NCBI GenBank assembly: GCA_964016885.1
Contig: OZ024762.1
Location: 8,184,001-8,248,000, forward strand
Origin: Eledone cirrhosa
Lineage: Eukaryota
DNA: 64,000 nt
Reading direction: 5' to 3'
In this document: positions 1 through 64,000 of the stretch, in pieces
How positions within the stretch are numbered: position 1 is the stretch's first letter
Layout of the letters: each line of letters starts with the position of its first letter
Notes under the pieces: model-generated
Database searches by the model: none
Told to the model about the DNA's origin: nothing
What the model saw: the letters and a program-made list of their open reading frames with translations, nothing else
Position numbers and translations under genes: made by a program

Positions 1-152
1 GTCCTATCATCTCATTTCTACAGCTGAGTAAACTGGAGCAATGTGAAATAAAGTATCTTGCTCAAGGAAACAACACATCACCCGGTCTGAGAATTGAACT
101 CACAACCTTTCGATTGCAAGGCCAATGCTCTAACCACTAAGCCATGTGCCTC
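1..152 (-). mobile_element. tRNA-derived CORE-SINE (family A), 5' part, cut by window edge
   Basis: Reverse complement gives GGCACATGGCTTAGTGG (A box), GAGTTCAATTC (B box) and a CORE-like ttccttgagcaaga..ctttatttcacattgctccagtttactcagctg. Confidence 0.85.
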
Positions 153-206
153 CACTATTGTAATACACTCTTGCTTCGTCTCGATCAGAGCCAACATTGT
201 TTATTC

Positions 207-243
<37 letters not shown>

Positions 244-365
244 CGTTTTTCTTTTATATTCTATTATAATATACAGCTCGGAAATATCTCTTTCTTAGAG
301 CTATTTTATTGTAAGAGACTATTTTGAGTTCCTAACTCAATATATACCTTTGATATATACCTTTG

Positions 366-396
<31 letters not shown>

Positions 397-603
397 AGTC
401 GTTTGGAAGCCTCGACACTGCAAATGGGTAAATCTCCGGGTAACAGGGTCCGGTGGAGGAGAGAGAGATATGTAAGTGGGTGTACGTTGAGATGCGTGGT
501 GTGTATAAGATGTGTGAGATGTGTAGAATGAAGGGAAGAGTGAAAGGGTAAAAATAATAATAACAACACAGGAGAGAGAGTTACCTTGGGAGAGATTTAA
601 TAG

Positions 604-640
604 TCCCTATATATTTCGGATTCACATCCATCAACTGGGG
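604..640 (-). ncRNA. Decayed HHR-like motif in the TA-flanked element 392-650
   Basis: ccc CAGUUGA u GGAU guga AUCC GAAA UAUA UA ggga, then ATTAAA. Confidence 0.4.
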
Positions 641-648
641 GTTTTTTC

Positions 649-680
<32 letters not shown>

Positions 681-832
681 CAATATCGGAGAAAGCTTTT
701 TAGCGATACTCCGGCCAAATTCCAACTCACTCAACAAACATTAGGAAATAAGTGATTATATTCCCAATTATGCGTTCGGGGTGCTAACTAAAAGTATTGC
801 GTGGAAAATAGGCTGTATTATTTCATATGAGA

Positions 833-1268
833 CATCATCATCATCATCAACGTTTAACGTCCGTGTTCCACGCTTGCATGGGTTTGGACGGGGGTTTTCC
901 CACTTGAGGCAAGAGTGATTGTCTTGCTCGCATAGGACTGTCTGGCAGGTTTTCTACAGTTGGATGCCCTTCCTAACACCAACCACATTTACAGTGTGGG
1001 TCTGGGAGGTTTTTACCGTGTTGCCTACACGGCCACATTACAGCGTGGACTGTGTGTTTTTTTGTCGCGACACCTACACGATTCGAATATATATATATAT
1101 GTAAACGTGGTTGGTGTTAGGAAGGGCATCCAGCCGTAGAAAACCCGCCAGACAGTCCTATACGAGCAGGACAACCAATCTTGCCTCAAGTGGGAAAACT
1201 CCTGTCTAAACCCATGCAAGCGTGGAAGATGGACGTTAAACGATGATGATGATGATGATGATGATGAT
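833..1268. mobile_element. Two RTE-type 3'-tail fragments in inverted orientation (833-1085 minus, 1100-1268 plus)
   Basis: (CAT)n-aacgtcc-cgcttgcatgggttt...gcccttcctaacaccaacc on the left, mirrored on the right. Confidence 0.8.
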
Positions 1269-1364
1269 ATATATATATGTAAAAGGTAAACAGAAATAAC
1301 AACACAATCGGTACAGTATATGGACGGAATATATTAGGTTAATGCTTGAAATATCAGGAAGAGG

Positions 1365-1399
1365 GTCTTACATTTCGGATGCTAGTCCTTCATCAGAAG
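1365..1399 (-). ncRNA. HHR family A, partly decayed, in an element starting at about 1279
   Basis: cuu CUGAUGA aGGAC uagc AUCC GAAA UGUA aga; flanks homologous to 9595-9770. Confidence 0.55.
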
Positions 1400-2214
1400 A
1401 AAGAATGAGAAATAAGATAGATTAAAGGGAATGGCAGGGTGGAATTGGAAAAGACGGGTGAGAGGAAGGTGGTTTCAGGAGTGGAATGGGCTCCGCCAAG
1501 CTTAAAATGCTGAAGAAACGCTGAATATCAAAATGGCACCCTTAACACTCCATTAGAAGTTACGGGACCATACCACAAATTATGGTGGTGTGGGGGTGAT
1601 GGCGGTGGTGGGTAGTGATGGTGGTGGTGTAGTGATGGTGGCTTTGGGGGGAGTGATGGTGATGGTGGTGGAGGTGGTATTGTCGGAGGTGGTGGTGTGG
1701 AATAGTAATAGGGGTAGTGATGGTGGTGGGGTGGTGGTTGTGGTGATGGTGGAGGGGTGGTGGTAGTGGTGATGGTGGCAATGGTGATAGTGATAACGGT
1801 GGTAGAGGTGTGAGGGGTTAGTGATGGCGATGGTGGTAGTGACGTCACACCAGATGTAGTATTACACAGCTATCTAAGTGGTGCTTCTCCCCCCCCTCTC
1901 TATCGCCCTCAGTCATTCTACCGCCCGCCCCCCTCTCACCCTGTCATTCTCTCCCCCTCTCTCTCTCTCACCTCTCTCTCACCCTGTCATTCTCTCCCTT
2001 CCCCCTCTCTCACCCGCTCTCATTCTCTCCCTCTCTCACCCTCAGTCATTCTCTCCCTCTCTCTCTCACCCCCTCTCTCTCTGCCCCTCTCTCACTCTCT
2101 GTCATAATATTGATGCTGCTAATGTAGACACCCCCCACCACTTTATGGCAGATTAAGCCTCCTTTACTATTTTTAATAACTACTGCTGTTACAATATATT
2201 GATGGACACTTATA

Positions 2215-2224
2215 CATATTATAT

Positions 2225-2257
<33 letters not shown>

Positions 2258-2378
2258 CACACACATATATATATACACACACACACACATATATATATAA
2301 ATATATACACACACAAACACACACACACATATATATATATATACACACACACATATATATAAATATATACACACACAA

Positions 2379-2425
<47 letters not shown>

Positions 2426-2470
2426 TATATATATATATACACCCACACACACACACACACATATATATAT

Positions 2471-2553
<83 letters not shown>

Positions 2554-2564
2554 TATATATATAT

Positions 2565-2625
<61 letters not shown>

Positions 2626-2634
2626 CACACACAA

Positions 2635-2667
<33 letters not shown>

Positions 2668-2720
2668 CACACACACACACATATATATACACCCACACAC
2701 ACACACACACATATATATAT

Positions 2721-2771
<51 letters not shown>

Positions 2772-2782
2772 TATATATATAT

Positions 2783-2855
<73 letters not shown>

Positions 2856-2856
2856 A

Positions 2857-2895
<39 letters not shown>

Positions 2896-2925
2896 CACAT
2901 ACACACACACATATACATACATATA
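2215..2925. repeat. Compound (TA)n(CA)n microsatellite
   Basis: Direct observation. Confidence 0.95.
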
Positions 2926-3007
2926 TGGCATCACAACAGGATGGTAATAACAACAGGATGACCAGCGACATATCCCCACGATTGCATAACTGCACCTATG
3001 ATTGCAT

Positions 3008-3072
3008 GAGCATCTGATGAAGTCACATGCATAACCATGTAACAGAAATATATATCATTATCATGCAATAAA
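3008..3072 (+). ncRNA. HHR-like motif (family D) in the TA-flanked element 2925-3115
   Basis: CUGAUGA a GUcACAUG cauaac CAUGUaAC a GAAA UAUA UA ... AATAAA; proximal stem I is poor. Confidence 0.5.
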
Positions 3073-3136
3073 GCAATTATGCTGAGGTAAACCTGCCTTA
3101 ACTACTTTTAATTGATATATATATATATATATAATA

Positions 3137-3385
3137 ATTGTTTCTACTTTTGGCACAAGGCCACCAATTATCCCAGTGTATTACTGGTACTTTATTTTAT
3201 CGACCCCGTAAGGATGAAAGGCAAAGTTAACCTCGGCGGGATTTGAACTCAGACCGCAAAGGGACATAACTATGCTGCAAAGCATGGCGTTCGACCCTCT
3301 ACCGATACTGCCAAATAATAATAATTGTTTCTACTTTTGGCACAAGGCCAGCAAATACCCAGTGTATTACTGGTACTTTATTATA
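3137..3385 (-). mobile_element. tRNA-SINE family B (octopus-type) plus a duplicated 3' fragment
   Basis: ctggtactttattttatcgaccccgtaaggatgaaaggcaaagttaacctcggcgggatttgaactc (B box on the minus strand); recurs several times in the window. Confidence 0.8.
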
Positions 3386-3433
3386 TATATATATATATAT
3401 TATTATATATATATTATTATATATATATTATTA

Positions 3434-3465
<32 letters not shown>

Positions 3466-3604
3466 AAGGACGATTTGTTATGTCCACATTATGTTTATTG
3501 ATTCATGACACAAGTTTCGCTATTGATCAGCTCAAGGTTTGATCTGTATCGATTTGGCTCGACTGAACCTACAGAAACTGCATGTTACACTCCTTATATA
3601 TATA

Positions 3605-3953
3605 TCATCATCATCATCATCATTTCATTTTACGTCCGCTTTTTCCCTGCTTGCAAGGGTGGGACGGGAACTGATTCTGGCTTGATTTCTACAGCCGGAT
3701 GCCCTTCCTAACACCAACCTCATTTACAGTGAGTGCTGGGTGCTTTTTTGCCGTGGCACCTCCACGACCACTTTGCAGTGGAATGATAGGGAACCCCAGT
3801 CCCTATCATCTCATTTCTACAGCTGAGTAAACTGGAGCAATGTGAAATAAAGTGCCTTGTTCAAGGAAACAACACATCACCCGGTCTGAGAATTGAACTC
3901 ACAACCTTTCGATTGCAAGGCCAATGCTCTAACCACTAAGCCATGTGCCTCCA
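3605..3953 (-). mobile_element. Full-length family A CORE-SINE with RTE-type tail ending in (GAT)n
   Basis: tRNA head with A/B boxes, CORE domain, tail gttggtgttaggaagggcatcc...gcagggaaaaagcggacgtaaaatga(tga)n whose end is shared with the RTE 3' end at 4830-4892. Confidence 0.9.
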
Positions 3954-4489
3954 ATGTATATATACATATAATCCATGCTAGCGTGCAAGATAGACGTTAA
4001 ATGATGATGATGATGATATATATATATAAAGAAAATCAATGTATTTACATATATATATATAAACATATCCATATATATATAGTTCAAGATTAATGAAGAC
4101 AAATAGAGAAATACAATTATACAAAGTCTTAATAGTTTCATGCTTATTGGAAAAGGAAAATGAATGTTTCAATGTATCGGACATTAGTCCTTCGTTAGTT
4201 ACATGTTTGGAGAGTGAAGTATAAAAAAGAGCTTGTCAGGATGGGTGAGGGGAGCATGCAAGTAGTCCCTCCCTCATGCAGAGTTAAGTGCCAAGGTGGA
4301 TGTGGCATGTTGAGGTCTATCATTGACACTGATATTATGTGTGCACAGATGAGGTGCATTTTGTGAATGTGCGTGTTGATGTTTTATTCTGTGTGTGCAT
4401 ACATGTGTGTGTGTAGTGTGTATGCATGTGTATGTGTCGTTTGAGGTTTGTGAGCAATGTATGTGTGGAGGTGCAGCATTTGTGGATGA

Positions 4490-4892
4490 TAAAGTTGGAG
4501 GGAGGAGGCAATGAGAATTGGTATATGGTGGATGTGCAATGCCAATGTGCGTGAATGACCAAGCATAGACGAGTTGAGAAAGAAACTGGGTATAAGAGGG
4601 ATAAGTTGTGCTGTGCAGGAGAGAAAGCTGAGATGGTATGGACATGTGATGCGCATGGAGGATGACCGCTGGGTAAAGAAGTGCCAAGAAATCCCAGTAG
4701 AAGGAAGACGCAGTAGAGGTAGACCACGTAAAACATGGGCGGTGGTGGTGAGAGCAGACCTCAGATTGCTGAATCTCACTGAGGAGATGACGAAGGACCG
4801 TGACAAGTGGAGAGATGCTGTGCTGAATAGGACCTGTCCAACCCTTACAAGCAGGGAAAAGCGGATGTATAATGGTGATGATGATGATGATG
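4490..4892 (+). pseudogene. 5'-truncated RTE-clade LINE: C-terminus of the RT ORF plus 3' tail
   Basis: KLGIRGISCAVQERKLRWYGHVMRMEDDRWVKKC..VEGRRSRGRPRKTW...DRDKWR is the RTE C-terminal signature; ends in (GAT)n. Confidence 0.85.
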
Positions 4893-5216
4893 GAGGATAC
4901 CTGTTGCTGGTAGTGAAGAATGAGATTAGAGGGCAGGAGGTTGTGGAGCTATCATTACCTTTCTTCTGTATTGTAGAGGTCATCACACCATACAACCCCC
5001 AACATGTACCCCCTCCATGCCTGTAAGCCAGTTTGATGACAATGCCATCATAGTGGAGCAGAGGGCGACAAGTTCGGCCCAGGAGATATGGCTCCATTGG
5101 TAGTGTTCATGGAAATCGAACTAATTCACTGTGCTAAAACAGGCATGGACAAAGGTATCTAAGCTGCTGAATTCTTTTATATCTCTTTCTCACTCGCTTT
5201 CCTTACTGTTGTGGTG

Positions 5217-5444
5217 GACACCCCTTTGGGATTAAAGAAATGGACTCAGCGGACTATTATAAATAAGCAACGTGTCTCGTGGTCAGGAGTTCGGTTGAAG
5301 TCTCATTTGAAAGTCTCGTGTTTTGAAGTCGGAAGTTACACCTGAGATAAAATTGTTAGTACCCCCGCATCGTAGAAAATATAACCACTCCAAAGGGTTA
5401 TAAAAGTCCGCCGAGTTCATTTCTTTAATCCCAAAGGAGTGTTC
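5217..5444. mobile_element. MITE with about 45-bp TIRs
   Basis: acacccctttgggattaaagaaatggactcagcggactattataa / ttataaaagtccgccgagttcatttctttaatcccaaaggagtgt. Confidence 0.75.
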
Positions 5445-5934
5445 AAAACAACACTTACTCTGGAAAAAACTGGCTGTATTCACATCGGGAGAGTTGATGT
5501 GTTCTGCCACGATAAAACAAAACACTCAAGGTTAGCTATGGACAGTTTTGAATAAACATCATTGTGTTTAAGGTAAGTACATATGACCTTAATTGCTAAA
5601 AAGGTTAACTGACAATTGTTCATAATTCTTGACAATGCCCCTACAACTCTATCAGGAGTTACAGGTCCATACATATATATATATATATCCAGGGGGTGTA
5701 ACTTGGAGTTACTGCAGGTTCACCCGGGAGATCACTCGATGTTTAGGTTCACTTCTGTGATGAGGTGTAGAGCTATACAGAGTGTAATATATTATATATA
5801 TATATATATATGTAGGAGGTGAGTTTTATTGTAGTACAATAAAGCAATGCAGATATCGGATAAGAAGCATTCTATATGTTGATTTAAAACTGCACTATTC
5901 ACAAGTGTTCTTTAACCTTCATATCATGTCTTCC

Positions 5935-6005
5935 TATTTTATCTGATGAAAACACAAATGTTATTGCATGATAATATTTGTTTTTGAAATGCGCATAATA
6001 AAATA
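5935..6005 (+). ncRNA. HHR family B (long stem II, palindromic stem III AUGCGCAU)
   Basis: uauuuuau CUGAUGA aaacacaaauguuau-ugcaug-auaauauuuguuuuu GAAA UGCGCA UA auaaaaua: 8-bp stem I, AUA site. Confidence 0.75.
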
Positions 6006-6044
6006 CATGGAACTCTTTTAACCATCTTTTGATATTATATATTA

Positions 6045-6254
6045 TGTAATGTGGCCGTGTAGGCAACACGGTAAAAACCTCCCAGACCCACACTGTAAAT
6101 GTGGTTGGTGTTAGGAAGGGCATCCAACTGTAGAAAACCTGCCAGACAGTCCTATGCGAGCAAGACAATCACTCTTGCCTCAAGTGGGACTACCCCCGTC
6201 CAAACCCATGCAAGCATGGAACACGGACGTTAAACGTTGATGATGATGATGATG

Positions 6255-6257
<3 letters not shown>
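6045..6257 (+). mobile_element. RTE-type 3'-tail fragment
   Basis: Near-exact reverse complement of 833-1040; (GAT)n end. Confidence 0.8.
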
Positions 6258-6323
<66 letters not shown>

Positions 6324-6516
6324 TTCATATATATTATTATTTGTCTGACCCGAATTTTCTTGGTCGTTTTTTCGGCTGTGCATTATCTCAGTGTGTTGGT
6401 ATTTAAACGTTAGTTATAGCTCTGGTTTATCCAAACTATTGAGCACTTTGCCACACTTTTCGAAGATTGTGTTTCGTTATTTCGTGGGCCGAGATTCCGA
6501 TTCTCGATAATTTATT

Positions 6517-6568
<52 letters not shown>

Positions 6569-7477
6569 TATACAGTGTGTTTGCATTTTATGTGAAGATG
6601 TGATCATGAATGCATCGCGTAAATCAAATTCACGTAACTTAAGTCTAATTTTCTGATAAATAAAAAAACTAAAAACCACACATGTTATAGTACATTATTC
6701 ATGGAAAGTGAATATTTAATAATATTTTTTTGAAGAGGCGAACAACATTACTAGAGGTTTCCATTGTTATAGGTTTGACAAGAAATCAGTCCAATTCATG
6801 GGGTTAACCCCTGTAGGTGGCCAACAAAATAATTCGGGGACCCAGAACACTAGAAGTCTCCACCATTATAGGTTTGACAAGAAACCAGTCCATTTTTCAT
6901 AGGGCTAACCCTTTTAGGTGGCCAACTCTGTCCTGATAGCAGAGAATAGGGAGCTGGTTCAGGGAACAACATTACTAGAATTTGCCAACATTACTATAGG
7001 TTCAACAACAAAAATGTTTGAGGTATCATAGAACCAAGGTTGATTCCAGTCCTGGACTTACCCATAAGCTATAGCTTAGGGCCCCACACCCTTGTTTGTA
7101 GTACCATAGAACCAAGGTTGGTTCCAATGTTGGACTAACCCATAAGCTAAATAAACTATAGCTTAGGACCACACACACTTGGGGTCTCATTTAAAAAAAA
7201 ATTATTTCTATTTTATCATGTTTTTGTTCTTTAACACTAAACCATCAAACATTATATATATATACCATATATACTCAAGTAATAGTCGATCCCATGTAAC
7301 AGTCAACTCCCTCCCCCCTCCATTTTTGGGCTCAAAATCTGGAATTTTCCATTGACCTCATATAAAAGTCAACCCTAGTATTTCATGGATAACAGGTCAA
7401 CATTTGTAGGCCTCAGTATCCTGTAGATAGAAATAACACTATTTCAAAATCATCATGAATTTAAGGCAAATTTCATG

Positions 7478-7728
7478 AGGCCAGTGCTTATCCCAGTTTC
7501 TGTGGCATTAAGCGAGTGAAAGTACTAGACTAGCCCTGGACAGGATGCCAGTCCATCACAGGGTTAAACCCTCAACTACTGTTGATACTCATTTTCAGCT
7601 GAGAATACTGGAGCAACATGAAATAAAGTGTTTTGCTCAAGAACACAACAAATGACCCAGTCCAGGAATCAAGCCTATTACATTATGATCGTAAATGCAA
7701 CACCCTTACCACTAGGCCACGCACCTTC
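7478..7728 (-). mobile_element. Diverged CORE-SINE (same subfamily as 35900-36185)
   Basis: ctgagaatactggagcaacatgaaataaagtgttttgctcaagaacacaac CORE remnant plus a decayed tRNA head. Confidence 0.7.
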
Positions 7729-7759
7729 ACATATGTTATGGTGGGATTGTATTATTTTG

Positions 7760-7880
7760 TCCAGTCTGAGTTCAAATCCCGCCGAGCTTAACTTTGCCTT
7801 TCATCCTTACGGGGTTGATAAAATAAAGTACCAGTAATGTACTGGGTCTAATTTTCCGTGTGCCAAAAGTAGAAACAATT
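7760..7880 (+). mobile_element. SINE family B fragment
   Basis: gagttcaaatcccgccgagcttaactttgcctttcatccttacgggg. Confidence 0.75.
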
Positions 7881-8249
7881 ATCTTGTCGAGGTCATGACA
7901 TGTCTTTTCAAAAATGTTTAGGCAGTTAATTTGAGGAAGATTCCTGGCTGCTATTTCTAACAAGTTAAATGACTACGCAGAGAGTCCAGTCGCCCAGCCC
8001 ACCCCAGTTGCTTGCTTTTGGTGATATTTGGTGTTAGTGGATGTTATCAACAAGGTCAGTTATGAACAGTTTGAATAAACATCATTGTGTTTATGGTGAG
8101 TACATACGGCCTTGATTACTAAAAGGTTAACCCTTAAACTGACAGTTGTTGATAATTCTTGACACTTTAAATACGCGGCTGCTCTTATGGAAGTCTGAAA
8201 ACAACAAATGTGAAAGCTTGGATGGACTTCTCAAGATTGTTCATGCCTC

Positions 8250-8880
8250 ATTAAATATCATTGTTCATGTGGGAGGACAAATGAACAACTAAGCATGGAT
8301 GAACTGACAGAAAAATGCTGGGTGTCAGAAGAATCAGATGTTATGTGCAAGAGAGGTGACTGCACTGGTATGGACATGTGATGTGTATGGATGATGATTT
8401 CTGAGTGAAGAAGTGCCAAGAGATCCCTGTGGAAGTAAGCTGCAGTAGAGGAAGACCAAGGAAGACATGGGCAGAGTTTGTGAGAGATGACTGCACTGGT
8501 ATGGATATGTAATGTGTATGGATGATGAGTTCTGAGTGAAGAAGTGCCAAGAGATCCCTGTGGAAGTAAGCTGCAGTAGAGGAAGACCGAGGAAGACATG
8601 GGTAGAGTTTGTGAGAGATGACTGCACTGGTATGGATATGTAATGTGTATGGATGATGAGTTCTGAGTGAAGAAGTGCCAAGAGATCCCTGTGGAAGTAA
8701 GCTGCAGTAGAGGAAGACCAAGGAAGACATGGGGAGAGTTTGTGAGAGATGACTGCACTGGTATGGATATGTGATGTGTATGGATGATGAGTTCTGAGTG
8801 AAGAAGTGCCAAGAGATTCCAGTGGAAGTAAGCTGCAGTAGAGGAAGACCAAGGAAGACATGGGGAGAGTTTGTGAGAGT
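8250..8880 (+). repeat. Decayed RTE fragment containing four tandem 131-bp copies of the RT C-terminal region
   Basis: gactgcactgg recurs at 8358, 8489, 8620 and 8751; the unit is homologous to roughly 4620-4750. Confidence 0.85.
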
Positions 8881-9535
8881 TAATGTAGTATGCAAGGGAG
8901 TTGACTGTGCTGGTATGGTGCTGGTGATTTTTGAGTAAACAAGTGCCAAGAGATTCCAGTCATTTGTCATTTTAGTAATCCATAATATTGAAACAAATTC
9001 CATTGATTTTTGAAGGGGTGGGTGTCGGATGAGAAAAATATTATCCAATTTGACATGGGATTAATTACCTATATATATATTCATATATACATTTATATAT
9101 ATGTTATGTGTTAAGGTGCAAGTTAATTGCATCCGTAGGCAGTACACCAAGTGAGCACTTGATGCTCTTGGAGAGCAGAGTATCAATAGTATTAATATAT
9201 TTTCGGAAAATATTCAGACAGTCTCAAATGCGAGCCTCCATATTAAGACATATCTGAAGAACTTCCGATTCTAGAGTCAGGTTCGACCATTAATAGATCA
9301 TTCCTCGAGCTGATCGACAGTGAAACGTGTAATATGTAATAAATATGTATATGATGCAAGACTGATTCTTTGTTCCTTTATATATTAATACTACATTTAC
9401 ATATATTTACACACATATATATATATATATATACACATCTATGTGTCTACTCTGGGAGTTTATTTAACATTACCTAAAGAGTACGCTGAGATGCAACTGG
9501 TCCTTGCAGTGAAACCTATGCTAGTTCCATCAACT

Positions 9536-9598
<63 letters not shown>

Positions 9599-9681
9599 AA
9601 ATGTAAACAGAAATAACAACACAATCGGTACAGTATATGGAAGGGATATATTAGGTTAACGCTTGATAGAGCAGGAAGAGG

Positions 9682-9717
9682 GTCTTAACGTTTCGGATGC
9701 TAGCCCTTCATCAGAAG
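9682..9717 (-). ncRNA. HHR family A, in a TA-flanked element starting at about 9595
   Basis: ucuu CUGAUGA aGGGC uagc AUCC GAAA CG UU aaga. Confidence 0.65.
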
Positions 9718-10112
9718 AAAGAATGAGAAATAAGGTAGATTGAGGGGACTGGCGGGATGGAAGTGGAAAAAATGTCTTTAGATAAAAATAACAGGTCCAT
9801 TTATGTTGACATCTCTTATTCGATTTGTGCTATTTATGCAATTTTTTGCATGATTTACACATACTGAATTCATTTGCCAAAATCTGGGATTTTTCCCCTG
9901 TGAGTTACATATGTGCTTTTACAAAACACTGTATCATCCACAACACTGGCGCTGAACAAAATACCTGTTGATAATGTGATATTCCTTGTTCGATCATTAT
10001 ACCAAAAGCTTATAGTTTTAAGCAGACAGTATTATTGATTTAGGTGTCGCAGAAACCCTGTACTGGATTTTACCATCAATTCCAAGGGTCCAGGTTTGTT
10101 ATATATATATAT

Positions 10113-10385
10113 ATCATCATCATCATCATCACCGTTTTACGTCCGTTCTTCCACGCTAGCATGGGTTAGACGGGTTGTCCTGTTGTGGGCAGTTGTCTGG
10201 TCGGCTGACCATGCCTTGCTCATACAGGAACTGATCTGGCTTGATTTCTACAGCTGGATGCCCTTCCTAACACCAACCTCATTTACAGTGAGTGCTGGGT
10301 GCTTTTTCGTGGCGCCTACACGTCCACTTTACAGTGTGGGCTGGGTGCTTTTTTGCCGTGGCACCTCCACGACCACCTTGCGGTG
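10113..10385 (-). mobile_element. RTE/SINE 3'-tail fragment followed by a poly-G run
   Basis: Reverse complement of 45290-45490, extended further. Confidence 0.75.
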
Positions 10386-10684
10386 GGGGGGGGGGGGGGG
10401 GGGGGGGGGGCATATTGTTTATATGCTTCAGCATGTACCCATGGGAGGTCGGGTACCCCATATATATGATTATGTCATTTATTTTGTCTGACCTGTTTAG
10501 CTTGACTTGTTTTTTGGCTTAGGTGGTTTATGACTTCTTGACCGCCTTCTCAGTTTGTATGGCCTTTATAACCTATGTTTATTGCTCTGGTTTTTTAGCC
10601 CATGGAGCGCTTGCCAGCATGACTCGGAATTTGCATTACATTTCGCTTTTTCTACCCGCCGAAATGCGATTCTCACTGAATTTC

Positions 10685-10728
<44 letters not shown>

Positions 10729-10865
10729 TATTAGAAAGTGAGGTTTTTTTACAAAATGAAAAATAACCGAGGTGTCCTACACGAGTGAAAGTATAAAGAA
10801 AAAAAGATGAAATCGAAAATGCAACTGGAGTCTTATTTAAAAAAATATATATATATTTATTTGGT

Positions 10866-10906
10866 TCCTTTACCGGTTTCGCAGTTCTTCTGCTTTTCTC
10901 ACAGTA
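10866..10906 (-). ncRNA. HHR-like motif with a non-canonical left core
   Basis: cugugagaaaa GCAG aagaa CUGC GAAA CCGG UA ... AATAAA; palindromic stem III. Confidence 0.4.
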
Positions 10907-10936
10907 GAGTTGAGATGGAGGGTCTGTGGTTTTTCT

Positions 10937-10995
<59 letters not shown>

Positions 10996-11128
10996 CAATT
11001 AGTTATCGCTCTACATGGCTGAATACAATAAATGTAATCTGAGTTTTTCGAATATTAATAATAATATTTGATTCGTTTGCAATTATGCAAACAGCCTCTT
11101 TTATAAGCCATGTCAGTAGAATGAGCCC

Positions 11129-11168
<40 letters not shown>

Positions 11169-11789
11169 ATTATTATATTATTATATATATATATATTTTT
11201 TTTTTTAATTGATCAACAAGATCCCAGACCTCACTTACTGATTGGGGTGGAACTTGACAAATCGGACCAGGGAAACAATGTTTCCATTGACGATACTATC
11301 TATCGGTTACAATTCCTCCCTGTGTGTGTGTGTTGTTTGTTTATGTCCTGTAATTTAGCGGTTTGACAATCAGAGATCAATAAAATAAGTGCCAAACTTG
11401 AAAAAAAAAAATTATTACTGGGGTCGATATTATCGGCCAATTCCTTAATGACGGTGCCCCAGTATGGCCTCAATGTACAACAAGAATAATAGAATATATA
11501 TTATATAACACTCACACAACACACCTATGTGTGTGTGTGTGTGTGTACGATTGTTACCTTCAAACGTGAATATATATGCCTATAGCAGAGAGATGAGGGG
11601 TGGGTAGGAGAGAGAGAAGGGGGAGAGTTGAAAGAGGAAAGTGTATGAGAGAGAGAGAGAGGGGGAGTAAGAGAGGCAGACAGACACAACTTCCTTCTCC
11701 CACTACTACTATATTACTGACATCACTGCCACCCCCACCACCACCACCACCACCACGACAGTACAGACATTACCGCCGCCTCCACCACC

Positions 11790-14700
11790 ATCACCAACAG
11801 AGTAATGACATCACCCTGCCTCCACCACCATCACCAACAGAGTACTGACATCACCACCACCTCCACCACCATCACCAACAGAGTACTGACATCACCCCGC
11901 CCCCCACCATCATTACCAACACAGTACTGACATCACCGCACCTGTACCATCATTACCAACAGAGTACTGACATCACCTCCACCACCAGAGTACTGACATC
12001 ACCGCCGCCTCCACCATCATTACCAACAGAGTACTGACATCACCACCGCCTCCACCATCGTTACCAACAGAGTACTGACATCACCCCGCCTCCACCACCA
12101 GAGTACTGACATCACCGCCGCCTCCACCACCATCACCAACAGAGTACTGACATCACCCTACCTCCACCACCATCACCAACAGAGTACTGACATCACCGCA
12201 CCTCCACCATCATTACCAACAGAGTACTGACATCACCCCGCCTCCACCACCAGAGTACTGACATCACCGCCGCCTCCACCATCATTACCAACAGAGTACT
12301 GACATCACCCCACCTCCACCACCAGAGTACTGACATCACCGCCGCCTCCACCATCATTACCAACACAGTACTGACATCACCGCCGCCTCCACCATCATTA
12401 CCAACAGAGTACTGACATCACCACCGCCTCCACCATCATTACCAACAGAGTACTGACATCACCACCGCCTCCACCATCATTACCAACACAGTACTGACAT
12501 CACCGCCGCCTCCACCATCATTACCAACACAGTACTGACAACACCGCCACCTCCACCATCATTACCAACACAGTACTGACAACACCGCCACCTCCACCAT
12601 CATTACCAACACAGTACTGACATCACCGCCGCCTCCACCATCATTACCAACACAGTACTGACAACACCGCCACCTCCACCATCATTACCAACACAGTACT
12701 GACATCACCACCGCCTCCACCATCATTACCAACACAGTACTGACATCACCGCCGCCTCCACCATCATTACCAACACAGTACTGACAACACCGCCACCTCC
12801 ACCATCATTACCAACACAGTACTGACAACACCGCCACCTCCACCATCATTACCAACACAGTACTGACAACACCGCCACCTCCACCATCATTACCAACACA
12901 GTACTGACAACACCGCCACCTCCACCATCATTACCAACAGAGTACTGACAACACCGCCACCTCCACCATCATTACCAACACAGTACTGACAACACCGCCA
13001 CCTCCACCATCATTACCAACACAGTACTGACATCACCGCCGCCTCCACCATCATTACCAACACAGTACTGACAACACCGCCACCTCCACCATCATTACCA
13101 ACAGAGTACTGACAACACCTCCACCTCCACCATCATTACCAACAGAGTACTGACATCACCACCGCCTCCACCATCATTACCAACACAGTACTGACAACAC
13201 CGCCACCTCCACCATCATTACCAACAGAGTACTGACAACACCTCCACCTCCACCATCATTACCAACAGAGTACTGACAACACCTCCACCTCCACCATCAT
13301 TACCAACACAGTACTGACAACACCTCCACCTCCACCATCATTTCCAACACAGTACTGACAACACCGCCACCTCCACCATCATTACCAACAGAGTACTGAC
13401 AACACCTCTACCTCCACCATCATTACCAACACAGTACTGACAACACCGCCACCTCCACCATCATTACCAACACAGTACTGACATCACCGCCGCCTCCACC
13501 ATCATTACCAACACAGTACTGACAACACCGCCACCTCCACCATCATTACCAACAGAGTACTGACAACACCTCCACCTCCACCATCATTACCAACAGAGTA
13601 CTGACAACACCTCCACCTCCACCATCATTACCAACAGAGTACTGACATCACCTCCACCTCCACCATCATTACCAACAGAGTACTGACATCACCACCACCT
13701 CCACCATCATTACCAACACAGTACTGACAACACCTCCACCTCCACCATCATTACCAACACAGTACTGACAACACCGCCACCTCCACCATCATTACCAACA
13801 GAGTACTGACAACACCTCCACCTCCACCATCATTACCAACAGAGTACTGACAACACCTCCACCTCCACCATCATTACCAACAGAGTACTGACATCACCAC
13901 CGCCTCCACCATCATTACCAACACAGTACTGACATCACCACCACCTCCACCATCATTACCAACACAGTACTGACAACACCTCCACCTCCACCATCATTAC
14001 CAACACAGTACTGACATCACCGCCGCCTCCACCATCATTACCAACAGAGTACTGACATCACCACCGCCTCCACCATCATTACCAACACAGTACTGACATC
14101 ACCGCCGCCTCCACCATCATTACCAACACAGTACTGACAACACCGCCACCTCCACCATCATTACCAACACAGTACTGACAACACCGCCACCTCCACCATC
14201 ATTACCAACACAGTACTGACATCACCACCACCTCCACCATCATTACCAACACAGTACTGACAACACCTCCACCTCCACCATCATTACCAACACAGTACTG
14301 ACAACACCGCCACCTCCACCATCATTACCAACAGAGTACTGACAACACCTCCACCTCCACCATCATTACCAACACAGTACTGACAACACCGCCACCTCCA
14401 CCATCATTACCAACACAGTACTGACATCACCGCCGCCTCCACCATCATTACCAACACAGTACTGACAACACCGCCACCTCCACCATCATTACCAACAGAG
14501 TACTGACAACACCTCCACCTCCACCATCATTACCAACAGAGTACTGACAACACCTCCACCTCCACCATCATTACCAACAGAGTACTGACATCACCTCCAC
14601 CTCCACCATCATTACCAACAGAGTACTGACATCACCACCATCTCCACCATCATTACCAACACAGTACTGACAACACCTCCACCTCCACCATCATTACCAA

Positions 14701-17700
14701 CACAGTACTGACAACACCGCCACCTCCACCATCATTACCAACAGAGTACTGACAACACCTCCACCTCCACCATCATTACCAACAGAGTACTGACAACACC
14801 TCCACCTCCACCATCATTACCAACAGAGTACTGACATCACCTCCACCTCCACCATCATTACCAACAGAGTACTGACATCACCACCACCTCCACCATCATT
14901 ACCAACACAGTACTGACAACACCTCCACCTCCACCATCATTACCAACACAGTACTGACAACACCTCCACCTCCACCATCATTACCAACAGAGTACTGACA
15001 ACACCGCCACCTCCACCATCATTACCAACAGAGTACTGACAACACCGCCACCTCCACCATCATTACCAACAGAGTACTGACAACACCGCCACCTCCACCA
15101 TCATTACCAACAGTGTACTGACATCACCACCGCCTCCACCATCGTTACCAACAGAGTACTGACATCACCGCCGCCTCCACCATCATTACCAACAGAGTAC
15201 TGACATCACCACCGCCTCCACCATCATTACCAACAGAGTACTGACAACACCTCCACCTCCACCATCGTTTCCAACAGAGTACTGACATCACCACCGCCTC
15301 CACCATCATTACCAACACAGTACTGACAACACCACCGCCTCCACCATCAATACCAACAGAGTACTGACATCACCACCGCCTCCACCATCAATACCAACAG
15401 AGTACTGACATCACCGCCGCCTCCACCATCATTACCAACAGAGTACTGACAACACCCCAACTCCACCATCATTACCAACAGAGTACTGACATCACCACCG
15501 CCTCCACCATCATTACCAACAGAGTACTGACATCACCACCGCCTCCACCATCATTACCAACACAGTACTGACATCACCCCACCTCCACCATTATTACCAA
15601 CACAGTACTGACATCACTGCCACCTCCACCATCATTACCAACAGAGTACTGACAACACCACCGCTTCCACCATCATTACCAACAGAGTACTGACATCACC
15701 ACCGCCTCCACCATCATTACCAACAGAGTACTGACAACACCACCGCCTCCACCATCATTACCAACAGAGTACTGACATCACCCCACCTCCACCATCATTA
15801 CCAACACAGTACTGACATCACTGCCACCTCCACCATCATTACCAACAGAGTACTGACAACACCACCGCCTCCACCATCATTACCAACACAGTACTGACAT
15901 CACCCCACCTCCACCATCATTAGCAACACAGTACTGACATCACCCCACCTCCACCATCATTACCAACACAGTACTGACAACACCACCGCCTCCACCATCA
16001 TTACCAACACAGTACTGATATCACCACCGCCTCCACCATCATTACCAACACAGTACTGACATCACCTCCACCTCCACCATCATTACCAACAGAGTACTGA
16101 CAACACCACCGCCTCCACCATCATTACCAACACAGTACTGACAACACCACCGCCTCCACCATCATTACCAACACAGTACTGATATCACCACCACCTCCAC
16201 CATCATTACCAACACAGTACTGACATCACCTCCACCTCCACCATCATTACCAACACAGTACTCATATCACCACCACCTCCACCATCATTACCAACACAGT
16301 ACTGACAACACCACCACCTCCACCATCATTACCAACACAGTACTGATATCACCACCACCTCCACCATCATTACCAACACAGTACTGACATCACCTCCACC
16401 TCCACCATCATTACCAACACAGTACTGATATCACCACCACCTCCACCATCATTACCAACAGAGTACTGACAACACCACCGCCTCCACCATCATTACCAAC
16501 ACAGTACTGACATCACCACCACCTCCACCATCATTACCAACACAGTACTGATATCACCACCACCTCCACCATCATTACCAACACAGTACTGACAACACCA
16601 CCACCTCCACCATCATTACCAACACAGTACTGATATCACCACCACCTCCACCATCATTACCAACACAGTACTGACATCACCTCCACCTCCACCATCATTA
16701 CCAACACAGTACTGATATCACCACCACCTCCACCATCATTACCAACACAGTACTGACATCACCTCCACCTCCACCATCATTACCAACACAGTACTGATAT
16801 CACCACCACCTCCACCATCATTACCAACACAGTACTGACATCACCTCCACCTCCACCATCATTACCAACACAGTACTGATATCACCACCACCTCCACCAT
16901 CATTACCAACAGAGTACTGACAACACCACCGCCTCCACCATCATTACCAACACAGTACTGACATCACCACCACCTCCACCATCATTACCAACACAGTACT
17001 GATATCACCACCACCTCCACCATCATTACCAACACAGTACTGACAACACCACCACCTCCACCATCATTACCAACACAGTACTGATATCACCACCACCTCC
17101 ACCATCATTACCAACACAGTACTGACATCACCTCCACCTCCACCATCATTACCAACACAGTACTGATATCACCACCACCTCCACCATCATTACCAACAGA
17201 GTACTGACAACACCACCGCCTCCACCATCATTACCAACACAGTACTGACATCACCACCACCTCCACCATCATTACCAACACAGTACTGATATCACCACCA
17301 CCTCCACCATCATTACCAACACAGTACTGACATCACCTCCACCTCCACCATCATTACCAACACAGTACTGATATCACCCCACCTCCACCATCATTACCAA
17401 CACAGTACTGACAACACCTCCACCTCCACCACCATTACCAACACAGTACTGACAACACCTCCACCTCCACCATCATTACCAACAGAGTACTGACAACACC
17501 ACCACCTCCACCATCATTACCAACACAGTACTGACAACACCACCGCCTCCACCATCATTACCAACAGAGTACTGACATCACCACCGCCTCCACCATCATT
17601 ACAAACACAGTACTGACATCACCACCGCCTCCACCATCATTACCAACACAGTACTGACATCACCCCACCTCCACCATCATTACCAACACAGTACTGACAT

Positions 17701-20700
17701 CACCCCACCTCCACCATCATTACCAACACAGTACTGACATCAACACCGCCTCCACCATTATTACCAACAGAGTACTGACATCACCCCACCTCCACCATCG
17801 TTACCAACACAGTACTGACATCACCGCTGCCTCCACCATCATTACCAACAGAGTACTGACAACACCCCACCTCCACCATCATTACCAACACAGTACTGAC
17901 ATCACCGCTGCCTCCACCATCATTACCAACAGAGTACTGACATCACCACCGCCTCCACCATCATTACCAACAGAGTACTGACAACACCTCCACCTCCACC
18001 ATCATTACCAACAGAGTACTGACAACACCGCCACCTCCACCATCATTACCAACAGAGTACTGACAACACCCCACCTCCACCATCATTACCAACAGAGTAC
18101 TGACAACACCGCCACCTCCACCATCATTACCAACAGAGTACTGACATCACCACCGCCTCCACCATCATTACCAACAGAGTACTGACAACACCTCCACCTC
18201 CACCATCATTACCAACAGAGTACTGGCATCACCGCCGCCTCCACCATCATTACCAACAGAGTACTGACATCACCCCACCTCCACCATCATTACCAACAGA
18301 GTACTGACATCACCACCGCCTCCACCATCATTACCAACAGAGTACTGACATCACCCCACCTCCACCATCATTACCAACACAGTACTGACAACACCACCGC
18401 CTCCACCATCATTACCAACACAGTACTGATATCACCACCGCCTCCACCATCATTACCAACACAGTACTGACAACACCACCGCCTCCACCATCAATACCAA
18501 CAGAGTACTGACATCACCCCACCTCCACCATCATTACCAACATAGTACTGACAACACCACCGCCTCCACCATCGTTACCAACAGAGTACTGACATCACCG
18601 CCGCCTCCACCATCATTACCAACAGAGTACTGACATCACCACCGCCTCCACCATCATTACCAACAGAGTACTGACATCACCACCGCCTCCACCATCATTA
18701 CCAACAGAGTACTGACAACACCTCCACCTCCACCATCGTTACCAACAGAGTACTGACATCACCACCGCCTCCACCATCATTACCAACACAGTACTGACAA
18801 CACCACCACCTCCACCATCAATACCAACAGAGTACTGACAACACCACCACCTCCACCATCATTATCAACAGAGTACTGACAACACCCCACCTCCACCATC
18901 GTTACCAACAGAGTACTGACATCACCCCACCTCCACCATCATTACCAACAGAGTACTGACATCACCACCGCCTCCACCATCATTACCAACACAGTACTGA
19001 CATCACCCCACCTCCACCATCATTACCAACACAGTACAGACAACACCACCGCCTCCACCATCATTACCAACAGAGTACTGACAACACCACCGCCTCCACC
19101 ATCATTACCAACAGAGTACTGACATCACCCCCGCCTCCACCATCATTACCAACAGAGTACTGACATCACCACCGCCTCCACCATCATTACAAACAGAGTA
19201 CTGACATCACCACCGCCTCCACCATCATTACCAACACAGTACTGACAACACCACCGCCTCCACCATCATTACCAACACAGTACTGACAACACCTCCACCT
19301 CCACCATCATTACCAACACAGTACTGACAACACCTCCACCTCCACCATCATTACCAACACAGTACTGACAACACCTCCACCTCCACCATCATTACCAACA
19401 GAGTACTGACAACACCGCCACCTCCACCATCATTACCAACAGAGTACTGACAACACCGCCACCTCCACCATCATTACCAACAGAGTACTGACAACACCTC
19501 CACCTCCACCATCATTACCAACACAGTACTGACATCACCTCCACCTCCACCATCATTACCAACAGAGTACTGACAACACCTCCACCTCCACCATCATTAC
19601 CAACAGAGTACTGACAACACCTCCACCTCCACCATCATTACCAACACAGTACTGACATCACCTCCACCTCCACCATCATTACCAACACAGTACTGACATC
19701 ACCACCGCCTCCACCATCATTACCAACAGAGTACTGACAACACCACCGCCTCCACCATCATTACCAACACAGTACTGATATCACCACCGCCTCCACCATC
19801 ATTACCAACAGAGTACTGACAACACCTCCACCTCCACCATCATTACCAACACAGTACTGACATCACCTCCACCTCCACCATCATTACCAAGACAGTACTG
19901 ACAACACCTCCACCTCCACCATCATTACCAACACAGTACTGACATCACCTCCACCTCCACCATCATTACCAACAGAGTACTGACAACACCTCCACCTCCA
20001 CCATCGTTACCAACAGAGTACTGACATCACCACCGCCTCCACCATCGTTACCAACACAGTACTGACAACACCTCCACCTCCACCATCAATACCAACAGAG
20101 TACTGACATCACCACCGCCTCCACCATCGTTACCAACACAGTACTGACAACACCTCCACCTCCACCATCAATACCAACAGAGTACTGACATCACCACCGC
20201 CTCCACCATCGTTACCAACACAGTACTGACAACACCTCCACCTCCACCATCATTACCAACACAGTACTGACATCACCTCCACCATCATTACCAACAGAGT
20301 ACTGACAACACCTCCACCTCCACCATCATTACCAACAGAGTACTGACATCACCACCGCCTCCACCATCATTACCAACACAGTACTGACAACACCACCGCC
20401 TCCACCATCAATACCAACAGAGTACTGACATCACCACCGCCTCCACCATCATTACCAACAGAGTACTGACAACACCTCCACCTCCACCATCATTACCAAC
20501 ACAGTACTGACATCACCTCCACCTCCACCATCATTACCAACACAGTACTGACATCACCACCGCCTCCACCATCATTACCAACACAGTACTGACATCACCA
20601 CCGCCTCCACCATCATTACCAACAGAGTACTGACAACACCACCGCCTCCACCATCATTACCAACACAGTACTGACATCACCTCCACCTCCACCATCATTA

Positions 20701-21092
20701 CCAACACAGTACTGACATCACCACCGCCTCCACCATCATTACCAACACAGTACTGACATCACCACCGCCTCCACCATCATTACCAACACAGTACTGACAT
20801 CACCACCGCCTCCACCATCATTACCAACAGAGTACTGACATCACCGCCGCCTCCACCATCATTACCAACAGAGTACTGACATCACCACCGCCTCCACCAT
20901 CATTACCAACACAGTACTGACATCACCACCGCCTCCACCATCATTACCAACGGAGTACTGACATCACCCCACCTCCACCATCATTACCAACAGAGTACTG
21001 ACATCACCACCGCCTCCACCATCATTACCAACACAGTACTGACATCACCACCGCCTCCACCATCATTACCAACACAGTACTGATATCACCCA
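11790..21092. repeat. 41-bp tandem satellite, about 225 copies
   Basis: Consensus cagtactgacatcaccaccgcctccaccatcattaccaaca (units at 12571 and 12612); a few 40-bp and deleted units; no spacers. Confidence 0.97.
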
Positions 21093-21451
21093 GTTATCTC
21101 AATATGTCTGGGAGAATTTGAAAAAAAAAGCTATGGGCTCTGATCTACCTCCTTAAAAAAACACACACACACACACACACACACACTCATCTTATACATG
21201 TATACATATACATATACATATATATACCGACATATACATACATACCATTTATACATGTACATTTCTGCATGTGTCTATGTGTATGAGCATATGGCATATG
21301 TGTGTGTGTGTGTATATATATATATATGTATGTGTATATATATATATGTGTGTGTATATATGTGTGTGTGCGTATAAGGTTGTAAGGTGCGAGTGTCTGT
21401 GAATATGTATATGTATATGTGTATATATATATATATATGCATGTGTATGTC

Positions 21452-21492
<41 letters not shown>

Positions 21493-22065
21493 AGCGTATG
21501 TGTGTGTGCAAGTTTGTAAGGTGCTTGTGTGTGTGTGTGTGTATACGAGTGTGTGTGTATGTGTGTATACGAGTATGTGTGTGTGTGTGTAAATAGAGCA
21601 AGTGAAAGATTCTGATGTGACAGTTAAAGAATTATGAGAGAAAAAAAAAGGAGAGAGAGAGAGAGAGAGAGATGATATAGCAGAGAGAGAGAGAGTGAGA
21701 GAGATGATATGAGAGAGAGATATGATATAGCAGAGAGAGAGTGAGGGAGATGATATGAGAGAGAGTGAGAGATATGATATAACAGAGAGAGAGTGAGAGA
21801 GATGATATGAGAGAGATATGACATAGCAGAGAGAGAGTGAGAGAGATGATATGAGAGAGAGATATGATATAGCAGAGAGAGAGTGAGTGAGAGAGAAAGG
21901 AGAATGTGGTGGTAGTGGTGGGAGGATATGAGTCAACAGTGAGAGGAGGAAGGGGAGGAGTATCAGAATGAGGCCAAGGTCTCACAGTTTGGAATATAAA
22001 ACAAAAATAAAAGAAAGGGAAAAAATCAACACAAAGACGAAACCAGAACAGCAAATATTATAGCA

Positions 22066-24220
22066 GCTACTGTATTGTAGTATTGGTAGTGGTGTAGTGG
22101 TGGTGGTGTACTGTATTGTAGTAGTGGTAGTACTGTATTGTAGTATTGGTAGTGGTGTAGTGGTGGTGGTGTACTGTATTGTAGTAGTGGTAGTACTGTA
22201 TTGTAGTATTGGTAGTGGTGTAGTGGTGGTGGTGTACTGTATTGTAATATTGGTAGTGGTAGTACTGTATTGTAGTATTGGTAGTGGTGTAGTGGTGGTG
22301 GTGTACTGTATTGTAGTAGTGGTAGTACTGTATTGTAGTATTGGTAGTGGTGTAGTGGTGGTGGTGTACTGTATTGTAGTAGTGGTAGTACTGTATTGTA
22401 GTATTGGTAGTGGTGTAGTGGTGGTGGTGTACTGTATTGTAATATTGGTAGTGGTAGTACTGTATTGTAGTATTGGTAGTGGTGTAGTGGTGGTGGTGTA
22501 CTGTATTGTAGTAGTGGTAGTACTGTATTGTAGTATTGGTAGTGGTGTAGTGGTGGTGGTGTACTGTATTGTAATATTGGTAGTGGTAGTACTGTATTGT
22601 AGTATTGGTAGTGGTGATGGTGTATTGTATTGTAGTATTGGTAGTGGTGTAGTGGTGGTACTGTATTGTAGTATTGGTAGTGGTGGTGGTGGTACTGTAT
22701 TGTAGTATTGGTAGTGGTGTACTGGTGGTGGTGGTACTGTATTGTAGTATTGGTAGGGTGTAGTGGTGGTGGTGTACTGTATTGTAGTATTGGTAGTGGT
22801 GTAGTGGTGGTACTGTATTGTAGTATTGGTAGTGGTGGTGGTGGTACTGTATTGTAGTATTGGTAGTGGTGTACTGGTGGTGGTGGTACTGTATTGTAGT
22901 ATTGGTAGTGGTGTAGTGGTGGTAGTAGTACTGTATTGTAGTATTGGTAGTGGTGTACTGGTGGTGGTGGTACTGTATTGTAGTATTGGTAGTGGTAGTA
23001 CTGTATTGTAGTATTGGTAGTGGCGTAGTGGTGGTGGAGTACTGTATTGTAGTATTGGTAGTGGTGTGGTGGTGTACTTTATTGTAGTATTGGTAGTGGT
23101 GTAGTGGTGGTGGTGGTACTGTATTGTAGTATTGGTAGTGGTGTAGTGGTGGTGGTAGTACTGTATTGTAGTATTGGTAGAGGTGTACTGGTGGTGGTAG
23201 TACTGTATTGTAGTATTGGTAGTGGTGTGGTGGTGGTAGTGTGGTGGTGGTGGTGTAGTAGTGGTAGTACTATGTTATAGTATTGGTGGTGGTGGTATGG
23301 TGGTGTTACTGTGTTGTGGTGGGGTAGTTGTGGTGTGGCGGTATAGTGGTGGTGTATTGGTGGTTGTGTTGTGGTGGTAGTGGTGGTAGTGTTATGGTGG
23401 TATTGGTGGTGGTGTAGTGGTGGTTTTGGTGGTAGTGTTATGGTGGTATTGGTGGTGGTATAGTGGTGGTAGTGGTGGTAGTGTTATGGTGGTATTGGTG
23501 CAGTGATGGTTTTGGTGGTAGTGTTATGGTGGTATTGGTGGTAGTGTTATGGTGGTATTGGTGGTGGCGTAGTGGTGGTATTGGTGGTAGTGTTATGATG
23601 GTAGTGGTATTGGTGGAGTTATGGTGGTATTGGTGGTGTAGTGGTGGTAGTGTTGTAGTGGTATTGGTGGTGTTATGGTGGTATTGGTGGTAGTGTTGTG
23701 GTGGTATTGGTGGTGTTGGTATTGTAATGGTGTTGTGGTATCGGTGGTGGTGGCATGGTGTTGGAGTAGTAGAGGTGGTGGTATTGTAGTGGTGGTGGTG
23801 GTATAGTGTTGATGTTGTAGAGGTGGTGGTATTGTATGGTATTGTTGTGGTGGTGATGATGGTGGTGGTGTGGTGGTAGTGATGTGGTGGCAGTGGTGTA
23901 ATGGTGGTTTTGTGGTATTGTTGATGGTGTTGTGGTGTGGTGGTGTTGTGGTGGTGTTGTGATATTGTTGATGGTGTTGTGGTGGTGGTGTTGTGGTGGT
24001 GTGGTGGTGGTGTTGTGGTGGTGATGTGGTGGCAGTGGTGTAATGGTGGTGTTGTGGTATTGTTGATGGTGTTGTGGTGTTGGTGTTGTGGTGGTGGTGG
24101 TGTTGTGGTATTGTTGATGGTGTTGTGGTGGTGGTGGTGTTGTGGTGGTGTATTGTGGTGTGTGTAGTTGTAATGGTGGCAATGTGTGGTATTGCTGCAG
24201 TTGGTGATGGTGATGATGTA
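22066..24220. repeat. G/T-rich minisatellite (gtactgtattgtagtattggtagtggt...) decaying into (GGT)n
   Basis: Higher-order units of about 66 and 72 bp in 22070-22600. Confidence 0.9.
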
Positions 24221-25014
24221 ATAACAGGGGGAGAAAGAGTTGTAAGATGAGAGAGAGAACAACCCCACCACTGCCACACTGTCTCCAGTGCAAGTTTACA
24301 GTAAAATAGTTTTCCATCATAGTGGCTAACACACACATATATATACACATACACACACACATACATACATACACACACATGCATATACACGCATACATAC
24401 ACATACATATATATACACACATATACACACATACATACACTTACACACATACATACATACACTTACACACACATACATACATACACTTACACACACATAC
24501 ATACACATATATATATACATATACACACATACATACACTTACACACACATTATATATATATATACACACATACACATACACGCATACATACACATACATA
24601 TATACATATACACACATACATACACTTACACACACACACATATACACGCATACATACACACACACATATATATATATATACATACATATACATACACACA
24701 TGCACAGTTAGACATGTTGGTCCCATGGTGGTCCATACATGGCAATACCATTTGAAAATATATTAACTACTTTTTTACAAATTTATCTTAAATTTTCATA
24801 TTTTGAAAATATACTACCTGAAAATTTATTATGGAAAATTTCCAAATTTCCAGGTAAAGTTTTTAAAATAAAAAATTTAAAATAATTAAAATAAATATTT
24901 GGTAAAAAAAAAAAGTTAAAAATAAATTTTTGATAAAAAAAAAAGTTAAAAATAAATATTTGGTAAAAAAAAAAGTTAAAAATAAATTTTTGGTAAAAAA
25001 AAAAGACTAAAATA

Positions 25015-25185
25015 ATGATTTCTATTTTAGGCACAAGGCCAGCAATTTGGGGAGAGGGGAAAGTCGATTAAATCAACCTCAGTGCATTACTGGTACTTTA
25101 TTTTATCGACCTCGTAAGGATTTGAACTCAGAATGTAAAGGGCCATAACTCTATGCTGCTAAGCATGTTGTCCGACAGTCTACTG
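25015..25185 (-). mobile_element. SINE family B, internally deleted
   Basis: ttttaggcacaaggccagcaa...actggtactttattttatcgac...gatttgaactcaga. Confidence 0.7.
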
Positions 25186-26244
25186 ATACACCACACACAT
25201 CACACCACACTACACCATACCACACCACACATCACATCACCCTACACCACACTACCACACACCACACCACACTACACTATACACCACACCATACAACACC
25301 ACACCACACTACACTATACACCACACCATACCACACTACACCACACCACACTACACCACACACCACACTACACCACACCACACTACACTATACACCACAC
25401 CATACCACACTACACCACACACCACACTACACCACACTACACTACACACTACACCACACCACACACCACGCTACACACTACACTACACCACACACCACAC
25501 TACACCACACCACACTACACCACACTACACGACACACTACACCACACCCACACCACACTACACCATAATATATAAGTCAATGTCAAACCACCCACGTCTT
25601 CATAGCTTAATTGAATTATATTCACTTCCTTATCATGAATAAACACACACACACACACACATATATATATACATATTCACATACATACACACAAACAAAT
25701 ATATATATATACACATATATACAAATGTATATATATATATGCACACACACATATATATATATATACATTTATACTTACACACACACATATTATATATTCA
25801 TGTATACATAAATACATACATGTATATACACACGTTTTACTCTTTTAACTGTTCCAGCTGACAGACTGAGGCCAAGCTGGGGCATGGCCATATTTACTAC
25901 ACATTTTTCTGGAAAACATTGATATTCATTCCATGTTGGTCTCTCAAGTTTATTGGCAACCTATTAAAGAGCTGGGGGGAGGGGGGGTCCTTCAACCCCA
26001 AGCTATTGCAGTATCAGGTCCCTAGTCTAGATGTGAATTTATGGGACCTTTGGTACTACACAGTAGTGCCCTGTTCGAGAGTTGGCCCAGTTCTCTATAC
26101 CAAAGTTTGGCGCTAATCCTTCCAGGATCTTCTACATATAGCTGGATGCCAACCACTTTACGTGTACTGGGAACGTGATTTCTACAGCTGGATGCCCTTC
26201 CTAACACCAACCATTTTACAGCGTGGTTTCTACACAAGGATCTT

Positions 26245-26282
<38 letters not shown>

Positions 26283-26312
26283 AGATCAAAAGATGGTTAA
26301 AGGAGTTCCATG

Positions 26313-26382
26313 TATTTTATTATGCGCATTTCAAAAACAAACATCGTCATGCAATAATATTTGTGTTTTCATCAGATAAAAC
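26313..26382 (-). ncRNA. HHR family B, in an element (26275-26440) inserted into a TA tract
   Basis: Reverse complement of the 5935-6005 motif. Confidence 0.7.
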
Positions 26383-26562
26383 AGGAGGACATGATATGAA
26401 GGCTAAAAAACACTTGTGGATAGTGCAGTTTTAAATCTACATATATATATATATATATCCCTGTATCAACATATATATATATATCCCTGTATCTCTCCCG
26501 TCTTCACTCCAGGCAGTAGAGCTCTAGTTCTTTCAGTCTCTCCCAGTGGTTCATCTCCTTCA

Positions 26563-26778
26563 ATAACCCTTTAGCATTTAAACCACCCATATCCGGCCAG
26601 GATTCTCTCACCTCTTTCTGTTCAAACCGGCTGTAACCAGCTGCTCATACTTATGTTAAGGTATTGTTCTCACAATAAATAATATCAAAATCTCGTAGGT
26701 TCAATATTATGTGAGATAAAGTGTTTACCTTGAAAATACAATAGTATATATAGAGTAATGTAAATGCTAAAAGGTTAA
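26563..26778. mobile_element. piggyBac-type MITE (other copies at 46905-47120 and 48304-48499; left end at 63784)
   Basis: TTAA-CCCTTTAGCATT ... AATGCTAAAGGG-TTAA type termini (some bases mutated in each copy). Confidence 0.75.
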
Positions 26779-27536
26779 GGTAATCTTGGTGTAGCTTTGT
26801 TGGATTGCTTCAAGTTCTGCAGTAAGTTTGACACTGTGGGGTGACCACAGCTGGGAGCAATAGTCCAGTTGGCTGAGGACAAATGTCCTCCAAAGGACCA
26901 ACATGGTTTCCTGGTCACTTGTCCTAAAATACCTCAGAATCCATTAAGCCAGTTGTCTCTACACTACTGCCATCTTATGTTATAGACATGAAGCATAAAT
27001 GTATGTAATGTATATATATTTATATTTATAAAGGGGTGGTCAATATTGGGTCTTAAAACCTTGGGTAGCACTTTTGTTCCATGTAGCGTACAGAATCCTT
27101 ACAATATTAATGTGTGTGTATATATATATACGCAAAGGGCGGAGGAACTCAACAGAGTCAATGGCCATCCAAATAATAGTTGTTTTTTTTGTTTTTTTTC
27201 TTGACCTGGGAGTGAAAGGCCCTCAGATGTTGTCACAACACCTTTCTAAGAGAGGGAAACTCTGAAAAAAAACCTGCGGCTTCGGAAGCATCTGATGATG
27301 TTGACCAGTTCTCCTTTTTAGGTAGTGTTTTCGATGCTCAGAGAGTGGGATTGGTCGAGTGCAAGGCCTTTCCCCACTTAAAAAACATTCAAAGCACAGG
27401 CATTGCTTGTTCAGGATCTGTTACAGGTTCGTGTGGCTGGCCATAGCCTAAAAATGCATCATTTTTGGTAATCTGACAAACAATTGCAATACTCTCAGCA
27501 GAGTTTGCAGCCATCATATATATACACACACACACA

Positions 27537-27567
<31 letters not shown>

Positions 27568-27691
27568 GCAAAAGTTCTATTTAAATTGTAGGGATACAAC
27601 AAGCAAATATTTTTATCCGGGAGCTTCCAACAGTAATGGTTGCATTTTTTAAGGGTATGTCAATATTTATTTATAAAACTGATCTATATTA

Positions 27692-27756
27692 TATTTTGTC
27701 TGATGAAAGCACACCATAATTTAACTTGGTGTCCTTGAAATATGTATAATGAAATA
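27692..27756 (+). ncRNA. HHR family C
   Basis: uauuuugu CUGAUGA aag-c-acacca..uggugu-c-cuu GAAA UAUGUA UA augaaaua. Confidence 0.7.
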
Positions 27757-27894
27757 AATATGGTTTTATAAATATAGTTTCCATTTGTTAATATCATATA
27801 TATATATACGGGGTAACAAATTATTGTTATAGGTAGTCCACTTAAGTGTAGTCCAGTTATGGTACTCCGGGTAGTGTATATATATATATATATA

Positions 27895-28486
27895 CATAAT
27901 ATATAAGATCAAAAGATGGTTAAAAGAGTTCCATGTATTTTATTATGCGCATTTCAAAAACAAATATCATCATGCAATAATATTTGTGTTTTCATCAGAT
28001 AAAATAGGAAGACATTATATGAAGGTTAAAAACACTTGTGAATAGTGCAGTTTTAAAATCAACATATGTTGATTTAAAACTGCACTATTCACAAGTGTTT
28101 TTTAACCTTCATATCATGTCTTCCTATTTTATCTGATGAAAACACAAATATTATTGCATGATGATATTTGTTTTTGAAATGCGCATAATATGTTGATTTA
28201 AAACTGCACTATTCACAAGTGTTTTTTAACCTTCATATCATGTCTTCCTATTTTATCTGATGAAAACACAAATATTATTGCATGATGATATTTGTTTTTG
28301 AAATGCGCATAATATGTTGATTTAAAACTGCACTATTCACAAGTGTTTTTTAACCTTCATATCATGTCTTCCTATTTTATCTGATGAAAACACAAATATT
28401 ATTGCATGATGATATTTGTTTTTGAAATGCGCATAATAAAATACATGGAACTCTTTTAACCATCTTTTGATCTTATATATTATGTA
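27895..28486. mobile_element. Family B HHR element: one inverted copy followed by three direct 124-bp units, each with an HHR core
   Basis: tcatcag at 27992; CTGATGA at 28133, 28257 and 28381; palindrome centre aacat|atgtt at about 28065. Confidence 0.8.
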
Positions 28487-28565
28487 TACTCCAGTCCTAC
28501 AAACTGTAGAGTGCTTTTATCCGATATCTGCATTGCTTTATTGTACTACAATAAAACTCACCTCC

Positions 28566-28623
<58 letters not shown>

Positions 28624-28759
28624 AATATATGAGATTATATATCATCATTGTTTAACATTATCTGTTCCATGCTAGCATGGGTTGGCCAGGTCTTTTCAAG
28701 CTCTGTCTCTCCACTCATTGTGGCCATCATATGTATATATATATATATATATATATAAA

Positions 28760-29008
28760 TATATTAACAAATGGAAACTATATTTATAAAACCATATTTA
28801 TTTCATTATACATATTTCAAGGACACCAAAGCAAATTATGTGCGCTTTCATCAGATAAAATATAAGGGTATGTCAATATTTGTTTATAAAACTGATCTAT
28901 ATTATATTTTATCTGATGAAAGCACACCATAATTTGCTTTGGTGTCCTTGAAATATGTATAATGAAATAAATATGGTTTTATAAATATAGTTTCCATTTG
29001 TTAATATA
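28760..29008. mobile_element. Family C HHR element as an inverted repeat (HHR minus 28799-28862, plus 28905-28969)
   Basis: Arms of about 105 bp around a spacer of about 35 bp; each arm carries CUGAUGA...GAAA. Confidence 0.75.
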
Positions 29009-29484
29009 TTGTATTTTTACTCCAAAAATTTGTTGAGTGCTTTATATCAGTTATAAAAATATTTGCTTGTTGTATCCCAACAAATTAAATATAACTTCTA
29101 CATATATATATATTTCAAGCATATGTGGTTTTTCAACCCTTGTAATTTTAGACACACGGTTTACTGTGTTTCTTACTATATATTGTTAATCGGCTCAGTA
29201 TTTATTTGTACTTTATACTTAGAGCTTAATGGTTACAGGGTTCTAATTCATATATATATATATATATTGTTATACTTTGGGAGGGTCATGTTGCCAATAT
29301 TCAGAAACGAAATATATATATATATATAGAAACGAGTAGGACCCCAACGGCTGAGCTCAAGCCGTTTCGACGGCTAATTCTGGACTAAAATTGCTACTCG
29401 TTCCTATTACCCACTCTACTACCCTAAGTATTGAGTACTTTGGTACGTTATGGTCCATCTGGTTCCTTACCACATTTCCTTCGT

Positions 29485-29515
<31 letters not shown>

Positions 29516-29937
29516 GTCGATCAACAAAATCTCAGACCTCAGTTACTTAACGAGTGAGGTGGAGCTCATCATATCGGACCAAGGAAACAACGTTTCCATC
29601 AGTCTTTCCAATTGCTCCAGTCTCCATCTATCTCACCACCCTATCTCCCCACATCATCTCCCGCTTCACCCTCTCTCTCACCACCCCCTTTTCCTTCTCT
29701 TCACCACCTCTCCCTCTCACCACGCCATCTCTCAACCCCTCTCTATCTCACCACCCTCGCTCCCTCTCTCTTCACCACCCTCTCCCTATCTTCAACCTCC
29801 TCTCACTCCACCCCCACCACCACCACTATCATTATACTGTAGTTTTATCATTTGTTATTTTCTTTATATGTTTCTATCAAAACTATTTCTTTCAGCAATA
29901 ACTAATACCACATGTTGGGGATTTATGGCCAACGTAT

Positions 29938-30582
29938 CTACACCACCACCACTACCACTACCACTGCCACTACATTACTACACCACCACCACTACCACTG
30001 CCACTGCCACTACATTACTACACCACCACCACCACCATTACCACTACACTACTACCCCACCACCACCACTACTGTCACTGTCATTACACTACTGCCACTA
30101 CACCACCACCACTGCTACTACATACACTACTACACCACCACCACAACACCAACACTACATCACCACCACCACCACTATACCCCCCTCCCCACCAACCCTA
30201 CCTCCACCACACCACCAGCACTAAACATTCACCACCACCACCACCACTACCACCACCTCCACTACACCACCACCACCACTACACCACCACCACCACTCCC
30301 ACTACACTACTACACCACCACCATTACCCACTACACTACTACACCACCACCACATCACCACTATACCCCCCCTACCTCCCCCACAACCATCACCACACCA
30401 ACACCACCAGCATTAAACATTCACCACCACCACCACCACACCACCTCCACCACCACCACACTACTACCACCACCACCACCACTAGTACACCATCACCACC
30501 ACCACCACCACCACCACTACTACACCATCACCACCACCACCACCACCACCACCACACCACCTCCACCACTACCACCATCACT
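29938..30582. repeat. (CAC/TAC)n low-complexity tract
   Basis: Direct observation. Confidence 0.9.
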
Positions 30583-30647
30583 AATCCCAAATTCTTGTTG
30601 GTGAGTAAACAGACACATTAGTGAAAAATCCTGGTGCTTTACCGGCT

Positions 30648-31400
30648 ACATGTGTGTATATATGTATATAGGCATGTGTGTATATATGTATATAGGCATG
30701 TGTGTATATATGTATATAGGTATGTGTGTATATATGTATAGGTGAATAGATATGTGTGTATATATGAATATATGTATATGTATGGGTATGTGTGTGTATG
30801 TATATGTGTATAGGTATATATGTATATGTGTACAGGTATATGTGTATATATGTATACATGTGTATATGTATGTATGTATATATGTATATCTGTGTGTATA
30901 CGAGTATATATATGTATATAGGCATGTGTGTATATATGTATATAGGCATGTGTGTATATATGTATATAGGTATGTGTGTATATATGTATAGGTGAATAGA
31001 TATGTGTGTATATATGAATATATGTATATGTATGGGTATGTGTGTGTATGTATATGTGTATAGGTATATATGTATATGTGTACAGGTATATGTGTATATA
31101 TGTATACATGTGTATATGTATGTATGTATATATGTATATCTGTGTGTATACGAGTATATATATGTATATAGGCATGTGTGTATATATGTATATAGGCATG
31201 TGTGTATATATGTATATAGGTATGTGTGTATATATGTATAGGTGAATAGATATGTGTGTATATATGAATATATGTATATGTATGGGTATGTGTGTGTATG
31301 TATATGTGTATAGGTATATATGTATATGTGTACAGGTATATGTGTATATATGTATACATGTGTATATGTATGTATATATGTATATCTGTGTGTATATATA
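30648..31400. repeat. 250-bp unit x3 built from degenerate TG/TA microsatellite
   Basis: ggtgaataga at 30741, 30991 and 31241. Confidence 0.9.
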
Positions 31401-31764
31401 TATATATATATATAGGTATATATGTATGTGTGCATAGGTATGTATGTATGTATGTGTGTATATGTGTAAGTGTGTGTATATGTATGGGTATGCGTGTGTG
31501 TATGTATGGATGTGTGAATATATTTATGTGTATAGGTATGTATGTATTTATATGTATATGTACATGTGTTTACATGTAAGGGTATGTATATACATGTGTA
31601 TATGTATATATATATATGAATGGGTATGTGTGTACATATGTATAAGTATGTGTGTATATATGTATGAGTATATGTGAATATAGGTATATGTGTATATATA
31701 TGTATATATATGTGTACGTATATGAATGGGTTTGTGTGCATACATGTATATGTGTTCATATATG

Positions 31765-31940
31765 CTTTGTGGCATAAAGTTATGCCCCTTTATGTTCTGA
31801 GTTCAAATCCCGCTGAGGTTAGCTTTGCCTTTCATCCTTACAAGGGCAATAAAATAAAGTACCAGTAACACACAGAGAGCCAATTTGATTAACTTTCTCC
31901 TCCCCTAAAATTGTTGGCCTTGTGCCTAAATCTGAAACCA
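31765..31940 (+). mobile_element. SINE family B
   Basis: gttctgagttcaaatcccgctgaggttagctttgcctttcatcc...ggccttgtgcctaaa. Confidence 0.75.
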
Positions 31941-32494
31941 CTGTTACAGTGCTCTCAACCAACAAAAGTGATTTGCATCTCTCACTCAAAAGGTCAGCCT
32001 TGTCACACACTGTCAAACTGAATCTCTCTGATAACTACATTAAGCGTACACGAGCCAGTGGAATACTCAGCCACTTGCATGTTACTTTCATTTCATAAAC
32101 AGACTGTTCCACTCATCGTTCGAATCAACAAAGATTCAATTCATTCATGTTCTGTTCTAGACATCTACAAGTGTAAATGAAGCTGGGTAGTTTCTGCTAT
32201 GACTTCTCTTAACTGTAATATTTATTTTTCCAATAAAATACATTTTCTTAGACATCTGTTTACAAAACAATCGTGTTTAGTCAATTATAATTCGTTCGTT
32301 CATCAACACTTTTGATACCAGACTGCCTGAAACAGATCCAGTTTCTATGATACAAAACTATTAGTTTTCAAGTGCTTATAGTCTAAAGGCAGCGAATATA
32401 TATACATCATCATCATCATCATTTTACGTCCGCTTTTGCCTGCTTGCAAAGGTGGGGTGGGTCCTATTCAGCTCATATATATATGTATATATAT

Positions 32495-32830
32495 GGAGGC
32501 ACATGGTTTAGTGGTTAGAGCATTGGCCTTGCAATCGAAAGGTTGTGAGTTCAATTCTCAGACCGGTTGATGTGTTGTTTCCTTGAGCAAGACACTTTAT
32601 TTCACATTGCTCCAGTTTACTCAGCTGCAGAAATGAGATGATAGGGACTGGGTTCCCTATCATTCCACTGCAAAGTGGTCGTGGAGGTGCCACGGCAAAA
32701 AAGCACCCAGTCCACACTGTAAATGAGGTTGGTGTTAGGAAGGGCATCCAGCTGTAGAAATCAAGCCAGAATCAGTTCCCCTCCCACCCTTGCAAGCAGG
32801 GAAAAGCGAACGTAAAATGAAATGATGATA
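32495..32830 (+). mobile_element. Full-length family A CORE-SINE, preceded by an inverted tail fragment (32405-32460)
   Basis: Near-identical to the reverse complement of 3605-3953. Confidence 0.9.
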
Positions 32831-32836
32831 TATATA

Positions 32837-33142
32837 TAGGGAGACCCAGAGCAGGCATTGTTTACAAATGGCTAGCGAATTTGAAAATTAGGTAGTAACA
32901 TGTGCTTACGCTGTATTTGACTACATGGAATTAGTCTGTTAGTTGGGATTTTAAAAAACCCTCTGAATGGATTCATGTCCCATGTACGTCAATACTCATC
33001 CTTTTTTTCCATTCAGAGGGATTTTTAAAATCCCAACTAACAGACTAATTCTATTGAGTCAAATACAGCGTAAGCACATGTTACTACCTAATTTTCAAAT
33101 TCGATAGCTGTTTGTAAACAAAGTCTGCTTTGTGTCTTCCTA
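32837..33142. mobile_element. Long-TIR MITE (about 134-bp arms, about 38-bp spacer) in a TA tract
   Basis: tagggagacccagagcaggcattgtttacaaa...ccctctgaatgg mirrored by ccattcagaggg...tttgtaaacaaagtctgctttgtgtcttccta. Confidence 0.85.
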
Positions 33143-33239
33143 TTTATATATATATATATATGTATATATATACCTGCTATGGTTATATAGCTTCTAATTG
33201 AATATATGAAATCTATAGAGCAACTGTCTCCAATTGATC

Positions 33240-33490
33240 TAGCTAGATCCAGAAGTGGGACCAACCAAGCTCATGGGTATTATCCAACTATCTTACTCAT
33301 GGTCTACCTCTCAGTCAGTCTCCTATTGGTTGGCTTTTCCCATAAAATCTGCCCTACTATTCTTTCCTAAGAAATTCTTATCACATCTGTAGTACCGGAG
33401 CTGTGATCTCTTGATTCGGAAAAGTAGCAGCTCTGCCTGGAGTGACTGCTGCATCTCCAGCCTACACACACTATCAAGTAACATTATTCC
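33240..33490 (-). pseudogene. Decayed LINE (RTE-like) C-terminal fragment
   Basis: SLQAELLLFRIKRSQLRYY resembles the LLLRIERSQLRW motif. Confidence 0.5.
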
Positions 33491-33583
33491 CAGGTCCCTT
33501 AAGAGGTACACAATCAAGTTACTTATATTCTTAATTTCCTCCAAATTCTTCATTATTTCCAAATTTATAGACAGTATCTTTTA

Positions 33584-34619
33584 TTAACCCTTTTTGATAC
33601 CACCCTAGCCAAAAAACAGCTCCAATTATATGAAACAAAACCCACACATTTTAAAATGTTCCTATTTAAATAAAAATCTTCCAATATAATTATATATAAG
33701 AACCATATGTTAAGTTACTTTGTAATGAAATAATAATTTTAGTAAATCCCTCCAAATTCTTCATTAATTAATTGAAATACAGTGTTTCTATTTAAATTTA
33801 AATTTATTTTCCAACACAATTATATATAAGAGCCATATGTTAAGTTCATTGATTTGACGAACTGAGAAATGTCATGCTCGACTGGGACGATTGGAGAAAG
33901 TCTGCTGAATCTTTGCGAGTGTAAACTCAGCCAAAGAAGATATGTTAAGTTACTGTCTTTGCAATGAAGTAATAATTTTAGTAAATCGTTCCAAATTCTT
34001 CGTAAATTTATGAAATAGAGTGTTCCTATTTAAATTAAAATCTTCCTACATAATAATATATATGAATCATTTCCAAATAAGGGGTTACGAGGACCCTTCA
34101 ATTTGTGTCATAAGACATGACAACTTCTCCTCTGCACTCAATATCAGGCATGTCAATCATGTGACCTGCGAGCCGCATGCAGCACTTTACAAGCACACCC
34201 GTGGCCCACACAAAAGTTTTTACAGAGCGAGCATGTTTTATCTTCGTAAAATTAGTTGTAATGTGTGCAATTAGTTGTCATGTTGTGGCCCTCAGACAAC
34301 ACATATGTGACCCATATGGACCTCGGTGGAGCCCCAGTTTGACATGCCTGCTCATTATGACCGTACGTAAGTGGGCTACAGACCCCTTGGCTCGTCTGGG
34401 AGGTCAGTAGCCCTGCTTCAATACTAACTTGGTCTGTGTAGACCTGTCCAACCCTTGCTAGAAGGGAAAGTGGATGTTAAATAATGATGATGAAGATGAA
34501 CCATATGTTAAGTTACTATCTTTATATTAAAATAATAATTTTAGTAAATCCCTCCAAATTCTTCATAAATTTATTGAAACAGAGTGTATTTCATTGGAGA
34601 TAGTCACAAAAGGGTTTAA
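33584..34619. mobile_element. Decayed piggyBac-type MITE interrupted by LINE remnants and internal duplications
   Basis: ttaaccctttttgatac ... gtcacaaaagggtttaa; ccatatgttaagttact...gtaaatccctccaaattcttc occurs about three times. Confidence 0.5.
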
Positions 34620-34931
34620 CATATGGTAATAAAAGGGTTCACTTAATAACAATCTTAAATTTTTTTTTTTTTTAATTCAGGTGTCGTGTGTTCTAGTTCT
34701 GTGACAATGGATGCCCAACACACACACATAGAGGGAGATATTGAAAGAAAAGACAGGACGTTTAGAGAAAAATCAATGGTGATGTCAAACAAAACAAAAT
34801 ACAGGAAATTCAAATAGTTTGAATAAATAAATTCGAAAATAGGAAGGACTTAAATAAACATGGAAGGTAAACAAAGAAAATGTAAAGATTGGGGGGGTTA
34901 AGAAGATACCCTAATCTATAAGATAACATTG

Positions 34932-35370
34932 ATCAACTGGTAGAGACAGGGTGGCCCCAGTAGCTAAACTACCAACTGGTAGAGATAGGATGACTCCAGT
35001 AGCTAAACTACCAACTGGTAGAGCTAGGATGACTCCAGTAGCTAAACTATCAACTGGTAGAGACAGGGTGGCCCCAGTAGTTAAACTACCAACTGGTAGA
35101 GATAGGATGACCACAACAGTTAAACTATCAACTGGTAAAGACAGAGTGGCCCCAATACCTAAACTATCAACTGGTGGAGACAGGTTGACCACAGCAGCAA
35201 AACTATCAACTGGAAAAGACAGGATGGCCCCAGTAGTTAAACTAAACTATCAACTAGTAAAGACAGGATGGCCCCAGTACCTAAACTATCAACTGATAGA
35301 GACAGGATGACCACAGCAGCAAAACTATCAACTGGTAGAGACAGAATGACCACAACAGTTAAACTATCAA
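34932..35370. repeat. 39-bp minisatellite, about 11 copies
   Basis: aaactatcaactggtagagacaggatggccccagtagct. Confidence 0.9.
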
Positions 35371-35899
35371 GTAGTTTAGGTAAACTCAATGATATATGAT
35401 AACACAATATCATAGCTTTTAACATCTTGTAATGATTTATAGCAAAAGATATCTAAAAACAAATTTGTTAATTCAAATGTTCATAGTGGACAGATTGCTG
35501 TAAAACTTTTCAGTATTATCTTTTAACATCCAGACAATATCTAAAAACAGGTTTAGTTCAAACGTTTAAAGTATCTTTACAAGTTGAGAGATTGTTGTGG
35601 AAATTTGAAGTAAATTAAAATTTCAATATTTAATGTGATGCAATCATAGAGGTGTTTTTTTGTTTTTTTTAAGAATGTCTTGCTAAATGTAGTTTTATGT
35701 GGTATAGGATATTAAGAGTTAAAATGTTCATAATGATATTTCTAATAATTTGGAAGGATTTAGTCATATAACAATCTTATCATTATCAACCCTTCTGATA
35801 ACAAATACACCATACACACCACACACTCTACACACCATACACTACACTACATCACACACCATTACACGACACCACATCATATACTACACCACACCACAT

Positions 35900-36185
35900 C
35901 TAAAAAAAGTCTGTCTTAAGCCAGAAGGCTCATTTGGCCGGTGCTTATCCCGGTTTCATGGCGTGAAGCGACTGAGAGTACAAGACTCCCCACTGGACGG
36001 GACACCAGTCCATCACAGAGTTAAACCTCCAGCTATTGCTGGCACTCATTTTAAGCTGAGTAAACTGGAGCAACGTGAAATAAAGTGTCTTGCTCAAGGA
36101 AACAACACATCACCCGGTCCGAGAATTGAACTCACAACCTTTCGATTGCAAACCTAATGCTCTAACCACTAAGCCATGTGCCTTC
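35900..36185 (-). mobile_element. CORE-SINE subfamily: same head as family A, different 3' tail
   Basis: Head and CORE match family A; the tail (cggtttcatggcgtgaagcgactgagagtac) is shared with the diverged copy at 7478-7728. Confidence 0.8.
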
Positions 36186-36896
36186 ACCCACACCACATCA
36201 CACACCGTTATACCACATCACACCACACCATATGATACATTACACTACACACTTCAAAAACTACACTACACACCATACCATACATCATACACCACAACAC
36301 ACCATGCAATAGACTGCACCACACATGTCAAAAACTACACGACACACCATACCGCACCACACAACACACTACATCACACACCTCAAGCACTATACTACAC
36401 AATATACCACACATACACTACACCATTCACCATATGATGGACTGCACCACACACGTCAAAAACTACACGACACACCATACCACACCACACAACACACCGC
36501 ATCATACCACATCACACACCGTTATACCACATCACACCATATGATACACTACACCACACACGACACAACTACACGACACAACACACCACACACCTCAAAC
36601 ACTATACTACACACTACACACCACATCAAACCATACACCACAAAACAACTGAAACTGCACCTGATTCTAAGATGCTGTACAGTTTATATTAAATTATTTA
36701 TAGTTATCTAAAAGCTTTCCATTACATGAGATGAATAATGAGAAAGCAAGTTATATTACCATACAGACTTGAATATAAGCTGTTCCGAATATAAGCCGGT
36801 CTGAAAATGGGCAAAAATCCCAACCCTGTTTATAAGCCAAGGCAGCTAATCAACACATTATGTTTAGATGATGTGGTTTTGAAATTCTTATGAGTA

Positions 36897-37103
36897 TCTA
36901 TATACTACTAAAACTCTGGTGGTTGCTTGCTAGCTTGTTTGCTTGTCTGTAATGTAATACAGACAGCCAAAAGGGCGCATAATGGGAAAATACTTTGAAA
37001 GGTAGTTGACCCTGAAATGGGAATACAAATGGAATAAAACAAGTTTCACGTAAATCGGAGCCCGGGTTTCCGAGATATGGGGTTTTTCCGGGTACCTTCA
37101 TAA

Positions 37104-37171
<68 letters not shown>

Positions 37172-37401
37172 ATAGAGAGAAAGAGATAGTGGTTGTGAGA
37201 GAGTAGACTGAAAGAGAGACAGAGAGAGAGGGAGAGGAGGCAGAGAAGGAGAATGGAAGAGAGAGAGAGAGAGCTGGTGGTGTTGTTGTGCATATATATA
37301 TGTGAGTGTCTGTGTATATATATATGAGTGTGTATACCTGTGTGTGTGTCTATGACTAGTGTATATTGATCACAGACACCCACATATATATATACACACA
37401 C

Positions 37402-37470
<69 letters not shown>

Positions 37471-37647
37471 GACACATTTACATATATACATACACACATG
37501 TATATATATATGGGCCATCCAGTTTCATTTCACATTATATATATGTCTGTGTATATTTTAATTATTTAAAAATCATTTTTAAGTGAACATGATTTTTAAA
37601 AAAATATTTTGTATTGAACATGACCCAACGGGTCACGGGTGGTCTAG
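36897..37647 (+). mobile_element. Non-autonomous Helitron-like element with internal microsatellites
   Basis: A|TCtatatactactaaaac 5' end; 3' hairpin tgaccc-aac-gggtca ending 8 nt before CTAG|T; A/T target with no TSD. Confidence 0.65.
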
Positions 37648-37844
37648 TAAAATATACTTATGAAGTTTTAATATTTCGATGTTTAAAATGTTTTAAGTGT
37701 TGTTAAGAGTATACCATTTATTTCACAGCTTCATACAGGAGACACGCCTTCCCATGGGCACAGACTCAAACATACATCTAGTAGGCACCTCTTAACTACT
37801 ATACTCCCACTCACCTACCCCTGTCCACACCACCCTTTCACTGT

Positions 37845-39462
37845 GAACAAAATATATCCAGCCCACACTGTAAGGTGGTCGTGTAGGTGACACGACAAAA
37901 AGCATCCAGCCCACACTGTAAAGTGGTCATTTTGGTGTGATGACAAAAAGCACCCAGCACACACTGTAAAGTGGTCATTTTGGTGTCATGACAAAAAGCA
38001 CCCAGCACACACTGTAAGGTGGTCGTGTAGGTGACACGACAAAATGCATCCAGCCCACACTGTAAAGTGGTCATTTTGGTGTGATGACAAAAAGCACCCA
38101 GCACACACTGTAAAGTGGTCATTTTGGTGTGATGACAAAAAGCACCCAGCACACACTGTAAAGTGGTCATTTTGGTTTCATGACAAAAAGCACCCAGCAT
38201 ACACTGTAAAGTGGTCATTTTGGTGTCATGACGAAAAGCACCCAGCACACACTGTAAAGTAGTCATTTTGGTGTGATGACAAAAAGCACCCAGCACACAC
38301 TGTAAAGTGGTCATTTTGGTGTCATGACAAAAAGCACCCAGCACACACTGTAAAGTGGTCATTTTGGTGTCATGACAAAAAGCACCCAGCACACACTGTA
38401 AAGTGGTCATTTTGGTGTGATGACAAAAAGCACCCAGCACACACTGTAAAGTGGTCATTTTGGTGTCATGACAAAAAGCACCCAGCACACACTGTAAAGT
38501 GGTCATTTTGGTGTGATGACAAAAAGCACCCAGCACACACTGTAAAGTGGTCATTTTGGTGTGATGACAAAAAGCACCCAGCACACACTGTAAAGTGGTC
38601 ATTTTGGTGTCATGACAAAAAGCACCCAGCACACACTGTAAAGTGGTCATTTTGGTGTCATGACAAAAAGCACCCAGCACACACTGTAAAGTAGTCATTT
38701 TGGTGTCATGACAAAAAGCACCCAGCACACACTGTAAAGTGGTCATTTTGGTGTGATGACAAAAAGCACCCAGCACACACTGTAAAGTGGTCATTTTGGT
38801 GTCATGACGAAAAGCACCCAGCACACACTGTAAAGTGGTCATTTTGGTGTGATGACAAAAAGCACCCAGCACACACTGTAAAGTGGTCATTTTGGTGTGA
38901 TGACAAAAAGCACCCAGCACACACTGTAAAGTGGTCATTTTGGTGTCATGACAAAAAGCACCCAGCACACACTGTAAGGTGGTCATTTTGGTGTGATGAC
39001 AAAAAGCACCCAGCACACACTGTAAAGTGGTCATTTTGGTGTGATGACAAAAAGCACCCAGCACACACTGTAAGGTGGTCATTTTGGTGTCATGACAAAA
39101 AGCACCCAACACACACTGTAAGGTGGTCATTTTGGTGTCATGACAAAAAGCACCCAGCACACACTGTAAGGTGGTCATTTTGGTGTGATGACAAAAAGCA
39201 CCCAGCACACACTGTAAAGTGGTCATTTTGGTGCCATGACAAAAAACACCCAGCACACACAGTAAAGTGGTCATTTTGGTGTCATGACAAAAAACACCCA
39301 GCATACACTGTAAAGTGGTCATTTTGGTGTCATGACAAAAAGCACCCAGCACACACTGTAAGGTGGTCATTTTGGTGTCATGACAAAAAACACCCAGCAT
39401 ACACTGTAAAGTGGTCATTTTGGTGTCATGACAAAAAGCACCCAGCACACACTGTAAAGTGG
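37845..39462. repeat. 48-bp minisatellite, about 33 copies, derived from SINE/RTE tail sequence
   Basis: tgacaaaaagcacccagcacacactgtaaagtggtcattttggtgtca; compare 32697-32723 and 43992-44020. Confidence 0.92.
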
Positions 39463-39942
39463 CAAGAAGGAGAGAGAGTGGGAGTGAGAAGGGAGAGAGT
39501 GGGAGTGAGAAGGGAGAGAGAGTGGGAGCGAGAAGGAGAGAGAGTGGGAGTGAGAAGGGAGAGAGAGTGGGAGCAATAGAACACAAGTTAGAAGTAAGAC
39601 TTCAAATCTTACGTAAGGTTGAAAAAAAAATCATTAGTAAGTCAGAGAAAAACAGTCAGCACGAGCGTCTATGCTTGATGTATGTATGTGCGCATATGTA
39701 TTTGTGAGAGTGTGTGCATATGTGGGTGTGTATGTGTCGGGGGTATATGTGTATTAAAATGCCATAAGGGACTAAAATGGTTAGTACCAGAAAGGGCACA
39801 AGGTTGGAAAAACATTGCCTAAAAAAGGACCCCATGGTAATCATGAAACATGTCAAGGAACCTACAAAGCTAAGCCCTACTTTAGCAGAGAAAAGGGCCC
39901 CCCAAAAGCTTGTTACATTTGCCATATGGTTTGACATTAGGA

Positions 39943-40550
39943 TATCATGTTTAATGGCCTAACATCACATTTTTAATGGCCTAACATCTCATGTTTAATG
40001 GCCTGTCATCACATGTTAATGGCCTGGCAACATCACGTTTCATGGCTGGGTATCATGTGTGTAATGGCTGATGTCACGTATTTAATGGCTAGACTGTAAA
40101 TGTGGTTGGTGTTAGGAAGGGCATCCAGCTGTAAAAGCTCCAGCTAAATTTACAGTCCTGTCAAAACAAGGTACAGTGTGGTCAATCCTGGCCAGACTTG
40201 TCTCTCGACGCAACGACCCGCCTGACCCATGCAAGCATGGAAACATGGATGTTAAACAGTAATGATTGATGTCACATGTTTAATGATAGAACATGGCATG
40301 TTTAACAGCATGTAGGAAGAACATCCTACATTATGCAGTCATATGCATGACAGATGAGCAACAAAAGCATCCAGCCATTAAACACGTGACATTTGGCCAT
40401 TAAACATGACACCCTGCCATTAAATGAGATATTTGACCATTAAATGTGACATCCAGCCATTAAACATGATATTTGACCATTAAATGCATGACATCCAACC
40501 ATTAAACGTGATATTTGACCATTAAACAAGCGACACCCAACCATTAAACA
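39943..40550. repeat. Two ~21-bp tandem arrays in inverted orientation around an RTE-tail fragment
   Basis: catgtttaatggc repeats (39943-40092) versus gccattaaacatg repeats (40374-40550). Confidence 0.7.
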
Positions 40551-40623
40551 GGTGGCATTCTGTCTAAGTTCTAAACTTCATGTTTTACTGGTTGCACCTT
40601 GTGTGAGCAAGGTTTGTAGTTAG

Positions 40624-41142
40624 TTTACCCTTTCATTACCATAGTTCTAATGAAAGACACTGTCTATGTCATTAACCCTTTCATTAGCATATTTCTAATG
40701 AAAGACACTGCCTATGTCATTAACCCTTTCATTTCCATAATTCTAATGAAAGACACTGCCTATGTCATTAACCATTTCATTACCATATTTCTAATGAAAG
40801 ACACTGCCTATGTCATTAACCCTTTCATTACCATATTTCTAATGAAAGACACTGCCTATGATTTTCAAATCATTTTGAAAATAATCAACAATTTCAAAAG
40901 ATTTAGTGATATAACAAACCTTCTTAAAAGATTTAGTGATATAACGAACTTTCTCAAAATATTTAATAATATAACAAACTTTCTCATCATTGAGCTGGTC
41001 TTTGGAACATCACATAAGAAATGTTCTTAGATAAAATTACGATGGAAGGTTTTTAAATAAATATAAACAGTTTAACGGAAACATGTTTTTAATTCATTAA
41101 ACCTGGGTGCAATTTAAAGCAGGCAACTATCAAAAGGGTTAA
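40624..41142. mobile_element. piggyBac-type MITE whose 48-bp left end is tandemly repeated five times
   Basis: ttaaccctttcattaccatatttctaatgaaagacactgcctatgtca x5; right end aaaagggttaa. Confidence 0.7.
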
Positions 41143-42568
41143 ACTAAAGATGTGTTGTTTAGTGTGTTTGGTACAGTTTGGTCAGCAAACTGAACTGTTT
41201 GGTGTTTGTTTGGAGAGAATTAACAAAATTCTTTAACTCTCTCCATCTGTTTCTCTGTCTCTCTGTCTGTCTATTTCTCTGTCTTTCTCTTCTTCTCTCT
41301 CCTCTCTCTGTGCCTTTCTCCCCCCTCTCCTCCTCTTCTCTCTAGGTATATATTTGCTTGCCAATCATACTCTTTTTCTCTCTCCCTGTTTATCTCTACC
41401 TCCCTCTCTCTCTTCCAACACCTTCTCTCTCTCTCTTGCATTCTCCCCCTCTCTCTCTCTCTTTCTACACCTTCGCTCTCTCTCTCTTTCTACACATTCT
41501 CTCTCTTTTTCTCTACCCCCCCCCCTCTCTGGCTCTCTTCGCCCCTCTCCCTATATATATATAGTTGCTAATCATCTACAAATTCTTCCTTCCAACACAG
41601 AGATCAATGAGATATTGACTACTACCACCACCACCACCACCATTACTACTACTTCTAACACCACCACTATTACTACTGCTACTGCTGCTAATTAGGGATC
41701 AATATAGTTTAGAAATTATTTCAACCTTATCAATAATAATTTTGTTTAATAATCCCTTTGGGGGGTGGCATGGGGTGAGGTGGGGGATGGTTATGTGTGT
41801 GTGTCAGTGTGTGAGTGTCTTAGTGTCTAATAGTCTGTGTATGTATATCTCAATGTATCTTAATATGTGTGTATTTCAAGGTGTTCATGTATGTGTGTGT
41901 TAGTATGCATGTATGTGTGTGAGAGTGTTAGTATGCATGTGTGTGTGTGAGTGTTAGTATGCATGTGTGTGTCTGAGTGTTAGTATGCATGTGTGTGTGT
42001 ATGCATACATGTGTGTGAGCGTTAGCATGCATGCGTATGTGTGAATGGGTATGTGCTGTATGCAGAATAGAGTGTGTATGTGTCTAAGTGTATATGTGTA
42101 TGTCTGTGTATATATGTCTATGTATACATGTATGTTTGTGTACATATCTGGATATGTGTCTGTGTGTATGTGTCTGGGTGTATGTGTGTGTGTGTATATG
42201 AGTTTGGGTGTATATGTGTATGTGTCTGAGTGTATATATGTGTATGTGTCTGAGTGTATATATGTGTAAGTGTCTGGGTGTATATATGTGTTAGTGTTTG
42301 GGTGTATATGTGTAAGTCTGGGTATACATGTGTATGTGTTTGAGTATATATATATGTGTCTGTGTATATATATATATGTGTCTGTGTATATATATATATA
42401 TATACTATATATATTAGTTATGTAATAAACAACATAAGATAATTATTTCATTTACCAGTGGTTTCTTGAAAGCAAACAAATTTGCTTTCAAGAAACCAAT
42501 AATAAGCTCTGTAACCTACATAGAGCACTCTTTTTTCCTGGACCTTTCCGACGGAAAGTACCTCACTA

Positions 42569-42599
<31 letters not shown>

Positions 42600-42877
42600 T
42601 ATATATATTTCGTTTCTGAATTTGTTTAGCAAGATTCTTTGTCTGAAAACGTGTGTTGAAACCGATATTGTTATACTTTGGGAGGGTCATGTTGCCAATA
42701 AGAAACACCCGCACCAGTTGCTTTCACTCCAATTTATTATAAATTAAATTTATAAATTTAAGAAATTTGTAAATTTCAAGCTGGTTGGTTGGTTCCACAA
42801 CCGGACGGCTGTTCATAAAAACAAGATGGCGTCATACAGAACAAAGGAGAGGCACAAAACAAAGAAAATAATCCCCA

Positions 42878-42920
42878 GTCACTGAAGAGCTCACAGAATG
42901 TGTGACGAAAGAACTTTGAC
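42878..42920 (+). ncRNA. HHR family E
   Basis: guca CUGAAGA G c UCACA gaaug UGUGA C GAAA gaac UU ugac; ATTAAA downstream, then a TA tract. Confidence 0.65.
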
Positions 42921-43007
42921 AATATGTGAACAACCGTCAGTACTTTATTAAAGCCCCTTATTGTACAGCCAACCATGTTACTCTTCATTCTTTAACTATA
43001 AATATAT

Positions 43008-43790
43008 ATACATGGCAGTGAGACATAGGCATTACGTGCAGAGGACCTGCGTAGACTGGAAAGGAACGAAGCATGCATGCTCTGTTGGATGTGTAATAGT
43101 AATATACGTGAACGGCAAAGCATAAATGAACTAAGTGAGAAATTAGGAATAAGAGGGATCAGATGCTGTTTACTCGAGAGAAGACTACGTTGGTATGGCC
43201 ACGTGATGCGCATGAAAGATGACAGCTGTATAAAAAAGTGCAGGGCGATCAAAATTGATGGTAGTTACGGAGTAGGTAGACCCAGCAAAACCTGGGATGA
43301 TCTCATAAATTCCGACCTTACACACTTGCACCTCTCTAAGACAATGTCACTGGACCGAGATCTTTGGCGCTACACAGTAATACAGAAGACTGTATTACTG
43401 CGTAGCGCCAAAGATCTCGGTCCAGTGACATCCACTACCCCTACCTTATCCTCCCACTCCCACCAACACCACCCTCTCTCTATAAAGTTGGTACCACAAC
43501 ATCCAGTCCAAATAAATGAGATAATGAGATCGAGATCATGTAGGTGTCACTTAGAAAAAACACAGTCCACGCTGTAATGTGGCCGTGTAGGTAACACGGT
43601 AAAAAGTTCCCAGTTCCACACTGTAAATGTGGTTGGTGTTAGGAAGGGCATCCAGCCATAGAAAACCTGCCAGATAGTCCTATATGGGCGAGACACGGTC
43701 ACCTGACCAACCTTGCTTCAAGTGGGACAACTCCCGACTAACCCATGCTAGCGTGGAAAATGGACGTTAAACGAAGATGATGATGATGAT
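43008..43790 (+). pseudogene. 5'-truncated RTE LINE with 3' UTR and tail
   Basis: HGSET*ALRAEDLRRLERNEACMLCWMC...RRLRWYGHVMRM...GRPSKTW...DRDLWR, then tail and (GAT)n. Confidence 0.85.
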
Positions 43791-43795
43791 ATATA

Positions 43796-44128
43796 TGGCT
43801 TAGTGGTTAGAGCATTGGCCTTGCAATCGAAAGGTTGTGAGTTCAATTCTCAGACCGGGTGATGTGTTGTTTCCTTGAGCAAGACACTTTATTTCACATT
43901 GCTCCAGTTTACTCAGCTGTAGAAATGAGATGATAGGGACTGGGGTCCATATCATTCCACTGCAAAGTAGTCGTGGAGGAGATGCCTCGGAAAAAAAGCA
44001 CCCAGCACTCACTGTAAATGAGGTTGGTGTTAGGAAGGGCATCCAGCTGTAGAAATCAAGGCCAGAATCGGTTCCCGTCCCACCTTTGCAAGCAGGGAAA
44101 AGCGGACGTAAAATGATGATGATGATGA
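43796..44128 (+). mobile_element. Family A CORE-SINE
   Basis: ggcttagtggttagagc head, CORE domain, (GAT)n tail. Confidence 0.9.
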
Positions 44129-44449
44129 TATATATCAATCTACCACCACCACCATCACTATCACTTTTGCTCAGCCACCCTTAAATCCACTCACAAATCA
44201 TCTTCCAGAATATGTATTTCACTGTGTGTGTGTACGCGTGTCTCTGTGTGTACGTGTGTACTTTCAATATTGTGTGTGTGTGTGTTTATAAGTGTATGTT
44301 TATATTTTATTACAGCTGTTGGTTTATATCAACATCAACTGTGCACACACACATACAAACACACACATATATATAGACATACACACACACACACACACTG
44401 ACTGGCGCCTCTCACCCTCTCTGCCTGGCTGTCTTTAACTGTCTCTGCC

Positions 44450-45147
44450 TCTATGTTTGACTGTCTGTATCCCCCCCCTTATCTCTATCTAGTTCTCTCT
44501 CTATGTCTGTATCCCCCCCTTATCTTTATCTATTTCTCTCTCTATGTCTGTATCTCTTTCCCCACCTTTATCTCTGTCTGTATCCCTCCCTTATCTCTAT
44601 CTATTTCTCTCTCTATGTCTGTATCTCTCCCCCCCTTATCTCTATCTATTTCTCTCTCTATGTCTGTATCTCTCACCCCACCTTTATCTCTATCTAGTTC
44701 TCTCTCTCTCTCTGTCTGTCTGTATCCCTCCCTTATCTCTATCTATTTCTCTCTCTATGTCTGTATCTCCCCCCCCCCTATCTCTATCTAGTTCTCTCTC
44801 TCTCTGTCTGTCTGTATCTCTCCCCCCCCCTATCTCTATCTAGTTCTCTCTCTATGTCTGTATCCCCCCCCCCTTATCTCTATCTAGTTCTCTCTCTATG
44901 TCTGTATCTCTCTCCCTCCCTTATCTCTATCTATTTCTCTCTCTATGTCTGTATCTCTCTCCCCACCCTTATCTCTATCTAGTTCTCTCTCTCTCTGTCT
45001 GTCTGTACCCCCCCCCCACCTTATCTCTATCTTGTTCTCTCTCTCTCTGTCTGTACCCCCTCCCTTATCTCAATCTAGTTCTCTCTCTGTCTGTATCTCT
45101 CTCTCTGCCCCTTTATCTCTAACTATTCCTCTCTCTCACTCTGTCTG

Positions 45148-45160
<13 letters not shown>
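44450..45160. repeat. Pyrimidine-rich ~40-45-bp minisatellite
   Basis: ctatgtctgtatctc(c)n ttatctctatcta repeated. Confidence 0.85.
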
Positions 45161-45185
<25 letters not shown>

Positions 45186-45211
45186 CACCTTTATCTTTAT
45201 CTATTTCTCTC

Positions 45212-46063
45212 TATATATTCCAATATTCCAATACTCCATATATTCCAATATTCCATATATTCCTATATTCCATATATTCTAATATTCCACGAAAAAGCAC
45301 CCAGCACTCACTGTAAATGAGGTTGGTGTTAGGAAGGGCATCCAGCTGTAGAAATCAAGCCAGATCAGTTCCTGTATGAGCAAGGCATGGTCAGCCGACC
45401 AGACACTGCCCACAACAGGACAACCCGTCTAACCCATGCTAGCGTGGACGAACGGACGTAAAACGGTGATGATGATGATGATGATGATGATTCCATATAT
45501 TCTTATATTCCATATATTCCAATATTCCATATATTCCAATATTCCAATATTCCATATATTCCATATATTCCAATATTCCATATATGCCAATATTCCTATA
45601 TTCCAATACTCCGTATATTCCAATATTCCATATATTCCAATATTCCATATATTCCAATATTCCATATATTCCAATATTCCATATATTCCAATATTCCAAT
45701 ATTCCATATATTCCATATATTCCTATATTCCTATATTTCAATATTCCATATATTCCTATATTCATACAATTTTCCATATATTCCAATATTCCATATATTC
45801 CAATATTCCATATAATCCTATATTCCATATAATCCTATATTCCAATATTCCATATAATCCTATATTCCATATATTCCTATATTTCAATATTCCATATATT
45901 CCAATATTCCATATATTCCTATATTCATACAATATCCCATATATTCCTATATTCCAATATTCCAATATTCCATATATTCCTATATTCATACAATATTCCA
46001 TATATTCCTATATTCCAATATTCCATATAATCCTATATTCCAATATTCCATATATTCCAATAT
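45212..46063. repeat. ATTCCAAT/ATTCCATAT short-period satellite
   Basis: Direct observation. Confidence 0.9.
45290..45490 (+). mobile_element. RTE/SINE tail fragment inserted in the ATTCC satellite
   Basis: gttggtgttaggaagggcatccagctgtagaaa...(GAT)n. Confidence 0.75.
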
Positions 46064-46069
46064 AGAGAT

Positions 46070-46340
46070 ATCAAGGAAGATCCGAGCAGAGGTTGTGAGA
46101 GCTGACCTGAAGTTCATAGTTGAGATGATGAAGGATTGTGATGTGTGGAGCGATAGTGTGCAGGAAAAAAACCCTTCCGTGGATGAGCTGATATCAAACT
46201 ATGATGATATATACACATACATACATATCTATCTAATCTAAGGCGGGTAAAATTCCCGAGATCCATGGACGAGTTCTCTCCAGCGGTCTCTGTCCCTCAT
46301 TATCGCTGCCATATCCTGCATCTCCAACAGACCAGTGTCT
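46070..46340. pseudogene. Two short LINE 3'-end remnants (46070-46210 plus; 46225-46340 minus)
   Basis: Plus: EVVRADLKF similar to 4740-4820. Minus: TDTGLLEMQDMAAIMRDRDRWRELV. A similar remnant (DELRNVMLDWDDWRK) is at 33850-33940. Confidence 0.5.
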
Positions 46341-46369
46341 GTCCTTAGGGCATTAACATATATATATAT

Positions 46370-46560
46370 AATTGTTTCTACTTTTGGCACAAGCCCAGCA
46401 ATTACTCCAGTACATTACTGGTACTTTATTTTATCGACCCCGTAAGGATGAAAGGCAAAGTTAACCTCGGTGGGATTTGAACTCAATCCGTAAAAGGACG
46501 TAAATCTGTGCCGCAAACCATGGTGTCCGACCCTCTACAGATACTGCCAATCAACCACCC
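46370..46560 (-). mobile_element. SINE family B
   Basis: Close match to 3137-3315. Confidence 0.8.
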
Positions 46561-46603
46561 TCCATATGTATATATATATATTATTTATTTATGTTCATAC
46601 ACA

Positions 46604-47194
46604 GAACAAAAGTGCTACCCAAGGTTTTAAGACCCAATATTGACCACCCCTTTATAAATATAAATATATATACATTACATACATTTATGCTTCATGTCTA
46701 TAACATAAGATGGCAGTAATGTAGAGACAACTGGCTTAATGGATTCTGAGGTATTTTAGGACAAGTGACCAGGAAACCATGTTGGTCCTCTGGAGGACAT
46801 TTGTCCTCAGCCAACTGGACTATTGCTCCCAGCTGTGGTCACCCCACAGTGTCAAACTTACTGCAGAACTTGAAGCAATCCAACAAAGCTACACCAAGAT
46901 TACCTTAACCTTTTAGCATTTACATTACTCTATATATACTATTGTATTTTCAAGGTAAACACTTTATCTCACATAATATTGAACCTACGAGATTTTGATA
47001 TTATTTATTGTGAGAACAATACCTTAACATAAGTATGAGCAGCTGGTTACAGCCGGTTTGAACAGAAAGAGGTGAGAGAATCCTGGCCGGATATGGGTGG
47101 TTTAAATGCTAAAGGGTTAATGAAGGAGCTGAACCACTGGGAGAGACTGAAAGAACTAGAGCTCTACTGCCTGGAGTGAAGACGGGAAAGATAC

Positions 47195-47266
<72 letters not shown>

Positions 47267-47332
47267 AAGATCCTTGTGTAGAAACCACGCTGTAAAATGG
47301 TTGGTGTTAGGAAGGGCATCCAGCTGTAGAAA
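46604..47332. repeat. Right copy of the inverted duplication (lacks the HHR element)
   Basis: Same flanks around an uninterrupted TA tract (47200-47263). Confidence 0.92.
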
Positions 47333-47715
47333 CCATACACCCAGTTAAGTGGTTGGTGTTACGAAGGGCAAGCAGCTGGAGAAACCACACTCCCAGTACA
47401 TGCTGTAAAGTGGTTGGTGTTAGAAAGGGCATCCAGCCGTAGAAACTATGTTCCTAATACACACTTTAAAGTGGTTGGTATTAGGAAGGGCATCCAGTTG
47501 TAGAAACCATGCTCTTAGTACACACTGTAAAGTGGTTGGTATTAGGAAGGGCATCCAGCCATAGACACCATCCTCCCTGTACATGCTGTAAAGTGGTTGG
47601 CATGAGAAAGGACATCCGTGTGTAGAAACCTAGCCAAAAGTTGAACATATGAACAAGTCTAGCCTCAAAAGTAACAACTCATCTAACACATGCAAACATG
47701 GAAAATCAACATTAA
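47285..47715 (+). repeat. About six tandem ~61-bp copies of the SINE/RTE tail motif, followed by the tail
   Basis: tgtaaagtggttggtgttaggaagggcatccagctgtagaaacca repeated. Confidence 0.8.
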
Positions 47716-48559
47716 ACGATGATGATGATGATGATTATGGTCTATATATATATATATATATACACATATTAAGAATAAGACATCGAAATTTCAATTCAAT
47801 ATATTTTATTTCTAATCATGGTTATATATTCAGTAACATAGCTTTAATCTGGATTTGGTATCCACATCAGACACTATGTCGATGACAATAAAATATATAT
47901 CTATATAGCCTCGCCTGTCTACACAGACACACCTCTTTCATTCAACTCATCTTTCAAACTCCTGGATTTTGTCCACCATGGAATGTGCACCACATGCACA
48001 CATGCAACCAACCACAACCAACAACCACACATCTCTGCCAAACATGCATACCAGTAATAAACACACTCACACATATGTATGAATACACATCTCCACCAAC
48101 AACATACTTAACACCCATACATAAACAAACGCACAATGATATGTGCACCCCACCTACGCACAAACACCCACTGCATGTCAGCCTCCTCCACCCCAACACC
48201 CCACAAGGACATCACACCACTTCCCCTCTCCACTCATTATTTTTTTTTATTTCAATTTTTTCTCACCTAATTAATTGTATTTTTTTTTTGCGGTTTTCTT
48301 TCCTTAAGCCTTTAGTGTTCAAACCAGCCAGAATTCTCTACCTCTTTCTGTTGAAACTGGCTGTAACTGGTCACTCAAACTGATGTTAAGGTATTGTTTT
48401 CAAAATCTCATAGATTCGATATTATGTGAGATAATTATGTAAGGTTTACCATTAAAATATAATAGTATATATAGAGTAATGTGAATGCTAATGGTTTAAC
48501 GTCTTGTTTACTATTTCCTATTGCGTCATTCTTGATGAAGGACAAATGCCCGATATGTT

Positions 48560-48745
48560 GCCCCACTTGAGGCAAGATTGATCAGGTGGCCATGCCTCAC
48601 TCAAATAGGACTCTGTATCTGGCAGGTTTTCAACAGCTGGATGTTCTTCCTAACACCAACCACATTTACAGTGTGAACTGGGAGCCTTTTTACCGTGTCC
48701 CCTACACAACCTCTTTACAGCGTGGACTGGGTGCTTTTTGTCGCG
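48560..48745 (-). mobile_element. Decayed RTE 3'-tail fragment
   Basis: Similar to the reverse complement of 43560-43730. Confidence 0.65.
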
Positions 48746-48846
48746 AAATATAATAGTACACTGGAGGGTTATATCCATAATAGTAGAGCACTCAGTCCAT
48801 GGGATGAGTTTGGTAGAAGTAGTTCCACAACAGTTAATTCACCATT

Positions 48847-48936
48847 ACCAAGAACAATTGTTTGACCTTATGCGGATCATCAGCTCGGTTTTAAAAAAAA
48901 CAAGCTGATGATCCGTATAAGGTGAAACAATTGTTC
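48847..48936. ncRNA. Back-to-back inverted pair of family F HHR motifs
   Basis: Minus: accgag CUGAUGA uCC..GGu cAAA CAAUUG UU cuuggu. Plus: CUGAUGA uCCguauaaGGu GAAA CAAUUG UU. Confidence 0.6.
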
Positions 48937-49034
48937 GAGATGTTAACATGAATGGATCTGTTATTTTTCTCTAAAAGCATTTCTTCCAATACCGCCCCGT
49001 CCGTCCCCTCAATCTATCTTATTTCTCATTCTTT

Positions 49035-49069
49035 CTTCTGATAAAGGACTAGCGTCCAAAACGTAAGAC
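49035..49069 (+). ncRNA. HHR family A, mutated tandem copy
   Basis: CUGAUAA and AAAA core mutations; first unit of an approximately 220-bp tandem dimer (48937-49362). Confidence 0.5.
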
Positions 49070-49252
49070 CCTCTTCCTGCTATATCAAGCGTTAACCTAA
49101 TATATACCTTCTATAGACTGTGCCAATTGTGTTGTAATCCCTGTTTACTTTTTATATACATACATCATGAATGGACTTGTTAATTTTATCTAAAGACATT
49201 TTTTCCAATCCCAACCTACTCGTCCCCTCAATCTATCTTGCTTCTCATTCTT

Positions 49253-49289
49253 TTTTCTGATGAAGGACTAGCGTCCGAAACGTTAAGAC
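49253..49289 (+). ncRNA. Minimal type-I hammerhead ribozyme, family A (intact)
   Basis: uuuu CUGAUGA a GGAC uagc GUCC GAAA CG UU aaga: 4-bp stem II, loopless self-complementary stem III, GUU site. Confidence 0.75.
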
Positions 49290-49362
49290 CCTCTTCCTGC
49301 TATATCAAGCGTTAACCTAATATATCCCTTCCATATACTGTACCGATTGTGTTGTTATTTCT

Positions 49363-49952
<590 letters not shown>

Positions 49953-50019
49953 ATAAATGAACCTGCATCAATTAGATTGTAGCGTTTCAGTGTTTCACCC
50001 AACAGAACAGCTTTCCCGT

Positions 50020-50215
50020 GAAATTAATTTTAAAGTGGCTGAGCATTATAAAAACATATGTACCTTTAACGAGAAATTCTCTATGACATGACACAATGAG
50101 TGACAAGGCTGGCTTTTGAATTACAGGCAGAATTCATTTTTGACAGCTGAGTAGATAGGAGCAATGTGAAATAAAGTGTCTTGATCAAGGACACATTGTG
50201 ATGCAGGGATCATAA
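50020..50215 (-). mobile_element. Decayed CORE-SINE
   Basis: cagctgagtagataggagcaatgtgaaataaagtgtcttgatcaaggacaca. Confidence 0.6.
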
Positions 50216-50317
50216 CATAGATACATGAATAAAAGATAGTTTCGACATTCTATGTAGTATGTGCATTTCTAAAGGAATTTATAACAGGGTGTTTAAAGAA
50301 CAAACCAAACTCACTGC

Positions 50318-51075
50318 ACACACACACACACACACATCACAGACTATGTTACATACATACATATCCCCCCCCACACACACACACACACATCACAGACTGT
50401 GTTACATACATACATATCCCCCCCCCCACACACACACATCACAGACTGTGTTACATACATACATATCCCCCCCCCACACACACACACATCACAGACTGTG
50501 TTACATACATACATATCCCACACACACACACATCACAGACTGTGTTACATACATACATATCCCCCACACACACACACACACATCACAGACTGTGTTACAT
50601 ACATACATATCCCCCCCCCCACACACACACACACATCACAGACTGTGTTACATACATACATATCCCACACACACACACACACACATCACAGACTGTGTTA
50701 CATACATACATATCCCACACACACACAATCACAGACTGTGTTACATACATACATATCCCCCCCCCCCCCACACACACACACACATCACAGACTGTGTTAC
50801 ATACATACATATCCCCCCCCCCCCACACACACACACACATCACAGACTGTGTTACATACATACATATCCCCCCCCCACACACACACATCACAGACTGTGT
50901 TACATACATACATATCCCCCCCCACACACACACACACATCACAGACTGTGTTACATACATACATATCCCACACACACACACACACACACATCACAGACTG
51001 TGTTACATTCATACATACACATCACAGACAATGTTACATACACACACACACACATCACAGACTATGATACATACA
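50318..51075. repeat. ~55-bp minisatellite with variable poly-C and (CA)n
   Basis: acatcacagactgtgttacatacatacatatc(c)n(ca)n, about 13 copies. Confidence 0.9.
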
Positions 51076-51417
51076 CATCCCACTATAATATATAGACATC
51101 ACACAATACATACACACACATACATACACACATACATACATACATACACACATATATACATACACACACACATGCATACACATAACACACCATGCATTAT
51201 CACAGAGCACATCTCATCATACACACACATAACAATACACAAAAACACAACACATACACACATGTATACATACACATACACACACACACACACAACACAT
51301 ACGTATACATACACATACACACACACGTGTATACATACACACACACACACACACACATCTAAGAGGCAACATTAGTAATATATACATTGATCAATAATTT
51401 AAAACAATTCCTCCATT

Positions 51418-53215
51418 ACCACCACACCACCACTACTACACCACACCACCACACCACCACTACTACACCACACTACCACACCACCACTACTACACCACAC
51501 CACCACACCACCACTACTACACCACACCACCACACCACCACTACTACACCACCACACTACCACACCACCACTACTACACCACACCACCACACCACCACTA
51601 CTACACCACACTACCACACCACCACTACTACACCACACCACCACACCACCACTACTACACCACACTACCACACCACCACTACTACACCACACCACCACAC
51701 CACCACTACTACACCACACCACCACACCACCACTACTACACCACCACACTACCACACCACCACTACTACACCACACCACCACACCACCACTACTACACCA
51801 CACTACCACACCACCACTACTACACCACACCACCACACCACCACTACTACACCACACCACCACACCACCACTACTACACCACACTACCACACCACCACTA
51901 CTACACCACACCACCACACCACCACTACTACACCACACCACCACACCACCACTACTACACCACCACACTACCACACCACCACTACTACACCACACCACCA
52001 CACCACCACTACTACACCACACCACCACACCACCACTACTACACCACACCACCACACCACCACTACTACACCACACTACCACACCACCACTACTACACCA
52101 CACCACCACACCACCACTACTACACCACACCACCACACCACCACACTACCACACCACCACTACTACACCACACCACCACACCACCACTACTACACCACAC
52201 CACCACACCACCACTACTACACCACACCACCACACCACCACTACTACACCACACCACCACTACTACACCACACCACCACTACTACACCACACCACCACAC
52301 CACCACTACTACACCACACCACCACTACTACACCACACCACCACACCACCACTACTACACTACACCACCACACCACCACTACTACACCACACCACCACAC
52401 CACCACTACTACACCAGCACTATTACACCACCACACCACCACTACTACACCACCACACCACCACACCACCACTACTACACCACACCACCACACCACCACT
52501 ACTACACTACACCACCACACCACCACTACTACACCACACCACCACACCACCACTACTACACCACCACACCACCACTACTACACCACACCACCACACCACC
52601 ACTACTACACCACACCACCACACCACCACTACTACACCACACCACCACACCACAGCTATACCACTACTACACCACACCACACAGCTATACCACACAGCTA
52701 TACCACTACTACACCACACCACCACACAGCTATACCACTACTACACACCACCACACAGCTATACCACTACTACACAGCTATACCACACAGCTATACCACT
52801 ACTACTACACACCACCACACAGCTATACCACTACTACACCACACCACACAGCTATACCACTACACAGCTATACCACTACTACACCACACCACTACAAAGC
52901 TATACCACTACTACACCACCACACCACACAGCTATACCACTACTACACACCACCACACAGCTATACCACTACTACACAGCTATACCACACAGCTATACCA
53001 CTACTACACCACACCACTACACAGCTATACCACTACTACACCACACCACACAGCTATACCACTACTACACCACACCACTACACAGCTATACCACTACTAC
53101 ACCACACCACACAGCTATACCACCACTACACCACACCACACCACATTACACAGCTATACCACTACTACACACCACCACACAGCTATACCACTACTACACC
53201 ACTACACCACCACTA
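51418..53215. repeat. C/A-rich ~21-bp satellite; a cagctata variant takes over after 52650
   Basis: accacaccaccactactacac repeats. Confidence 0.9.
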
Positions 53216-53308
53216 TGGCTGATGAAAACACAAGAGAACACTTTAAAAAGGATTCTTAGATATACTGGACAGTGGAAACTACGCTATGTGAGAGCTCCAT
53301 ATAGAGAT

Positions 53309-53339
<31 letters not shown>

Positions 53340-54247
53340 CACATACTCCATGTATAGAGTCACATATATATATAAACACACAACACACTCCATGTAGATA
53401 TTCACACTCATATATATACACACACGCCATGTATAGATTCACACACGCACACATATATATATATATATATACACACACACTCCATGTATAGTCACACATA
53501 CATATATATATACACATACTCCATGTATAGATTCACACACACTCCATGTTTAGCTTCAGACATACACATACATATATATATACACACACACTCCATGTTT
53601 AGCTTCACACACACGCATACATATATATACACACACTCCATGTTTAGATTCACACACACACATACATATATACACACACACTCCATACATATATACACAC
53701 ACACACACATATATATATACACACTACATGTTTAGATTCACACATACACACACGTACATATACACACACACTCCATGTTTAGATTCACATATATACACAT
53801 ACACATACACACATACTCAATGTTTAGATTCACACATACACATACATATACACACATACTCCATGTTTAGATTCACACATACACATACATATATATATAC
53901 ACACACTCCATGTTTAGATTCACACACACACACACACACATACATATACACACATACTCCATGTTTAGATTTACATATGTACACATACACTAAATATATA
54001 GATTCACATACATATATACACACACACACCATGTGTAGATTCACATACACAAACACACACACACACACATATATATATATACCCGATGCACACATTTATA
54101 TACATAACATATATATCACTAAGTACTTTTTAACATACGTTTACTATACTGGCATGGGTTTGATGAGTCGATCTTCGTAACATACACGCGCGCATGTGTG
54201 TTTGTGTGCCCTTAAATACTGTGCACACATACACATAAACTGTGTAT

Positions 54248-54323
<76 letters not shown>

Positions 54324-54466
54324 ATATATTGTGCACACATAAATATAAACTGTGTACACACGTACACACACGCATATATATTATATATATAACGAAGGAG
54401 TTGTGGTAAGGAGTACAGAAATAGCCGCCGAAACGGCTTGAGCTCTGCCGTCGGGGTCTTGAACAT

Positions 54467-54508
<42 letters not shown>

Positions 54509-54534
54509 TGTGAACACATACATATAAACTGTGT

Positions 54535-54567
<33 letters not shown>

Positions 54568-54588
54568 CTGTGCATACATACAAACTGT

Positions 54589-54642
<54 letters not shown>

Positions 54643-54790
54643 TGTGTATACATACATACAAACTGTACACACACACACACACACACATATATTGTGCACA
54701 CATACATATAAGTATACATAAACATGCTGGTCTTTAATTTTAGTAAAAATACACGATTATTACACACGAACTCGCATACATACAAACTGT

Positions 54791-54821
<31 letters not shown>

Positions 54822-54957
54822 GTGTATACACACATACAAACTGTACACACACACACACACATATATTGTGCACACATACATATAAGTATACATAAACATG
54901 CTGGTCTTTAATTTTAGTAAAAATACACGACTATTACACACGAACTCACAATATACA

Positions 54958-55027
54958 TATACGGCATGTTCCTCAAAAATGTATACATACTTTGACTAGA
55001 ATGCTGTTTTTTGGGGGACACCCTGTA
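54958..55027. mobile_element. Tc1/mariner MITE remnant
   Basis: Right end ttttttgggggacaccctgTA; decayed left end TAcggcatgttcctcaaaa. Confidence 0.45.
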
Positions 55028-55044
55028 TATATATATATATTATG

Positions 55045-55144
55045 TAAAACACATGGCAAACTAGCCTATAGTCGGAGTTTGCCGAAGCAATTAGGAATCT
55101 CCGAGTACCTTGGAATGTATAGGCCAGTTTACCATGTGTTTTAT
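55045..55144. mobile_element. 100-bp hairpin MITE with about 26-bp TIRs
   Basis: taaaacacatggcaaactagcctata / tataggccagtttaccatgtgttttta. Confidence 0.6.
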
Positions 55145-55257
55145 ATCTTATATATATTTACATACTATGAGAGTGTGAACGTGTGTATGTATTTATATAT
55201 GTGTGTGTGGTTGTCGGGTTCAATCGGGGGTAACCACAGTAAGTAAGGTACTCAATA

Positions 55258-55317
<60 letters not shown>

Positions 55318-55341
55318 CTATGTTTACATATTGAGCGATCA

Positions 55342-55602
55342 TTAATTGTTTCTATTTTAGGCACAAGGCCAGCACATTATCCCAGTACATTACTGGTACT
55401 TTATTTTATCGACCCCGTAAGGATGAAAGGCAAAGTTAACCTCGGCGGGAATTGAACTCAGATCGTAAAGGGACGTAACTATGGTGGAAAGCATGTCCGA
55501 CCCTCTACCTATACAATTCACCGCCTGAGGGATCATTAATGATTAAGTACCAGTAATACGCTGGGATAATTGCTGGTCTTGTGCCAAAAGTAGAAACAAT
55601 TA
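55342..55602. mobile_element. SINE family B (minus, 55342-55520) plus an inverted 3' fragment (plus, 55545-55602)
   Basis: Match to 3137-3315; the second piece is the reverse complement of its tail. Confidence 0.75.
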
Positions 55603-55852
55603 ATGATTACAATCTCACATCCAGACAAGTATATATACACACACATAGGAAAATGTTCAAGACCCCGACGGCAGAACTCACACACACACACTCCATGTAA
55701 AGATTCACACACATATACACATACATACTTCATGTATAGATTCGCATATATACACATATACACACTCGATATATAGATTCATATATATATATATACACAC
55801 TCGATGTATAGATTCATATAAATACATAGAAATATATATATATACACACACT

Positions 55853-55891
<39 letters not shown>

Positions 55892-56216
55892 AAAATGCCT
55901 ATTACATTATTGTGCCGAAGGGAATTGTTAAAAGCGAGTGAGCAACATAGGCCCCGTGTATTACTGGTACTCTGAATATTGTGTCACCTAACGCTCCGGT
56001 TGGAGGCACCTGATTAGCCACATGGATACATAATTATACACTATGTATGTATATATACATATATACACACATAATATAATGAACACATGTCTTTAAGCAT
56101 GTTTTCTTATTTGTGTTCCATTGTATACAATACATATATACATGTGTGTGTGTATGTATGTATGTATATATACATGTGTGTGTATGTAAGTATGTATATA
56201 TATATGTGTGTGTATG

Positions 56217-56277
<61 letters not shown>

Positions 56278-56582
56278 ATGGACCTATATATGCAATGTTT
56301 ACATATATGTAAATGCGCTTATGGAACCGATGTTTATGTAGATATACATAAAAAATATGTATATAATTGTTAATACAAACATATTGGTTCCATAAACACA
56401 CATATATAGTAACATATGTAGGTATATATGTATATATATATATATATAACATATATAGTAACATATATATATATATAGACATGATGTAAAAATAGTTTGT
56501 AATATTACCATGACGGTTATGTTGACAATATATATGTGTTTGTGTGTGTATGTATAAACAGATCGTTATAAAATATATGACG

Positions 56583-56619
<37 letters not shown>

Positions 56620-56864
56620 TTGTATGTATGGATGTGCTTGTGGTATATACGTGTATATAGTGATTAGATGTTTATAAAGATACACACACACCACACACCT
56701 TTATAGTACACATGTTTTTACAATACATAACAGACACATATTGCAAATGGTCTGTATTATATATGTAGCCTCCCGATGTAGATCGGAGGCTTCCACTCTC
56801 AAAAAAAGATTCTCAGTGCCTAAGTAGAGTATATGTATATTAATTTTATTGTAGAGGTGACTTA

Positions 56865-56935
56865 TACAGGACTAGAACTGTTTCATTCGTAAGAAATCAT
56901 CAGGTTCTTGCGAACGAAACGGTTCTAGTCCTGTA
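56865..56935 (-). ncRNA. 71-nt foldback containing a family G HHR core
   Basis: 31-bp arms; minus strand reads CUGAUGA uUUC uuac GAAu GAAA CAG UU. Confidence 0.5.
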
Positions 56936-56950
56936 GATGTCAATCAATCA

Positions 56951-56987
<37 letters not shown>

Positions 56988-57644
56988 TATACATACACAT
57001 ATATATATATGTATATATATATACAGAGAGAGAAAGAGAAAGGTGACATGTATGTATGTATGCATGCATGTACGTATATATATATATATATATATAATAT
57101 ATATATATATATGTGTGTACACATATATATATGAATATATGCATGTATGTATGTATATATATATATTATATGCAAGTGGAACAGCACGCAATGTAGATAC
57201 AGGAAAATAACCGAGATCAAGTGTTGAAGTGAAGTTGAACAATTTAAAAAAAAAATAACACACAGACTCCAAACTTTAAAGTTTCCAGAAACGAGATCTT
57301 TAGAATCTGTAATCTTCATCTTCGAAGAAAGACAAGTGTCCGAAACATTGAGATTGTTTGTTTTAAAAAAGCACGTCACATTAAATCAGTTCAGTGTAAA
57401 TGATGTTTATTTTAATTTTATCCTCTCAACGAAGTTTTCTATATCCAGATGACAGAGCTTGGCCAAGTCATAACAACGGAGAGATGACAGGAAATATCGA
57501 TAGAAATGGTGATTAAAAGCAGAAATAAATGAGAAAACTGGAACAGAATCTCTATAAAAGTTCGTTGATGTCGTTTGGAAATGATGTTGTGCAGATGAAT
57601 GCAGTGTAAATAATAACAAAAAACAATCAGTAGAATATACTTAC

Positions 57645-57662
57645 CACAAACACTGCCGCCAT
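57645..57662 (-). CDS. Probable first coding exon (MAAVFV, phase-0 intron follows) of an unidentified minus-strand gene
   Basis: Minus strand reads cagcaacATGGCGGCAGTGTTTGTG|GTAAGT: good start context, an overlapping YY1-type CCGCCATNTT motif and a consensus donor, in otherwise non-repetitive sequence. No downstream exon was identified. Confidence 0.55.
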
Positions 57663-58019
57663 GTTGCTGTGGTGCTGACACACACACACATACATTCATA
57701 GAGATACACATACATAATCTAGATTACACATGCACACATACACATTATGACGTACGCATACATAACATAACGTATGTACACATGATATAACGTATACTCC
57801 TCTCCCTCTTTCTCATCTACTTACTTTCTATTCTATCTTTTCTTCTCCTCCCACTTCTTTATCTTAATATCTCTCTCTCATTCCTTTCCTCGCCAAAATA
57901 TTCTTATTTCTTTCTTTCTTTGATTTGCTGACTCTTTCTATTTTACTCCCCTTCTTATCTTAACTCTCTCTCTCTTTCTCTCTTGTATTATCTTTAGTTT
58001 ATCCCCATCTTTTTTCTTT

Positions 58020-58277
58020 CATTCTCTCTCTCTATATATATATATATATTTCATTCACACTCTATTTATCTTTATCTCGCAGTCTCTTCTTTCTTTCTCT
58101 TCCCCCCTCCCTCTCTCTCTCTATATATATATATTTCATTCACTCTCTATTTATCTTTATCTCACAGTCTCTTCTTTCTTTCTCTTTCCACCCTCCCTCT
58201 CTCTCTCTATATATATATATTTCATTCACTCTCTATTTATCTTTATCTCACAGCCTCTTCTTTCTTTCTCTTCCCCC

Positions 58278-58308
<31 letters not shown>

Positions 58309-58945
58309 TCATTCACTCTCTATTTATCTTTATCTCACAGCCTCTTCTTTCTTTCTCTTCCCCCCTCTCTCTCTCTCTCTCTATATATATATATTTCATT
58401 CACTCTCTATTTATCTTTATCTCACAGCCTCTTCTTTCTTTCTCTTCCCCCCTCTCTCTCTCTCTCTCTATATATATATATTTCATTCACTCTCTATTTA
58501 TCTTTATCTCACAGCCTCTTCTTTCTTTCTCTTCCCCCCTCTCTCTCTCTCTCTCTATATATATATATTTCATTCACTCTCTATTTATCTTTATCTCACA
58601 GCCTCTTCTTTCTTTCTCTTCCCCCCTCTCTCTCTCTATATATATATTTCATTCACACTCTATTTATCTTTATCTCGCAGTCTCTTCTTTCTTTCTCTTC
58701 CCCCCTCCCTCTCTCTCTCTATATATATATATTTCATTCACTCTCTATTTATCTTTATCTCACAGTCTCTTCTTTCTTTCTCTTTCCACCCTCCCTCTCT
58801 CTCTCTATATATATATATTTCATTCACTCTCTATTTATCTTTATCTCACAGCCTCTTCTTTCTTTCTCTTCCCCCCTCTCTCTCTCTATATATATATTTC
58901 ATTCACTCTCTATTTATCTTTATCTCACCGTCTCTTCTTTTTCTT
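58020..58945. repeat. Compound minisatellite with variable (CT)n(TA)n
   Basis: tttcattcactctctatttatctttatctcacagcctcttctttctttctcttccccc repeated about 11 times. Confidence 0.9.
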
Positions 58946-59399
58946 TATCTCATTCTCTCTTTTTCCTCTCACCTCCCTAGTTTTTACTCCTCACTCTCTC
59001 CTCTTCCTTCCTCTCTATCATACTCCTCTTTCCATCGATGTCTATTTCTCCACATCTTTATCCAATTTTTTGTCTTTCATTCAATTAATTTTGTTTATCA
59101 ATATTTCCTTCCGCTCTCGTTCTCTCTATTTCCTTCTTCCCTCACGCTCTCTTGTTCTATTTCCTTCCTAACTCAATCACTCTATTTCGATCCTCACTAG
59201 CTTTCTCGTTCTCTTCATTTATTTTCTCACTCGTTTGTTCATTCTTTCTTTTTCCTTCCCACCCGTTCTCTCTCTCTCTTTTACCTTCCTCACTCTCCCT
59301 CTCCCTTTCCTTCACCCTCCCTCGTTCATTCTATTTATTTCCTTCACTGGATCTCTCATTCTCTCTGTCTTTCGTTCATATTTCCTTCACTAATTAACT

Positions 59400-59583
59400 A
59401 TGATTCTATCCCTCTTTTCTTCGTTATCTTTTTTTTAAACATTTCTCATTCACCCCTTTTCTCTCTTATCCTGTTTTCCATATTTCCCACTCTATCTATC
59501 CATCTACTTATCTACCTCTCTCTCTCTCTCAATTTATCTGTGTATCTATCTGTATATGCATGTATCTCTCTGTCTCTCTCTCG

Positions 59584-59630
<47 letters not shown>

Positions 59631-60025
59631 TATCTATCTCTCTCTCTATATATATATATATAGAGAGAGAGAGAGCGAGAGAGAGACAGACAGATATATC
59701 TTTCTCTCTCTCTTTATACATATATACATAGACAGAGAGAGGGGAGAGATACATTTCCTTAATCTGTTTCTTCCCCTCCTCCTATCTTTCTCTATGTATC
59801 TATCTCTATCACTGTATGTCTCTATCTCCCTGTTCCCTCACCACACTCCCTCGCTCATTATTCACTCTCTTTCTCTCTCTGCTTTATATCTTCCTCTTTA
59901 TTCCATTCACCAATGTCTATTACTACTTCTTACTTAACTTAATTGCAGTCTCTTTTATTCTTTTATCCTTTTGATTCTTTCTCCTCGTCTTTTCTTCTTT
60001 TCTTCTCTTATTTCTATCTATCTTC

Positions 60026-60104
<79 letters not shown>

Positions 60105-61155
60105 TCTCTATCACTGTACATCTCTCTTCTCTCTCTGTGTATCTCTCTTCTACTGTATATCTCTCTTCTCTCTCTCTCTTCTTTTTGTCTATCACTGTAC
60201 ATCTCTCCCCTCTCTCTCTCTCTCGCTTCTTTCTGTCTATCACTGTATATCTCTTCTCTCTCTCTCTCTTTCAGTCTATCATTGTATATCTCTCTTCTCT
60301 CTCTCTTCTTTTTGTCTATCACTGTACATCTCTCTCTCTCCTCTCTCTCTCTTTCTGTCTATCACTGTATATCTCTTCTCTCTCTCTCTCTTTCTGTCTA
60401 TCACTGTATATCTCTCTTCTCTCTCGCTTTTTTCTGTCCATCACTGTATCTCTCTCTCTCTCTCTCTCTCTTCTTTCTGTCTATCACTGCAAATCTCTCT
60501 TCTCTCTCTTCTTTCTGTCTATCACTGCAACTCTTTCTTCTCTCTCCCTTCTCTCTGTCTATCACAGTAAATCTCTCTCTCTCTCCCTTCTCTCTGTCTA
60601 TCACAGTAAATCTCTCTCTCTCTCTCTCTCTCCCTTCTCTCTGTCTATCACTGTACATCTCTCTCTCTTCCTTCTCTGTCTATCACTCTATATATCTCTC
60701 CTTTCTCCCTTTTCTCTGACTATCGCTGTGTATCTTTCCCCTGTCTGTCTGTCTGTCATTCTTTCTCTGTCTATTTACTGTCTATATTTCCCTCTCTCTG
60801 TCTTTCTCTTCATTGTCTATTCCACCCTGTCTATCCCCCTTTGTCTACTCTCTCTCTCTCTCTCTCTTTTTATCCCTGTCGATCTATTTCTCTATCTATC
60901 TATCACTGTCCATCCCCCCTCTCTTCGTTTATTTTCCCTTTCTCTTTCCCATCTCCGTCTGTCTATCTACCCCCCGCTCTCACTGTCTATTACTATCTTT
61001 CTCCCCTTCTCCACCCCCTATCTCCGACTTTGTCTATTACTGTCTATCTTCCCCCTTCTCGCCCCCCCCTCTCTCTCTCTCTCTATCACTATTTGTCTGT
61101 CACTATCACTGCCCTCCCTCCCTCTCCGTCTATGTCTGTCCCTCTCTGTTTCTCC

Positions 61156-61187
<32 letters not shown>

Positions 61188-62228
61188 CACACTCCCCTGT
61201 ATCTATCTATCTAATACCTTCACAAATGTCTCTATCCTTCTCCCTTTCTCCCACTCAGGTCTCTCTCACCAATCACTCCATTGTTATCTCACGATACTTT
61301 CATCTTTTATCTCCATCATACCTCTATCTCCCGTTTTTCTTTTCGCTCTTTCTCTTTCCCACGTTCTTTCTCTCTATCTCCTGTTTTTCCTTTTTCTCTC
61401 TGTCTCTTTCCTTCTTTCTCTCTCACCCTCCTGTCTTTTTCTATCACTCTATCTCTCTCTCCTCTCTCTTTTCCTGTTACTCTCTCTCTCTCTCTCTCTT
61501 TCTGTTTCTCCTGCTTTTCCCTTTCACTTTCTCCCTCTTTCTCTCTGCCTGCTGTCCTTGCCTTTCACTTTTTCGTCTCTCTATCTCTCTCTCTCTCTGC
61601 TTTTCCCTCTCGTCTTTAATTTCTTTTTCGCTGTTTTATTCTTTAAACACTTTCTGGATTTCACTTGCACACACACATATATGCATACACTCTCCTTCTC
61701 TCTCTCACACCCACTCTCTCGCTCACACACACGCATATACATACACTCTCCCTCTCTCTCTCACACCCACTCTCTCGCTCACACACACACATATACATAC
61801 ACTCTCCCTCTCTCTCTCACACCCACTCTCTCGTTCACACACACACACACATATACATACACTCTCCCTCTCTCACTCATTCTCTCGCTCACACACACAC
61901 ACATATGCATAAACTCTCCCTCTCTCTCTCACACCCACTCTCTCGCTCACACACACACACACATATGCATACACTCTCCCTCTCTCTCTCTCACACCCAC
62001 TTTCTCGCTCACACACATACACTCTCTCTCTCTTTCACAAACACTCTGTCTCTCTCACACACACACAAAATGATATAATCACACTCTCGCTCACACACAC
62101 ACATATATACAATCACTCCCTCTCTCTTACACACATATACATACACATTTTTTTCTCTCATAATCCATACACACTCTTCTTCCATTCTCCTCTCTTATTC
62201 TTTTTCTTTCGTTCCTTATCTTTCTCCC

Positions 62229-62265
<37 letters not shown>

Positions 62266-62310
62266 CTTCAGTCTATCTATTTATCCATTCATCCATCTCT
62301 CTCGTTCTGT
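59400..62310. repeat. Polypyrimidine low-complexity block with ctatcactgta and ctcacacccac sub-repeats
   Basis: Direct observation. Confidence 0.85.
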
Positions 62311-62319
62311 CTATCTATT

Positions 62320-62806
62320 TATCTGTTTCCTTATTGTTCCTTTCTCTCCGGCGAGCAACTGATTTGTTTTTTCAAATATCATTTTGGAAGAAGAATCAGG
62401 ATGGAGAGAGAGGTGCTGTACCCCAGCAAATTTTATAAAAGGTGGGTGAATGTGGCAAAGATGGCCCGAATGGTTGCGCCTTCTCTCTATATAAGCCTGT
62501 AGGTTGAGGAAAGAGAGGAAGGGAGTACTCACTCTTGGTGCTCCTGGAGATGAGGGTGGTACATTTTTTCGGGGTGTACAACCCCTGTGTAACGCCTCCC
62601 CCCTATTGGGGATATCAATTGTTATTTGTTATTTTATTAATAGTTTTATTTTCATATACCTGTATGTAAACTCCCCATTTGTATTTGTCCCCTTCTTTTG
62701 TGCCCTTGTGGCTAATAAAGAAATGTATCTATCTGTTCCCTTATTCCTCACAAACTCTCAACTTCTCAATCTAACAATCTTTCACCCTTCTTTACATGTT
62801 ACAACA
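62320..62806 (+). mobile_element. Possible solo LTR (or TATA promoter)
   Basis: Unique island with a TATATAAG box (about 62486), AATAAA (62714) and a ...gttacaACA end; no second LTR, PBS or TSD seen. Confidence 0.3.
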
Positions 62807-63097
62807 CACTCTCTCTCTTCTTGCCATCCTTTTCTTACCTTTTGAAGTGTGTGTGTATGTGTGTTTGTCCTCCCTCTTCCTAACACTCTTACCCCAGCTG
62901 CCCCCTTCCTTACTAAGACATTATGTGTGTGTGTGTATGTATGTCCCCTTTTCCTCCTTCCCGCCATCTCCTCCCTCATTGTGTGTCCCCTTCAATCTCT
63001 CTTAGCACCGCTTTTCCCCCTCCTCCTTATTAATATATTGCGTGTGTTTATCCTCCCCCCCCCCCGATTATGTGTGTGTGTGTCTGTGTATTTATCT

Positions 63098-63230
63098 CCA
63101 CCACCCCCTCCTATCTCTCTTATCCACCCCCTTCCTATCTCTCTTATCCACCCCCTTCCTATCTCTCTTATCCACCCCCTTCCTATCTCTCTTATCCACC
63201 CCCTTCCTATCTCTCTTATCCCCCCCCCTT
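63098..63230. repeat. 24-bp unit x5
   Basis: cccccttcctatctctcttatcca. Confidence 0.9.
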
Positions 63231-63479
63231 ACTAACACGTTATGCAACACATGGATTACTTTTCCTATTTTGTTGTCCATTCAAGCAGACATTCTTTCAC
63301 GTTGTTTCTCCGCATACTCATACACACTCACAAACATACATACATATACACACACACACACACAGAAATACATAGATACACTGGTAAACACACAATCTCA
63401 TATATACATACAAACATACATATATACACAGACACATACAAACACACACAAACATACCTACACCCATACACATACATAC

Positions 63480-63780
63480 ACAGGTTACTGGCTGAAGAAT
63501 TTCACCTTTTATCAACAAGATCTCGTACGGTTGTATGGAGAAGGTATCAAGGGCACACAAGAACTGCCCCTATGGTTATCAACTGCCACTACTCTCCTTA
63601 TCTCCCAAAATAGCCAAACCACCCTTGATAAAAAATTACCCCCCCAATAGCCTGCTAGAACATCATGTACAAATTATACACTGGGTGCCTTAATCTGTTC
63701 TTGCAAGATCATTGTGCCACCAACAACTTACACCTGAGCAAGCTGGGGGAAAGAAAGGAAGTCTGGGGGCTGTATAGAAC
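63480..63780 (+). pseudogene. Probable decayed mariner transposase N-terminus
   Basis: Starts at cagg after a CA/TA tract; frameshifted DLVRLYGEG...W, VQIIH and AR..LTPEQ..RKEV resemble the mariner HTH and WVPxxLT regions. Confidence 0.4.
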
Positions 63781-63799
63781 ATCTTAACCCTTTAGTATT

Positions 63800-64000
63800 T
63801 ACATCATCATCATCATCATTTCATTTTACGTCCGCTTTTTCCCTGCTTGCAAGGGTGGGACGGGAACTGATGCTGGCTTGATTTCTACAGCTGGATGCCC
63901 TTCCTAACACCAACCTCATTTACAGTGAGTGCTGGGTGCTTCTTTGCTGCGGCACCTCCACGACCACTTTGCAGTGGAATGATATGGACCCCAGTCCCTA
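63800..64000 (-). mobile_element. Family A SINE 3' half, cut by window edge
   Basis: Matches 3605-3805. Confidence 0.85.

Follow-up and report, generated by a model that had tools for sequence, protein, structure and literature searches.

Structure of the locus

In the window, that is, the whole stretch of 64,000 nucleotides of Eledone cirrhosa DNA that was analysed, an insert of 680 bp (approximately 27891-28569) without any ORF is embedded in (TA)n and carries a tail on one side only. Its centre is a tandem array (28064-28438, period 124, 3.0 copies, 100% matches in TRF) of three direct units of 124 nt (28064-28435), which are mutually identical and are abutted by an inverted copy. As the sequence-only reading of this DNA had noticed, CTGATGA recurs at steps of 124 nt, at 28133, 28257 and 28381 on the plus strand, with a further occurrence at 27998 on the minus strand. 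The palindrome, for which arms of about 120 bp or more had been given, pairs 27891-28067 with 28312-28488 over 177 nt at 98% identity. The extent initially assigned, 27895..28486, holds for the array, while the full insert is longer, the tail reaching approximately 28569 with (TA)n on both sides. Between the inverted arm and the direct units, one substitution and two one-base indels were found in the 119-nt part compared. Given that a copy on a different contig (L073, among the 81 copies compared) matches the unit without any difference over 119 nt, the insertion is considered to be young. No remnant of the parent ORF was detected in the 64-kb window by tblastn. The features are given below, with positions in the 3' end repeat (pLTR) of the parent numbered from the predicted hammerhead cut (after 28187, 28311 and 28435).

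27877..27894, no strand: (TA)n target repeat on the left, read from the sequence; its final bases overlap the end of the inverted arm, and family copies also terminate in (TA)n
27891..28067, minus strand: pLTR copy in inverted orientation, truncated at its 5' end and without tail, spanning -124 to +51 of the parent (counted from the predicted cut)
27936..28006, minus strand: complete type I hammerhead motif of the inverted copy, with 8-bp stem I, core at 27998 and predicted cut between 27944 and 27943
28064..28187, plus strand: unit 1, which begins at the 5' hot spot of the family (-124) and extends up to the predicted cut, with its core at 28133 and a stem I of just 3 bp
28188..28311, plus strand: unit 2, identical to unit 1; core at 28257; the ATA with which it opens (28188-28190) is compatible with both sides of the junction
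28312..28486, plus strand: unit 3 and the remaining pLTR (-124 to +51); over 28312-28570, the identity with the 3' end of L036, a copy that has the ORF, is 95%
28373..28443, plus strand: the only complete plus-strand type I hammerhead of the array, by sequence motif, with 8-bp stem I, CUGAUGA at 28381, long A-U-closed stem II, GAAA, palindromic AUGCGCAU and predicted cut after 28435
28487..28569, plus strand: one-sided tail, to +134, which in ORF-linked copies continues into the 5' end of the ORF region (182 exact tail-to-ORF joints)
28569..28612, no strand: (TA)22 target repeat on the right (TRF)

Hammerhead motif

The type I hammerhead anatomy first proposed agrees with the predicted pairing, which comprises the core, a long stem II closed by A-U, the palindromic AUGCGCAU, an AUA cut triplet and an open end at stem I. 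The CUGANGA, GAAA and NUH core, together with the three helices, is present in unit 3, in the inverted arm and in two other copies of the window. No hammerhead match was obtained in the window with Rfam at the gathering score, and the ribozyme call therefore rests on the core motif and the pairing. As in the type I hammerheads of pLTRs, helix III is short and palindromic, so that it would need a dimer, and helix II is long. Unlike in them, helix II (about 15 bp) is closed by A-U at its base instead of by the conserved G10.1-C11.1 pair, which is absent, stem I has 8 bp, and the score stays below the Rfam gathering value.

The palindromic character of stem III was borne out, AUGCGCAU being self-complementary with a predicted -10.5 kcal/mol as a dimer, and so was the claim that unit 3 alone has the full stem I. 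In this unit 8 of 8 pairs are formed, while units 1 and 2 pair just the first 3 in a row; the energy of the stem I duplex is -2.4 kcal/mol in the former vs +1.9 kcal/mol in the latter, whose own stem I pairing has a probability of about 0 in the predicted fold of the trimer. With a strict motif filter (stem I of 5 bp or more), a single unit out of three was retained, and two or more successive units that bear a complete type I hammerhead were not found; a minimal descriptor without stem I might still call units 1 and 2.

The parent element

The unit had been described as a retrozyme-like multimer, a description which missed its parent, given that the unit belongs to the pLTR of an autonomous Penelope-like element (PLE). 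In the 3.0-Gb genome, a 34-nt core has 10,424 exact copies, many of them arranged as minus/plus pairs 0.1-5 kb apart, and several of the 20 paired stretches retrieved contain a long ORF. In L036, an ORF of 821 aa is followed by about 1 kb of 3' sequence which ends in the pLTR and the tail. The protein carries the motifs SDKT, LRW, YRDD, CxCX5C, CxxC and CxH, the corresponding strings including SDKTNNLY (shared with Hydra-1_Obim), CNCRIKNKC, ICNLCLNEK and ICLH, as well as the reverse transcriptase (RT) and nuclease motifs FDI..Y, MG..DS and YRDD and a C-terminal YFGST..F..R..HH. The position of RWK reads LRWT in L036 and LRWI in L039/L040, and the reference Hydra-1_Crog departs as well (RWR). 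By eye, the L036 protein follows the Hydra proteins of the PMC8557442 supplement motif by motif. The DKT, CxCX5C, CxxC and CxH motifs, the (TA)n targets and the hammerhead are hallmarks of Hydra-clade PLEs (PMC8557442), and PLE insertions have been described as inverted 5'-truncated copies and partial tandems with a tail on one end only (PMC8557442, PMC3846280).

With Pfam, neither RT nor GIY-YIG was found in three copies of the ORF, the one match being spurious (E 0.09), and a sequence search of the PDB with the ORF gave chance matches only. The Atlas contains close unnamed protein clusters, in some of which part of the members carry GIY-YIG or RVT_1; these are taken as leads only. An in-frame stretch rich in Asn, Ser and Pro was observed between the RT thumb and the nuclease linker (L036:4400-4660), and may be compared with the N-rich inserts of rotifer PLEs (PMC3846280). 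A reading as a MITE, based on the TGTAG..CTACA ends, was dropped once the ORF-bearing parent had been found.

As judged from these motifs and relatives, the insert corresponds to a stub derived from the pLTR of a Hydra-clade Penelope-like element, in the usual inverted-plus-tandem form, and is of a known kind, the clade being assigned by motifs. It shares with the Hydra-clade PLEs of PMC8557442 (e.g. Hydra-1_Obim, Hydra-1_Ajap) the single ORF with RT followed by a C-terminal nuclease of GIY-YIG type, the DKT, CxCX5C, CxxC and CxH motifs, the hammerhead near the 3' end, the (TA)n targets, the inverted and partial-tandem copies and the one-sided tail. The differences are that the protein differs from that of Hydra-1_Obim and the PMC8557442 supplement does not contain the 12-nt stem III motif; that RWK reads RWT/RWI; that the length from ORF start to tail end is about 3.7 kb, vs mostly under 3 kb in the described elements; that the tail is about 85 bp long, vs 30-40 bp; and that this family has at least 10,000 copies. 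The family was not found in the supplement of Craig et al. 2021 (PMC8557442), and no published report of it was found in a search that covered mainly open-access papers.

Other repeats in the window

Two more members of the family are present in the window, namely a stub at 5810-6048, where a 65-nt piece of tail, in inverted orientation, adjoins a direct pLTR whose start is at -124, and a solo pLTR on the minus strand at 26268-26444, between (TA)n runs. A second hammerhead-bearing family, similar in its layout, forms an inverted pair (27567-27806 and 28758-29113) with its own one-sided extension ending in (TA)n; its stem I has 8 bp with changed letters, its stem III is the near-palindromic AUAUGUAU, and it is probably another Hydra-type pLTR. 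Further CTGATGA...GAAAC motifs occur at 1396(-), 9714(-), 49257(+), 48883(-)/48905(+) and 56903(-). These belong to two or three other repeat families, one of which is present as an inverted pair, fail the strict stem I filter and are likely to be pLTR hammerheads of other PLE families. Moreover, TRF detected large minisatellites at 11730-21090 (41 bp x 230, 93%), 37858-39462 (48 bp x 33, 95%) and 8351-8879 (131 bp x 4, 97%), and tandem amplification at the DNA level is common in this region.

The preferred 5' end at -124

Among the terminal copies of the family which reach -118, 38 of 78 end within -128..-118, vs none of the 19 ORF-linked upstream pLTRs that extend so far. The Fisher p of 3e-5 (91 terminal and 30 ORF-linked copies measured) is too small, the arms of palindromes having been counted twice. 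Inside the window, ends at -124 are located at 28064, 5874 and 26444. The possibility that -124 represents the start of the full-length RNA was not borne out, none of the 30 ORF-linked upstream pLTRs ending there. Cutting in trans by a hammerhead at the UUC before -124 was also discarded, neither stem III nor stem I being able to form (by eye).

Since the palindrome centres vary between loci and some of them hold short re-copied pieces (e.g. L055), -124 is reached anew each time and is a place of stalling and re-starting. The palindrome centre at L055:3165-3200 contains several short stretches re-copied from the element's 5' end, a sign of repeated slips at -124. The sequence at this site, TTCA-TATG, resembles the initiator consensus. 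In Drosophila, the Penelope transcript starts inside its pLTR (PMC2377424). On these two grounds, a short pLTR RNA starting at -124 would be the likely template of the terminal copies.

Junctions between units

The junction between units had been placed 2-3 nt after the AUA cleavage site. Its closeness to the cut stands, while a fixed distance of 2-3 nt does not, given that ATA fits both sides and the junction may lie anywhere from the predicted cut to +3. In the parent, C and not A precedes ATATGTTG, and ATAAAA lies directly after the cut. The unit junction fits an exact join at the predicted cut or plain ATA microhomology.

The exact junction was found nowhere else in the 3.0-Gb genome, the 2 matches both lying in this array. 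When a gap of 0-12 nt was allowed, 3 matches were obtained, the third being L003, joined at +11. When the search was widened to any stretch between a core and the -124 motif that follows it, 21 matches were obtained, 2 in this array and 19 in 17 other places, at most of which (TA)n or inverted filler lies between the copies. All these searches used exact anchors, by which sequence variants are missed. Direct head-to-tail joints onto -124 amount to six, at this locus, L003 (+11), L057 (-38), L060 (-40), L063 (-33) and L064 (+47), and one of the six fits the cut. The check that had been proposed, namely a junction shared by other multimers, consequently went against the initial claim. As regards microhomology, 2 of the 13 site groups between -40 and +49 fit the cut, and the rough chance of at least one fitting joint in six is 0.63.

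Two of these loci resemble the present one in their build. L003 combines an inverted copy with a 132-nt dimer joined at +11 through CAT, the same inverted-plus-tandem arrangement. L064 (approximately 1100-1770, minus strand; G000:C15, near 27.747 Mb) consists of an inverted pLTR with tail, a 71-nt partial copy and four head-to-tail units of 167 nt, which run from -122 to +47, all have a complete 8-bp stem I and are of a different subfamily from its inverted arm and partial copy. By these motifs, L064 appears to be a better candidate for a nascent retrozyme than this locus.

Copy ends at the predicted cut

The 3' ends which run into (TA)n no more than 11 nt from the cut were counted by hand at 33 loci (65 matches). 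Three lie at the cut, 13 (plus 2 unclear) at +3, 11 at +5..+8 and 4 at +9..+11. The sites at +3 and +8 present the same ATA and are used alike, and the 0 phase, expected of a cut end annealing to TA, is the rarest. Nevertheless, 16-18 of the 33 TA-joined 3' ends sit at the two positions that fit the cut, which counts against the reading of an uncut template.

The 5' ends between -3 and +7 are flat, with 9 of 22 loci fitting the cut vs 4 of 10 positions expected. This survey started from 318 matches, from which 30 loci were retrieved and 8 dropped as small indels (5 by script, 3 by eye); a hand count over the first 100 of the 318 matches gave 30 of 77 fitting the cut. Departures after the anchors numbered 84 at the cut vs 45 and 140 at controls, and were mostly small indels and subfamily variants. 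True ends, determined by eye in 30 loci each, were 7 at the cut and about 11 at a control, for which the pattern did not admit ends into TATATA. Between -22 and +30, ends into TA looked scattered, most of them near +20 (first 100 of 234 matches). All the end surveys used exact anchors, and their figures come from the matches listed. A copy which starts exactly at +1, crosses the tail and includes 342 nt on the ORF side was observed at L159 (approximately 1380-1850), one of the 30 ORF-linked copies.

In short, copy ends form no peak at the cut, though cut templates may have a small share. This agrees with the study of an anole PLE in vitro, where uncut RNA gives rise to the insertions and insertion stays normal in mutants of the hammerhead (Frangieh et al. 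2024, PMC11167929). Copying of that element begins at two internal sites, by which the tail is defined, and none of its RNA reads has an end at the cut (PMC11167929). The origin first suggested for the array, as cDNA from a self-cleaved or circularised RNA, is not supported, since the exact junction is unique, other joints are used elsewhere and copy ends are not enriched at the cut.

Origin of the array

The reading preferred here, to which a probability of about 0.72 is given, is that of a young, ORF-less pLTR insertion of a Hydra-clade PLE in (TA)n, whose triple unit arose by template re-starts at the shared ATA and not by ribozyme cutting. Repeated template jumps and a cDNA origin, both offered as options by the sequence-only reading, are in line with it. 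From the observed parentage, (TA)n target, one-sided tail, inverted arm, -124 end and scattered junctions, the following enzymatic steps may be inferred. The RT and GIY-YIG nuclease of the element would nick (TA)n and use an uncut pLTR RNA as template, copying it from the tail (+134) as far as -124. The end of the cDNA, which is AT-rich, would then re-anneal on the ATA just after the hammerhead core, and the same 124 nt would be copied again. The third unit would result from a second re-start or from a later duplication at the DNA level, and the inverted arm would be a second cDNA started at a short 3' end (+46 to +51). The hammerhead itself would be a passenger inherited from the pLTR. Two facts count against re-starts. 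The unit extends exactly from the -124 end to the predicted cut, the same unusual junction occurring twice, and the four-unit array of L064 repeats at the normal 3' end (+47), with no odd site.

The match of the unit, to the base, with the stretch from -124 to the cut, and the repetition of the junction, also speak for a different course of the same PLE insertion, one considered rather unlikely, in which the RT jumped twice onto a hammerhead-cut 124-nt leader (-124 to cut), or circled it. Unit 3, the first to be copied, keeps the uncut downstream sequence, as expected of an uncut first template, L064 shows that one insert can combine RNAs of different subfamilies, and circular templates have been proposed for PLE tandems (PMC4209133). 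Nevertheless, ATA microhomology explains the same letters, one fitting joint in six is the level of chance, and no excess of copy ends exists at the cut. Moreover, RtcB-type joining requires a 5'-OH, which a leader beginning at a transcription start would lack. In the anole element, in addition, no RNA ends at the cut were seen (PMC11167929). Taken to its full extent, this course would mean that the pLTR is transcribed from -124, that the hammerhead frees a 124-nt leader in the germ line and that the RT jumped onto or circled the cut end twice; the locus would then be a footprint of cleavage in vivo and a retrozyme being born from a pLTR, with the L064 tetramer as the next step, a scenario which is held to be equally doubtful.

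Less probable still is that the insertion is real and the number of direct units, three instead of one or two, an assembly error beside a perfect hairpin. The units are 100% identical, while the arm differs from them at 3 places, and no contig bridging the junction is among those listed. The contigs and RAD-seq reads at the array are dominated by other copies of the family, the contigs being mostly 31-mers and possibly from another individual, and a few 32-nt pieces at 28184-28216 have just 3-4 letters left of the junction. Against such an error, identical copies are normal in this family, 8 of the inverted pairs listed from elsewhere showing 0 differences and the unit having its exact match in the L073 copy, and comparable arrays exist at L003 and L064.

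Animal retrozymes consist of tandem units, each with a complete type I hammerhead, which are expressed as circles (Cervera and de la Pena 2020, PMC7229834), and they have recently been tied to pLTRs (Li et al. 2026, bioRxiv 10.64898/2026.07.22.740005). Like the metazoan non-LTR retrozymes, the array has short tandem units which are low in GC, lack an ORF and contain a type I hammerhead core, and it has a pLTR origin, the 124-bp unit being below the 150-450 bp of PMC7229834 and inside the 51-972 bp of bioRxiv 10.64898/2026.07.22.740005. Unlike them, two of its three ribozymes lack a full stem I, an inverted arm and a tail are present, and it is a single locus, known here from DNA alone, with no dispersed family sharing its junction. 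The locus resembles a retrozyme and departs from the definition on two points, the complete consecutive hammerheads and the dispersed multimer family. The supplements of the preprint (bioRxiv 10.64898/2026.07.22.740005) span 35 species and could include a like array.

That the locus is a working non-LTR retrozyme, in which neighbouring cores pair via AUGCGCAU and excise 124-nt monomers that circularise and spread, has very little probability, in spite of the three tandem cores with a palindromic stem III (-10.5 kcal/mol), the proposed derivation of animal retrozymes from pLTRs (bioRxiv 10.64898/2026.07.22.740005) and the helix I of 2 bp only in a Drosophila PLE hammerhead (PMC4209133), since the release of monomers needs a cut in units 1 or 2, where stem I has 3 bp, a 124-nt circle would contain no complete ribozyme, the junction is absent from any second locus, so that the unit has not spread, and a transcript through the inverted arm would make a 177-bp duplex with one unit. 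The release of 124-nt monomers by adjacent cores, which had been suggested, is accordingly unlikely.

Implications

As it stands, the locus is what a retrotransposon of a known kind ordinarily produces, and its value is that of a test bed. The role of the hammerhead in Penelope-like elements has been stated to be unclear (PMC8557442), and no published genome-wide count of PLE ends at the hammerhead cut was found in the literature covered, mainly open-access papers. A young family with at least 10,000 copies makes possible a count of the start and stop sites of cDNA on a genome scale. In the count of ends made here, terminal copies have a strong fixed 5' end at -124, which is found in none of the ORF-linked ones, and there is no sign of ribozyme-cut templates. 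Should a cut RNA be the source of the junction, the latter would provide direct evidence, of a rare kind, for cleavage inside the cell and for the way in which retrozymes originate from pLTRs.
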